Source of the DNA: the human T2T-CHM13v2.0 reference genome, Homo sapiens
DNA: 64,000 nucleotides
Direction: 5' to 3' (one strand)
NCBI RefSeq assembly: GCF_009914755.1
Contig: NC_060934.1
The stretch's first letter is position 1, and the number at the start of each line of letters is the position of its first letter. Position numbers and translations under genes: made by a program. This document shows positions 1-64,000 of the stretch, piece after piece. A model generated the notes under the pieces. That model was not told the DNA's origin and searched no databases. It saw only the letters and a list, made by a program, of their open reading frames with translations.

Positions 1-450
1 TTGTAGAATTCCTAGTAACTGCTATAGGTAATCAATGGGTTAAATAAATCAAGATCAATAATGTTGGTTTTTCTCTAGCTTATTTATAAGTGATGTTTTT
101 AGAGAATAGTTCATTTAAATTTCTAGGTCACCTGCTCATTAACTGTTGAATAAATATAATCTAGGTAAAGAATGAATTATATCTAAAGCTCCATCAATTG
201 ATCAAATCCTAAATGAATGAAATTTTAACCTCCCAGAGATAAAGTTTCATTGACTTTAAGCTCCACAATGTTGTGGCATGCCTTAGGTAAACAGTCTGAA
301 TTTTTTTGATTGTGCTAATAGTTACAAAAATAAAATTGCTTACTTGGTTAGTAAACTTATTTTATAAGCCATAGTGACTCTTAGCCAAATTCTAATTAAG
401 CAAAGCAGTTAACTTGCTCTCCTCTGTATGTGACCTGGTAAGGCATTCTT

Positions 451-855
451 TTTTTTTTTTTTTTTTCAGTAGTGCATATACTGATTTATTTTTTATTTAT
501 TTTTTTATTATACTTTAAGTTTTAGGGTACATGTGCACATTGTGCAGGTTAGTTACATATGTATACATGTGCCATGCTGGTGCGCTGCACCCACTAACTC
601 ATCATCTAGCATTAGGTATATCTCCCAATGCTATCCCTCCACCCTCCCCCCACCCCACAACAGTCCCCAGAGTGTGATATTCCCCTTCCTGTGTCCATGT
701 GATCTCATTGTTCAATTCCCACCTATGAGTGAGAATATGCGGTGTTTGGTTTTTTGTTCTTGCGATAGTTTACTGAGAATGATGATTTCCAATTTCATCC
801 ATGTCCCTACAAAGGACATGAACTCATCCTTTTTTATGGCTGCATAGTATTCCAT
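451..855 (-). mobile_element. 5'-truncated L1 3' end (L1PA2-like) with interrupted tail / short 3' transduction
   Basis: ORF2 C-terminus ([19 protein letters not shown]...GGN) and 3'UTR on the minus strand; GAG-type diagnostic and AACTTAAAGTAT; TSD ggcattctt at 442-450 and 856-864. Confidence 0.92.
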
Positions 856-1852
856 GGCATTCTTATTCACAAAAACAGAGGTGGCATGTATAGGAATCCT
901 ACTATTAATTGGGATGTACTTCAAGATTACAACATGGCTGCCATTTACACATGTCAAAATCATAATTATTGTGAACCATTAATTACAAATCACAAAATTA
1001 CACTGTCCACAATTGTGAAGGGTCTTGGAATGTTTAAAGTAAACTCAATTTATGGTTTTTATCTCTCTGTGCCTCATTTTCCTTATCCATGAAACAAAGC
1101 TAATAATAGTACCTACTTTATAGTACTAAAAGGATTAAGAGTTAAAATATGTAAGGCACTGAGACAACACCTGGCACAGAGTGGGTACTAGGTAATGTTT
1201 GCAGTTCCTAGGAAAATGTCCAGTCCCCTCAAAGTCTGAAGGTTCCATTGGATCCAGATATCAGTCCCACTTGCTTTCACAGATCATAGCTGGTAAAAGG
1301 TGTATTTCAGAATCACAGCGTTCTCCAGATTCAACTTCAGCATGTTTTTCGTTTCCAGGTATAAACGTGCATAGTTTTCCTTTAACAACTATACTACTGA
1401 TTGAGTCAGTAAAGTCTTTAAAGCAGTAGTTCCTCACTTTTTGGCATCTGGGAACAGTTCGATTATCTGATGAAACTCCAGGCTCTTTCCCAGAAAAAAA
1501 GTACATGTAAAAAATTACATTCCATTTCAGCAGTTTCATAACCTCCCTCCAAGGTCATCCATGGACCCCAGATTAAGAATCAGTGTTTGCAGTACAGCTA
1601 TTATGGAAAACAGTATGGGGTGGTTCCTCAAAAAATTTAAAATAGAGCTACTATATGATTCAGCAAGCCCACTTCTGGATGCATATCCAAACGAATTGAA
1701 ATTGCTGTATTAAAGAGAGATTTGTACTCCCATGTTCATTGCAGCATTATTCACAATAGCCAAGATATTAAAGCAACCTATGTGTCCGTTGATGGAAGAG
1801 TGGGTAAAGAAAGTATGGTGTATATACACAACGGACTACTCTTCAGCCTTGA

Positions 1853-2289
<437 letters not shown>

Positions 2290-2624
2290 TGAAATAAGCC
2301 AGGCACAGACAGACAAATATGCATAATCTCACTTATATGTGGGATACAGAAATGTTGAACTCAAAGAAGCAGAGAGTAGAATGGTGGTTATCAGCAGCTG
2401 CAGGAGGAGATGGGAAATGAGATGTTGGTCAAAGGGTAGAAAGTTTCCGTTAGGAGGAGTAAGTTCCTGGAGATCTCTTGTACAGCATAGTGACTATAGC
2501 TAATAATAATGTATACTTGCAAATTGTTAAGAGAATAGATTTTAAATATTCCCACCACAAAAAATTAAGTATGTGAGGTGGTGAATATGTTAATTAGCTC
2601 GATTTAATCATTCCACAATGTACA

Positions 2625-2964
2625 TGTGTTAGTCTGTTCTCACGCTGCTGATAAAGGTAATTTATAAAGGAAAGAGGCTTAATTGATTCACAGTTCCACA
2701 TGGCTGGGGAGGCCTCACAATCATGATGGAAGGTAAATGAGGAGCAAAGTCACATCTTACGTGGCAGCAGGCAAGAGAGCTTGTGCAGGGGAACTCCCAT
2801 TTATAAAACTATCAGATCTCATGAGACTTATTCCCTACCATGGGAACAGTATGGGGGAACCGCCCCCCATGATTCAATTATCTCCACCTGGCCCTGCACT
2901 TGACACGTGGGGATTATTACAATTCAAGGTGAGATTTGGGTGGGGACACAGCCAAACCATATAA
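2625..2964 (-). mobile_element. MaLR solo LTR, THE1C-like
   Basis: THE1 termini (tgtgttagtctgttctcac ... ggggacacagccaaaccatat); 5-bp TSD gtaca/gtata. Confidence 0.88.
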
Positions 2965-3107
2965 GTATACATATCAAAACATCACATTGTACACCATAAA
3001 TATATACAATTGTTGTCAACTAAATCAAAAAAGAATCACTGTATGAAAGCATGGCTTGGAAGACAGCCACACTTGGATCTTGTTCTTTTAACAATGTTAA
3101 AGCAACT

Positions 3108-3174
3108 GGAGACAGGAGTACATATTTACACATTGTAAGTGGAGACAGGAACACATATTTACACATTGTAAAGG

Positions 3175-3214
<40 letters not shown>

Positions 3215-3230
3215 CAGTCCACACTATATG

Positions 3231-3272
<42 letters not shown>
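3108..3272. repeat. 33-bp tandem duplication followed by (TA)n and (TA)n(GA)n
   Basis: ggagacagga..catatttacacattgtaa occurs twice; dinucleotide runs at about 3177-3212 and 3227-3272. Confidence 0.9.
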
Positions 3273-3305
3273 ATAGTTTTCCTTCAACAACTATACTGTT
3301 GATCG

Positions 3306-3619
<314 letters not shown>

Positions 3620-4699
3620 TAGTGAGCTAAGTACTTCCAATAAAAAGTTTTGCTGATGGTGAAGAAGATGAAGAAGGAGAATGAAGAAGAGAACAAGCAG
3701 AGGAAGAGAAGGAGTCATTCAAAATGGATAAAGGTAAGCAAACTGAAGGGATACTTTTACCTCTAAATGAGCCACAAGTATGCAATAGTGTTTTGCTACT
3801 GTGGAATACTGTGTAGCTATTATTAGCAACTCTGGAGGCAGTTTGAGCAACTGATTATATCTAAGGCCTTCTTTTAAACCTTAAACAGGTAAAATATTTT
3901 TATGGGGCTGTCCACAACTGTTCAATGAATCAGACATAAAAGAAATGCTAATTATGGGAACTGAGCTGTGAATTCTGAGTGACCCTAGAGACAAAATGCT
4001 TATCTGGTGGTCTTATGTTGCTGGACATTTATTAGAGTTTTGAGATTACATTAACTGATTTTCACCTTAAGTGCTCTACCTGGAGAAGCAGTAAAAGCTT
4101 CTGAAAAGGAATTATTTTAAAGAGGTAGTGACATTGGCCAGAAGATGTGTCTGCTGAATCAGGGGGCAGTGTGAGGAGAAGAACCCAAGTAGGGTGTGAT
4201 GGGCTTGCCACAGCCAAGAGCTGCCACTTTGATCAGGACTCACGAGGACCCTACTCATTCCTCTGTTCAAGAGTGGCCAATGCCTGAGACCAAAGAGGAT
4301 GGATGATGATACTTAGAACAAATATCATAGAATAAGGTCAAGGTCCCACTTACACTTCTGCTCTTTCATGGTCTCAGCTTGCATCCCTGCCTCTGAGCCA
4401 ATTATCTTTTCAGGAACTACAAGCTCTCACATTGTTTTGCCCCTGCCTACCTCTCCTCCCTGGTCCTCTATCACTCTCCCTTGCCTTACTCAACCCTCGT
4501 CCCCAAGGTCATCTCTCTGTTCCTGGACCATCCCCAGCTCATCACTGGCTCAGAGACTGTGTGGTTATGGTCCCTTCTCCCAGGACATTCCTTCTGCAGA
4601 CATTTGCATGGCTGATTCATTATTATTTTTAGACCTTAACTTGGCTAGCAACTTTCTGTCCCTTGCCTTGTCACTTTCTTCTATATCATCCTATTTATT

Positions 4700-5110
4700 T
4701 TATTTATAGCACTTAACCCTCTCTGAAAATAACCTGTTGATTTTTTTTTCTTGACCATTGTCTATCTTCCTCATTAGAATGTGAGCTCCATAAGAGCAGG
4801 AACTTTCTACATTTTAGTCACTGCGTAGTCCCCAGGCCTATCATAGAAAAAGCACCAAATATATATTTGTTGGATAAAAGAATGAAAGATCATCAGCATA
4901 GCTACCATTTATTGAGCATTTACTCTGTGCCAGGCACAAGGCTGTAGGTTTTTCAATTAACTTGCACAACAGCCCTCCAAGATAGGTATTTATCATTCCC
5001 ATGGTACAGGTTAGGTTTTGCAGAGAGCTTATGCAACTTTCCCAATGTCACAGCTAGCAAGGAACCAAGACTTGATTTGAACCCAGATGTATCTGACTCC
5101 AACACTCATT
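4700..5110. mobile_element. L2 3' end and MIR fragments
   Basis: tagaatgtgagctccataagagcagg (L2 tail); atttattgagcatttactctgtgccaggcac and ttgaacccag (MIR). Confidence 0.65.
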
Positions 5111-5127
5111 CTCTAAGTCAAAATCAG

Positions 5128-5338
5128 CACTTTTTAAAAAATCAATGGCCAGATAGTAAATATTTTAGGCTTTGTGGGCTATATGGTCCTGGTCACAACT
5201 ACTCAACCCTTTTGTAGCATAAAAGCAGCCTTAGACAGTATATAAGAAAATCGATGTGCTGTGTGCCAATAAAACTTTATTCATCAAACAGATAGTGAGC
5301 AGTATTTGGCCCAGGAGCCATAGTTACCAATCTCTCCA
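5128..5338. mobile_element. MER58A-like hAT-Charlie MITE
   Basis: gccagatagtaaatattttaggctttgtgggc ... caataaaactttatt. Confidence 0.75.
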
Positions 5339-6654
5339 TTAAGTCATTGTTCTATATATGCTATTCTAGAAAGGGGTTTAAAAATGAGGGGGTGAAGAAA
5401 AGAAGAACATTCAAATGTGTACTATGTTCATGGTAAGCCCTCTTTTAATAAGTAAGACAGCAGGTAGATAACTGTTAAGTTTAAAAAGGCAAAATAGGAA
5501 ATTGAGTTCTAATAGGAATTATGACTCCAAACCTTTTGACTGAATTATAACCATCACTTAAGACTACAGTAGAGTTTAATTCAAATAATCTATGACATTT
5601 TAAGCAAGGTTCCATTCGCATTGTAGTTATGCATAATTTTACATGCTGACACCATAAAATACCTACATAAATTTTCATCTCAAGCATGTCCAAAATAGTA
5701 CCAAGCCACTCTGTTAAAAACCCTTCTTCTTTCAACCATGGAGCCTGGACACCTCAGTCTTTCCTTCTCAAGCAAACTTATGAGTCACTGGCCAGGGGTA
5801 AAAGGCAAGATATGAATCACGGGTCTGAGCCAGCCTAGAGAAATCTAAAATCTCATTTGGAAAGGTGAACATTATTTGTGCTCTGTTGTTTAGTAATTCA
5901 GAGTGGTTCTTAAGACCGAATATCAGCATTGAAGCAAAATATCAACTCGCCATCCCTTGGGTCTAGGCTGGGAGTCAGGGGCTGAACTTTGAGAAGGTGG
6001 GAGAACAATGGACAAAGGAGGTAGTTTCAGTGGTGCTTGACGGTGTGTAAGCAATGGGTTAGTGTGAGCTGGAGTGTAGAGGACAGGCCTCCTCTCAGCG
6101 CTGTGGTAGGGGGAGCAGAGGGGAGGGAGAGAGAAGCAGTGAAACACTCAGTCTCCTCTTCCTGTTTCATCTAGCTAAGATGGAAATATAGAAACCCCCT
6201 TCTCTGGGGTAGCCCTAGGTATTTAGGAAAGTATTAGACAAAATATTCATTTCTCTCTTATCCTGAAGAAAGAGTCCCTCTAAAAACAAGCCTCCAAAAA
6301 AGATTCCCTCTGCAAATAGCACACTGGTCTAACACCTTATTCTCCTTAATTTTTGTGTAATTTTCTAAACATGGGCCATAAATGTTTGAGCAGAAAAGCA
6401 GCCCCAGCATGGGAGAACCAGCATCTGAAGGGGACTCTGGAGAGGGGCAATCTGCCCCTGCTCTGCCAACAGCCAGCATTGAGGTCCTAGTTACTAAGGC
6501 TTTCCCACTCTGCCCCTTTCTAAGCCTTTTTTCTTGTCAGTAACAGAATGAGTCAACCTCAAATTTTTCACCCACTCAAACTTCTGCTTTTGTTATCTGT
6601 TTAACATGTTATATTCATTAGTGTTTAGAGTTACCATTTAAGATGATACACATT

Positions 6655-6880
6655 ACTAACAATAATGGATTTCTAGTGAGCACTTAGTATTTACCAGGAC
6701 TGTGCCACACGCTCTCCATACACTCTGTTATTTAATTCTCATAACTGTCCAACTCGAGAAAGACCCTTATGATTACAGACTTGTCAGATATGATGCTGCG
6801 GTTCAGGAAGAAGAACTAAGTTTCCCAAGGTCACACAGGGAGTAGGTGGCAAAGCTGGGATTTGAGGCAGAGTCTGTTTT
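6655..6880. mobile_element. MIR
   Basis: cccaaggtcacacag..ggtggcaaagctgggatttga core. Confidence 0.65.
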
Positions 6881-7650
6881 TTAAAGAACTACTCTGTCTT
6901 CATGTTCCTTGGAGCCCCTAGTCAGTGTCTCACTGAGAGGAGGGTACAGCTTCAAACTCCCTCACCCTGAATTCCTTCTCACTGTGACATGAGGCCTCTC
7001 TCTATGCCAGGCTACCAAACACCAAGGTGTATTCCGTGGAGGAGATGGCACAGCAGCTGCTGTCAATATCCAAAGCATGGTGTCTTGAGACACTAAGAAC
7101 CCGTGCCTAATCAGTGCCTCCAGGAGGAGCATGCTGCTAATGCACATGGTAGAAGGTCCCTTGTCCTCAATTCCTATTGCCATTGTCCTGCTCAAGCACA
7201 CAGATAGAACAATGCTGTCTGCAAATCTCTGGTTATTACAGAATTTTTTCTTTGTTCTTTTTTTTTTTTTTTTTTGATAGGAAGAGACAACCCTTTCAAG
7301 GATGGCCCAACTTCAACCGTCTGGTGACACAAGAGATCTGGGGGCTCTTCTTGAAATAGACAGTTGGGGATTTTAAGATGATATATCAGCACTGGCTTGA
7401 GTGGGAAGAGGGTTGGGAGTGGGTAGGGGAAGAAGAGTAGGTTGTAAAGATAGAGCAACACTGGCAAAGCTAATGATTTTCACAGATCTGACTCCCTCGG
7501 TGGTTGGGGAGAGAAGTTTATTTATTGCATGTCTACTATGATCTGTTGTTTTCCTATAAACTGGGCATTAGGTTCTGACAACAGTGTGAAAATCTGATGT
7601 TTTACAGATGAGGAAATGAAGCTCACATGGCTAGTAAGAATCAAAACAGG

Positions 7651-9849
<2,199 letters not shown>

Positions 9850-10086
9850 AAGAATCAAAACAGGGATTCTATCTTCTTCACTCTACCTCCATGCCTGTGC
9901 AAATAATTCAGCTTATCCAGCTCTCATTCAGATTTCCATGAAGTAGATGCCCCTTTCTCAACAGAATATCTATTCAAGCTACAAAGCCTAATACAGTGCC
10001 TAGCACAGAGTAGAAGCTCAATAAAACAGGATGCATTAACAACTCTTAATGTGGTTTCTCAAACTCAGGTAGAAATCATCTGATCC

Positions 10087-10295
10087 AGTAGTTCTCAACC
10101 AGAGGTGATTTTGCTCCACAGGGGATATTTGTAAATGTCTGGAGATATATTTAGTTGTCACAAATGAAGGGAGAGGTACCACTGGCATCTAGTGCTTAGA
10201 GACAGGACACTGCTAAACTTCCTATGATGTACGGGACAGTCCCCACACGAAAAGACTTATCTGATATATAGCACCTATAGGGCCAAGGTTGACCC
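10087..10295. mobile_element. MER20 hAT-Charlie element
   Basis: cagtagttctcaacc..ggtgattttgc..aatgtctggaga...ctggcatctagt. Confidence 0.8.
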
Positions 10296-10539
10296 ATTCT
10301 GATCCAACCTAACACATTCTACAGATAAGGACACCCAAACCCAGGGAGATAAAGAGACTTGCATAGGTCCACACAGCTGGCAGAGCCTTGATGAGAAACA
10401 CTGCTTGAAATCTTCTACAATGTTCTTGCCCCTGCATAAGCAGCCAGCACAGGTTCCGAAGGAACACAGTGTCCCCTTAGAGGCCCTGCTGCCCACCAGC
10501 TTCATGCTCCCTAAACTTCCTTTTCTTAGGGAAGTAAAC

Positions 10540-10571
10540 CAAACACAATGATCAAGCCAAATGAATTTATT
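10540..10571 (-). terminator. Candidate cleavage/polyadenylation site
   Basis: Minus-strand AATAAA (10571-10566), then CA about 15 nt downstream, then GU-rich tgtgtttggttt. Confidence 0.35.
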
Positions 10572-13500
10572 TTAATAATGAAATAGGCAAGCTAAAATAA
10601 TAATTAAGTAGACATATTAGGTCATGGTAGAAACTGCCAGAAACATTCTCTCTAAAATGTATATTGTTCGCATTATCATTGTCACCAACAACCATGTTTG
10701 GCCTTCTATGTGCCAGGAGATGTGCTGGGTCTCAAGCAAGAGACAGGCAGAGGGAGAAGGTGTCCACCAATATCACGCTCAAGATATATCTTTGACCTCA
10801 AGAAGCACTCAACCCAAGCATGAGAGTCTCTTTTGCAGTTGCTGTCACAGAGAGAAGGCAACATTGCAAACATGGGTAAAGCAAAATGCTCCTTACAGCT
10901 AAATATGTAAGCATTGAGGTCCTAGCATGACCTGCTTATTTTAAACAATGTTTAACACAGGAACATTCAACTACAGCCCAAGAACTTGGACTTTGCCACT
11001 TATATTCTTGGGATTCGGCTTGCCTGGTGGACATTTTGTTGTATCTGTCAAGCTTGTGAGGGACTTCCAGTGCCCTGGACCATGTCTCAAGTGTCAGGAT
11101 AACCACATGCATCAGGGGACTTCATTTAATCACAGCAGAGCCAATGATCCCAAGATGCCCCAACAGAAGCACGTGGATAGAGAACCCCCAAGATTCGGCT
11201 ACCATAAATCAACGTACTGGCATCTTTTGCAGCAGTCTCTAAGCTGCATCTAAGTGGAAGCTGGTGACCTGAATTAACACCACTCTGAAGATCAACTTTT
11301 ATCCTGAAATATCAATGAAAAATTAAACATCCTGATAACCCTGAGTACTAATGGCTTTTATTTCCATTGCAACTGCTTTCTGAGACGGATAGTTTCCCCT
11401 TTAGATTTTCATGACTCTGGCCCAGAAAGTGGATACTTGAGGCATTAAACATACAGGAGCCTGAGACGCCAAGAAAACAGTAGTTTCTATTTAAGGATTT
11501 GGCTGCAATAGCCAGCTAAGTGTCTTGGGGAAGTGAATGGAATTTGAATAGATCAACTCTGCCACTCTGCTACAGGCTGGGAAATCAAAAACTAAGAAGG
11601 ATATCCCAAGGGCTCCTGCATGGGTTTAGGCATGAATGTTAGCCTCGGTGACAAGCAGCTTTTTGAACAATGCTTCTCGGACTCTGAGCTATTACAGTGC
11701 AGTAAACCAAGGGATACTAATTTTTTAATTCTGCCCAGTCATAATGTTAAAATTAAATTAAACATAAATTGCCAATCAACTAACCCCATCATTTGATAAA
11801 AGAAGTAATGCTTTAAAATCCCAACAAGCAGGAAGGATAGACTCTCAAAACGAAGGGAAGTTCCTCAAATTGAATACATTCACCCTAGACTGGAAAAAAC
11901 ATCATAAGCCAACAGCTATCTGCTGTCTGGAATGTGGGTGCCATGAATGCTAAACAACCACTGGCGTTGGCTGGAGAAGGATCAGATTTGAGACCCAGCT
12001 GGAATGGAGATGGTGTTCAGGGCAAGGACAGGGATTGGGGATGGGGACAGTTGAGAAGAAACACATTGCACTGTGAATACACTGCACTGCTCTATGGTCC
12101 GGTCACATTTTCCACTCTGTAATGCTGCACTAAATTGCCTGTTGAATTACCAGTCTCTTCCATTGGGCTGTGAGTTCCTTGAGAGCAGTGACTATGCCTT
12201 GTTGCCCTGATTCATGGAGCTAATTAGACATGGGGCAGGAATGATGGTGTAGTCAGGCACGGAAGGAGTGATGGCGAAGCCCCAGGGATACACAGTGCTG
12301 CTTCACGGATCCATGCAATCGGATGATTAGAGAGCACATTTTCTAGTATCTAGTAGTGCGTGTTGTTCTGTCTGGGTAGTGGAAGGGGCCCCACCCCTAC
12401 CTTACCCAGCGGGCTCAGCCTGAGCATCAGCCCACAGGATAATTAAAATGTGCTCCAAGGGGAGCCTGATGGGAGTCAGAATTGCTGCTGCCCCATCCCT
12501 GGGGGACCACTGAGCAAAAGTTCAGCTCCTCTCCCACATTGCCTGCAGATGTCCAAGTGGGAACAGAGCTGATTGTGGGGAGAAGCCAGCCTCCTGCCTG
12601 CTGCTGCTTCATGGTCCCCCTGGTTTTCCCATAGCCAAGTCCTAGCAGAGCTCTCAGTACCAAGGTTTATCAATTTTCCCAGGCCCCTGTTCCTCACAGT
12701 CACTTTTTGGAATTGACTCAAAAAAAGAATGACACTGTTACTAGCAGCCTTCAGGGTTCATTTCTATGGCAACCATCCCTTTCCTGCAGAATGTCCAGCC
12801 CACAGGGAAATGAATGTCACTTTCTTTCAAGACTCATTTTGGGTGTTTTTATGGCCAATCTGATTTCTGGCAGGATGCTGAAGCCCATAACACAGCTACA
12901 CTTCCCGCCAGCCCCACAGGGCATGGGTAGAGTTTGCATGCAAAGCTCACTAAGCAAGTGCACCCAGGCAAGGCGGACAGGGTAGGGAAAGGGCTCCTGT
13001 CTGCCTGTGCCTGGAGAGCCCAGGAGCCGTGATGCAATGATTTAATTAGCACTGACTCAGCCTGACACGCAGGGTCCCTGTTTTACGTCTGACGTGCTGT
13101 GGCAGTTGGAGAACCCAGTACCACGTGGTGGGAATAGCAAGGCTGAAGTTCTGGGAACTGAAGGATGAGAGTGAATATTTCATTGCACATATACTATCAT
13201 TTTCCTCTTACGAGCTGTTGGGGGTAATTGCCTTGGAGTACAACTTCCTATTCAACCTCTCTTTGGAAATGTTCTTGATCTAGAGTTTTGTTGCATAGCA
13301 TCTCTGTCCCTTTCTTAACATTCAACTCTCTATGACTCCACCATCAAACAGGGAGTTTTCAAATCTTGAATTCATGTGGAGAAGAGTTGTGTGCCCTGAA
13401 GTCTCATGCCTACCTCAGTTTCCCCACCATTATTGCTCTCTTCAGGCATCGTCGGCTAAAACACCAATGCCCTGGGAGGTCTCACTAAGCCCCATGACCA

Positions 13501-15191
13501 GCAAACAATGGGGGATATTGGATAACAGACAGCTGAAGGCAAGAGTGAGACCCCAGTTAGGGAAGAAGAGATGGAGAAAGAATGCATATGCTTCTGGAGG
13601 TCAAGGGGACAGCCCCCCTCAACCCCACCCAGGAAAGGTGGGAGAGAATTGAAGATGCTGATATCTCCATTCTTTCAGGGGCCTGAGGCTAACTAAGCAT
13701 TTCCTTTCATCGCCCTCTGCAAACTTAGCCTCCCCACCACCTCCAGAGTTTCTGCTCTGTCTGGAAAAAATGCTAACCAGCCATTTGTAAGAGATGTCAC
13801 TAATAAGAGCTCACAATAGACACTGTGTGCTGTGCAGAGGGAACATCATGAGCCTGGGGGAGGTCAAGTGGAAAGCACTGGGAGCACTCATGGGCAGCCA
13901 AGGAACAGACCTAGGCCTATTCTCAAATCTTCAGCTCCCTGCTGCCCTCGCAGCGTTCCTGTTCTCAGAATCTCACCATCCAAAGAATCCCACCCCAGGT
14001 GGGTTAACTGCCCAGGCAGGACGTGCAGGTGCTTGGAGAGGAAGGACACAGAGAACTGGGTCTACAGGAAGGATGTAGTTCCTGGAAAGGGGCTTAGGGA
14101 GTTTTTCCCATAGGAGTGACCCCAGGGGAGTGAATACTGGGATCCAGCTGGGGGAAGTAGGAGGGAGGTGCTGAGAGAATGGGGATTCTAGAAGACAAAA
14201 CTGGTCACTTCTTCCTCCTGCCGTCCTTGAGTTTGGGCCTAGCTTCTCTCCACCAGCAGAAGCACCTGGGGAAGAAGAGCCCAGGATAGGGAGTCAGAGG
14301 CCCTCGTTTCACCTGGATCTAACCTGCCATCAAATAACAAAATGCTAGAGGTGGCCAACTCAGTCTTAGGAATCATTCAGTCCAACTCTCTCATTTTATT
14401 CTCACAGACTCTGAGCCCCAGAGAGGTGCAGGTCCATGGCCAGGGCGGCAAGTATTGAGAACTTCCTGCATTCTGGTCGAGGCGGGCTATTAAGGATTCA
14501 AATCCTATTGGTTCATCAGTGGGTCTCCCACCCCATCGAAACTAGGTCCTCTGTTCTTTTTCTCATCACATATGGGACTGAGCTATTTGTTTGTGTGATT
14601 TTTTAAATGTCGGTCATCCCCATTCAACTGCAAGTTCCACAAGGGCACGCAGCTTTCTCAGCCTCATTCTCTATTCTACCCGCTGTGTGCCTCACACACA
14701 GTAAGCACACAACCCATATTTACAGAACACAGAATCTGTACTCTCAAAGTAACCTCATGAGAAAGTATTACACCCATTTTACAAAGGAGGAAACTAGAGC
14801 TTGAACAATTTAAATAACAAGTGAAAAAAGCAAGATTCAGCTCTGGATTCTAATGACCTTTTTCCTTAGGCTGTCTGCTTTTCTAACAAAAGATTAACAG
14901 ATGTATGAGGGTTTCTTAAGCTGGGGACCTTGGTTTAGACTTTTTCAAACATGATGTTCTAGAACCAGATGCTCCAAGACCATTCCCTGAGAGAAGAGAA
15001 GAGGAAGGGCCACTTGGAGACTAAGGGCGGCCCAAAGCAGGTGTCCCCAGGCAGGTGCCCCGTCTTGCCTAATCAGGCATAAGTGTGGAGCCCACAATTG
15101 TCAGTGGTCAGAAAAGATGTTAGGTCAGGGGTCCAGTCAAGGAAGAGGGGGCTGAGGACCACTAAGCAGGGAGAAAACCCCAACTCAGTAA

Positions 15192-15592
<401 letters not shown>

Positions 15593-15659
15593 AGTCATCA
15601 GGATGCAGTGAACCCAAAGCTTAGGGTCTCGAGAAAGCCCCTGGTTGATGAAAAGGGCA

Positions 15660-16460
15660 AAGGCTTGGAGGCTAGACCAGCCTGCCATTGAGTCTCAGCT
15701 CTAGCACTTACCAGCTTGGGCATATTCCTTATGCTCTCTTAGCCTTGGTTTGTTCATCTGAAACACAGGGTGGTGGTAATCCCTCTACCTCATAAGGAGG
15801 AAATATGAGATCAGCCAGGGCAAAGCACTCAGCACAGTGCCTGAGATACAGTCAGCTTCTGGACAATGGTAGCTTCATTAAGCACTTACTTCAAGGCTGG
15901 AAAAACGATTTGGAGCTCCTCTTCATGTTTAGGCGAAAGCCTGTAAGTGCTTAACCCTGGCTACCAAGGCAGGTGAGAGGGACGGGAAAGCTGATCTTGA
16001 CAGGGAGAACAGAGCAGATCTCAGAACTGAAAGCATCTCAGCTCAGGGTCTGTGCTTGCTAATCACTGTATTCTCAAAGCCTTGCTCACAGCTTGGGACA
16101 TGGTCAGTGCTCAATAGGCCCAGCTGAATGAATGGGTCCAACCGAGCATGTGAAACAGTTACAATGTTTTTACCATCAGCCTGCTATCATTCATTCATTT
16201 CTCACTGGCTCTTTCAGCCCTAGAGTGGTCATGATGACATAGATGTAAAGAAAAAAAAGCATGGGCTCTGAAGTCTGCCATTTACTGTGTTAACTTGGGC
16301 AGTTTCCTTAACTTATAGTTTGCTCATTCATTAAATGGGTTGACACTCACCTCAGTGACCTCAGTGGCTCATTGTGGGGACTGAGTTAATAAGATAAAGC
16401 CCTTAGAAGAGTGTTGGGTATATAGAAAACACTCCATCAATGTTAGCCATTATCACAAGA
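15660..16460. mobile_element. MIR and L2 fragments
   Basis: MIR cores at about 15670-15875 and 16260-16455; L2 tail at about 16040-16135 (gtgctcaata..tgaatgaatg). Confidence 0.55.
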
Positions 16461-19400
16461 AAGAGCCTACCGGGTGTCACAGATTCCTAGGCTCTGGGGT
16501 CCTGGCTGAGAGTTATAAAGGCATGAACCCTGCCTTCACAGCTGTCAGTCTGGTGGGGGCAATGGATCAGGAAACAAGCAATCATAAGACAATATGGTTA
16601 GTGGTCCAATAAGGGGAAGTTCAGGGGACCCTAACCTCATAGCAGAAGAAGTAGATTTACTCAGAAAGAGACCTGACTAATCTCCTGACTTGGTCAGACC
16701 CAGAGGCAGGGTAGGGTGAAGAATGCTTTAAGCAGACAAGATAACATGTGATAAGGTTCGACCATGGTGGGTCCAGAAAACTGAAAGAGTGTTTCTGTGG
16801 TGAGACAGAGGTAGAGAAGGATGAGAAAAGAGGCCCAAGAGGCACACAGGATCCAGACTATGCTGGCAATGGCAAAGGGAGAAAATGTTCCAAAAGAGCA
16901 GAGAAGAATCACATCCAAGAGGTATAACCCCTTGCACTGGGCTTGTCCTCCACCTCTTGGCAGTTTCCATAAATTTATGAAGAGGAGCGTGAGTCATTAT
17001 GACAAACTTCTAGGCCCTCATACTCTGGATAATCTCAGGAAATCCCACGGGACCCCTGCAGTGAAAGCTCCCTGAGGACCACAGCAGTCAGCACAGGAAG
17101 CATCTCCACCATCCTGTGGGGGGATCCACAGACTCATCCCACTGTGGCTAACAAAGCAGGGACGATCTGGATACCAACACTGGGAATTAAGACAACACGG
17201 ACAGAAGTACTTGGGAATAAAGACAGACACAAAGAGTGGAGAGAGGAAATGCGGTTGGCATGGTTATTTCTTAACCTGAAATGCATATAGGGAAAAATCA
17301 GTGTTAAGAATACTGACATACCGTAAAAACATTCTTTTCCACTCAATACTAAAACAAAAGTATTGATTTCCTTGGTTTTGCATCGTATCTTCCCCTCTGC
17401 TGCCATCTCCAGCCAAACCTAACAGAGAGAATGAAGTCTGTCTTTTCTGCTGTCTTTGATCTTCATTCCAGATGGTTAAATCCTGCTGGCCCCATATGGA
17501 GCCCAGCTTTCCTCTACAGTGAGAAAGTCCTTTGACATAAAGCTATCTGCCCGATCCAAGCTCAGAAAACAACCCTGAGTAGGGAATACAGTGGGGATAA
17601 GAATGAATATCACCCGTTAAACACAGATCTTAAAGTGGGAATCAAACTTTCATAAAAGACATTCTCAGCTCCTCCTCTTTCCTCTGTAGCCAACATCACG
17701 AGGATTGGTACCAGGATTTGTACTACTAAGCAGAGCCTTTGAAGGCCATGTGCCGTTTGCAAATCAGATTTGGTGACGTTTCAAGCTAAAGCAATTAGAT
17801 TTTTCATAAACTGTCCAAAACCTTCTCAGGATTTGGGGGTTCTGAGCCAGGATGGAGGATTTCATGGAGGCCAAAAGAGTAGCAAAAACTCGGGAAGGAT
17901 TTCATGAGGAGCAAATGCACACAGATGTGAATGTTACATCACAAACGTGCTTGCACCTCTTGTCAGCTGCAAATAACTATGCCCAAGCACCTCAGTTTTG
18001 CCTTTGCACAGAATTCCATGATTCTGAGTTCTTTTCTTTGACTTTCTTCTTCCTACTGTGTCTGCCTCTCCTGCATTCCACGCTGCTTCCCAGGCTTCCT
18101 CGTCCTACCCCCGTGTCTCATGTCATGACATCCTAAGAAATTACTCCCTGCACCCCAGGTTTTTAAATACCTGTATCCTTGACTTGGTGGTGTTTGAGGA
18201 ATTATTTCCAATCAGTCGATTAGCAAAGCTGATGGAGACTCTGGAGAAGACAGTCCCAGGCTGTGGGTGAATAAGCAAGGTCTGGTTCCTCTGGGTGCCT
18301 GTTTGCACGGCCAGAGGCTGACAGACTTTGGGTGCTCCACAGTAACCTCAGAAAGAGTCCCCCCGCAGCAGCAAATTCTCCCAATGCAGTTTTGAAACAC
18401 CGCAAGAGGAGGAAGCCTCTTTAATCAAATAATAACCAGTCAGAGATAAGGCCTGCTAGGCTGAGCTTGGCCAGCCAATCACAGGCTTCCTTCCGACTGC
18501 AAGGACAAACAGACCCAGGCTTCTGGAGTGCATTTCAGGGCTTGTTACAATTTAATGATGCAATGAATGGTGTCTTCTTCGCATTGCCTGGTGGGGATTT
18601 TCTAACTGGGGAGTAAAGCTCTGAGCTCAGTAACCTCATTCTCAGCGGAGGTGTCCACAGCTTGAGTGTTCACATGGGGCGTCAGGCTCCGGGCCTGGCT
18701 GTTTCCAATTTGCATTTCTCACTGCTGAGGGGAAGGGAGGTTTGACTGGGGCTGAGCGGGGCTGGGGTCCCCATGGGGTGAGCCTATTTGACACCAGATG
18801 TGCAGCTCACTGACTGTGACCCTGAGAAGGTTGTGGAGAGATGTTGGAGATGCTTTATGTGCATTTCGTATTTGTCTTTAAGCAGTCATGACTTTGGTCT
18901 TCTCTATTTCTTCATCCTCTTTCCAGCTGCTGCCACCCTCCCCTTTCAAAACTATTATTGCTCTGTTCGGCTTATGAAGAGCTCTAGTAAAGACAGTAGG
19001 TTCTGGGAACTAAGAAGGTGTAGGGGCGAATAAAGGCCCTTGCTAGCTGTGTCCATGTGACTTTAAACACTGTCAGTCGCTTCCTGCTTAGTTGTTGCAA
19101 AGACTACATGCATAAAAACTCCCTCTCCTTCCTCTGAGGCTCTTACAGGCCCTATAGACTGGTAGACAAACCCTCAAAGGGTCTTGATATATTAGAGCTC
19201 AATATTTAAAGGAACTTAAGGGGAACCCTCTTATTAGGTAAATATGCATTCGTTCAACAGTTATTTATTTTGCATCTACTCTGGTAGAGATGTGCTGACT
19301 GGGGGCACTGAGGTGAGCCAAACCTGGCACAGTTCCCTGCCCTCCCAAAACAATGTCAGCACAGGAGGTAGCAGTTTGTGAAAGAAGTCCTTAGTGCAGT

Positions 19401-19605
19401 GGAACCAATGGCAGGGACTGGTGAAGAGGGCTTGTCTTGAAGGGTATGGGCCTGTCCAAAGGAACCACAACAAAACCAGCAGTGGTAGACAGGAAGCGGA
19501 TCCAAGTCAGAGGGACAAGTACAGTCAAATATTCTCCAAGGGGACCCCCTGCAGGGCTCCTACTGGGGAAAGGAGAAAAAGCAAAGGTGTGTATCTCCTC
19601 TCCTT

Positions 19606-20505
<900 letters not shown>

Positions 20506-21504
20506 CCCTTATAGCCACGAATTCACAACCTCATAGCAGGGAAACAGGAAAGAAACAAAGCAAGCGAGAGAGCTAGTCATTAAAGGGCTTCTCTCCCGCC
20601 AGAAGTTATGATGTCATAGCAGTAGCCAAGTCTAACATTTACACAGATTTTCACAGTGCATAAAGCACAATTATACATTCTGTCTCATGTAACCCTCCCT
20701 ACAACCCTAAGCAAAAGGAAGGTAGTATTTTTATTGCCCTTTCAAAGATGAGGTGCTGGAGAATCAGAAACTTTAGAGTAACTTGCCAAAATCTACCCAG
20801 GCAGGAACTGAAGCCAGAATGAAGTCCTGTGATCTTCCTACTCCAACTCTTCACACACAAAACAGGTCTTTATTCTTCTCCTACATATTCAGTCTTGGCT
20901 TCCTAGCTGTTTAGATCAAGAGAAAAAAAGAAAGAAATTTAAAAGGACTTCATTGTTTATGGAGAAAATGGCAATGAGGTCAACAAATAGCTGTTATGTT
21001 GGCATTTAAAACATTTTTACCTAAGGCTCAGAAAGACTGAATATCTTACCAAAAGGCACAGAGCTAGCAAGCTGGCCATTGACGATTCAAAGGAAGATAG
21101 AAATCTGATTCCCAGACACAGGTGAGATCAACTTGCTTCCTTCCTAACAGCCTACTGAGGGCAGTGCCTCTGCAGCTGCCTGGCTTGTTCAAGTGAGAGG
21201 AAGGTGAACTCTGGGTGAAAGCACTGCAGATGGGGTAGGACTGGCTGAGGAGGATGCCATACAGAGCAGGGGCACACGGAAATGGATTAAGGATCATGGG
21301 AGTCTCAAGATGCAGGGGAAGATGGCTACAAAGGAGAGAAAACAGAGCGACTATGGAGAGATGGAGAGGACTTCACTGAAGGCTCGCCAAGTTCTCAGCT
21401 TGACCCATTGCAAGGAATGTTTTATCCAAACCCTTGAGGTCACCAGATAAACAATAAGGGAGATGCGCTGGGTAGGATGGTATAAGAAAAAAAAATCAAC
21501 CTGG

Positions 21505-22126
21505 TGTTACCAGAAAGGGGTCCTGATTCAGACACCAAAAGAGGGTTCTTGGTGCAAGAAAGAATTTGGGGCAAGTCCACAGAGTGAAGTGAAAGCAAGT
21601 TTCTAAGAGAAGTAAAGAAACAAATGAACAGCTACTCCATAGACAGAGCAGCAGCATGGACTGCTCAACTGAATATACTTATGGTTACTCCTTGATTATA
21701 TGCTAAACAAGGGATGGATTATTCACAAATTTCCCAGGAAAGGTGTGAGGAGTTCCCGGAATTGAGGTTTCAACTCATGAGGTTTTTTAGACTACACAGG
21801 GTAAATGCCTTCGCATTTGTAAACTGTCATGGTGCACGTGGGAGTGTCTTTTGGCATGCTAATGCATTATAATTAATACATAATGAGCAGTGAGGATGAC
21901 CAGAGGCTGCTTTTGTAGCCATCTTGGTTTTGGTGGGTGTTAGCCCGCGTCTTTACTGCATCCTGTTGTATCAGCAAGGTCTTTGTGACCTGTATCTTGC
22001 CCCAACCTCCTATCTCGTTCTGTGGCTAAGAATGCCTAACCTCTTGGGAATTCAGCCCAGCAGGTCTCAGCCTCATTTTACCAGCCCCTATTCAAGATGG
22101 AGTCACTGGTTTGAATGCCTCTGACT
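21505..22126 (-). mobile_element. ERV1 solo LTR MER41B-like
   Basis: Termini tgttaccagaaagggg / aatgcctctgac; MER41B-type taatgcattataatta segment and GAS-bearing segment; TSD ctgg/cagg. Confidence 0.88.
21731..21761. promoter_or_regulatory. Tandem STAT motifs in MER41B: TTCCCGGAA (N3 GAS) and TTCCCAGGAA (N4)
   Basis: Motifs at 21753-21761 and 21731-21740, at the known MER41B GAS position. Confidence 0.6.
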
Positions 22127-22715
22127 CAGGGACGACAAATGTGGTGACTGAGAGTGACAGCATCCTCCCAGATTCTCAGCACCTGTCCAGTCCCAACCAA
22201 AGCCCACAGCCCTGGCAGAGCAGCACCAGAAAAGGACCTTCCCAAAAGGGGGTAAAGCTCTCCATGGGGGTAGAGAGGAGGCTGAGCAGGCCAAGTGCAC
22301 ACAGGTGACAGGGCCTGGCCACAGGTCATGTCTGAGATGGAGATTCCAGTGCAAAGTGCTTTCACCTGGGAGTGGGGATGACGGAAAGGACAGCAGGGAT
22401 GTGGAAGTACCAGAGGTCTGGAACCAGCTAGGCACCTCACAGCCCCTGGATCTTGATTCGTGGCACCAAGATCCTGCCAACTTCATTTGATTTCCCTTTT
22501 ATTTTCATTACTTACAGAACTCAGTACATATCAGGCACGTCACTGTCAGATTGACTCCAAAATCCATAATTTTTCTATCATTTCATGCTCCCACTCCTAA
22601 GAGAGTTCTTAAATTCATTTTCTTTCTGTCTTTTGCAAGCTGTCACTTATTACATTTTCCCTCCTGCGATTATTCTAGCACTACCAAAATCACTTGTGTG
22701 TGTTTGCAGCATACA

Positions 22716-23419
22716 TGAAACCCCCTTTGCAAAAATTATATAACAGTGAGATTATGACAGTCGAAGAGATCTGATCTAAGCAACCCCAATTTGCCTTTAA
22801 CCTCCAAAATGCCCTTAATCATTCCTGGGGTCTGGCCAAGTGACCTTTGGGAGACATTTAATTTATAGTTTAAATGATAGCCCTTCCCTAAAACTAAGCC
22901 ACCTTTGTAAAACTAATGAAAGACCACCAGGTCAGGAGAATGAAAGGAGCCTGAATTCTGCTAAGGTAAACAATTACCAGCCATTATTCTGGAGGTCACA
23001 AGATTTGCCACTTTTCCAATTACTCCTGCAGATAACATTGCTCTTGTAGAACCTAAGATAAGCCTTTTTAGATGTCTTTTCAGGTTTTTGCATTTCTGAC
23101 TACTGATGGCTCCACCCAGACAGCCAGTTGGATCTGTGGCCCCACCCAGAAGTAGACTGAGCAGGCAGGAGGACCATTTTCCACACCCCTATGATTGGAT
23201 CCCCAACCAATCAGCAGCACCCATTCCCTGGCCCACCAAACTATCCTAGAAAAACCCTAGCCTCTGAATGTTTCGGGTGATTGATTTGTGTAATAAAATT
23301 CCTGTCTGCCATTCTGCAGGCTCTGCATGAATTAAACTCTTTCTCTATTGGAATTCTCCTGTCTTGATAAATTGGCTCTATCTAGGCAGTAGGCAAAATG
23401 GAACCACTGGGTGGTTTCA
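22716..23419 (+). mobile_element. ERV1 solo LTR, LTR8 family
   Basis: tgaaaccccctttgcaaaaattata start, ggtggtttca end; perfect 4-bp TSD taca. Confidence 0.85.
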
Positions 23420-23854
23420 TACATGCATCTAGAGCCATACTCATATATAACTGTGAGAATACATCTCTGTGTGCACATATATTCATATGCATGTATCTTT
23501 GCTTTTAGCTATATGTGTTTTGTTGCCTTCAGAGAAGGGTGTGAGTGGCTTTAGTTTTAATTTCCTTGAGGCTAGGTAAAAGCCTGTCCTTGAATAGTGG
23601 GTTTGTGGTGATCTTCTTATTGTATGTCATCACTTGAGTAAAGAAACTGACTCCTGTAACGAGGACAATTACTTTGCTGCAGCTATCTTCTGAGTATTTT
23701 TTCTCTGGGATGGTTCTTTCATCCCAGAGAAGATTTGTGGAAACTTCCATTAATGGTGTTACCCAATGATGTGTACCATTGATGTGCATGTCATGACCAA
23801 ACTAAACCCATCTTTGATTTGGCTTTGATCTGCACTGCCAAGGACAGATCTCAA

Positions 23855-23856
<2 letters not shown>

Positions 23857-23886
<30 letters not shown>
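23857..23886. repeat. (CA)n microsatellite
   Basis: Direct observation. Confidence 0.95.
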
Positions 23887-23890
<4 letters not shown>

Positions 23891-24382
23891 ACTTACATGG
23901 GGAGATTATTCACAAATTCAGAACATCTTAGCACCAGGCAGCCAATATAAATGAGAAAACTGGGTTAGACGTGATTAATGAGAAGTAGTGGGGACTGGGG
24001 TCAAGTGGACAATATATATCACATCCAATGGCATCTACTATCTCCAGCCCAATATTGCCATGGGAAAATGTAGTCTCAGTGTGGTCAAATCTTTTTATTT
24101 TCAAAGGAGGCTAGAAATAAGGATTTTAATGTGAAATCTCCATTTTTTTTAATTTGGTAAACATTCACAGATATGAAATACTGTACAAGCCAGAAAGCAC
24201 ACACAGATTTCAAGATAAACTTAGTCTGTGGGCTGCCAGTTTTTGCCCCTTAATGTGGACATAATATGCACTTGCTTACACATACCTACCTACTCTTGCA
24301 CGGTGACCAAATATTCTAAGTAGACTGTGAGAGCCAATCCTCCAGATGGCTGTGGGTTTGTCTCTCTTACTTCTGTAATCTA

Positions 24383-24555
24383 GAGTCATCAAAGTGTGGT
24401 GGGAGGACCCCTGTATCACTAGTCTTCAGGAACTTAATAAGCATACAGATTCCTAGGCACCACCCCAGAAGCCCTGGGGACAGAATCTGGGAATCTGCAT
24501 TTTAACAGAATGCCCAAGTAATTATGATGCCCACTCAAATTTAAGAATCACTGGC
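24383..24555. mobile_element. MER5-type hAT-Charlie element
   Basis: caaagtgtggt...gaatctgcattttaaca...tttaagaatcactg. Confidence 0.7.
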
Positions 24556-24949
24556 TCTAGGTCTGAAGAACCTTGAGTATAAGATAAGGCATTTAAGTGT
24601 GTCCTGAAAGCTCTGGAAAATGTCTGAAAGTGACATACTTCAACTTAGGTTTTAAAAAGATGGCACCAATCTGTCATTGTATACCCCAGAACAGTGTGTC
24701 TCAACATGTGGTCTTGGCCACTGTTGCATCAGAACCACTTTGATATCCTGTTGAAATGCAGACTTCTATGCCCTTCTGAGTCACAATTTCTCATACGTGC
24801 TATAATCATAACAGGGAATATGACTATGGCTAAATATGAACCAAGCACTTCATATAAAATGCAGATAATAACGCTGCAAAATAGATACCACTATGTTCAT
24901 TTCATAAATAAGAAAACGAGACTCACAAAGGTGACATGTGTAGTAGTAT

Positions 24950-25200
24950 TCTGGATATATTTCAAAAGAAAAACAGCATCCTTATCCTTCAGAGATACCT
25001 ACCAAAATATTCACCAGTGAAATGATATGATGTCTGGGGATTTGTTCCAAACTAATACAAGAGAGAGGATGTGGGTGATGCTAAAGGTGAAACAAAATTT
25101 GTCATGAGTTGACAATTGTTGAAGTTGGGTGATGAGTTATTCAGGTGCTTTATAATTTGTTATTCTATATTTTTCTCATTTTTCTAAATTTAAATTTTTT
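24950..25200 (+). mobile_element. L1MC/ME-type 3' fragment
   Basis: gaaatgatatgatgtctgggga...gttgacaattgttgaagttgggtgatg. Confidence 0.55.
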
Positions 25201-26686
25201 CTATTTTTTATAATGAATTGAAAGAAAAGACTTCCTTCCTACCACTGCATCATGCATTATAGAGCTTTACAAATATATGGTTGCTAAATGAATGATTTTG
25301 CCCACTGTTTGTGCCTAACCTGAATATTAGCAAGATTCTAGTCATTAAGAGTCCCACGCAAACCCAGACATATTTCTATCGATTTGTTTTTTAAAATGAC
25401 TCATCAATGCCTATAACACCCCTCAATATCGTAAGTTTGTTTATGGCCAAGAACCCACCTATTTGCTATACCTGGCATAGATCCTTGTACTTGGTAGGTA
25501 TTCAATGAATGCCAGATGGGTGAAGGTGACCTGTGAGCCTGGGGAAGGCTGAAATGACTCAGAGCACCCTGCACACATACCTGTCTTCATGCCAAATGGG
25601 AACATCTCAGGCTTTCCTCCCAGGGTCCCTCTTTGAAGCATGGCACACATTGTTCCTGATAACTTCAGGCTACTCCACTATGCACCCCCTTTTATTATTG
25701 CCTTATGTATATTTGCTTGTTCAGGTGTGCATGTTCAGTCTTCCCAGCTAGATCATGAGCTGCCTTGAGGTTGAGAACAATGTTCTCTCAGATCTCTGTA
25801 GTCTCCAGGCCTAGCACAGAGCCAGGCCCAGCCACACCATTTACCCATGGCGTGGGTAAATGATCCATGCCATGCCAGCCACAGAGGAGCACTGTTTAGA
25901 TTCCCCTTCAAGAGAACCTTCTGCAGGTGCCTGGTTGACTGACAGCCTCTCGGTGCTGTCCTGTTGACTCCACCATGCCATTCCTGCCAGGGCCACATGT
26001 ACCCCAGGCCACTCCTGGTCAGCAGCTGAATACAATGGTGGCATAGGAGCCAGGCCTCTCCCTTTCTCCCCATGTAGCCTTCTCTCATCAGTCTGGCAGC
26101 CTTTCTCAGAGCTGCCCTGTGGTCTGAGGCTCCTCTGACCTAATCCTTCCTTTGCTCTCTCCTTTCACAGGACTCAGACCTGTAGCATGGTCCAAGGCCA
26201 GCCTAATTCTGCTCCATTTCCTTTCACCCTTCATAAACACCTCCCCCAATAAATCTTTTACATATCTACTCCTGTTTCAGTATCTTCTTCTAGGAGGACT
26301 CACACTGTTGAATAGGTGAAGTGCCTGAGATCCAATAACAACCAGGGATTTCCAAGCTCCCTGTCTTGCACATGAAAAAAATTCTATCGATCTCCTAGTT
26401 TACAGCTAAATATGTGGTGTGTAACTCTTATCCTAAAACAAACTAAATCAACTTTTCCACATCAAACTAGGACATTCTATTTTGAAGTCACATGTTGCAG
26501 TGGAATGAACTGAGGGCGTTAGGGAACCTATACAGTGATACCTGGCCTTGTGACCTTAAGCAAATCACTTCTTATGTTCCCTCACTTTCTTTATTCTTAA
26601 AGTAAGGCTACTAGGATCTTCCTTCCTCCTTCATGGAGATGTTGGATATATTTATGTTTTTTAGAAGTACTCTAAACTGCCCTAAG

Positions 26687-26893
26687 ACAGGGTTTGCAAA
26701 CTTTTCTGAAAAGAACAAAATAGCAAATATTTTAGGCTATATGGGTCATACAGTCTCTTTTACAACTAATCAACTGTGCCATGTAGCACAAAAGCTGCCA
26801 ATATAAACAAAGACTACAGCAAAATTCTATTCAAATAAAAACTTGTGGTGGGCTGGACTTGGTCCCAGGGCTGTAATTTACTGACCCTTGCCC
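26687..26893. mobile_element. MER58A-like MITE
   Basis: cagggtttgcaaacttttctg..aaatattttaggct...tttactgacccttg. Confidence 0.75.
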
Positions 26894-29490
26894 TAGAGTC
26901 ATGGACGCTTATGGTTGGAAAAGATAACAGGCATCACAGGGTTTTAGGTAACTAGATCCTTCCTCTGACATTCATCATAGACCTGACTAATCCATCAGGA
27001 AGCGCCTTCCTGCAGAGTTCAGAAGCAGCCTCAGCATCCTTCTTAACACAGGGTGACCAATCAAGCTAAGATGACATGTGTAGTGATGTCTATCATTTCC
27101 TCTTGATTTGTTCACATCCCACACCCCCCAACTGAGAAAACTGAGACCAATTATTCAGTAATAATGAATATAAAAGTGTTTTGAAAAGTATAAAGTATTC
27201 CTTCAATGTAAAACATTCTTATCTGGAGCAAAAAAAATCCCAGCCATTTAAAATACAATTTAAGTAATAATAAGTTAAATTATTTCATACACAATGATCA
27301 TGGTTATTTTTTTGCAGCAAGAACAACTAGGCCCAAAGTGCTGTTTTCCCATCTCCTGGAAAGTAGGGATGCATTCTTTTAGTATGTACAGATAAATGTC
27401 TGCCTTGTTTCTCCACTGGCAGAAAATGAGCTGAGCTTTCTGGCCTTAGGTTGCAGTTCAGGAGGCAAGGTTTAAATTTCCTCCACTGCAAGACACAGGT
27501 GCTGAGAGAGAGTTGCAAGCTATCTTAGATTCCCTCCAAGCAAGTGTCTGTATTCAAAGCAAAGCCCATCATAACTGGGAAACACCGTGTTCCCCTGGCC
27601 TCTCTTCTCCTTGAAGCTGTTTGTTTTTGTGTTTTGGGAAGGCAACCTTGACATTTCCTCTCTCTATTCAAACTTGTTGATCAGAAAGATCAAAAAGCCT
27701 TCTGTAAAATATGCAAGTACTAAGGACTAAAAACATCCTTTTCTGCCCCTAAGAATCCAAAGACCCTTATGAATATTAAATAGATGAATCTTTGCCATTT
27801 GGAAGTCAACCACCCCTTTTGGAATCAGATGACAGCCATGGAGCTCTCGGCAGGAAAAATGCATGTGCGATAGTCACCGCAAGTTCTCCAGCCTCCAGGA
27901 TCACCTCTTTGTTTATATCCAAACAACAATAATCCCAGACCAGTTAGTATCACAGTCATTTCCACAGAATGCATATAGCCTTCTCATTAAGCAGAACACT
28001 CAACATTCTAGTTTGAAGCACATGCCTTAGGATGACTTTGCCTGGTCAGGGCCGGCCTGGTGATCCCATGTGCCAGCCTCACTCCCCAGCAAGAAAGTGG
28101 CCCCAGGGGTCTCCGCCAGAATGGGGTGGATGGCACCCCAACCTGGATTTCAGCTTCTGGTCTAGAATGCAGGATGTGCTGCCTTTTCACAATGTGACAC
28201 TATCCAGATTCCCTCACCACACACACAAGCACAAATTTGCCCACAATTCCAAAATCCCAGAGGAGAGCCCAGCACTGGATAAGCCCCTCTAATGGCCTTG
28301 CCTGGGAGCTGCTGGTTCCTGGAGGGAAGAGTCCTGAGGGTGGGGACCATTGAGTCAAGTCCTGGAAAGCCAGGGACTGGGGTTCAAAACTTCTGGGTAC
28401 TGAGTACCTAGTCTGGGTGTGACCACCGTGTCTGGGTGTGACCACCACCACCTTTCCATTCCACAATGCCACCCTCCTACCTATGCCAGCCAGTCAGCCA
28501 GCCTGATTCCACTACCAGGATGTTTACATGGGGAAGCAAAGGGGAAAGAATATTCTGGGGACTCATGGGTTTGTGGGAGTCTGAGTGGGATCCCCTGGCA
28601 CTGTGATCTGCTACACAGCAGTTCACAGTCCCCTTTCCATAAGTAAAGCCCTCTCTGACCTCTCCATATAAAATGTCAGCTTCCCCTCGACTCCCCACCA
28701 CCACCCAGCATCTCTGTCCCTGCTACCTGCCTTCATTTTCCTCCATTACATGAATCATCATAAAACATTGCAGAGCTCATTGTCTATCAACTATCCCCCT
28801 CCACTAGGGTGTCAGCTTCTTAATGGCAAGCATGTTTTGTTTTGCTCGCTGCGGTGTTCCCTTCATCTAGAAGAATGCCTGGCACAATAAATATTTATTA
28901 AATCGATATAATGAATAAACAAAGGAATCACAAGTAGCCTTGTTTCTAGAGCCCAGCTCAGCCCCACCTCCCCTGGGAGCCTCCCCTGACTGCTCTGAGG
29001 ATCACACCATTTTTCCCATGGTGCTCATTTATTTTGTCAACAAGCTTGTATTGAGCACCCACTATGTGCCAGATCCCAAGCTAGGCCCTGAGTTTACAGG
29101 ACAGACCAAGCAAACCCCTTGCCCAAATAGCTTGCAATGTAGTTTAGCACATAAAAGTCATCTAGTTTGGGTTTCCAATTGCTTCCTGATCTTCCAGAGA
29201 TCAAGGAGATGCTAAAGGAGGGAGAAGACTGACATTGCCTGAGCACCCACTATGTTCTCAGCATGTGATATGTGCTTTTCTGGAACCAGGTGGGTTTTGC
29301 CCCTGAAAAGAAGGTCATCGTTGTGGAGAGTGTGGGAGGGGAAGAAGTAGGACTTGCAGAGCACAACAATTAGAACACAGAGGCTGCAGGGAAGTGTGAG
29401 CCATTTCCCACTGGAAATAGAAAAGGAGGCTCAGAAGAGACATGGGCAAGGATCACTAGGCCTGGTGTAAAGAAGCCCAGTTGCACCCTG

Positions 29491-30071
29491 TGTTGGGGTG
29501 ATCAGACCCAACACCAGGCCATGGGGGCTATGAAGTCCAGCAGAGCCAAAGAAATGAGAAAAGACAAGAAAGTGGGACCAGGGGGCCAACACTAGTATGG
29601 AAGCTGCAAAGACCCCGAGCTCTGGGAGCCCATGCTATTTATTGGTGATCAAACAGAGAAACAGGTGGTGAGGTTGTGAGGGTTGAGAGAAAGTGATGCA
29701 TCAAGCGACTGAGCTGCAGCTGTGATGGTTTAGCATTTTCTTTGAAGCATATGGAACGTGTTCTGCTACTTGAGATAGTAAGAGTGCTAGAAGCAAGGAG
29801 TCAGCAAGTCTAGACACATTCCAGAGGCCACGAGGGGTTTTATGCCCTGAGCCCTGGATTCCATCCAAGCCATGAGGGGTTTTATGCCCTGGGCTTAGAT
29901 TATAGTGCAGCAGGGCAGACTTCCACCCTTTAGCACAGAGCTTGGTGTTCCAAAGGCCACGAGGGGTTTTAGACCCTGGACCCCGGACATGTTCCAAGAC
30001 TCTTTTACATTATGTCAGACACGCAAGCCCTGCCTCAGCTTCTCTCCCAACATTCAGCTTTTCTCCCAACA
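29491..30071 (-). mobile_element. ERVK solo LTR, LTR14B/C-like (HML-1)
   Basis: The minus strand begins tgttgggagaaaagctgaatgttgggagagaagctgaggcaggg; three internal gcca.gaggggtttta repeats; TG...CA termini. Confidence 0.75.
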
Positions 30072-31466
30072 CCGTGACCCCTCAGGCATGCCACTCTCGT
30101 TCTCTAAGCTGTTTCCATTTCAGTAAAGGGCAATTGCTAGCCTCAGCAACCTCTAAGGCTCACTACATAAAGACATCTATGATCTTTTCTAATCAACACA
30201 GCATCTTCCTCCTTTACTTCCTGTGGACCCTGTCCTGATACCTCAGTTTAGAAAATGACTTATGACAGTTAATGTGATCTTTCCACAAAGGAGGGTCCAT
30301 TACACCTGACCTTTGATTTAGGCAAAATAGTTTGGGGGATAAAGGAGCATGAAAGAGCTCAGGGGTTTTCACTGTTCTGTTCTTTCCAATTAACCTTAGA
30401 GCCTTCTCTCCTGCTCTGCCCTCTCCTGGGACCTCCCCATCCTGGAGCCCAGCCATAAGCTGTCTTGGTTCTTCAGTTGCTCAAGTGACTCACCTGATTG
30501 GCTGTGAGGTCCAAAGCCCACTAGGCCTTCCACAGGGCTGAAGCCAAGAAGACGGCCCCTTGAGTAACTTCTCCCTCATCATGCTGGTTCCCATCCCTGA
30601 AGAAGATGGGCCAAGACAGGCGAAAGAGGGCATGAGCTGAAGACACGCACTGAGCAGTTGCCTCTCATCTTGCTGTGAGTGGCTAGGCAGAGGTTAAGGT
30701 TTCCTGTCCCCACCCCCTCCCATTGCCCAATTGTCCACAAGGAAAACCACATAGCAAGTACTGGGTGGCTTTTGGAACCACAAACAGTCCGGATCAATTT
30801 GTTCTAAAGGCTCATTGAGCAACCACATTGCCCTCTTCCCTCTTGCCTGTCTGGCCATGAGGCTCCCTGCTGAGCAATTGCCTGCCCAGACAGGCAAGAA
30901 TGCCAGCTCCTCAATTATAAGGGTCTGGATGCATAAAGCATAGCTCGACTAATTGACCACATCCCACTTGCAATCACGACAAGACAACATGAATAGAATC
31001 ATAGTTTCCTCACTAATCATTTCAAGGTCTTTCTAAACACAATCTTTCTTCCAAATGTGTTATCTCACCACCAGCCTGAGATAGGTTGCTAGTGATAATA
31101 ATTAACTGATGGATGACAGGAAGCTAAAAACTATTCTTTAAACAAAAGAATATGATAGTATCATTTTAATAGCTCTGCTTAGCATTTTGATAAACAAACA
31201 ACATTTTTTGTTTGTGGATTCTGTAAAGATGTCTAAATCAATAATCTCAAAAAGACTTACATATTCTGTAACCAAGATATCAGAAAGTTAAAATCAAACA
31301 ATTCAATTACGAATGTTTATTGAGTATCCACCATTCACAAGGCACTGGGCTGTGGGTTGATACACAGATGTATAAAGCTCAATCCTTGACTTGGAGATGG
31401 TGAGTTGGTCACTCATCAGGGTTTGAGGACAGAAAAGTTTTGCAACCTACATAAAAATAAAGGAGT

Positions 31467-31756
31467 GACCTGGGCATGGTGGCTCATATCTGTAATCCCA
31501 GCACTTTGGGAGGCCAAGGCAGGAGGATTGCTTGAGGCCAGGAGTTTGAAACCAGCCTGGGCAACATAGCAAGACCTCATTCCTAAAGAAAAGACAAATT
31601 AGCCAGGCATGGTGGCATGCACTTGTAGTCCCAGCTACTCAGAAGGTAGAAAGATCACTTAAGCCCAGGCATTTGAGGCTGCAGTGACACATGATGGCAC
31701 CACTGCACTCCAGCCTGGGTGAAAGAGTAAGACCCTGTCTCAAAAAAATAAAATAA
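31467..31756 (+). mobile_element. AluJ-like
   Basis: Diverged dimer; outer TSD aaaaataa(a/g)ggagtg flanks both tandem Alus. Confidence 0.9.
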
Positions 31757-32062
31757 GGCCGGGCACAGGGCTCACACCTGTAATCCCAGCACTTTGGGAG
31801 GCTGAGGCAGGCAAATCACTTGAGGCCAGGAATTCAAGACCAGCCTGGCCAACATGTTGAAACCTCATCTCTACCAAAAAATACAAAAAAGTAGCTGTCC
31901 GTGGTGGTGAGCATCTGTAGTCCCAGCTACTTGGGAGGCTGAGGCACAAGAATTGCTTGAACCGGGAGGCAGAGGTTACAGTGAGCTGAGATTGTGCCTC
32001 TGCACTCCAGCCAGAGTGACAGAATGAGACTGTGTCTCAAAAATAAATAAATAAAATAAAAT
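31757..32062 (+). mobile_element. AluS-like inserted in the tail of the preceding Alu
   Basis: Full dimer with (A3-4T)n tail. Confidence 0.92.
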
Positions 32063-32279
32063 AAAAAATAAGGGAGTGGAAACTCAGCCAGATATGAACT
32101 TCCACTGAAATAAATATCTGAAATATGTAACTTGCTGGATTAGGCATATTATTGTGAACAGGACCCTCCCAAGTTCTAATTTGACAGTTGACAATTTGGC
32201 ATGGAGCATGGAGAGATACAGGACAGACATGAATGATGCTAGATTTGATAAAATGTCATGCCATCACAAAATAGTTTGG

Positions 32280-32750
32280 AGAGTATTCAGCCGCAAGTAA
32301 CAGAAAATGCACAAATAATGGCGTAACCAAGTATGAGACATTTTTCTTACTCATCAAGAATTCCAGAGTTAGACTGCTCATAGCTGGAGAAGTTGCCATG
32401 AAAATAATCAATAATTTCTACTATTTTCTTTCTATATTGTCCTCTGCTTGTAGATTTTGTCCTCATGTTTTCAAAATGGCTGCAGCATTCCAGGTGTCAT
32501 GTCCACATTGCAATAGGAAAAATGAGAGAAATACAAAGGACAAAAGTCTTCTCTTTTGTAAATGACTGCCTTTTTATTTGCAAAAAGAAGCCTTTCTCAG
32601 AAATCTACTTTCATCTCATTGACCAGAACAAATCACATGGCCACTCCCAACTGCAAAGGAACTGGGTATTTTTTACTTTGCAGGCTCCATAGTAAAGGAA
32701 GGCAAGGGAGAAGGCGATTTAAATAGGTTTCACTGGACCAATAGAATTTG
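32280..32750. mobile_element. Old MaLR LTR (MLT1-type)
   Basis: gcaagtaacagaaaa...caaaatggctgc...tctcattgaccagaac..atcacatggccactccc. Confidence 0.55.
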
Positions 32751-33375
32751 CCATGTATTTATCACATAATAATCACGCGGTATATGAAATTTACTTGATT
32801 TTACATTATAAAAAGCTATTTTTCTGCCCCACTGAATGTACAACTTGGCTCTACTTGCCTTTTTTAAATTAGGTTTTTAGATATAATTATGTTTTTAAGA
32901 ATATATTTTTAAGGAATAGTTGGGTAAAAATTTTGTAGTGATTATCTCTCAGTGGTGGAATTATACTTTTTTTAATTTATTTCTCTGTGCTATCTAGTTT
33001 TGTTCTTTTGTTTTTTTTTAATTTGCCATAACAAAAGTGCATTGTTGTATAATAAGAAAGCAAAAAAAAAATTTCACAAGAACGTTCATGACTCATTATG
33101 GTATATTGTCAAATGGAAAAGCAGTGTATACAATGCATTCCCAATTTTCAGAGAGTAGCAAAAGCCTAGAGCGTTGCCTCTGAATGCTGGGAATATATTA
33201 ATAGATTGCTTTCATTTTCTTTCTCTGCTTTTTGGTATTTTCCAAATTGATCACAGCAAAAAATATTAAAAACAAATAACAATCGTGGCCTATGTAGCTT
33301 TCCACCTGGACTTGGAGGAAATGAAGTCTTCCAAGCATAAACTGAAAAACAGAATTTGGGGAATAAAAATCACAC

Positions 33376-33670
33376 CAAAAAAAGAGAGAGAGAAGAAAGA
33401 AAGAGATAAAGAAAAAGAGGAAAGAAAGAAAGAGAGAGGGAGGGAGGGAAGGATGGAGGGAGGGAGGAAAAGGAAGGAAGAAAGGAAGAAAAAGAAAAGA
33501 AAGAGAGGGAGAAAAGAAAGAAAGAAAAAAGAAAGAGAAAGAAAGAAAGAAAAAGGAAAAGAAAAGAAAAGAAAGAAAGAGGAAGGGAGGGAAAGAAGGA
33601 GGGAAGGAAGGAGGAAGGAAGGAAGAAAGAAAAAAAGAAAGAAGAGAGAAAGAAAGAAAGAAAAAAGAAA
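33376..33670. repeat. GA-rich low-complexity purine tract (GAAA/GGAA)
   Basis: About 290 nt almost free of pyrimidines. Confidence 0.95.
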
Positions 33671-34194
33671 TTCTACTGAACAGGCCTTGTTTGTTAAGAC
33701 CAAAAGGAAAACAATAAAATGCTTCCCTCCTTGTTTCCTTTCTCTAAAAGCAGTTTCTGCTGAGAAACATTAAACCCCCTTAACATTCTTCAGGGGATTC
33801 TCAAGTCCAAGGCTAAGAGCCGGATAGAAAGAGGGTGTTTGTTCCTTTCTGGTGAGTCAGCTGTGAAACATGGCCCATTGTTTCAACAAATATGGCCACC
33901 AGAAGCAGTCCTCTCATGGCCTCTTCTCTTTCCAGGAGGCTGAGAGGCTGGGGAGCAAGAAGATGCCTCCTTTGCCTTTCAGACACACCATTCCACACAG
34001 AAATTCAGCAGTCATTTCATTTCTCTTATTTATTTTTCTCTTTCCAATAAACACAGCTTTCTCCCAAAAAGCAAGAGTCCATCTACAATTCTCCTGAATT
34101 TGCAGAGCTAAAGGCCATCATTTCAAAGGCCTAGAAAATGCACGTCTAGGTAAAGGGTTCTCCTACTGGATCAATTTCAAAAGCAGACAGTCCA

Positions 34195-34600
34195 TTCATT
34201 AGGCATTCATTCATTCATTCACTCATTCATCCATCCATCCACTCAGCAACAGTGCCTGGCTTGAGGATACAGTGAGAACAAGGCAAAGTAAACACGGCCT
34301 TCGGGAAGCTTATTTGGGGAGGCAGGGTGATAGGGAAAGACAGAGAATAAGAAAAAAGGAAGCACATCAATAAATAATTTTAGGAAGTGAGAGTGTGATT
34401 TAAAGGATATAAAGCAGGGTAAGGTTCTAGAGAGCCACAAAGGAGTAGGCGGGTGGTCAGGAAAGAGTCTTTGAGAAGGTGACATTTGAATTGAGACTTG
34501 AACGATGTGAAGGAGGGAGCCATGAGAAGTTCCGGCAGGGCACAGGCAGGCAACAGCAGAGTTCCAGATGGGGCAAGCGACAGGAGGTGAGCCCAGAAAG
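34195..34600 (-). mobile_element. L2 fragment with (CATT)n tail
   Basis: attcattcattc tail followed by ggtggtcaggaaag..gaaggtgacatttga..tgagacttgaa. Confidence 0.65.
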
Positions 34601-36282
34601 GCAGCACAAAAGCACAGGGGCTTCGAGGCTGCAGGAAGGAGCGTAGATTTAAGAACAAGTGGCTATCTACAGCGTAGTGGGGATCAAAAGCCAAAGGTTG
34701 CAAGCAGCTATGCACTCACGCACCAGCACCTGTTTTCCAGTTGTGTCAGAGAAGATTAAGGATGACAGTAAAAAGTTTCTGCTTTCTCACAGCTTCTAGT
34801 CTAGACCAGGAGACAAAAATAATGCCTAATGCAATTATGGAACAATTCGGGGCTAAGTCATGTGACTCTAATTTATGTAAACACATTTGGAGAAGGTGAA
34901 ATCAGTGAGAGCAGAAGCAGTCAGAGGATTGCATGGGGAGAGAGTGGGCTTGACCTAGAGGATAGGAAGTATTACATCAAGGATGGCAAAGGTTAGGCTG
35001 CACGCACCCACTCCTCCTTCCATGGCAAATACCTTTAACCATTCACAGCTCTCTTTCCCACTAACCTGGGCCCCGAAAACCTTCTCAAACTAGCATTCCA
35101 GGCAGATGCCCACCCCCTCCCCGCCCCGGCAGTTAATCAGAGTTAGCATAGGAAGAAAAAATGCAGCCTAAGCCAGACATAGTGAGTCAGGGAAATTGGG
35201 GAGAGAAAGTGCTTCCCAAATTGAGAGGCCTAAAGATCAAGTGGGAGTTATCTAACTGAAATGGCAGAGAGTGGTTCCTCACAGAATAGCTTGTGTGAAG
35301 GGCTGGAGGTAGGAAGGCCTGGGGCAAGTAATTCAATGTGGCTGGGGTTACAAGGGCAGGGGCAGAAGGGGCTGGAGAAACATGATCACAGAGGGCAGTG
35401 GAAGCAATGCAAAGAGTTTGAACTTCATGTTACGGAGATAGAGAAGCTTTGAAGGGCTTAAGCAGGAGAGAGGAGCGACCCTGGTTTCATTCCCAACATC
35501 ACTCTAGCTTCCCTGCCAACCAGGGAGCACATGAATTAGGAGACTGGTGCAGGAATCCAGGGCCTGGACTCGAGGGTGTCAGAGGGAATGGAGATAAGTA
35601 GGTGGCCTGAAGCTATTTAGGAGTTGAAATGGCTCAAAATTAGTGATTAGCTCTCAGGGTAGAGAAGAGAGTAAAGAATGAAGTCCAGCCCCTCAAGTGA
35701 GTCCACGGATACCTGCAATGACAAGGGAAAAATGAGAACTGACAAGCCCTACTGGTCCGTGCTTTCAGATCTAACACACCTGCAGGAAGCCAGCAGTGCC
35801 TACAGCTTCACAAGACAACGGCGTTCCCACTCTGCTGGGAGCTTGACATGCCAGGCATCCAGCCATTTCTCACTTCTGCTTTAGGTCTCAGGCAAACTAT
35901 GCAAAACCCTTTAAGTCCAGGGCATCTCGTTTTTCATGGCAAAGAGCAGTGACTCAACCTTTGAAAGCCACTTGACATTTTAATTTGCCAGTGCCCCACC
36001 TTGGCAGAGGATAATCCAAAGGTTCAGAGTGGCTGAGGGCGTTATTCAAGGTCACATAGCAAGCTGGAGGTGAGTAGAGACTTAGAATCAAACATTCCCA
36101 ATTTGTTACACTACTTGCTGCCCAGGTTCTGAATAAATCAAGCACCTTAAGCTATGTCACTGCCCTCCTTAGCCTATGTAAGCAATGGTGCCAAGAGTAG
36201 GAGAAAATGTGGTAGCCCCCATTCTCAGTGTTGTGTCAGTTCCTGTATAAGTCAATCCCTTCCTCTTAATAAAAGAATCTCT

Positions 36283-36572
36283 GGGTTTGTCTCTGGAGCA
36301 ATGCATGGGTGGGCAGAAATCCACATCTCTATACATCCCAGTTCCTCCCAGACTCTATGTCTATTCTTGACTAGCTTTGAATAACTTGAAGAAGGTGGAG
36401 TGGGGCGTGTTCTGATTCTGAAACATGACATTTGAATAGCACCTCTCTCCTGGGAGTGAGCCATAAAATGAGGTAGCACCTGGATCTCATCTTTCATCCT
36501 GGTTCCCCTCAGCAGGCACCTGAGCCCCTCCTGTGTGCCAGGCACATGTCAGCAATGCACGTCTGTTATCTA
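36283..36572 (+). repeat. Left arm of ~290-bp inverted repeat (partner 38344-38640)
   Basis: Manual alignment to the reverse complement of 38344-38640; about 174/214 identical over the inner part. Confidence 0.93.
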
Positions 36573-36736
36573 AACGCAATTTTGCTCAGGCCTCCGATAA
36601 GCACTTTATCTGAAAGAGGAAGAAAAGGTTTTTTAATGCTTGCCTTCTCCTGAACTCAACCCTGCTAAGTTGATCTCATGTGTGGTATGCAAATCCAGGG
36701 GCACTGAATTTCTGTGAGAAAGTGAGGGATGACAGC

Positions 36737-37016
36737 TGGGTGCGGTGGCTCACGCCTGTAATCCCAGCACTTTGGGAGGCCAAGGCAGGTGGATCACCTG
36801 AAGTCAGGAGTTCGAAACCAGCCTGGCCAATATGGTGAAACCCCATCTCTACTAAAAATACAAAAATTAGCCTGGCGTGGTGGCAGGCACCTGTAATCCC
36901 AGGTACTCAGGAGGCTGAGGCAGGAGAATCGCTTGAACCAGGAGGCAGAGATTGTAGTGAGCTAAGATCACGCCACTGCACTCCAGCCTGGGTGACAGAG
37001 TGAGACTCCGTCTCAA

Positions 37017-37047
<31 letters not shown>

Positions 37048-37052
37048 GAAAG
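36737..37052 (+). mobile_element. AluS(x/z)-like
   Basis: Full dimer, A/GAAA tail, TSD about agaaagtgag(g/t)gatga. Confidence 0.93.
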
Positions 37053-37528
37053 AAAGAAAGTGAGTGATGAGACATCTAGACACCTGGGGGGTGGGAAAGT
37101 GGGGAGTGGGACAGGGAAGCTGAAGCCTCAGAGGCTGGGAAGGCCCCAAATAGGAAATCCCCACTGTGGGTGGCCCCAAAAGATGGACAGCGAATATGAT
37201 GAGATGGACAATATAGGCCCTCCTCCTCCCCCACATCTGCGTTCATTGATTCAACATTTATTCAACAAACAGTAAATAAACACCTTCTGAAGTGTTCTGG
37301 GTACTGGGACTATAACAGTAAACTCAACAGACCAAAATCTGTTCTCCTGTAGTTAATATTGTAGTGGCGGAGACAGATGTTAACAAGGATATCAAATGTT
37401 AGGTAGTGAGACAGGATGGAGTGATAGCCTGAGTCAGGAAAGGCAGCCCACAGAGTGGGTGGTATGTGAGAGGGGAATAGGAGCGCTGTCAGGGGAGGCC
37501 AGGGAAGGTGTCAGGGAGAAGGTGAGTT

Positions 37529-37817
37529 GTTTTTTTGTGTGTGTTTGGCTGGGGGGTTGTTTCTTTGTTTTTTGAGACAGTCTCACTCCATCACCCAGGC
37601 TAGAGTGCAGTGGTGCCATCTCAGCTCAATGCAACCTCCCCCTCCCAGGTTCAGATGATGATTCTCGTGCCCCCGCCTCCCTTGTAGCTGGGACTACTAC
37701 AGGTGTGCGCCACCACACCCAGCTAATTTTTTGTTGCATTTTTAGTAGAGACGGGGTTTCTCCATGTTGGCCAGGCTGGCCTCGAATGTGCCTGGCCTCA
37801 AGTAATCCGTCTGCCTC
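37529..37817 (-). mobile_element. 5'-truncated Alu with atypical tail, inserted in an L2 fragment
   Basis: TSD gggagaaggtgagtt at 37514-37528 and 37818-37832. Confidence 0.9.
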
Positions 37818-38343
37818 GGGAGAAGGTGAGTTTTTATTAAGCACTGAGGGAAATGAGGGAGCTAGTACTGCAGATGCCTGGGGGAAGAGCCTTCCAGGCA
37901 GGGAAACAAAAAAAGCACAGTTCCTGGGATGGGAGCGTGCTTGGAGTATTAGAGAGAGAAACATCAAATCCACCGGTCAGGAGCAGAGTGGGCGGTGAGA
38001 GCAGGAGGGGCTGAGGTCAGAGTGGTGGCCAGCCAAAGAACAAAACTGATAAGCATTTGATTTTTTGTGTGTTGAGGGTAGAACAGGGTCAATCCATAGG
38101 GAAAAAGGGGCCAGTGGACTTCGAGGGGACATGTACATTACATCTGGTCTCTCTCATAACACTACAAATAAGGCAAGCGGGGCTCAGGAGGGGAAGAGGA
38201 ATTGTCCAAGATCACAAGGTTAGGGTGGTAGAAGCTGGAGTCGATCCTGCAACTGATAGATTAAGCTTCTGCTCATCCCACTACAGTCAGCTAAAAAGTG
38301 GGCAGTTGGGAAGGAGAAATAGAGTCAGACAAAGAAGTGTGTC

Positions 38344-38640
38344 TAGATAACAGATGTGCAGCGCTGATGCCGTGCCTGGCACACAGTAGGTACTCGGGTG
38401 CCTGCGGAGGGGAACCAAGATGAAAGATGAGATCCAGCTGCTACCTCACCCCACACTCGCTCCCAGGAGGGAGGTGCTGTACACATGTTGTGTTTTCAGA
38501 ATCTGAACATGCCAGATTCCACCTTGTTTGAGTTATTCAAAGCTACTCAAGGACAGGAGGAGAAGTAGCGTCAGGAGGATTGGGGATGTTTACAGATGCG
38601 GATCCCTGCACGCTCATCTATCTCTCTAGGGCCAAAGCCC
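38344..38640 (-). repeat. Right arm of ~290-bp inverted repeat
   Basis: See left arm. Confidence 0.93.
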
Positions 38641-38699
38641 AAGGAATAGCCCAACCCCCACATAATCGTAGGATCTGAGAGTGGATCACATATCCCTCT

Positions 38700-39242
38700 T
38701 TGCATGGGACAGGCCCAGAGTGCTCCTATTGTCTTGCAGAATTATTTAAGACCCTCTTTCATCTTGTAACACAACCCTGGTTTGGATGACAAATTATATA
38801 CTCACCCTACTGGGCCTCAGTTTATAGATAGAGGCCCTGTGTTACAAGGTCTGTGATATACTTCAAGATATTTCAGCTTAGATCGTAGGATGTTTATGTG
38901 TTTGTTTTAACCTATGCCCTAGGGTAAAACAAGGAGTAGTAACTCACCTAGATGTGATTAGTTAACATTTGAAGTACACTCATCAGGAATACACACTTCA
39001 GGCACTGGTTAGCATTTGAAATGATCTAATAAAAAATAGAGGTTACAACCAGCCCTTCGGTCAGAGACTTTATAAACAGTTATGATGAATGTTAGAAAGA
39101 ATTTTTCCTTGGTGGAATGAAATGATGAACACATGCAGATTGCTAGACATGTTCAGGCACTCCTACTCTTGCATTAACAGAATGTGAGAACATAGCCTAA
39201 TTCTGCAAGACAACAGGAGCTCACTGGGCCTGTCCCATGCAA
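38700..39242. repeat. 45-bp inverted repeat (38700-38744 / 39198-39242) enclosing nested hairpins
   Basis: ttgcatgggacaggcccagagtgctcctattgtcttgcagaatta versus taattctgcaagacaacaggagctcactgggcctgtcccatgcaa; 42/45 complementary. Confidence 0.93.
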
Positions 39243-39967
39243 TAGCCTGTACTCTCTGGAAAGCCACCCTGGGCTTATTAAGACTCGTTCACGGGAAGGT
39301 TTTATTGTCTGATTCCGGATAGGTTATCTGATTCCTACTGCTAAAATATTGTTACATTCATCTAAAGAGAAGCTTTTATGCAAGATGCTAAGGGAAGACC
39401 TCAAAGGATAGAGAGCTGAGTCTTCATCAAGCTTACATAATTATATGTTTGCATGTCTTTTTGCTAATAAGCAAAGGCACATGTGGTGGAATTCCAACTG
39501 AGACTTGTTTTCTCTGTGATCTTACCTGTAGATCCCGCCCGTATCTACTGAAGAACTAAAGAACTGTGAACAATCCAATTGTCTTGGCTCAGCTGACAAC
39601 ACCTGGCAAGGTGGCAAGGTCCCAGAGGAGAAGGAGTCACAGGCTGTGTCATACACACCAAAGCAAAGAAGATCTTGGGCAGCTGTACAAGTGTCCCTCA
39701 GGGAGAGAGCCCTGTGTACCCAGAGGGCATGGAAGCTTCAAGGAGAATTCTTGAGCCAGTGGCTGTGAAATGGGACAACCCAGCTGCATCCTGCCTGATG
39801 GTCCTCCCAAACCTGCAACTGCTGGGAGTGGGGTTATCTCAGAGGCTATCAGTGTGCGTACATTATGACCCTGGAGACACATACAGTCTTAAGCAAAAAA
39901 GGCTGGGAAGCACTGAATTGAGCATGGTAGGGTTCAAAATAGGAAGTTAACTTATTTATACCTCTTT

Positions 39968-42900
39968 TTATTCTTTTATTCTTTTTAATTTTTGTGGGTA
40001 CATATTAAGTGTATATATTTATGGAATTCATGAAATATTTTGATATAGGCATATATAATAGGTAATAATCCCATCAGGGTAAATCACATCACCTCATTTA
40101 TCCTTTCTTTTTTGTTACAAATAATCCAATTATACTCTTCTAGTTATTTTTTAAATGTACAATAAATTATTGTTGACTATGGTCACCCTGTTGTGTTATC
40201 AAACACTAGATATTATTTATTCTATCTAACTACATTTTCATACCCATTAACATCCCTACTTCCCCCCAACACACACACACCCTTTCCTGCCTCTGGTAAC
40301 CATCATTCTACTCTTTATCTTCATGAGTCCAATTGTTTTAATTTTTGTTAGCTTCCACAAACAAGTGAGAACATGCAATGTTTATCTTTCTGCACCTGGC
40401 TTATTTCACTTAACATAATAAACACCAGTTCCATCCATGTTGTTGCAAATGACAGGATCTCATTCTTTTTAATGGCTGAATAGTACTCCACTGTGTATAT
40501 GTACCACATTTTCTTTATCCATTCATATGTTGACGGACACTTAAGTTACTTCCAAATCTTGACTTTTGTGAATAGTGCTACAATAAACATGGGAGTGCAG
40601 ATATCTCTTCAACATACTAATTTCCTTTCTTTTGGGTTTATACCTAGCAGTGGGATTGCTGGATCATTTGGTAGTTCCAATTTTAGTTTTTTTTTTAGGA
40701 ACTTCCAAACTCTTCTCCATAGTAGTTGTCCTAGTTTACATTCACACCAACAGTGTACAAGGATTCTCTTTCCTCCACATCCTCACCAGAATTTCTTACT
40801 GCCTGTCTTTTGGAAAAAGCCATTATAACTGGGGTAAGATGACATTTCATTATAGTTTTGGTTTGCATTTCTGTCATGATCAATGATGCTGAGCATCTTT
40901 TCATGAACCTGTTTATTGTTGATATGTCTTCTTTTGAGAAATGTCTATTCAGATCTTTTGCGTATTTTTTAATCAGATTATTAGATTTTTTTCCTGTTGT
41001 GTTGTTTGAGCTCCTTATATATTCTGGTTATTAATCTCTTGTCAGATTGATAGCTTGCAAATGTCTTCTCCCATTCTGTGGATTGTCTCTTTACCTTGTT
41101 CACTGTTTCATTTGCTGTGCAAAAGCTTTTTAACTTGATGTGATCCCATTTGTCCATTTTTGCTTTGCTTGTCTATGCTTGAGGGACATTACTCAAGAAA
41201 TCTTTGCCCAGTCCAATGTCCTGGAAAGTGTCTCTAGTGTTTGCTTTTAGTAGTTTCATAGCTTGATGCATTCAATTTAAGCCTTTAATCCATTTTCTTT
41301 GATTTTTGTATATGGTGAGAGAGAGGGGTCTAGTTTCATCCTTCTGCACATGGATACCCAGTTTTTCTAGTAACATTTATTGATGAGACTGTCCTTTCTC
41401 CAATGTATGTTTTTGGCATCTTTGTTGAAAATGAGTTTACTGTAGATGCATGGATTTATTTCTGGATTCTCTGTTCTATTCCATTGGTCTGTGTGTCTGT
41501 TTTTATGCCAGTACCATGCTGTTTTGGTTACTATAGCTCTGTAGTATAATTTGAAAGTCAGATAATGTGATTCCTCCAGTTTTGTTCCTTTTGATCAGGA
41601 TAGCTTTAGTTATTCTGGGTCTTTTGTGGTTCCATATAAATTTCAGGGTTGTTTTTCTATTTCTGTGAAGAATTTCATTAGTATTTTGATAGGGATTGCA
41701 TTGAACCTGTAGATGTTTTGGGTAGTATAGACATTTTAACAATATCGATTCCTCCAATCCATAAACATCCTCAAGATATAAGTAGTTTACACACCACAAT
41801 TACAGTGTGATAATATTGTGCTTTTCTGTGTAGGTACTATTACCAGTGAGTTTTTTACTTCAGATGATTTCTTATTGCTCATTAATATCTTTCTTCTTTC
41901 AGATTGAAGAACTCTCTTTAGCATTTCTTGTAGGACAGGTCTGGTGTTGAAATCCCTCAGCTTTTGTTCGTCTTGGAAAGTCTGTATTTCTCCTTCATGT
42001 CTGAAGGATTCTTTTGTTGGAACAAAGTAAAAGTTTATCCTAAAGATAAAAGTTTTCTAGAATACAAGTTTTTCTCATTCAGCACTTTAAATATGTCATG
42101 CCACTCTCTCCTGGCCCATAAGGTTTTCACTGAGAAGTCTGCTGCCAGATATATTGGAGCTCCATTATATGTTATTTGTATCTTTTCTCTTGCTGCTTTT
42201 AGGGTCCCTTTTTATCCTTGTCCTTTGGGAGTTTAATTATTAAATGTCTTGAGGTAGTCTTATTTGGGTTAAATCTCCTTGGTATTCTACAATTTTCTTG
42301 TACTTGAATATTGATATTTTCCCCTAGGTTTGGGATGTTCTCTGTTATTGTCACAGGATCCTTAGGGTGTCACTTTTCCAGCTCAAAACCTCTGTGGTTG
42401 GTGGTGCTTTTGCCTGAGTTTTGCTCGGGCCCACTGGGCTCATTCCACCCACTCAGCCCAGCAGGCTGTGCTTGGGTCACACTATCAGCCCAGATCCCAC
42501 ACCTGCCAAGGGCAAGCCAAGCATGGAGCGGTGAGGAGTGTGTGAGTGAGTGCGGAGTTTGGCCACTGTGCACAGACAGGCATGCCAGCTGTGGCAGGGT
42601 AGGTAGCTCCAGGAGCCAGCACAGGCACTGGCTCCCTCCAAGGCTGCGGCTGGACCAGGCGTACCACAAGCAGCTTCCAATGTGGGCACTGGGAAATGTG
42701 GTGGCACTCAGAAGCTTGGAGATGCCAAGAACTGCAGAGCCCCAAAGAGGGTGTCACAGCCCTGGCTCGAGGAGCTCCTAAGTCTAGGCTCCCCAAAGGG
42801 CTACACCTCTTCTGTCCTCTCTTCTCTCCTCCTTGTTGACCCCAACATGGCAAGCAGGGGGCATGTATTTGACGTGTTTGTGTTACAGCTCTTTCAGTCC

Positions 42901-45900
42901 TGCCATCCAGTAGGTCCCAAGTTCTTATCCTGCATCCAGGGAGAATGGAGTACATAGACAACTGGAGGGTGAGCAAGGTGGAGAGGAGCTTCATTGAGTG
43001 ACAGAACAGCTCTCAGGAGACCCAAAATGGGTAGCTCCTTTCCACAGCCAGGTCATCCAGAGGAGTGTCCAGCTCTCAGCGGAGAGGAGATCCAGAGTGT
43101 GTAGCTCCTACCCACAGGCAGATCATCCCAATGAGTGTCTAGCTCTCAGCAGAGAGGAGACCAGGAGTGGGTAGCACATTTCCACAGGCAGGCTGTCCCT
43201 ACAAGCTGAGGAGATCCAACATAGGTAGCTCCTTTCCACAGTGGGTAGTCAGCCATCTGTGTGAGTCTGGCTGAGTCTTGGGTTTTTATGGGCTCAGAAG
43301 GGAGAAAGTGCATGCTGATTGGTCCATGGGCAGCCATGAATAGGCCTGGAAAAAGCATTGTAAGTTCTCACTCTGGGCCACGGACTCCATCTGGAGCTGG
43401 CAGCCCAGACCCCAGGCTTCAGGTGGTCCCTGGCTTGAAGGTGGAGTTTCACCAGGGACCCGCCCCTTTCTGCCCAGGAGCCTGTCTGCCTCCTGCCGCC
43501 ATCAACATTCCATCCACAGGGCCCAGGCTGTTTGTGTCAAGGGGTTCCTGCAGGCCCACGCCAAGCTGCCTGCAGCACCCCCCACCAGCCTCCTTCCCAT
43601 GTTCATCGCCACCCAGAGTCCAGTGGGGGCTGAGGCGGCAGGGGGTTGGCGTGTCGGTGCCGCCCCAAGTGCACGCACACCTGGCTGAGTCACGACAGTA
43701 CCTGGGCTCAGCCACAGCTTTGCTCTGCTCTGGAGTGGGAGCCAGGAGTGGAGAGAGGCCAGGGAGCAGGAGCAGACACTTCCGAGCCTGTGGGGAAAGA
43801 GCCCACAAGAGCGCAGGGATGCTCAGGTCGGGAGCCAGGGCTGGGCGGCAGCAGCGGTGCCCAGGAGCATGGGCTCCTGCTCCACCAATTCAGTAGGGGA
43901 CAAGGCTCTCACCTGTTCCCAGCTCCCACCAGCGCCACAGAATGCACAACCCCGCTGCACCTCCCCTGCTGCAAGTGGTGTCTTCATAACAGCTGCTCCA
44001 GACTGGCCACTGCTGCCATCATTATTATTCCTTTGAATAAACTTCCTACCTTTTTCTGTCTCCCTACCTTCTCTTTAAGATCAATAACTCTTAGATTTGC
44101 CCTTTTGAGGTTATTTTCTAGATCTTGTAGGCATGCTTCATTTTTTTTTTTGGTCTCTTCTAACTGTGTATTTTCAAATAGCCTGTCCTCAAGTTTACTC
44201 ATTCTTTCTTCTGCTTGACTAATTCTTCTGTTAAGAGACTCTGATGCATTCTTCAGTACGTAAATTGTATTTTCGGCTCCAGATTTCTGCTTTATTCTTT
44301 AACTATTTCAACTTATTTGTTAGACTTATCTGATGGGATTCTGAACTCCTTCTCTGTGTTAAATTGGATTTCATTGAGCCTCCTCAAAACAGCCATTTTG
44401 AACTCTATGCCTAAAAGGCCACATATCTCTGTCTCTCCAGAATTGGTCACGGGTGCCTTATTTATTAATAGTTCCTGTGGTGAGGTCATGTTTTCCTGGA
44501 TGGTCTTGATGCCTGTTGATGTTCATTGGTGTGTGGGCACTGAATATGTAAGTATTTATTATGTTCTTCATAGTCTGGGATTGTTTGTACCCATACTTCT
44601 TGGGAAGGCTTTCCAGGTATTTGAAGGGATTTGGGTGTTATGATCTAAGTCTTTGGTCACTGCAGCCATATCTGCTTTAGGGGGTGCTCCAAGCCCAGTA
44701 ATGCTGTGACTCTTGCAGATTCATAGAGATACTGACTTGGTGGTCTTGGGTAAGATCTGGAAGAATTTCCTAGATTAACAGGCAGAGACTCTTATTCTCT
44801 TCCCTACTTCCCCCAACAAACAGAGTCTCTCTCTCACTCTGTGCTGAGCTGCCTGGAGCCGGGGAAGGGGTTAGAGAAGAACCCCTGTGGCCACCACCAC
44901 TGGGACTGTGCTGGGCCAGACCCAAAGCCAAGCCAAGGACTGAGTCTCACTCAAGGCTTGCAGTCACCATTGCCTGACAAGTGCCTATGTTCACTCAAGG
45001 TGTTAGAGCTCTACAATTAGCAGGTAGCAAATCCAGCCAGCCTTGTGTCCTTTCCTTCAGGGCAATGAGATCCCCCTGGCACTGGATGGGTCCAGGGTTG
45101 CCATCTGGGAGCTAGGGCATAGAGTCAAGAATCTCAGGAATCTACCTGGCTCTCTATTATACTACAGCTGAGCTGACAACCAAGCCACATGACATAGTCC
45201 TTCCTGCTCTTTCCTCCCACTTCCACAAGCAGAGGAGTCTCTCTGCCACAGCCTGCACCACCCCAGGCCCACGATGAGGACTGCCTGGCTACTACTGGGT
45301 TTCACTCAAGGCCCAAGGGCTCTTCAGTCAGCTTGTGGTGAATTCTGCCAGGCCTGAGTCTCTCCCTTCAGGGCAGTGGGCTCCCCTCTGGCCCAAGGCA
45401 GGTCAAGAAATTCCATCCAGGAGCCAAAGCCTGGAATTGGGGATCCCAGGATCCCACTTGCTGCTCTATTTCTCTATAGCCAAGCTGGTAACCAAGTTGC
45501 AAGACAAAGTCCCCTTTAATCTTCCCTCTCCTTTCCTCACGCAGAAGGGGTCTTCCCCCCTAGAGCCACCACAGCTAGGGATGTGCTGGGTCACACCCGA
45601 AGCCAGCACAACTCTGATTCTCACCCAAGGGCCACGGCAAATACTTCCTGTCTACTACTACTGATTATTAAGGGCCCAAGGGCTCCTTAGTCAGCAAGTG
45701 ATGAATTCTGTCAGTACTGGGCCTTTCCCTTCAAGGCAATGGAGTCCCTTTTGGCCTAGGGTATGTTTAGAAATATTGTCCAGGAGCTGTGGCTAAGCTG
45801 GTATCCAAGTTGCAAGACAAAGTCCTCTTTACTCTCCCCTCTCTTCTCCTCAAACAGAAGGAAGAAGTACCTCCAAGAGTTGCAAGCTGTGCTGCCTGGG

Positions 45901-46532
45901 GTTGGGAGAGGGGTTATGCAAGCACTCCCTTGGCCTCCCGGCTTATATCCCACTAGGTCCCATGCACCCCAAGTCCACTGTCTCCATGGCAAGCACAGCA
46001 CTAGGGCTTGCCCAAGAATTATAGTCCGTGTGGCCTAGACTGCCTTTCAATTTTATTTAGAAGCCCAGAGCACTTTAGCCCATGATGGCAGGGCTTGCCA
46101 GAACTCAGCTTCTGGCCACTGCAATGGATGATTTCCCTGTGGTTAGGACTAGTCTAAATGCTCTCTCCATGGGTGTTGGTTGGGTTCTGCCTGGTGTTTC
46201 TTTCTGCTATGACAAGGCAGCAATGAGTTTCAATGCAAATTTCCACAATCACTGCATTCTCCCTCCAACAAGCACACAGATTCTCTCTCCGCACCACATG
46301 GTGGCTGCTGGAAGATTGGGCAGAGGTGGTGCAGGCAATTCAAGGCTGTCTTTCCTACCCTCTATAGTGTCTCCTTCCTTAATATGATATTAAAACCAGG
46401 TACTGTGAAAAATCACCTGATGTTTGGTTCTTATGAAGGTGTTTTTTTGTGTGGATAGTTGTTCAATTTGGTGTTCCTGTGTGGGTGGACAATTGCTGAA
46501 GATTTCTCTTCAGCCATCTTTCTCCACCTCCC
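39968..46532 (-). mobile_element. Near-full-length old L1 (L1MA2/3-like) with a large ORF2 deletion and a MER52 insertion
   Basis: 3'UTR and ORF2 end at 39.97-41.77 kb; jump to the inter-ORF/ORF1 region; ORF1-like peptide (LQDLENNLKRANLRVI); repetitive 5'UTR ending in ggaggtggagaaagatggctg; possible TSD acctcttt. Confidence 0.85.
42349..44021 (-). mobile_element. ERV1 solo LTR, MER52 family
   Basis: GC-rich 1.67-kb LTR; minus strand starts tgatggcagcagtggcc; internal cagctctcagc.gagaggagac repeats; perfect TSD ttat. Confidence 0.88.
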
Positions 46533-46699
46533 TCCTGCACCTCTTTCACAGCTTAGTTTGTGAACAAAGATTCGTTCCTGTTATGATAGCTATTATTGAT
46601 CGTTCATTCACTCACATATGCATTTATTCAACAGCATTTATGGCAGGTGTTGTTGTAGGAGTTAGGGACACTACAGTGAACCAGAAAAACAATCCAGAA

Positions 46700-47100
46700 A
46701 TAATAGATACATGGTACATCCACGCAATGAAATATTTAGCAATAAAAACAAATGAAGTACGAATACATACTACAACATGACTGAACCTGAAAACATTACG
46801 CTAAGTGAAAGAAGCCAGAAACAAAAGACTATATATTGTATGATTCCATCTCTATGAAAAGGCAAATCGATAGAGACAGAAAATAGATTGGTAGTTGCCA
46901 GAGGATGGCGTAAGTTGAGGGCAAGTGAAGAGTGACTTCTAATAGGTTCAGGGTTTATTTTCAGGATGATGAAATGTTCTAAAAATAATTGGGCTGACGG
47001 TTGCACAACTCTGTAAATTTACTAAATCCACTTACTTATACACTTCAAATGGGTGAATTGAATGATATGTGAATTGTATCTCAATAAAGCTGTTAAAAAA
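46700..47100 (+). mobile_element. L1MB-type 3' end
   Basis: aaaacattacgctaagtgaaagaagccag...tatctcaataaagctgtt. Confidence 0.8.
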
Positions 47101-47223
47101 GAATATTACATTTAAAATTTTTAAGATTAAATCAATAGATGCAGACATTTAAAAATTAGTAGATACAATAGTAGCTCACTACATGACTACCGGGATTACT
47201 TCCGTGTATTTAGATTTTTTTAA

Positions 47224-47367
<144 letters not shown>

Positions 47368-47873
47368 TAATATAATGAATACTTCTGCTAGTGAATCATC
47401 CAGAACGCAAAAGTAAGTGAGGCATCAACTGACCCAGGCTGAGCTCAGAAGCTCAAGCTCAAATTGAGAAGGCTGCCAAAAAAAAAAAAAAAAATAGTGT
47501 GGATTTTCTGGGGCTTTTATTGTCCCCACCCTTTTCAGTTTCCATTAGTCTAGAGAAGTGAGAGTCAGCAGATTGGATGAAATTTCCTGAACCTGGAGCT
47601 GTTGAGAAAAGTCTTCCTAAGCCTCCTTGAGTGCTGCAGGCATGGTTTCTTTTGATTCTCCAGAGACAGAGCCTAAAGCACACCCTTGGAAGCAGGTAAC
47701 CTTTTGCGAAAAGATTCAGGAAGCAGGAGTGAGAGACCACAGAGAATGAGATCTGGAGGGGGAAGCACCAGTCACTAGGACATTATCAAGCTGATTCCCA
47801 TCTTGGGAAATGGAGCCCAGACCTTCTGGGGACTGTATGAGGCACCACGTAGAATGTAACTCAGAAGTGTCTT

Positions 47874-48187
47874 TTATTTATTTCTGTTTTTTATTTATTT
47901 TTTTTTGAGACAGGGTCTCATACCATCATCCAGGCTGGAGGGCAGTGACGCGAATAGGGCTCACTGTAGCCTTGACCTCCTAGGCTCAAGTGATCCTCCT
48001 ACCTCAGTCTCCAAAGTAGCTGGGACCACGGGCACACACCACTATACCTACCTAATTTTGAAATTTTCTGTAGAGATGAGGTCTTGCCATATTGCCCCAT
48101 CTAGTCTCAAACTCCTGGGCTCGAGAAATTCTCCTTCCTTGGCCTCCCAAATGCTAGGGTTACGGGTGTGAGCCACTGCACAAGGCC
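47874..48187 (-). mobile_element. AluJ-like
   Basis: TSD agaagtgtctt at 47863-47873 and 48188-48198. Confidence 0.92.
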
Positions 48188-49147
48188 AGAAGTGTCTTCT
48201 GAAGGACCTGGAACAGGCATTTATCCCTCTCCAAGAACATTAACTGCCTCCAGCTCTGGGCAACACCTACAGGTGGGCTAAGTAGGTTCCCTCAGTTTCT
48301 GAGAACGCTCTGAGGTCGAACCTCACTGTCTAGAAAAGAGACACATGTCAGGAAGGCGGGTGGGGGAAGGGCTGACCTCACCAAAGAAGTACCCAGTGAA
48401 CATGACCAAACCACTGGCGAACGAATACAGCATGTTTCAGACATTGCCTGTGCATTGCTTCCTTCTCTGCTTGCAGTCGGTCCTAAAAACATAAGAGAGA
48501 TGCTCTTCTGTTTTAGCAGAGGAGAAAGCTTGAATAAATTACACAAGCTGCCTGAAGTTGCTCTGGAAGAATATGACAAGGTAGGGATTCAAATTTGGAG
48601 ACCAACCTGATCACAAAGCTCAACTAATATTTCTGTATTTTGATGATGACACATTACAAAATATGTTTTATGTAGGGGCTCAGATTACACACACACATAT
48701 ATAACTAAAAGTTTCATAAAAACCTCCTTTCTCATGGGCAATACACTCTGATGTTTAGTTCTATTCTGTTTTTAAATGCCACTTGCAATCATTTAACTTA
48801 TTTCACAATTCACTAATGGGACACATCCCATGATATGGAAAGAATACTTGATTACTTATTTATTCAATTACTTGTGAGACACATATAGTGCCCATCCAAG
48901 CCATTCCCCCATTAATAATAATTGTCATATTATTTGTAGTTAGCCCTCTCCTTCAGTCTTGGCCAGTTCCCAATTAAATGCTCTTAAAACTGGGTCAGTT
49001 TTCTTTAGAGTGCTAATCTTAAAGTGTACTTACATATCCCATTTGTGCGGTTATTGATTTCTGCCTGTCTTCCACGAACTGTAAGGTTTACTCATGGTCA
49101 AGTCTACTTTGACTCACCTGTCTCCCTAGTGCCAGGAGCATGCATAG

Positions 49148-49548
<401 letters not shown>

Positions 49549-49834
49549 TGCCCTCAGATGTATTCTTATCTCCTTTCTTCTTCACAACTCCATGAGTGGA
49601 CACAGGAAGAGGGGTCAACTGCTTGACTTCAAATCCCACCTCCGAATCCTATAAGCTGCATGACCTCCAGCAGGTTTCTCATTCACACACACAAAAAATA
49701 ATAATGACTTACCTTATGGAATTATTGTGAGAATTAATCGATAAGATCTCATTGAACAAAAATAAAGTGGGGGTAGGAATAAAGAAAGTTTACTGTAAAA
49801 AGCCCTGAAATGAAATATAGTCAAGTGAGGCAGA

Positions 49835-50255
49835 TGTTATTAATTGAATCGTGTCTCTCTTGCCAAAAAAAAAAGAGAAAAAAGATATATTGAAGTCCTA
49901 ACCTTCAGGATATCAAGTGAGCTTATTAGGAAGTTAGGACATTGCAAAAATCATTAAGATGAAGTCATACTGGAATAGAGTGGGCCATTAACCTCATATG
50001 GCTGGTGTCCTTATAAGAAGACGGCCATGTGAAGACAGAGAAACACAGTGAGAACACCATGTGATGACAAAGGCAAGATCGCAGTGATGCAGCCATAAGC
50101 CAAGAAATGCCAAGGGCTCCAGACAAACTACCAGAAGCTAAGAAGAGGCACTGTCAGATTCTCCTGCAGGTTTCAAAGGGGATACAGCTCAGCTGACACC
50201 TAGATCTCAGACTTCTCGCTTCCAGAACTGTGAGACGATCAATTTCTGTTGCTAA
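49835..50255 (+). mobile_element. MaLR LTR MLT1B/C-like
   Basis: tgaagtcctaacc...ctggtgtccttataagaag...ccagaactgtgagac..aatttctgttg. Confidence 0.8.
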
Positions 50256-51231
50256 AAATAATAACCTCAATGACGATTAGTCATTATTATCATCATTCTA
50301 CAGATGAGGGCAAAGTAGCATCTTTCAAACCCAAGTGAATTAATTGGCATTCATCCTTTAGGGCCTGGGGCTGGTTTCTGGGCTATACCTTTTATATATT
50401 TCAAATGCACACTCTAACAATACAACAATTCAAAATTTTAATCATTTAAACCCTTCCCTCAGGTAGCAAAATCCAGTGGCTAGCAATTATTGCAGTGTCC
50501 CAATTTAAGGGCATGTTAATAACATGTAAATGTTCTATTCTTACCAACACACATTTTAAATAATCTCTTCCAATCATCAGGCCTACTAAATTGTCCTTCT
50601 AATCTTATCACCTGTGACATTAAAAATCTCTTGACCAGGGAGAAGCAGGCCCTAAAGAGGTGTTGTGAGAGGATTTAGCATAGACCTGAAGGTGACTGAG
50701 GTTGAGAAAGTATTGCCCCTTGTCGTCAGATCTTACGTTTCCCAGACAGTAACAATCATGCTTTTTAGGGTCTAGAGTTGACCCCCATTTGGGTATGTAT
50801 TTGACCTGCAGTGAGATCTTACCCAGAAGGGGTGAGGAGTCTTCTTAGAAGTAGGATCCACAGCGTTGGCCTGACTTATTACTAGCTTGGGCCCCTCTTT
50901 CCATGTAAAAGAGACATTGCCCAGGTCCCCCAAGCCTGACAATGTGGCAACGTGGACTGGTGATGGAGAATCCAGAGTGTGACTCAGACCTGAAGTTGGC
51001 TCCTGGCTCAGCCACTTATCAGCTGCCTCAAATGTCCTCATCTATAAAAAGTGAACAAAAAGAGCTCCTGCTTCAGAGCATTGCTGTGAGGAGAAATGGA
51101 CTTGATGGGTGGATGTGCTAACACAGCACAAGGCACATATAAACATTTTTTAAAGGTTTGTCTTCTCTTCCTATAGTATTATAGTAATTATTATTAACAT
51201 GAGTATTGAAGCCTCAGGTTAACTTTGACTT

Positions 51232-51489
51232 GGCTGGAGTACAGTGGTGCAATCTCAGCTCACTGCAACCTCTGCCCCCCCAGAGTCAAGTGACTCTCCT
51301 GCCTCAGCCTCCCTAGTAGCTAGGATTACAGGAGACTGCCACCACGCCCAGCTAATTTTTGTATTTTTAGTAGAGACGGGGTTTCACCATGTTGGCCAGG
51401 CTTGTCTTGAACTCCTGACCTCAAGCAATCAGCCTGCCTCGTCCTCCCGAAGTGCTGGGATTACAGGTGTGAGCCACCATCCTGGGCCC
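51232..51489 (-). mobile_element. AluS-like lacking its 3' end/tail
   Basis: Alu body starts at ggctggagtacagtgg with no T-tract. Confidence 0.88.
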
Positions 51490-51657
51490 AATGCAATCAT
51501 TTTCTAGGTACTACTGATTTCATTTCTGCAGAGCCTCCACTGTCCCCTTCTCTCCATTTCTATCCCTTTCATTGCCTCTTGCCTAGTGAGACTGGGGCCT
51601 CAGCACTTCTCATGTGGTCCCACTCAGCTTCTTGATGAGCATAATGACACCTTACAC

Positions 51658-51820
51658 CAGTGGTTCTCTAACTTTGCTGGACATTAAAATCATTTAGGGA
51701 GATTTGATGTCCCCACGCCCACCACAGACCAATTACATCAGAATGTGTGGCCACAGACAGAGGTACCAGTATGATCCATGGGATTCCAATGAGCCTGCAA
51801 GGCTGAGAAGCATTGCTCAG
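51658..51820. mobile_element. MER5A-like
   Basis: cagtggttctcta...ggctgagaagcattg. Confidence 0.6.
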
Positions 51821-52417
51821 TCCACGGCTCACACTACTGCTAGAATGGCCTTCTCAGAAGACAGCTCCACCCAGGCCTCTCCCCTTCTGAAAAACACTGG
51901 TGTCCCCCTTCTTTTTCAATTCAAAAGAAATCTTATTGCTGGGAGAATCCATCCATCCAAATAGTTCCAAGCCCTATTTTAAAAATAAATTCACTGACTC
52001 TGCATATGTTAGTAGTTTTCCATTTGCAGAGTATGTGGACTGACAAATAGGTACTATGAGATCAGTAACACTTTTAAATGAATGGTGTTTCTTAGTCATC
52101 ACTACAGAATCTCCATATACTTGAAAAATAGCACATATTGAGAGCTGTTGTGCCATTTCTGTACACATAGATTCATTGACTTACCCCAAGAAACCCACAG
52201 GCCCCAGGGTCCATAGCCCACAGAAACTGCTGATTATTGTCAAGGTGAAAACTTCATTGAGCATCAGCTTGAAGCCATAAAATGGTTAGATAGGTTTTCC
52301 AAGGCCACACAACCAGAGGTGGAGCAGGGAGCTGAGCCCCAGTCTTCTGATACCAAGTTCAGTGGTCTTTTTACTGCAGAAGATTCTCAAGACATTCTAT
52401 ACTTGTCCCAACACACC

Positions 52418-52793
52418 TGGTATGGTTTGACTGTGTCCCCACCCAAATCTCATCTTGAATTGTAGTTCCCATAATCCCCACGTGTCATGGGAGGGACCTG
52501 GTGGGAGGTAATTTAATGATGGGGGTGGTTACCCTCATGCTGTTCTCATGATACTGAGTGAGTTCTCACATGATCTGATGGTTTAATAAGGGGCTTTCTC
52601 CCCTTTTACTCAGCACTTCTCCTTGCTGCCACCATGAGAAGAAGGATGTGTTTCCTTCCCCTTCCACCATGATTGTAAGTTTCCTGAGGTCTCCTCAGCC
52701 ATGCTGAACTGTGAGCCAATTAAACCTCTTTCCTTTATAAATTTCCCAATCCCGGGTATGTCTTTATTAGCAACATGAGAACAGACTAATACA
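52418..52793 (+). mobile_element. MaLR solo LTR THE1D-like
   Basis: tggtatggtttgactgtgtccccacccaaatctc ... gaacagactaataca. Confidence 0.9.
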
Positions 52794-53041
52794 CCATCTC
52801 TTTTGATTTATGTGGCACCATCTCCCAACAAGCACAAATAGGTCTAATAAAATAGATCCTGTTATAGGACCAATATGTTTATATGCCCACTGTGTAGTAA
52901 AATACCAATTACACAGAGACAGCAGGGTTTGCAACAGAGAAAGAGTTTAATGATTACAGAGCACCAAGCAAGGAGATGGAAAGCGATCTTCAAATTCATC
53001 TCCCCAAGAAGTTCTTGACTGGTGCTTTTAAGGGGATTGTG

Positions 53042-53650
53042 TGGAAGTCAGTGTGGTGATTCCTCAGGGATCTAGAACTAGAAATACCATTTGACCCAGC
53101 CATCCTGTTCCTGGGTATATACCCAAAGGACTATAAATCATGCTGCTATAAAGACACATGCACACGTATGTTTATTGCGGCACTATTCACAATAGCAAAG
53201 ACTTGGAACCAACCCAAATGTCCAATAATGATAGACTGGATTAAGAAAATGTGGCACATATACACCAAGGAATACTATGCAGCCATAAAAAATGATGAGT
53301 TCATGTCCTTTGTAGGGACATGGATGAAATTGGAAATCATCATTCTCAGTAAACTATCGCAAGGACAAAAAACCAAACACTGCATGTTCTCACTCATAGA
53401 TGGGAATTGAACAATGAGAACACATGAACACAGGAAGGGGAACATCACACTCTGGGGACTGTTGTGGGGTGGCGGGAGGGGAGAGGGATAGCATTAGGAG
53501 ATATACCTAATACTAAATGACGAGTTAATGGGTGCAGCACACCAGCATGGCACATGTATACATATGTAACTAACCTGCACATTGTGCACATGTACCCTAA
53601 AACTTAAAGTATAATTAAAAAAAAAAAAAAACTGCAAAAAAAAAAAAAAG
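53042..53650 (+). mobile_element. 5'-truncated L1PA3-like 3' end
   Basis: ORF2 C-terminus, 3'UTR and poly(A); TSD about ggggattgtg at a tttt/aa site. Confidence 0.92.
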
Positions 53651-53900
53651 CGGGGGGATTGTGGAGTGGAAAGGGCTGGAGAGTTGGGATCATTGATTTA
53701 TTGGGGTAAGAGGGATGAAATCATCAGGAAACTATTTTTTGGTGAGTCAGTTCCTGTGAGGTTCTTCAGACCAGATGATGTCAGTAGTTTCACTGGTATG
53801 CAGGACTTGAAAGGAATATCTCAAAGGGAAAACTTAACATCTCATAATGTTAAAGTTGTTATCTATAGAACAGTTGAGGGGAACTTTAATCTTATAACAG

Positions 53901-54942
53901 GGGGTGGAGCCAAGATGGCCGAATAGGAACAGCTCTGGTCTACAGCTCCCAGTGTGAGCGACACAGAAGACGGGTGATTTCCGCATTTCCATCTGAGGTA
54001 CCAGGTTCATCTCACTAGGGAGTGCCAGACAGTGGGCGCAGGACAGTGGGTGCAGCGCACCGTGCACGAGCTGAAGCAGGGCGAGGCACTGCCTCACTCG
54101 GGAAGCACAAGGGGTCAGGGAGTTCCCTTTCCTAGTCAAAGAAAGGGGTGACAGATGGCACCTGGAAAATAGGGTCACTCTCACACTAATACTGCGCTTT
54201 TCCAACGGGCTTAAAAAACGGCACACCAGGAGATTATATCCCGCACCTGGCTCGGAGGGTCCTACGCCCACGGAGTCTCACTGATTGCTAGCACAGCAGT
54301 CTGAGATCAAACTGCAAGGTGGCAGTGAGGCTGGGGGAGGGACGCCTGCCATTGCCCAGGCTTGATTAGGTAAACAAAGCAGCCCGGAAGCTAGAACTGG
54401 GTGGAGCCCACCACGTAGCTCAAGGAGGCCTGCCTGCCTATGTAGGCTCCACCTCTAGGGGCGGGGCACAGACAAACAGACAGCAGTAACCTCTGCAGAC
54501 TTAAATGTCCCTGTCTGACAGCTTTGAAGAGAGTAGTGGTTCTCCCAGCACACAGCTGGAGATCTGAGAATGGGCAGACTGCCTCCTCAAGTGGGTCCCT
54601 GACCCCCGAGCAGCCTAACTGGGTGGCACCCCCCAGTAGGGGCACACTGACACCTCACACGGCCGGGTACTTCTCTGAGATAAAACTTCCAGAGGAACGA
54701 TCAGGCAGCAGCATCTGCGGGTCACCAAAATCCGCTGTTCTACAGCCACCGCTGTTCTGCAGCCACCACTGCTGACACCCAGGCAAAAAGGGTCTGGAGC
54801 GGACCTCTTGCAAACTCCAACAGATCTGCAGCTGAGGGTCCTGTCTGGTAGAAGGAAAACTAACAAACAGAAAGGACATCCATGCCAAAACCTATCTTTA
54901 CGTCACCATCATCAACGACCAAAAGTAGATAAAACCACAAAG
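53901..54942. promoter_or_regulatory. L1 5'UTR sense promoter and antisense promoter; ZNF93-target segment at about 54670-54815
   Basis: Intact 5'UTR; established L1 promoter architecture. Confidence 0.65.
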
Positions 54943-55959
54943 ATGGGGAAAAAAACAGAGCAGAAAAACTGGAAACTCTAAAAAGCAGAGCACCTCTCCT
55001 CCTCTAAAGGAACACAGCTCCTCACCAGCAACGGAACAAAGCTGGACGGAGAAGGACTTTGACAAGTTGAGAAAAGAAGGCTTCAGACGATCAAACAACT
55101 CCGAGCTACAGGAGGAAATTCAAACCAATGGCAAAGAAGTTAGAAACCTTGAAAAAAAATTAGACGAATGGATAACTAGAATAACCAATGCAGAGAAGTC
55201 CTTAAAGGAGCTGATGGAGCTGAAAGCCAAGGCTCGAGAACTACGTGAAGAATGCAGAAGCCTCAGGAGCCGATGCGATCAACTGGAAGAAAGGGTATCA
55301 GTGATGGAAGACAAAATGAATGAAATGAAGCAAGAAGGGAAGTTTAGAGAAAAAAGAATAAAAAGAAACAAAGCCTCCAAGAAATATGGGACTATATGAA
55401 AAGACCAAATCTATGTCTGATTGGTGTACCTGAAAGTGACGGGGAGAATGGAACCAAGTTGGAAAACACTCTGCAGGATATTATGCAGGAGAACTTCCCC
55501 AATCTAGCAAGGCAGGCCAACATTCAGATTCAAGAAATACAGAGAATGCCACAAAGATACTCCTCGAGAAGAGCAACTCCAAGACACATAATTGTCAGAT
55601 TCACCAAAGTTGAAATGAAGGAAAAAATGTTAAGGGCAGCCAGAGAGAAAGGTCAGGTTACCCACAAAGGGAAACCCATCAGACTAACAACAGGTGATCT
55701 CTCGGCAGAAACTCTACAAGCCAAAAGAGAGTGGGGGCCAATATTCAACATTCTTAAAGGAAAGAATTTTCAACCCAGAATTTCATATCCAGCCAAACTA
55801 AGCTTCATAAGTGAAGGAGAAATAAAATACTTTACAGACAAGCAAATGCTGAGAGATTTTGTCACCACTAGGCCTGCCCTAAAAGAGCTCCTGAAGGAAG
55901 CGCTAAACATGGAAAGGAACAACCGCTACCAGCCACTGCAAAATCATGCCAAATTGTAA
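54943..55959 (+). pseudogene. L1 ORF1p, frameshifted
   Basis: ATG at 54943 followed by A7 (+1); further shift near 55370; track pieces 55067-55399 and 55396-55959. Confidence 0.9.
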
Positions 55960-56015
55960 AGACCATCAAGGCTAGGAAGAAACTACATCAATTAACGAGC
56001 AAAATAACCAGCTAA

Positions 56016-59846
<3,831 letters not shown>

Positions 59847-60271
59847 ACAATGAGAACACATGGACACAGGAAGGGGAACATCACAATCCGGGGCCTGTTG
59901 TGGGGTGGGGGGAGGGGGTAGGGATAGCATTAGGAGATATACCTAATGTTAAATGACGAGTTAATGGGTGCAGCACACCAACATGGCACATGTATACATA
60001 TGTAACAAACCTGCACATTGTGCACATGTACCCTAAAACTTAAAGTGTAATAATAATAAAAAAATTTTTAAAAATCTTATAACAGGGCGTACATGATCCT
60101 GAGGCAATAGGCTCCATACAGCTATGAGGAAGCAGGTCAGAAAGCAAGCTGACCTAATGATTAATGCTGAGTTAGCTGCAAGCTTGATTTATTTACATAT
60201 CTCCCCCTCCCTTCTTCACTGATTTTATAAAGTTTATAGGGGCGGTGTGAATCCCTCACACCATAACTTCT

Positions 60272-60735
60272 TGTGGTAGCAAGAATGATGGTCCCTAAAG
60301 ATGTCCATGTCCTGATCCCTAGAACATGTAAAAATGTTACTTTATATGCCAAAAGAGACTTTGCAAGTATGAACAAGTTTTGCATCTTAAGATAGGGAGA
60401 TTACCATGAATTATCCACATTGGCCAAAGGTAATCAAAAGGGTCCTTATGAGAGGGAAATAGGAGAGTCCAGGAAGGACATGTGTCAATGGAAACAGAGG
60501 TCAGAGTGATGCAGGGCTATGAGCCAAGGAAGTCAGGCAGCCTCTAGAATCTGAAAAAGACAAGGAAGAGACAAGTCAAGAGCCTCCAGAAAGAACACAG
60601 TCCTGTAGGCACCTTGATTTTACCCCACTGAGACTAATTTTGGACTTCTGACCTTCAGAATTGTAAAATAATAAACTCGCATTATTTTAGACAACTGAAT
60701 TTGTGGTAACTTGTTACAGCACAACAGGAAACTAA
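60272..60735 (+). mobile_element. MaLR LTR MLT1D-like
   Basis: tgtggtagc.agaatgatggtccctaaagatgtccatgtcctgatccc...ttgttacagc. Confidence 0.8.
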
Positions 60736-61040
60736 AACACCCTTGCATACACCCCTGGGTTTCTATCTCTACATTTACAAACGAGCTCCGCCTCTTCCCA
60801 GGGGCCCCTCACATCACCACTTGTTAAAATGCTACCCCACTCCACAATGGAGAAGAAAAACTTACAAAGGGAAAAATACTTAAACACCCAATATATGTAT
60901 AAAAATATTACAATATCAAAAGGGAGTGTAGTGGTTAATAATACTGAGGTCTTCACAATCAGAGCTGCATTTTAGTTCCAGCTCTGCCACTTTAACAGCT
61001 ATGCGATTTGGGGTAAGTTATTGAACCTCTCTTGGGTTCT

Positions 61041-61436
61041 TATGATGGTCTTTTGATGTGTCAACTTGCCTAGACTACAGTCTCTAGTTGTTCCATCACC
61101 CCAATCCAGGTGTTGCTGTAAGATGTTTTGAAGATGTAATTATAGCTCATAATCAGTTGACTTTAAGTAAGATAAATTATCCCAGATAATCTGCATAGGC
61201 ATAATTTAGTCAGTCAAAAGGCCTTAAGAGCTGAATTGAGGCTTCCCTGGTGAAGAAGAAATTCCATCTCTGAACTATATCTTCAGCCTGTGCCCAGAAT
61301 TTCCAGCCTGCCCTTCCAGGGCCTGCCCTAAAGATTTCAGACTTGCCCAGCCAGCACCCACAATTGCATACAGCAAATTTCTTGCAATAAATCTCTTAAT
61401 ATATATCTCATACTTGTTCTGCTTTCAACTGATACA
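61041..61436 (+). mobile_element. ERVL LTR MLT2-type inserted in a MIR (60920-61560)
   Basis: tgtgtcaacttgcctagactacagt...aatcagttgactttaagtaa...ctgataca. Confidence 0.75.
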
Positions 61437-61579
61437 ATCCTTAAGCTCTAAATTGAGATAATAGCACCTACTCACAGGACAGTTGTGAGGATTCAATGAG
61501 ATAATGCATGGAAAGTGTTTGGCACACAAATAATTGCTAAACAAATATTTGGTCTTGTTCTATTTTGTTTGTAATAACC

Positions 61580-62000
61580 TTGGTAGACTGTCACAAGTTC
61601 TTTCCCTCATTCTGTTCCAACCTCCTTGCCATGTGAACAGCAAGGAACCTGCTGCCATGCTGATACCATGTCACTTGGTTTTGCCAATGGCATGTTAGCA
61701 GGTGCTATCCAAGCAGAGACTTGAAAAGAATTTGTATCTCAGAACTCCTTGCCAGCCACATAAGGAAGCCCTTGATGGATGATGAGAAGTACGTTATCCA
61801 GTCACAAACTTCCCTGCCCTTGTTACCAATAAGCAGCAAATCCTTTAAAAGTAGAGCCCTTATCTGATAGTAGCTGCATGAGTGACCCCAACTGAATTTA
61901 GCCCAAATTTCAGATTCACAGATCATTAGCTAAATGAGTGGTTTTCTTCATAAGCCACTATTTTGGGAATGTTCTGTTATACAACAAAACTAACTGAATC
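61580..62000 (+). mobile_element. Old MaLR LTR (MLT1I/J-like)
   Basis: ccatgtcacttggttttgccaatgg...taagccactattttgg..tgttatacaacaa. Confidence 0.6.
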
Positions 62001-62069
62001 AGGAATAAAAGTGAGATTCTTTTTAAACCTTTCAAATTGGAAATTTCTTTTTTGGTATCAATGACCATT

Positions 62070-62720
62070 ATTAATTTGAGCATAGGAAAACAGATCTTCT
62101 CTTAGATTTATTTTGGGCATGTAAATTGTTACAACCTTTTGAAGGAAAGTTGATTAATAGGTATAATATGTTTGAGAACTTTATATACATATTCTTTAAT
62201 CCAGTAATTCCAGTACAATAATGTATCGTTAAGAAAATAATTAGAAATATGCACAAAGATTTATGAATAATGATGTTTAATGAGGTGAGCATTTTGAATG
62301 GTAAAGTGGAACTATCTATATAATAGTAAAGAAAACAATACATTTCCAACAATGGAAGATTATTGAACCACTCATGGTGCAATATAATTGAATACCAAGC
62401 AATAAATAAAATTAACATTTCAAAGATTATATAGTCTTAGAAAATGCTCATAATTTATTCAATGAAAAATGATACTATAAATCTGTGAACAGTTTGATCT
62501 AAGTTTTATACTGTGTGTGACTGTATAAATTGACTGATTATATAATTGCTTGTACAGGGGAAATTGATTCTATAGGGGAAAGAAAAAGAAAATACATCAA
62601 AATATTAATAGTGATTATTTCTGGGTGTGGGATTATTGGTGGTTATTTTATATTTTGCACTTTACAACATTTTTGTGATGAACTTATGTTATATTAATAT
62701 TTATTACCAGAACAGTAAAA
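62070..62720 (+). mobile_element. L1ME-type fragment
   Basis: Highly diverged ORF2-end and 3'UTR motifs. Confidence 0.55.
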
Positions 62721-63289
62721 AGACTTTAGAAATTCTATCCATTCTTGAAAACCTTGTCAAAGGCCAAACCAGCAAAGCCTTTAATTATCCCTGATTGGGA
62801 ACAAGAGGAACATCCCCTAGTGATTTGCTCCTCTCTGTGTTGCTTATGACATGCCTTGTATTGCAGTTATTTGTTTACCTTTCTTGTCACCCCACCTTTA
62901 TGGTGAGTGCTTCAGGGTTGTGCTGTATTTGCCTTGAATGTAGAAAGCACACATTGCATATTTGTTAACTAAAGATGTATTGGATGATTTGTTGTGATAT
63001 CACATTCAAAATATACCCCATATCAGACTACTTCTCCACCTCAGCTCTGGTCCCTGGTACCATGCTGACCTCATGTCTTATGACTTTTCCTAACTCACAG
63101 TCCAGCCATACTGGCCTCCTTGCTACTCTTCCATCTCCCCATACAGGCTCCTGTCTCTAATACTTTTTGCTTCTTGTTATCGCTGCCTGGAAGAACTCCT
63201 CCCCAGTCATTGGTGTGGCTTTGTACTCTCTAATCCTCCTTCAAGTCTTTGTTCAAACGTCTCCTTTACCTCCTAAAACACAATGGCAA

Positions 63290-64000
63290 AACTTCAAATA
63301 ACCCAACTTAAAAATGGCCAAAGGACTTGAATAGACATTTCTTCAAAGACAACACACAAATGGCCAACAGGTATATAAAAAGAAGTTCGACATTGCTAAG
63401 CATCAGGTAAATGTAAATCAAAATGACAATGAGATATCACCTCACACCTATTTGGCTGTTCTTTAAAAACAAAAGATAAGTTGTGGTGAGGATATGGAGA
63501 AATGGGAACCTTTGTACACTGTTGGTGGGAATGGAAAATGGTATAGCGGCTATGGAAAACAGTATGGCGGTTCCTTGAAAAATTAAAAATAGAACTACCA
63601 TATTATCCAGCAATCCCACTACTGGGTATATATCAAAGGAAATGAAATCAGTATGTCGAAAATAAATCTCCACTTCTGTGTTTATTGTAGCATTATTCAC
63701 CATAGCCAAAATAAGGAAACAACCTAAATGTCTATCAATGGATGAATGAATAAAGCAAGTGTGGTTATACACACATAATGGAATATTATGAAGCCATAAA
63801 AAGAAGGAAATCCTGCCATATGCCAAAACATGGACGAACTGGAGGACATTATGCTAAGTGAAATAAGCCAGATACAGGACAAACACTACATGATTTCCCT
63901 TATATAATGTATCTAAACGTGTCAAACTCATAGAAACAGAGAGTAGAATGGTAGATGTCAGGGGCCGGAGGAGGAGCAATGGGGAGTTACTATTCAACAG
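63290..64000 (+). mobile_element. L1MA/MB-type 3' region (runs off the window)
   Basis: gacttgaatagacatttc...gagatatcacctcacacct...ggaggacattatgctaagtgaaataagcc. Confidence 0.85.

What the first reader, a model, noticed from the sequence alone, without database searches (positions are those of the whole stretch)
36283..38640. Old ~290-bp inverted repeat of mostly unique DNA enclosing an inverted Alu pair
Seen: 36283-36572 is the reverse complement of 38344-38640. By manual count it is about 81% identical over the inner ~210 bp (54/60 in the best block) and lower toward the outer end. Only a short L2/MIR-like motif (gtgcctggcacacagtagg) is repeat-derived, so this is not two independent TE copies. 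The right arm keeps several CpGs that are TpG/CpA in the left arm. The ~1.8-kb spacer holds a plus Alu (36737-37052) and a minus Alu (37529-37817), so a transcript could fold into a long stacked duplex ending ~60 nt from the 45-bp-stem domain. Inference: a local inverted duplication kept similar by gene conversion or by RNA-pairing selection, and a possible substrate for inversion, editing or back-splicing. Transition mismatches do not favour either strand (about 14 versus 11).
Basis: partly seen in the sequence, partly recalled or inferred. Interest (0 to 1): 0.72.

Follow-up and report, generated by a model that had tools for sequence, protein, structure and literature searches.

The report
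Old inverted duplication upstream of GPAM
A 300-base piece of human DNA near the GPAM gene has one back-to-front copy 1.75 kb away, likely an ordinary copying accident from early primate evolution that is likely decaying without a function.

Summary
The inverted repeat is real: 36283-36581 pairs with 38335-38639 (234 of 307 columns, E 5e-55). Genome-wide searches return only these two copies, against 9,877 candidates for a control repeat. Independent MIR/L2-age copies are only about 55% alike, so the pair is a local duplication. Its size and spacing fit the 'Inverted Dup' class of the 1000 Genomes SV map (<1 kb, within 5 kb), attributed there to replication errors. A second two-copy example (93 nt, 97%, 2 kb apart) turned up in 200 kb of arbitrary human DNA. 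Non-CpG divergence (0.19) is about twice that of the spacer's plus Alu from other Alus, so the event likely predates that Alu. The proposed maintenance is unsupported: mismatches are evenly spread, G-U bias is 22:16 (p 0.42), duplex energy sits within the null, and transitions are not enriched. No annotated transcript crosses it; GPAM's farthest start lies 5.6 kb away and points away. An inverted Alu pair sits in 6.6% of background windows of the spacer's size. Orthologs, editing and population data were not available. Verdict: ordinary fossil, low interest.

The parts
36283..36581 (+). Left arm of the inverted duplication (299 nt)
   Evidence: only two copies found genome-wide
38335..38639 (-). 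Right arm (305 nt), 76% identical to the left arm in reverse complement
36521..36554 (+). Short MIR/L2-type tail fragment in the left arm (family name recalled)
   Evidence: profile from 67 other copies, E 0.02
38350..38395 (-). Same fragment in the right arm
   Evidence: E 1.6e-4
36735..37054 (+). Full-length Alu with A-rich tail; about 16-nt target-site duplication 36717-36732 / 37055-37070; likely younger than the arms
37240..37851 (.). Ancient L2-like repeat (name recalled), interrupted by the minus Alu; strong match 37240-37462, weak 37809-37851
   Evidence: profile from 24 other copies, E 1.7e-13 and 0.025
37529..37817 (-). 5'-truncated Alu with exact 15-nt target-site duplication 37514-37528 / 37818-37832
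38163..38223 (.). MIR-like core fragment in the spacer (name recalled)
   Evidence: E 2e-4
38700..39242 (.). Neighbouring, separate 45-bp inverted repeat (38700-38744 / 39198-39242, 42 of 45) around an old dispersed repeat; likely a younger, independent event

Best explanation
The two arms are a two-copy inverted repeat likely made in one step, when a replication fork or break-repair end likely switched template and copied about 300 bases of neighbouring DNA back-to-front 1.1-1.4 kb away, and they have likely been decaying neutrally since. Shown: two copies only, 76% identity, even spread of mismatches, a spacer of ordinary old repeats plus two Alu insertions with target-site duplications (1,109 nt without them). 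Inferred: the template-switch origin (by match to the Inverted Dup class), the date (about twice the age of the plus Alu; roughly 60-80 million years if AluS is taken as 30-40 million years old, a recalled figure, and if there was no conversion), and the lack of function. The plus Alu likely landed later, so the Alu pair did not trigger the event. Which arm is the original could not be told.
For: Two matches in 3.1 Gb for either arm and for a 31-mer with up to 3 mismatches, against 9,877 candidates for a control repeat. MIR-like pairs have median identity 55%, maximum 73% of 868 pairs; L2-like 55%, maximum 70% of 131 pairs, below the arms' 79% of ungapped columns. Sudmant 2015 (PMC4617611, passages): 54% of sequenced inversion sites were inverted duplications, nearly all <1 kb inserted within 5 kb, attributed to a process potentially involving replication errors. 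One more two-copy case in 20 arbitrary 10-kb stretches: L024 1980-2072 / 4136-4228, 90 of 93 identical. Neutral-looking divergence: change-point p 0.21, longest exact run 19 (p 0.49), wobble 22:16 (p 0.42); duplex -409 and -383 kcal/mol against -400 +/- 10; non-CpG transitions 21 of 44 against 57% in Alu pairs (p 0.22). Non-CpG K 0.187 +/- 0.029 against median 0.096 for the plus Alu versus 71 other Alus.
Against: No ortholog was available, so neither the single-copy ancestral state nor the absence of conversion is shown. One 77-column block has 7 mismatches (p 0.035 uncorrected, width chosen after seeing the data; the other four widths p 0.15-0.25). No junction microhomology or donor could be read. 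The genome search is blind to L2-age repeats (1 candidate for an L2-like control). The background holds only one comparator and none as long as 300 nt. A second inverted repeat 60 nt away is not explained by chance alone.
Confidence: 0.68

Rival explanations
1. The arms are the scar of an old micro-inversion: a staggered break or double template switch duplicated one breakpoint and flipped the spacer. Also neutral today.
For: The geometry (repeat, spacer, inverted repeat) is the same as in the best explanation; staggered-break inversions leaving inverted duplications are established knowledge (recalled; one search listed only a Drosophila and an L1 paper, not read).
Against: No old repeat is seen broken across an arm with its rest in the other orientation. 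The neighbouring 45-bp repeat is not interleaved with this one, as a two-break scar would be.
Confidence: 0.15
2. The duplication is much older than it looks and the arms were kept similar by occasional gene conversion, or by selection on a duplicated regulatory element of GPAM.
For: Inner 113 columns differ at 14% against 26% for the outer 184; one 77-column block is 91% identical. It lies 5.6 kb upstream of GPAM's farthest annotated start.
Against: The gradient is not significant (p 0.21) and the longest exact run, 19 nt, is what chance gives (p 0.49). No RefSeq functional element overlaps it in the supplied annotation. No CpG island.
Confidence: 0.09
3. An unannotated transcript folds into a stacked duplex (arms outside, Alus inside) that is edited or promotes back-splicing, and pairing is under selection.
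For: Folding 36250-38680 pairs 252 (plus) or 245 (minus) arm bases and about 200 Alu bases. On the plus strand the antisense Alu offers a pyrimidine tract and AG at 37580, and the only two perfect plus-strand donor consensus sites of the window lie in its target-site duplication (37519, 37823).
Against: No transcript is annotated. No wobble bias, no extra duplex stability, no transition excess. No Rfam family in the arms at E <= 1. Any 76% inverted repeat folds in silico. Such donor sites occur 10 times per 400 kb of background strands.
Confidence: 0.04
4. The arms are long terminal inverted repeats of a rare old DNA transposon, or two copies of a very low-copy family.
For: Inverted ends with a spacer; the search misses very old families.
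Against: Only two copies. The spacer is L2-like, MIR-like and Alu DNA, and the arms themselves hold a MIR/L2 tail. No convincing target-site duplication at the outer ends (flanks printed). No ORF over 112 codons.
Confidence: 0.04

Closest known systems
'Inverted Dup' structural variants of the 1000 Genomes phase 3 map (Sudmant 2015, PMC4617611)
   Same: Stretch under 1 kb, inverted, within 5 kb of the other copy, not a retrotransposon.
   Different: Those are young polymorphisms seen against a reference; this pair is 24% diverged and presumably long fixed. The empty allele was not seen.
Short-range template switches in great apes (Walker 2021, PMC7954356)
   Same: Local reverse-complement copy attributed to a polymerase template switch.
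   Different: Their copied lengths have median 12 and maximum 128 nt in the gold-standard set; this is about 300 nt across more than 1 kb.
Inverted segmental duplications that mediate recurrent inversions (InvFEST set, PMC13629690; npInv, PMC6044046)
   Same: Inverted homology flanking a spacer.
   Different: Those are selected at 90% identity or more, and 1 kb or more for SDs; here 0.3 kb and 76%.
Palindromes under concerted evolution on X and Y (PMC8327919, PMC8981503; search listings only)
   Different: Arms there are over 99% identical; no conversion tract is detectable here.
Inverted Alu pairs as ADAR and back-splicing substrates (general knowledge)
   Same: An inverted Alu pair about 0.5 kb apart, 81% identical, predicted to pair.
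   Different: Not inside any annotated transcript; such pairs occur in 6.6% of background windows of this size.

Membership tests
Inverted Dup class (Sudmant 2015) | Duplicated stretch under 1 kb, in inverted orientation | tested here: met
   299 and 305 nt, opposite strands
Inverted Dup class (Sudmant 2015) | Copy within 5 kb of the other copy | tested here: met
   spacer 1,753 nt, 1,109 without Alus
Inverted Dup class (Sudmant 2015) | Not a product of retrotransposition or of a dispersed family | tested here: met
   two copies only (control); no A-tail at arm ends
Inverted Dup class (Sudmant 2015) | An allele or outgroup with a single copy and unflipped spacer | not testable with these tools
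   no mammalian relatives held
Inverted Dup class (Sudmant 2015) | Junction signature of template switching, identifiable donor | tested here: inconclusive
   no significant extension of the MIR/L2 fragment past either inner junction; flanks unalike
Dispersed transposon family / terminal inverted repeats | Many copies at similar divergence elsewhere | tested here: not met
   2 candidates against 9,877; search blind to L2-age families
Dispersed transposon family / terminal inverted repeats | Match to a curated Dfam or Repbase model | not testable with these tools
   no such library held
Inverted segmental duplication (NAHR inversion substrate) | At least 1 kb and at least 90% identity | tested here: not met
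   0.3 kb, 76%, longest exact run 19 nt; definition as in PMC13629690
Inverted segmental duplication (NAHR inversion substrate) | Catalogued polymorphic inversion | tested here: inconclusive
   no matching coordinate string in held supplements of PMC13629690, PMC13721702, PMC4617611; hg38/hg19 offsets recalled; most catalogues not held
Palindrome under concerted evolution | Conversion tracts or very high arm identity | tested here: not met
Palindrome under concerted evolution | Arms cluster by species in ortholog trees | not testable with these tools
   no orthologs held
Long dsRNA editing / circRNA-promoting element | Lies in a transcript | tested here: inconclusive
   none in the supplied RefSeq table; no expression data
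Long dsRNA editing / circRNA-promoting element | Arms can pair | tested here: met
   predicted only
Long dsRNA editing / circRNA-promoting element | Sign of selection for pairing | tested here: not met
   two sequences give limited power
Long dsRNA editing / circRNA-promoting element | Editing sites or back-splice reads | not testable with these tools
   no REDIportal or circRNA data held
Short-range template switch (Walker 2021) | Copied length up to about 128 nt | tested here: not met
   about 300 nt

The most novel reading that the evidence does not exclude
An unannotated plus-strand RNA, for example divergent transcription from GPAM's distal promoter, crosses the locus; the non-Alu arms clamp a duplex around a cryptic antisense-Alu exon (37581-37825, whose donor site was created by the Alu's target-site duplication), giving an edited or circular RNA, and the stretch is a hotspot that has made inverted duplications twice within 60 nt.
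Probability: 0.04. Interest if true: 0.5.

Novelty: new member of a known kind. Interest (0 to 1): 0.12.

Why it matters
Little, taken alone. It is a clean fossil of the commonest kind of small human inversion-type variant, showing that such copies can fix and stay readable for tens of millions of years. A genome-wide census of such two-copy inverted pairs, dated by arm divergence, would give a rate for this mutational process and an internal neutral clock. If it were transcribed and edited, it would be a non-Alu source of long self double-stranded RNA beside a lipid gene of medical interest, but nothing here shows that.

Tried and rejected
Multi-copy family: rejected for families of matching age (control 16); not excluded for L2-age repeats, but those cannot give 76%. 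BLAST of 35500-39600 against 200 kb of background, 6 repeat loci and the rest of the window gave no hit in the arms below E 0.18; this test also missed the spacer's L2 and MIR, so it is weak. Rfam: 17 matches at E <= 1 in 30000-46000, none in the arms, none at gathering score. Donor arm: by eye the L2-like fragment seemed to continue past the left inner junction, but profile scoring did not confirm it (left 14 of 60 and 41 of 60 shuffles as good; right 60 of 60 and 5 of 60). Alu hairpin as trigger: rejected, the plus Alu is about half as diverged as the arms and the two fold axes differ by about 160 nt. One event with the 45-bp stem: unlikely, 3 of 45 against 63 of 297 mismatches (Fisher p 0.024), though short arms are only found when well matched. 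The 45-bp stem as family terminal repeats: none of 6 other copies of the enclosed repeat matches it. Structure in the stem's loop: z 0.06. Coding: 6 ORFs of 61-112 codons, not pursued. Literature: ten searches listed no paper on this repeat; I read passages of five papers only. Two papers on divergence limits of recombination were not held. The background stayed at 200 kb, so the rate is loose (5 per Mb, 95% interval 0.13-28).

Full report
Observation. Self-comparison of the window finds 36283-36581 as the reverse complement of 38335-38639, 76.2% over 307 columns, E 5e-55. Realignment gives 234 matches, 63 mismatches (38 transitions, 25 transversions) and 10 gap columns; 200 shuffles score at most 38 against 307. 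The two Alus are present with target-site duplications, about 16 nt with one mismatch for the plus Alu and 15 nt exact for the minus Alu; without them the spacer is 1,109 nt.

Copy number. Searching the 3.1-Gb genome with either arm gives 2 candidates, the arms themselves. A 31-nt core with up to 3 mismatches gives the same two sites. A multi-copy repeat from the window gives 9,877 candidates, and the old repeat at about 38850-39200 gives hits on 5 other chromosomes. The search is blind to the oldest repeats: an L2-like piece of the spacer found only itself. That gap does not rescue the two-insertions idea, because MIR-like copies in my sample are 55% alike at the median (maximum 73% of 868 pairs) and L2-like copies 55% (maximum 70% of 131 pairs), while the arms match at 234 of 297 ungapped columns. 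Profiles built from copies outside 35-40 kb find only a 35-45-nt MIR/L2-type tail inside the arms, plus L2-like and MIR-like DNA in the spacer. Family names for these repeats are recalled; no repeat library was held.

How common. In 20 arbitrary 10-kb stretches (200 kb), after masking anything that matched elsewhere in the sample, 2 inverted pairs of 40 bits or more remained within 5 kb. One (L033, 86 nt, 74%, 94 nt apart) looks like a small palindromic DNA transposon (recalled, not tested). The other (L024 1980-2072 / 4136-4228) is 90 of 93 identical, 2 kb apart, and two-copy genome-wide. By eye one copy runs on into an Alu whose first bases the other copy carries, which marks it as a local templated copy. 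One case gives 5 per Mb with a 95% interval of 0.13-28; none as long as 300 nt was seen. An inverted Alu pair lies inside 6.6% of 1,753-nt background windows, and 1.1% in this window.

Age. K2P is 0.254 +/- 0.035, or 0.187 +/- 0.029 without CpG-affected columns. The plus Alu differs from 71 other full-length Alus by a median of 0.096 on the same measure; the two spacer Alus differ by 0.18. The arms are thus about twice as old as the plus Alu and about as old as, or older than, the minus Alu. With a recalled AluS age of 30-40 million years this is roughly 60-80 million years, assuming no conversion. The Alu pair therefore likely did not exist when the arms arose.

Tests of maintenance. Conversion should leave patches. 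The best change-point (26% outer, 14% inner) has p 0.21, the longest exact run is 19 nt (p 0.49), and four of five window widths are not significant; the fifth, 77 columns with 7 mismatches, has p 0.035 but was chosen from the data. Pairing selection should favour G-U on one strand. The count is 22 against 16 (p 0.42); duplex energies of -409 (plus) and -383 (minus) kcal/mol compare with -400 +/- 10 when mismatch direction is randomised; non-CpG transitions are 21 of 44, below the 57% of similarly diverged Alu pairs (p 0.22). CpG counts of 3 and 8 do not differ significantly (p 0.23). These are two-sequence tests of modest power; they fail to support maintenance and do not exclude weak or ancient conversion.

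RNA. But the supplied RefSeq table lists no transcript here: GPAM's farthest start is at 30691 on the minus strand, 5.6 kb away and pointing away. Rfam has no match in the arms (17 matches at E <= 1 in 30-46 kb, 16 of them SRP or miRNA models over repeats, none at gathering score). There is no CpG island in 28-42 kb. In favour of the RNA reading, the minus Alu's target-site duplication carries a perfect plus-strand donor consensus, the only two such sites on that strand of the window, downstream of an antisense-Alu acceptor-like site at 37580; such donors occur 10 times in 400 kb of background strands.

Mechanism. Sudmant 2015 (PMC4617611; passages) reports that 54% of sequenced inversion sites were inverted duplications, nearly all under 1 kb and inserted within 5 kb of the other copy, not typically linked to retrotransposition, and ascribes the complexity to a process potentially involving replication errors. 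This pair fits that size, spacing and orientation. It is longer than the short-range template switches of Walker 2021 (PMC7954356; passages; median 12, maximum 128 nt). I commit to a single templated inverted copy followed by neutral decay (0.68). A breakpoint scar with a flipped spacer (0.15) cannot be told apart without orthologs. The donor arm could not be identified.

Inversion substrate. Catalogues of recombination-mediated inversions select repeats of 90% identity or more (PMC13629690, PMC6044046; passages). At 76% with a 19-nt longest run, recurrent inversion is unlikely (inference; two papers on homology limits were not held). Coordinate strings for the locus were absent from the held supplements of three papers apart from unrelated numbers (1 of 43 parts of one table read). 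The hg38 and hg19 offsets are recalled, the held supplement of PMC4617611 is a single file, and other catalogues were not seen, so this is weak evidence.

Neighbour. The 45-bp stem (42 of 45) encloses part of an old dispersed repeat, but none of 6 other copies shares the arms, its loop folds no better than shuffles (z 0.06), and it is less diverged than the main pair (p 0.024). It is likely a separate, younger event. Why two such events sit 60 nt apart is unexplained.

Verdict. Observation confirmed; interpretation partly supported. New member of a known kind. Ten literature searches listed nothing on this repeat. Interest 0.12.

Noticed in passing
window 38700-39242: 45-bp inverted repeat (42 of 45) around an old dispersed repeat (about 38850-39205, 62-91% local matches on 5 other chromosomes); the arms are not shared by 6 other copies. 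An 11-bp perfect inverted repeat at 38763-38848 inside it is at background frequency (8 in the window, 33 in 200 kb).
   Followed up: partly
L024 1980-2072 and 4136-4228 (G000:C1, near 220.00 Mb): Younger two-copy inverted duplication, 90 of 93 identical, 2 kb apart; one copy runs into the start of an Alu. What looks like a coding exon lies between the copies.
   Followed up: partly
window 37514-37528 and 37818-37832: The minus Alu's target-site duplication doubled a perfect plus-strand splice-donor consensus; with the acceptor-like site at 37580 it outlines a possible 245-nt cryptic exon if a plus-strand RNA exists.
   Followed up: partly
window 19557-19605 and 19918-19969: About 50-nt direct repeat (90%) flanking the Alu at 19600-19920, long for a target-site duplication.
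   Followed up: no
window 43012-43241 and 44882-45861: Degenerate tandem and direct repeats, the first overlapping the RefSeq enhancer at 43123-43623; possibly an old LTR-type element.
   Followed up: no
window 7509-7712: Self-complementary stretch of about 200 nt (74%) directly before the young repeat at 7709-9863.
   Followed up: no
window 1371-1401 and 3273-3303: 31-nt direct repeat (90%) 1.9 kb apart with no other match in the sample.
   Followed up: no
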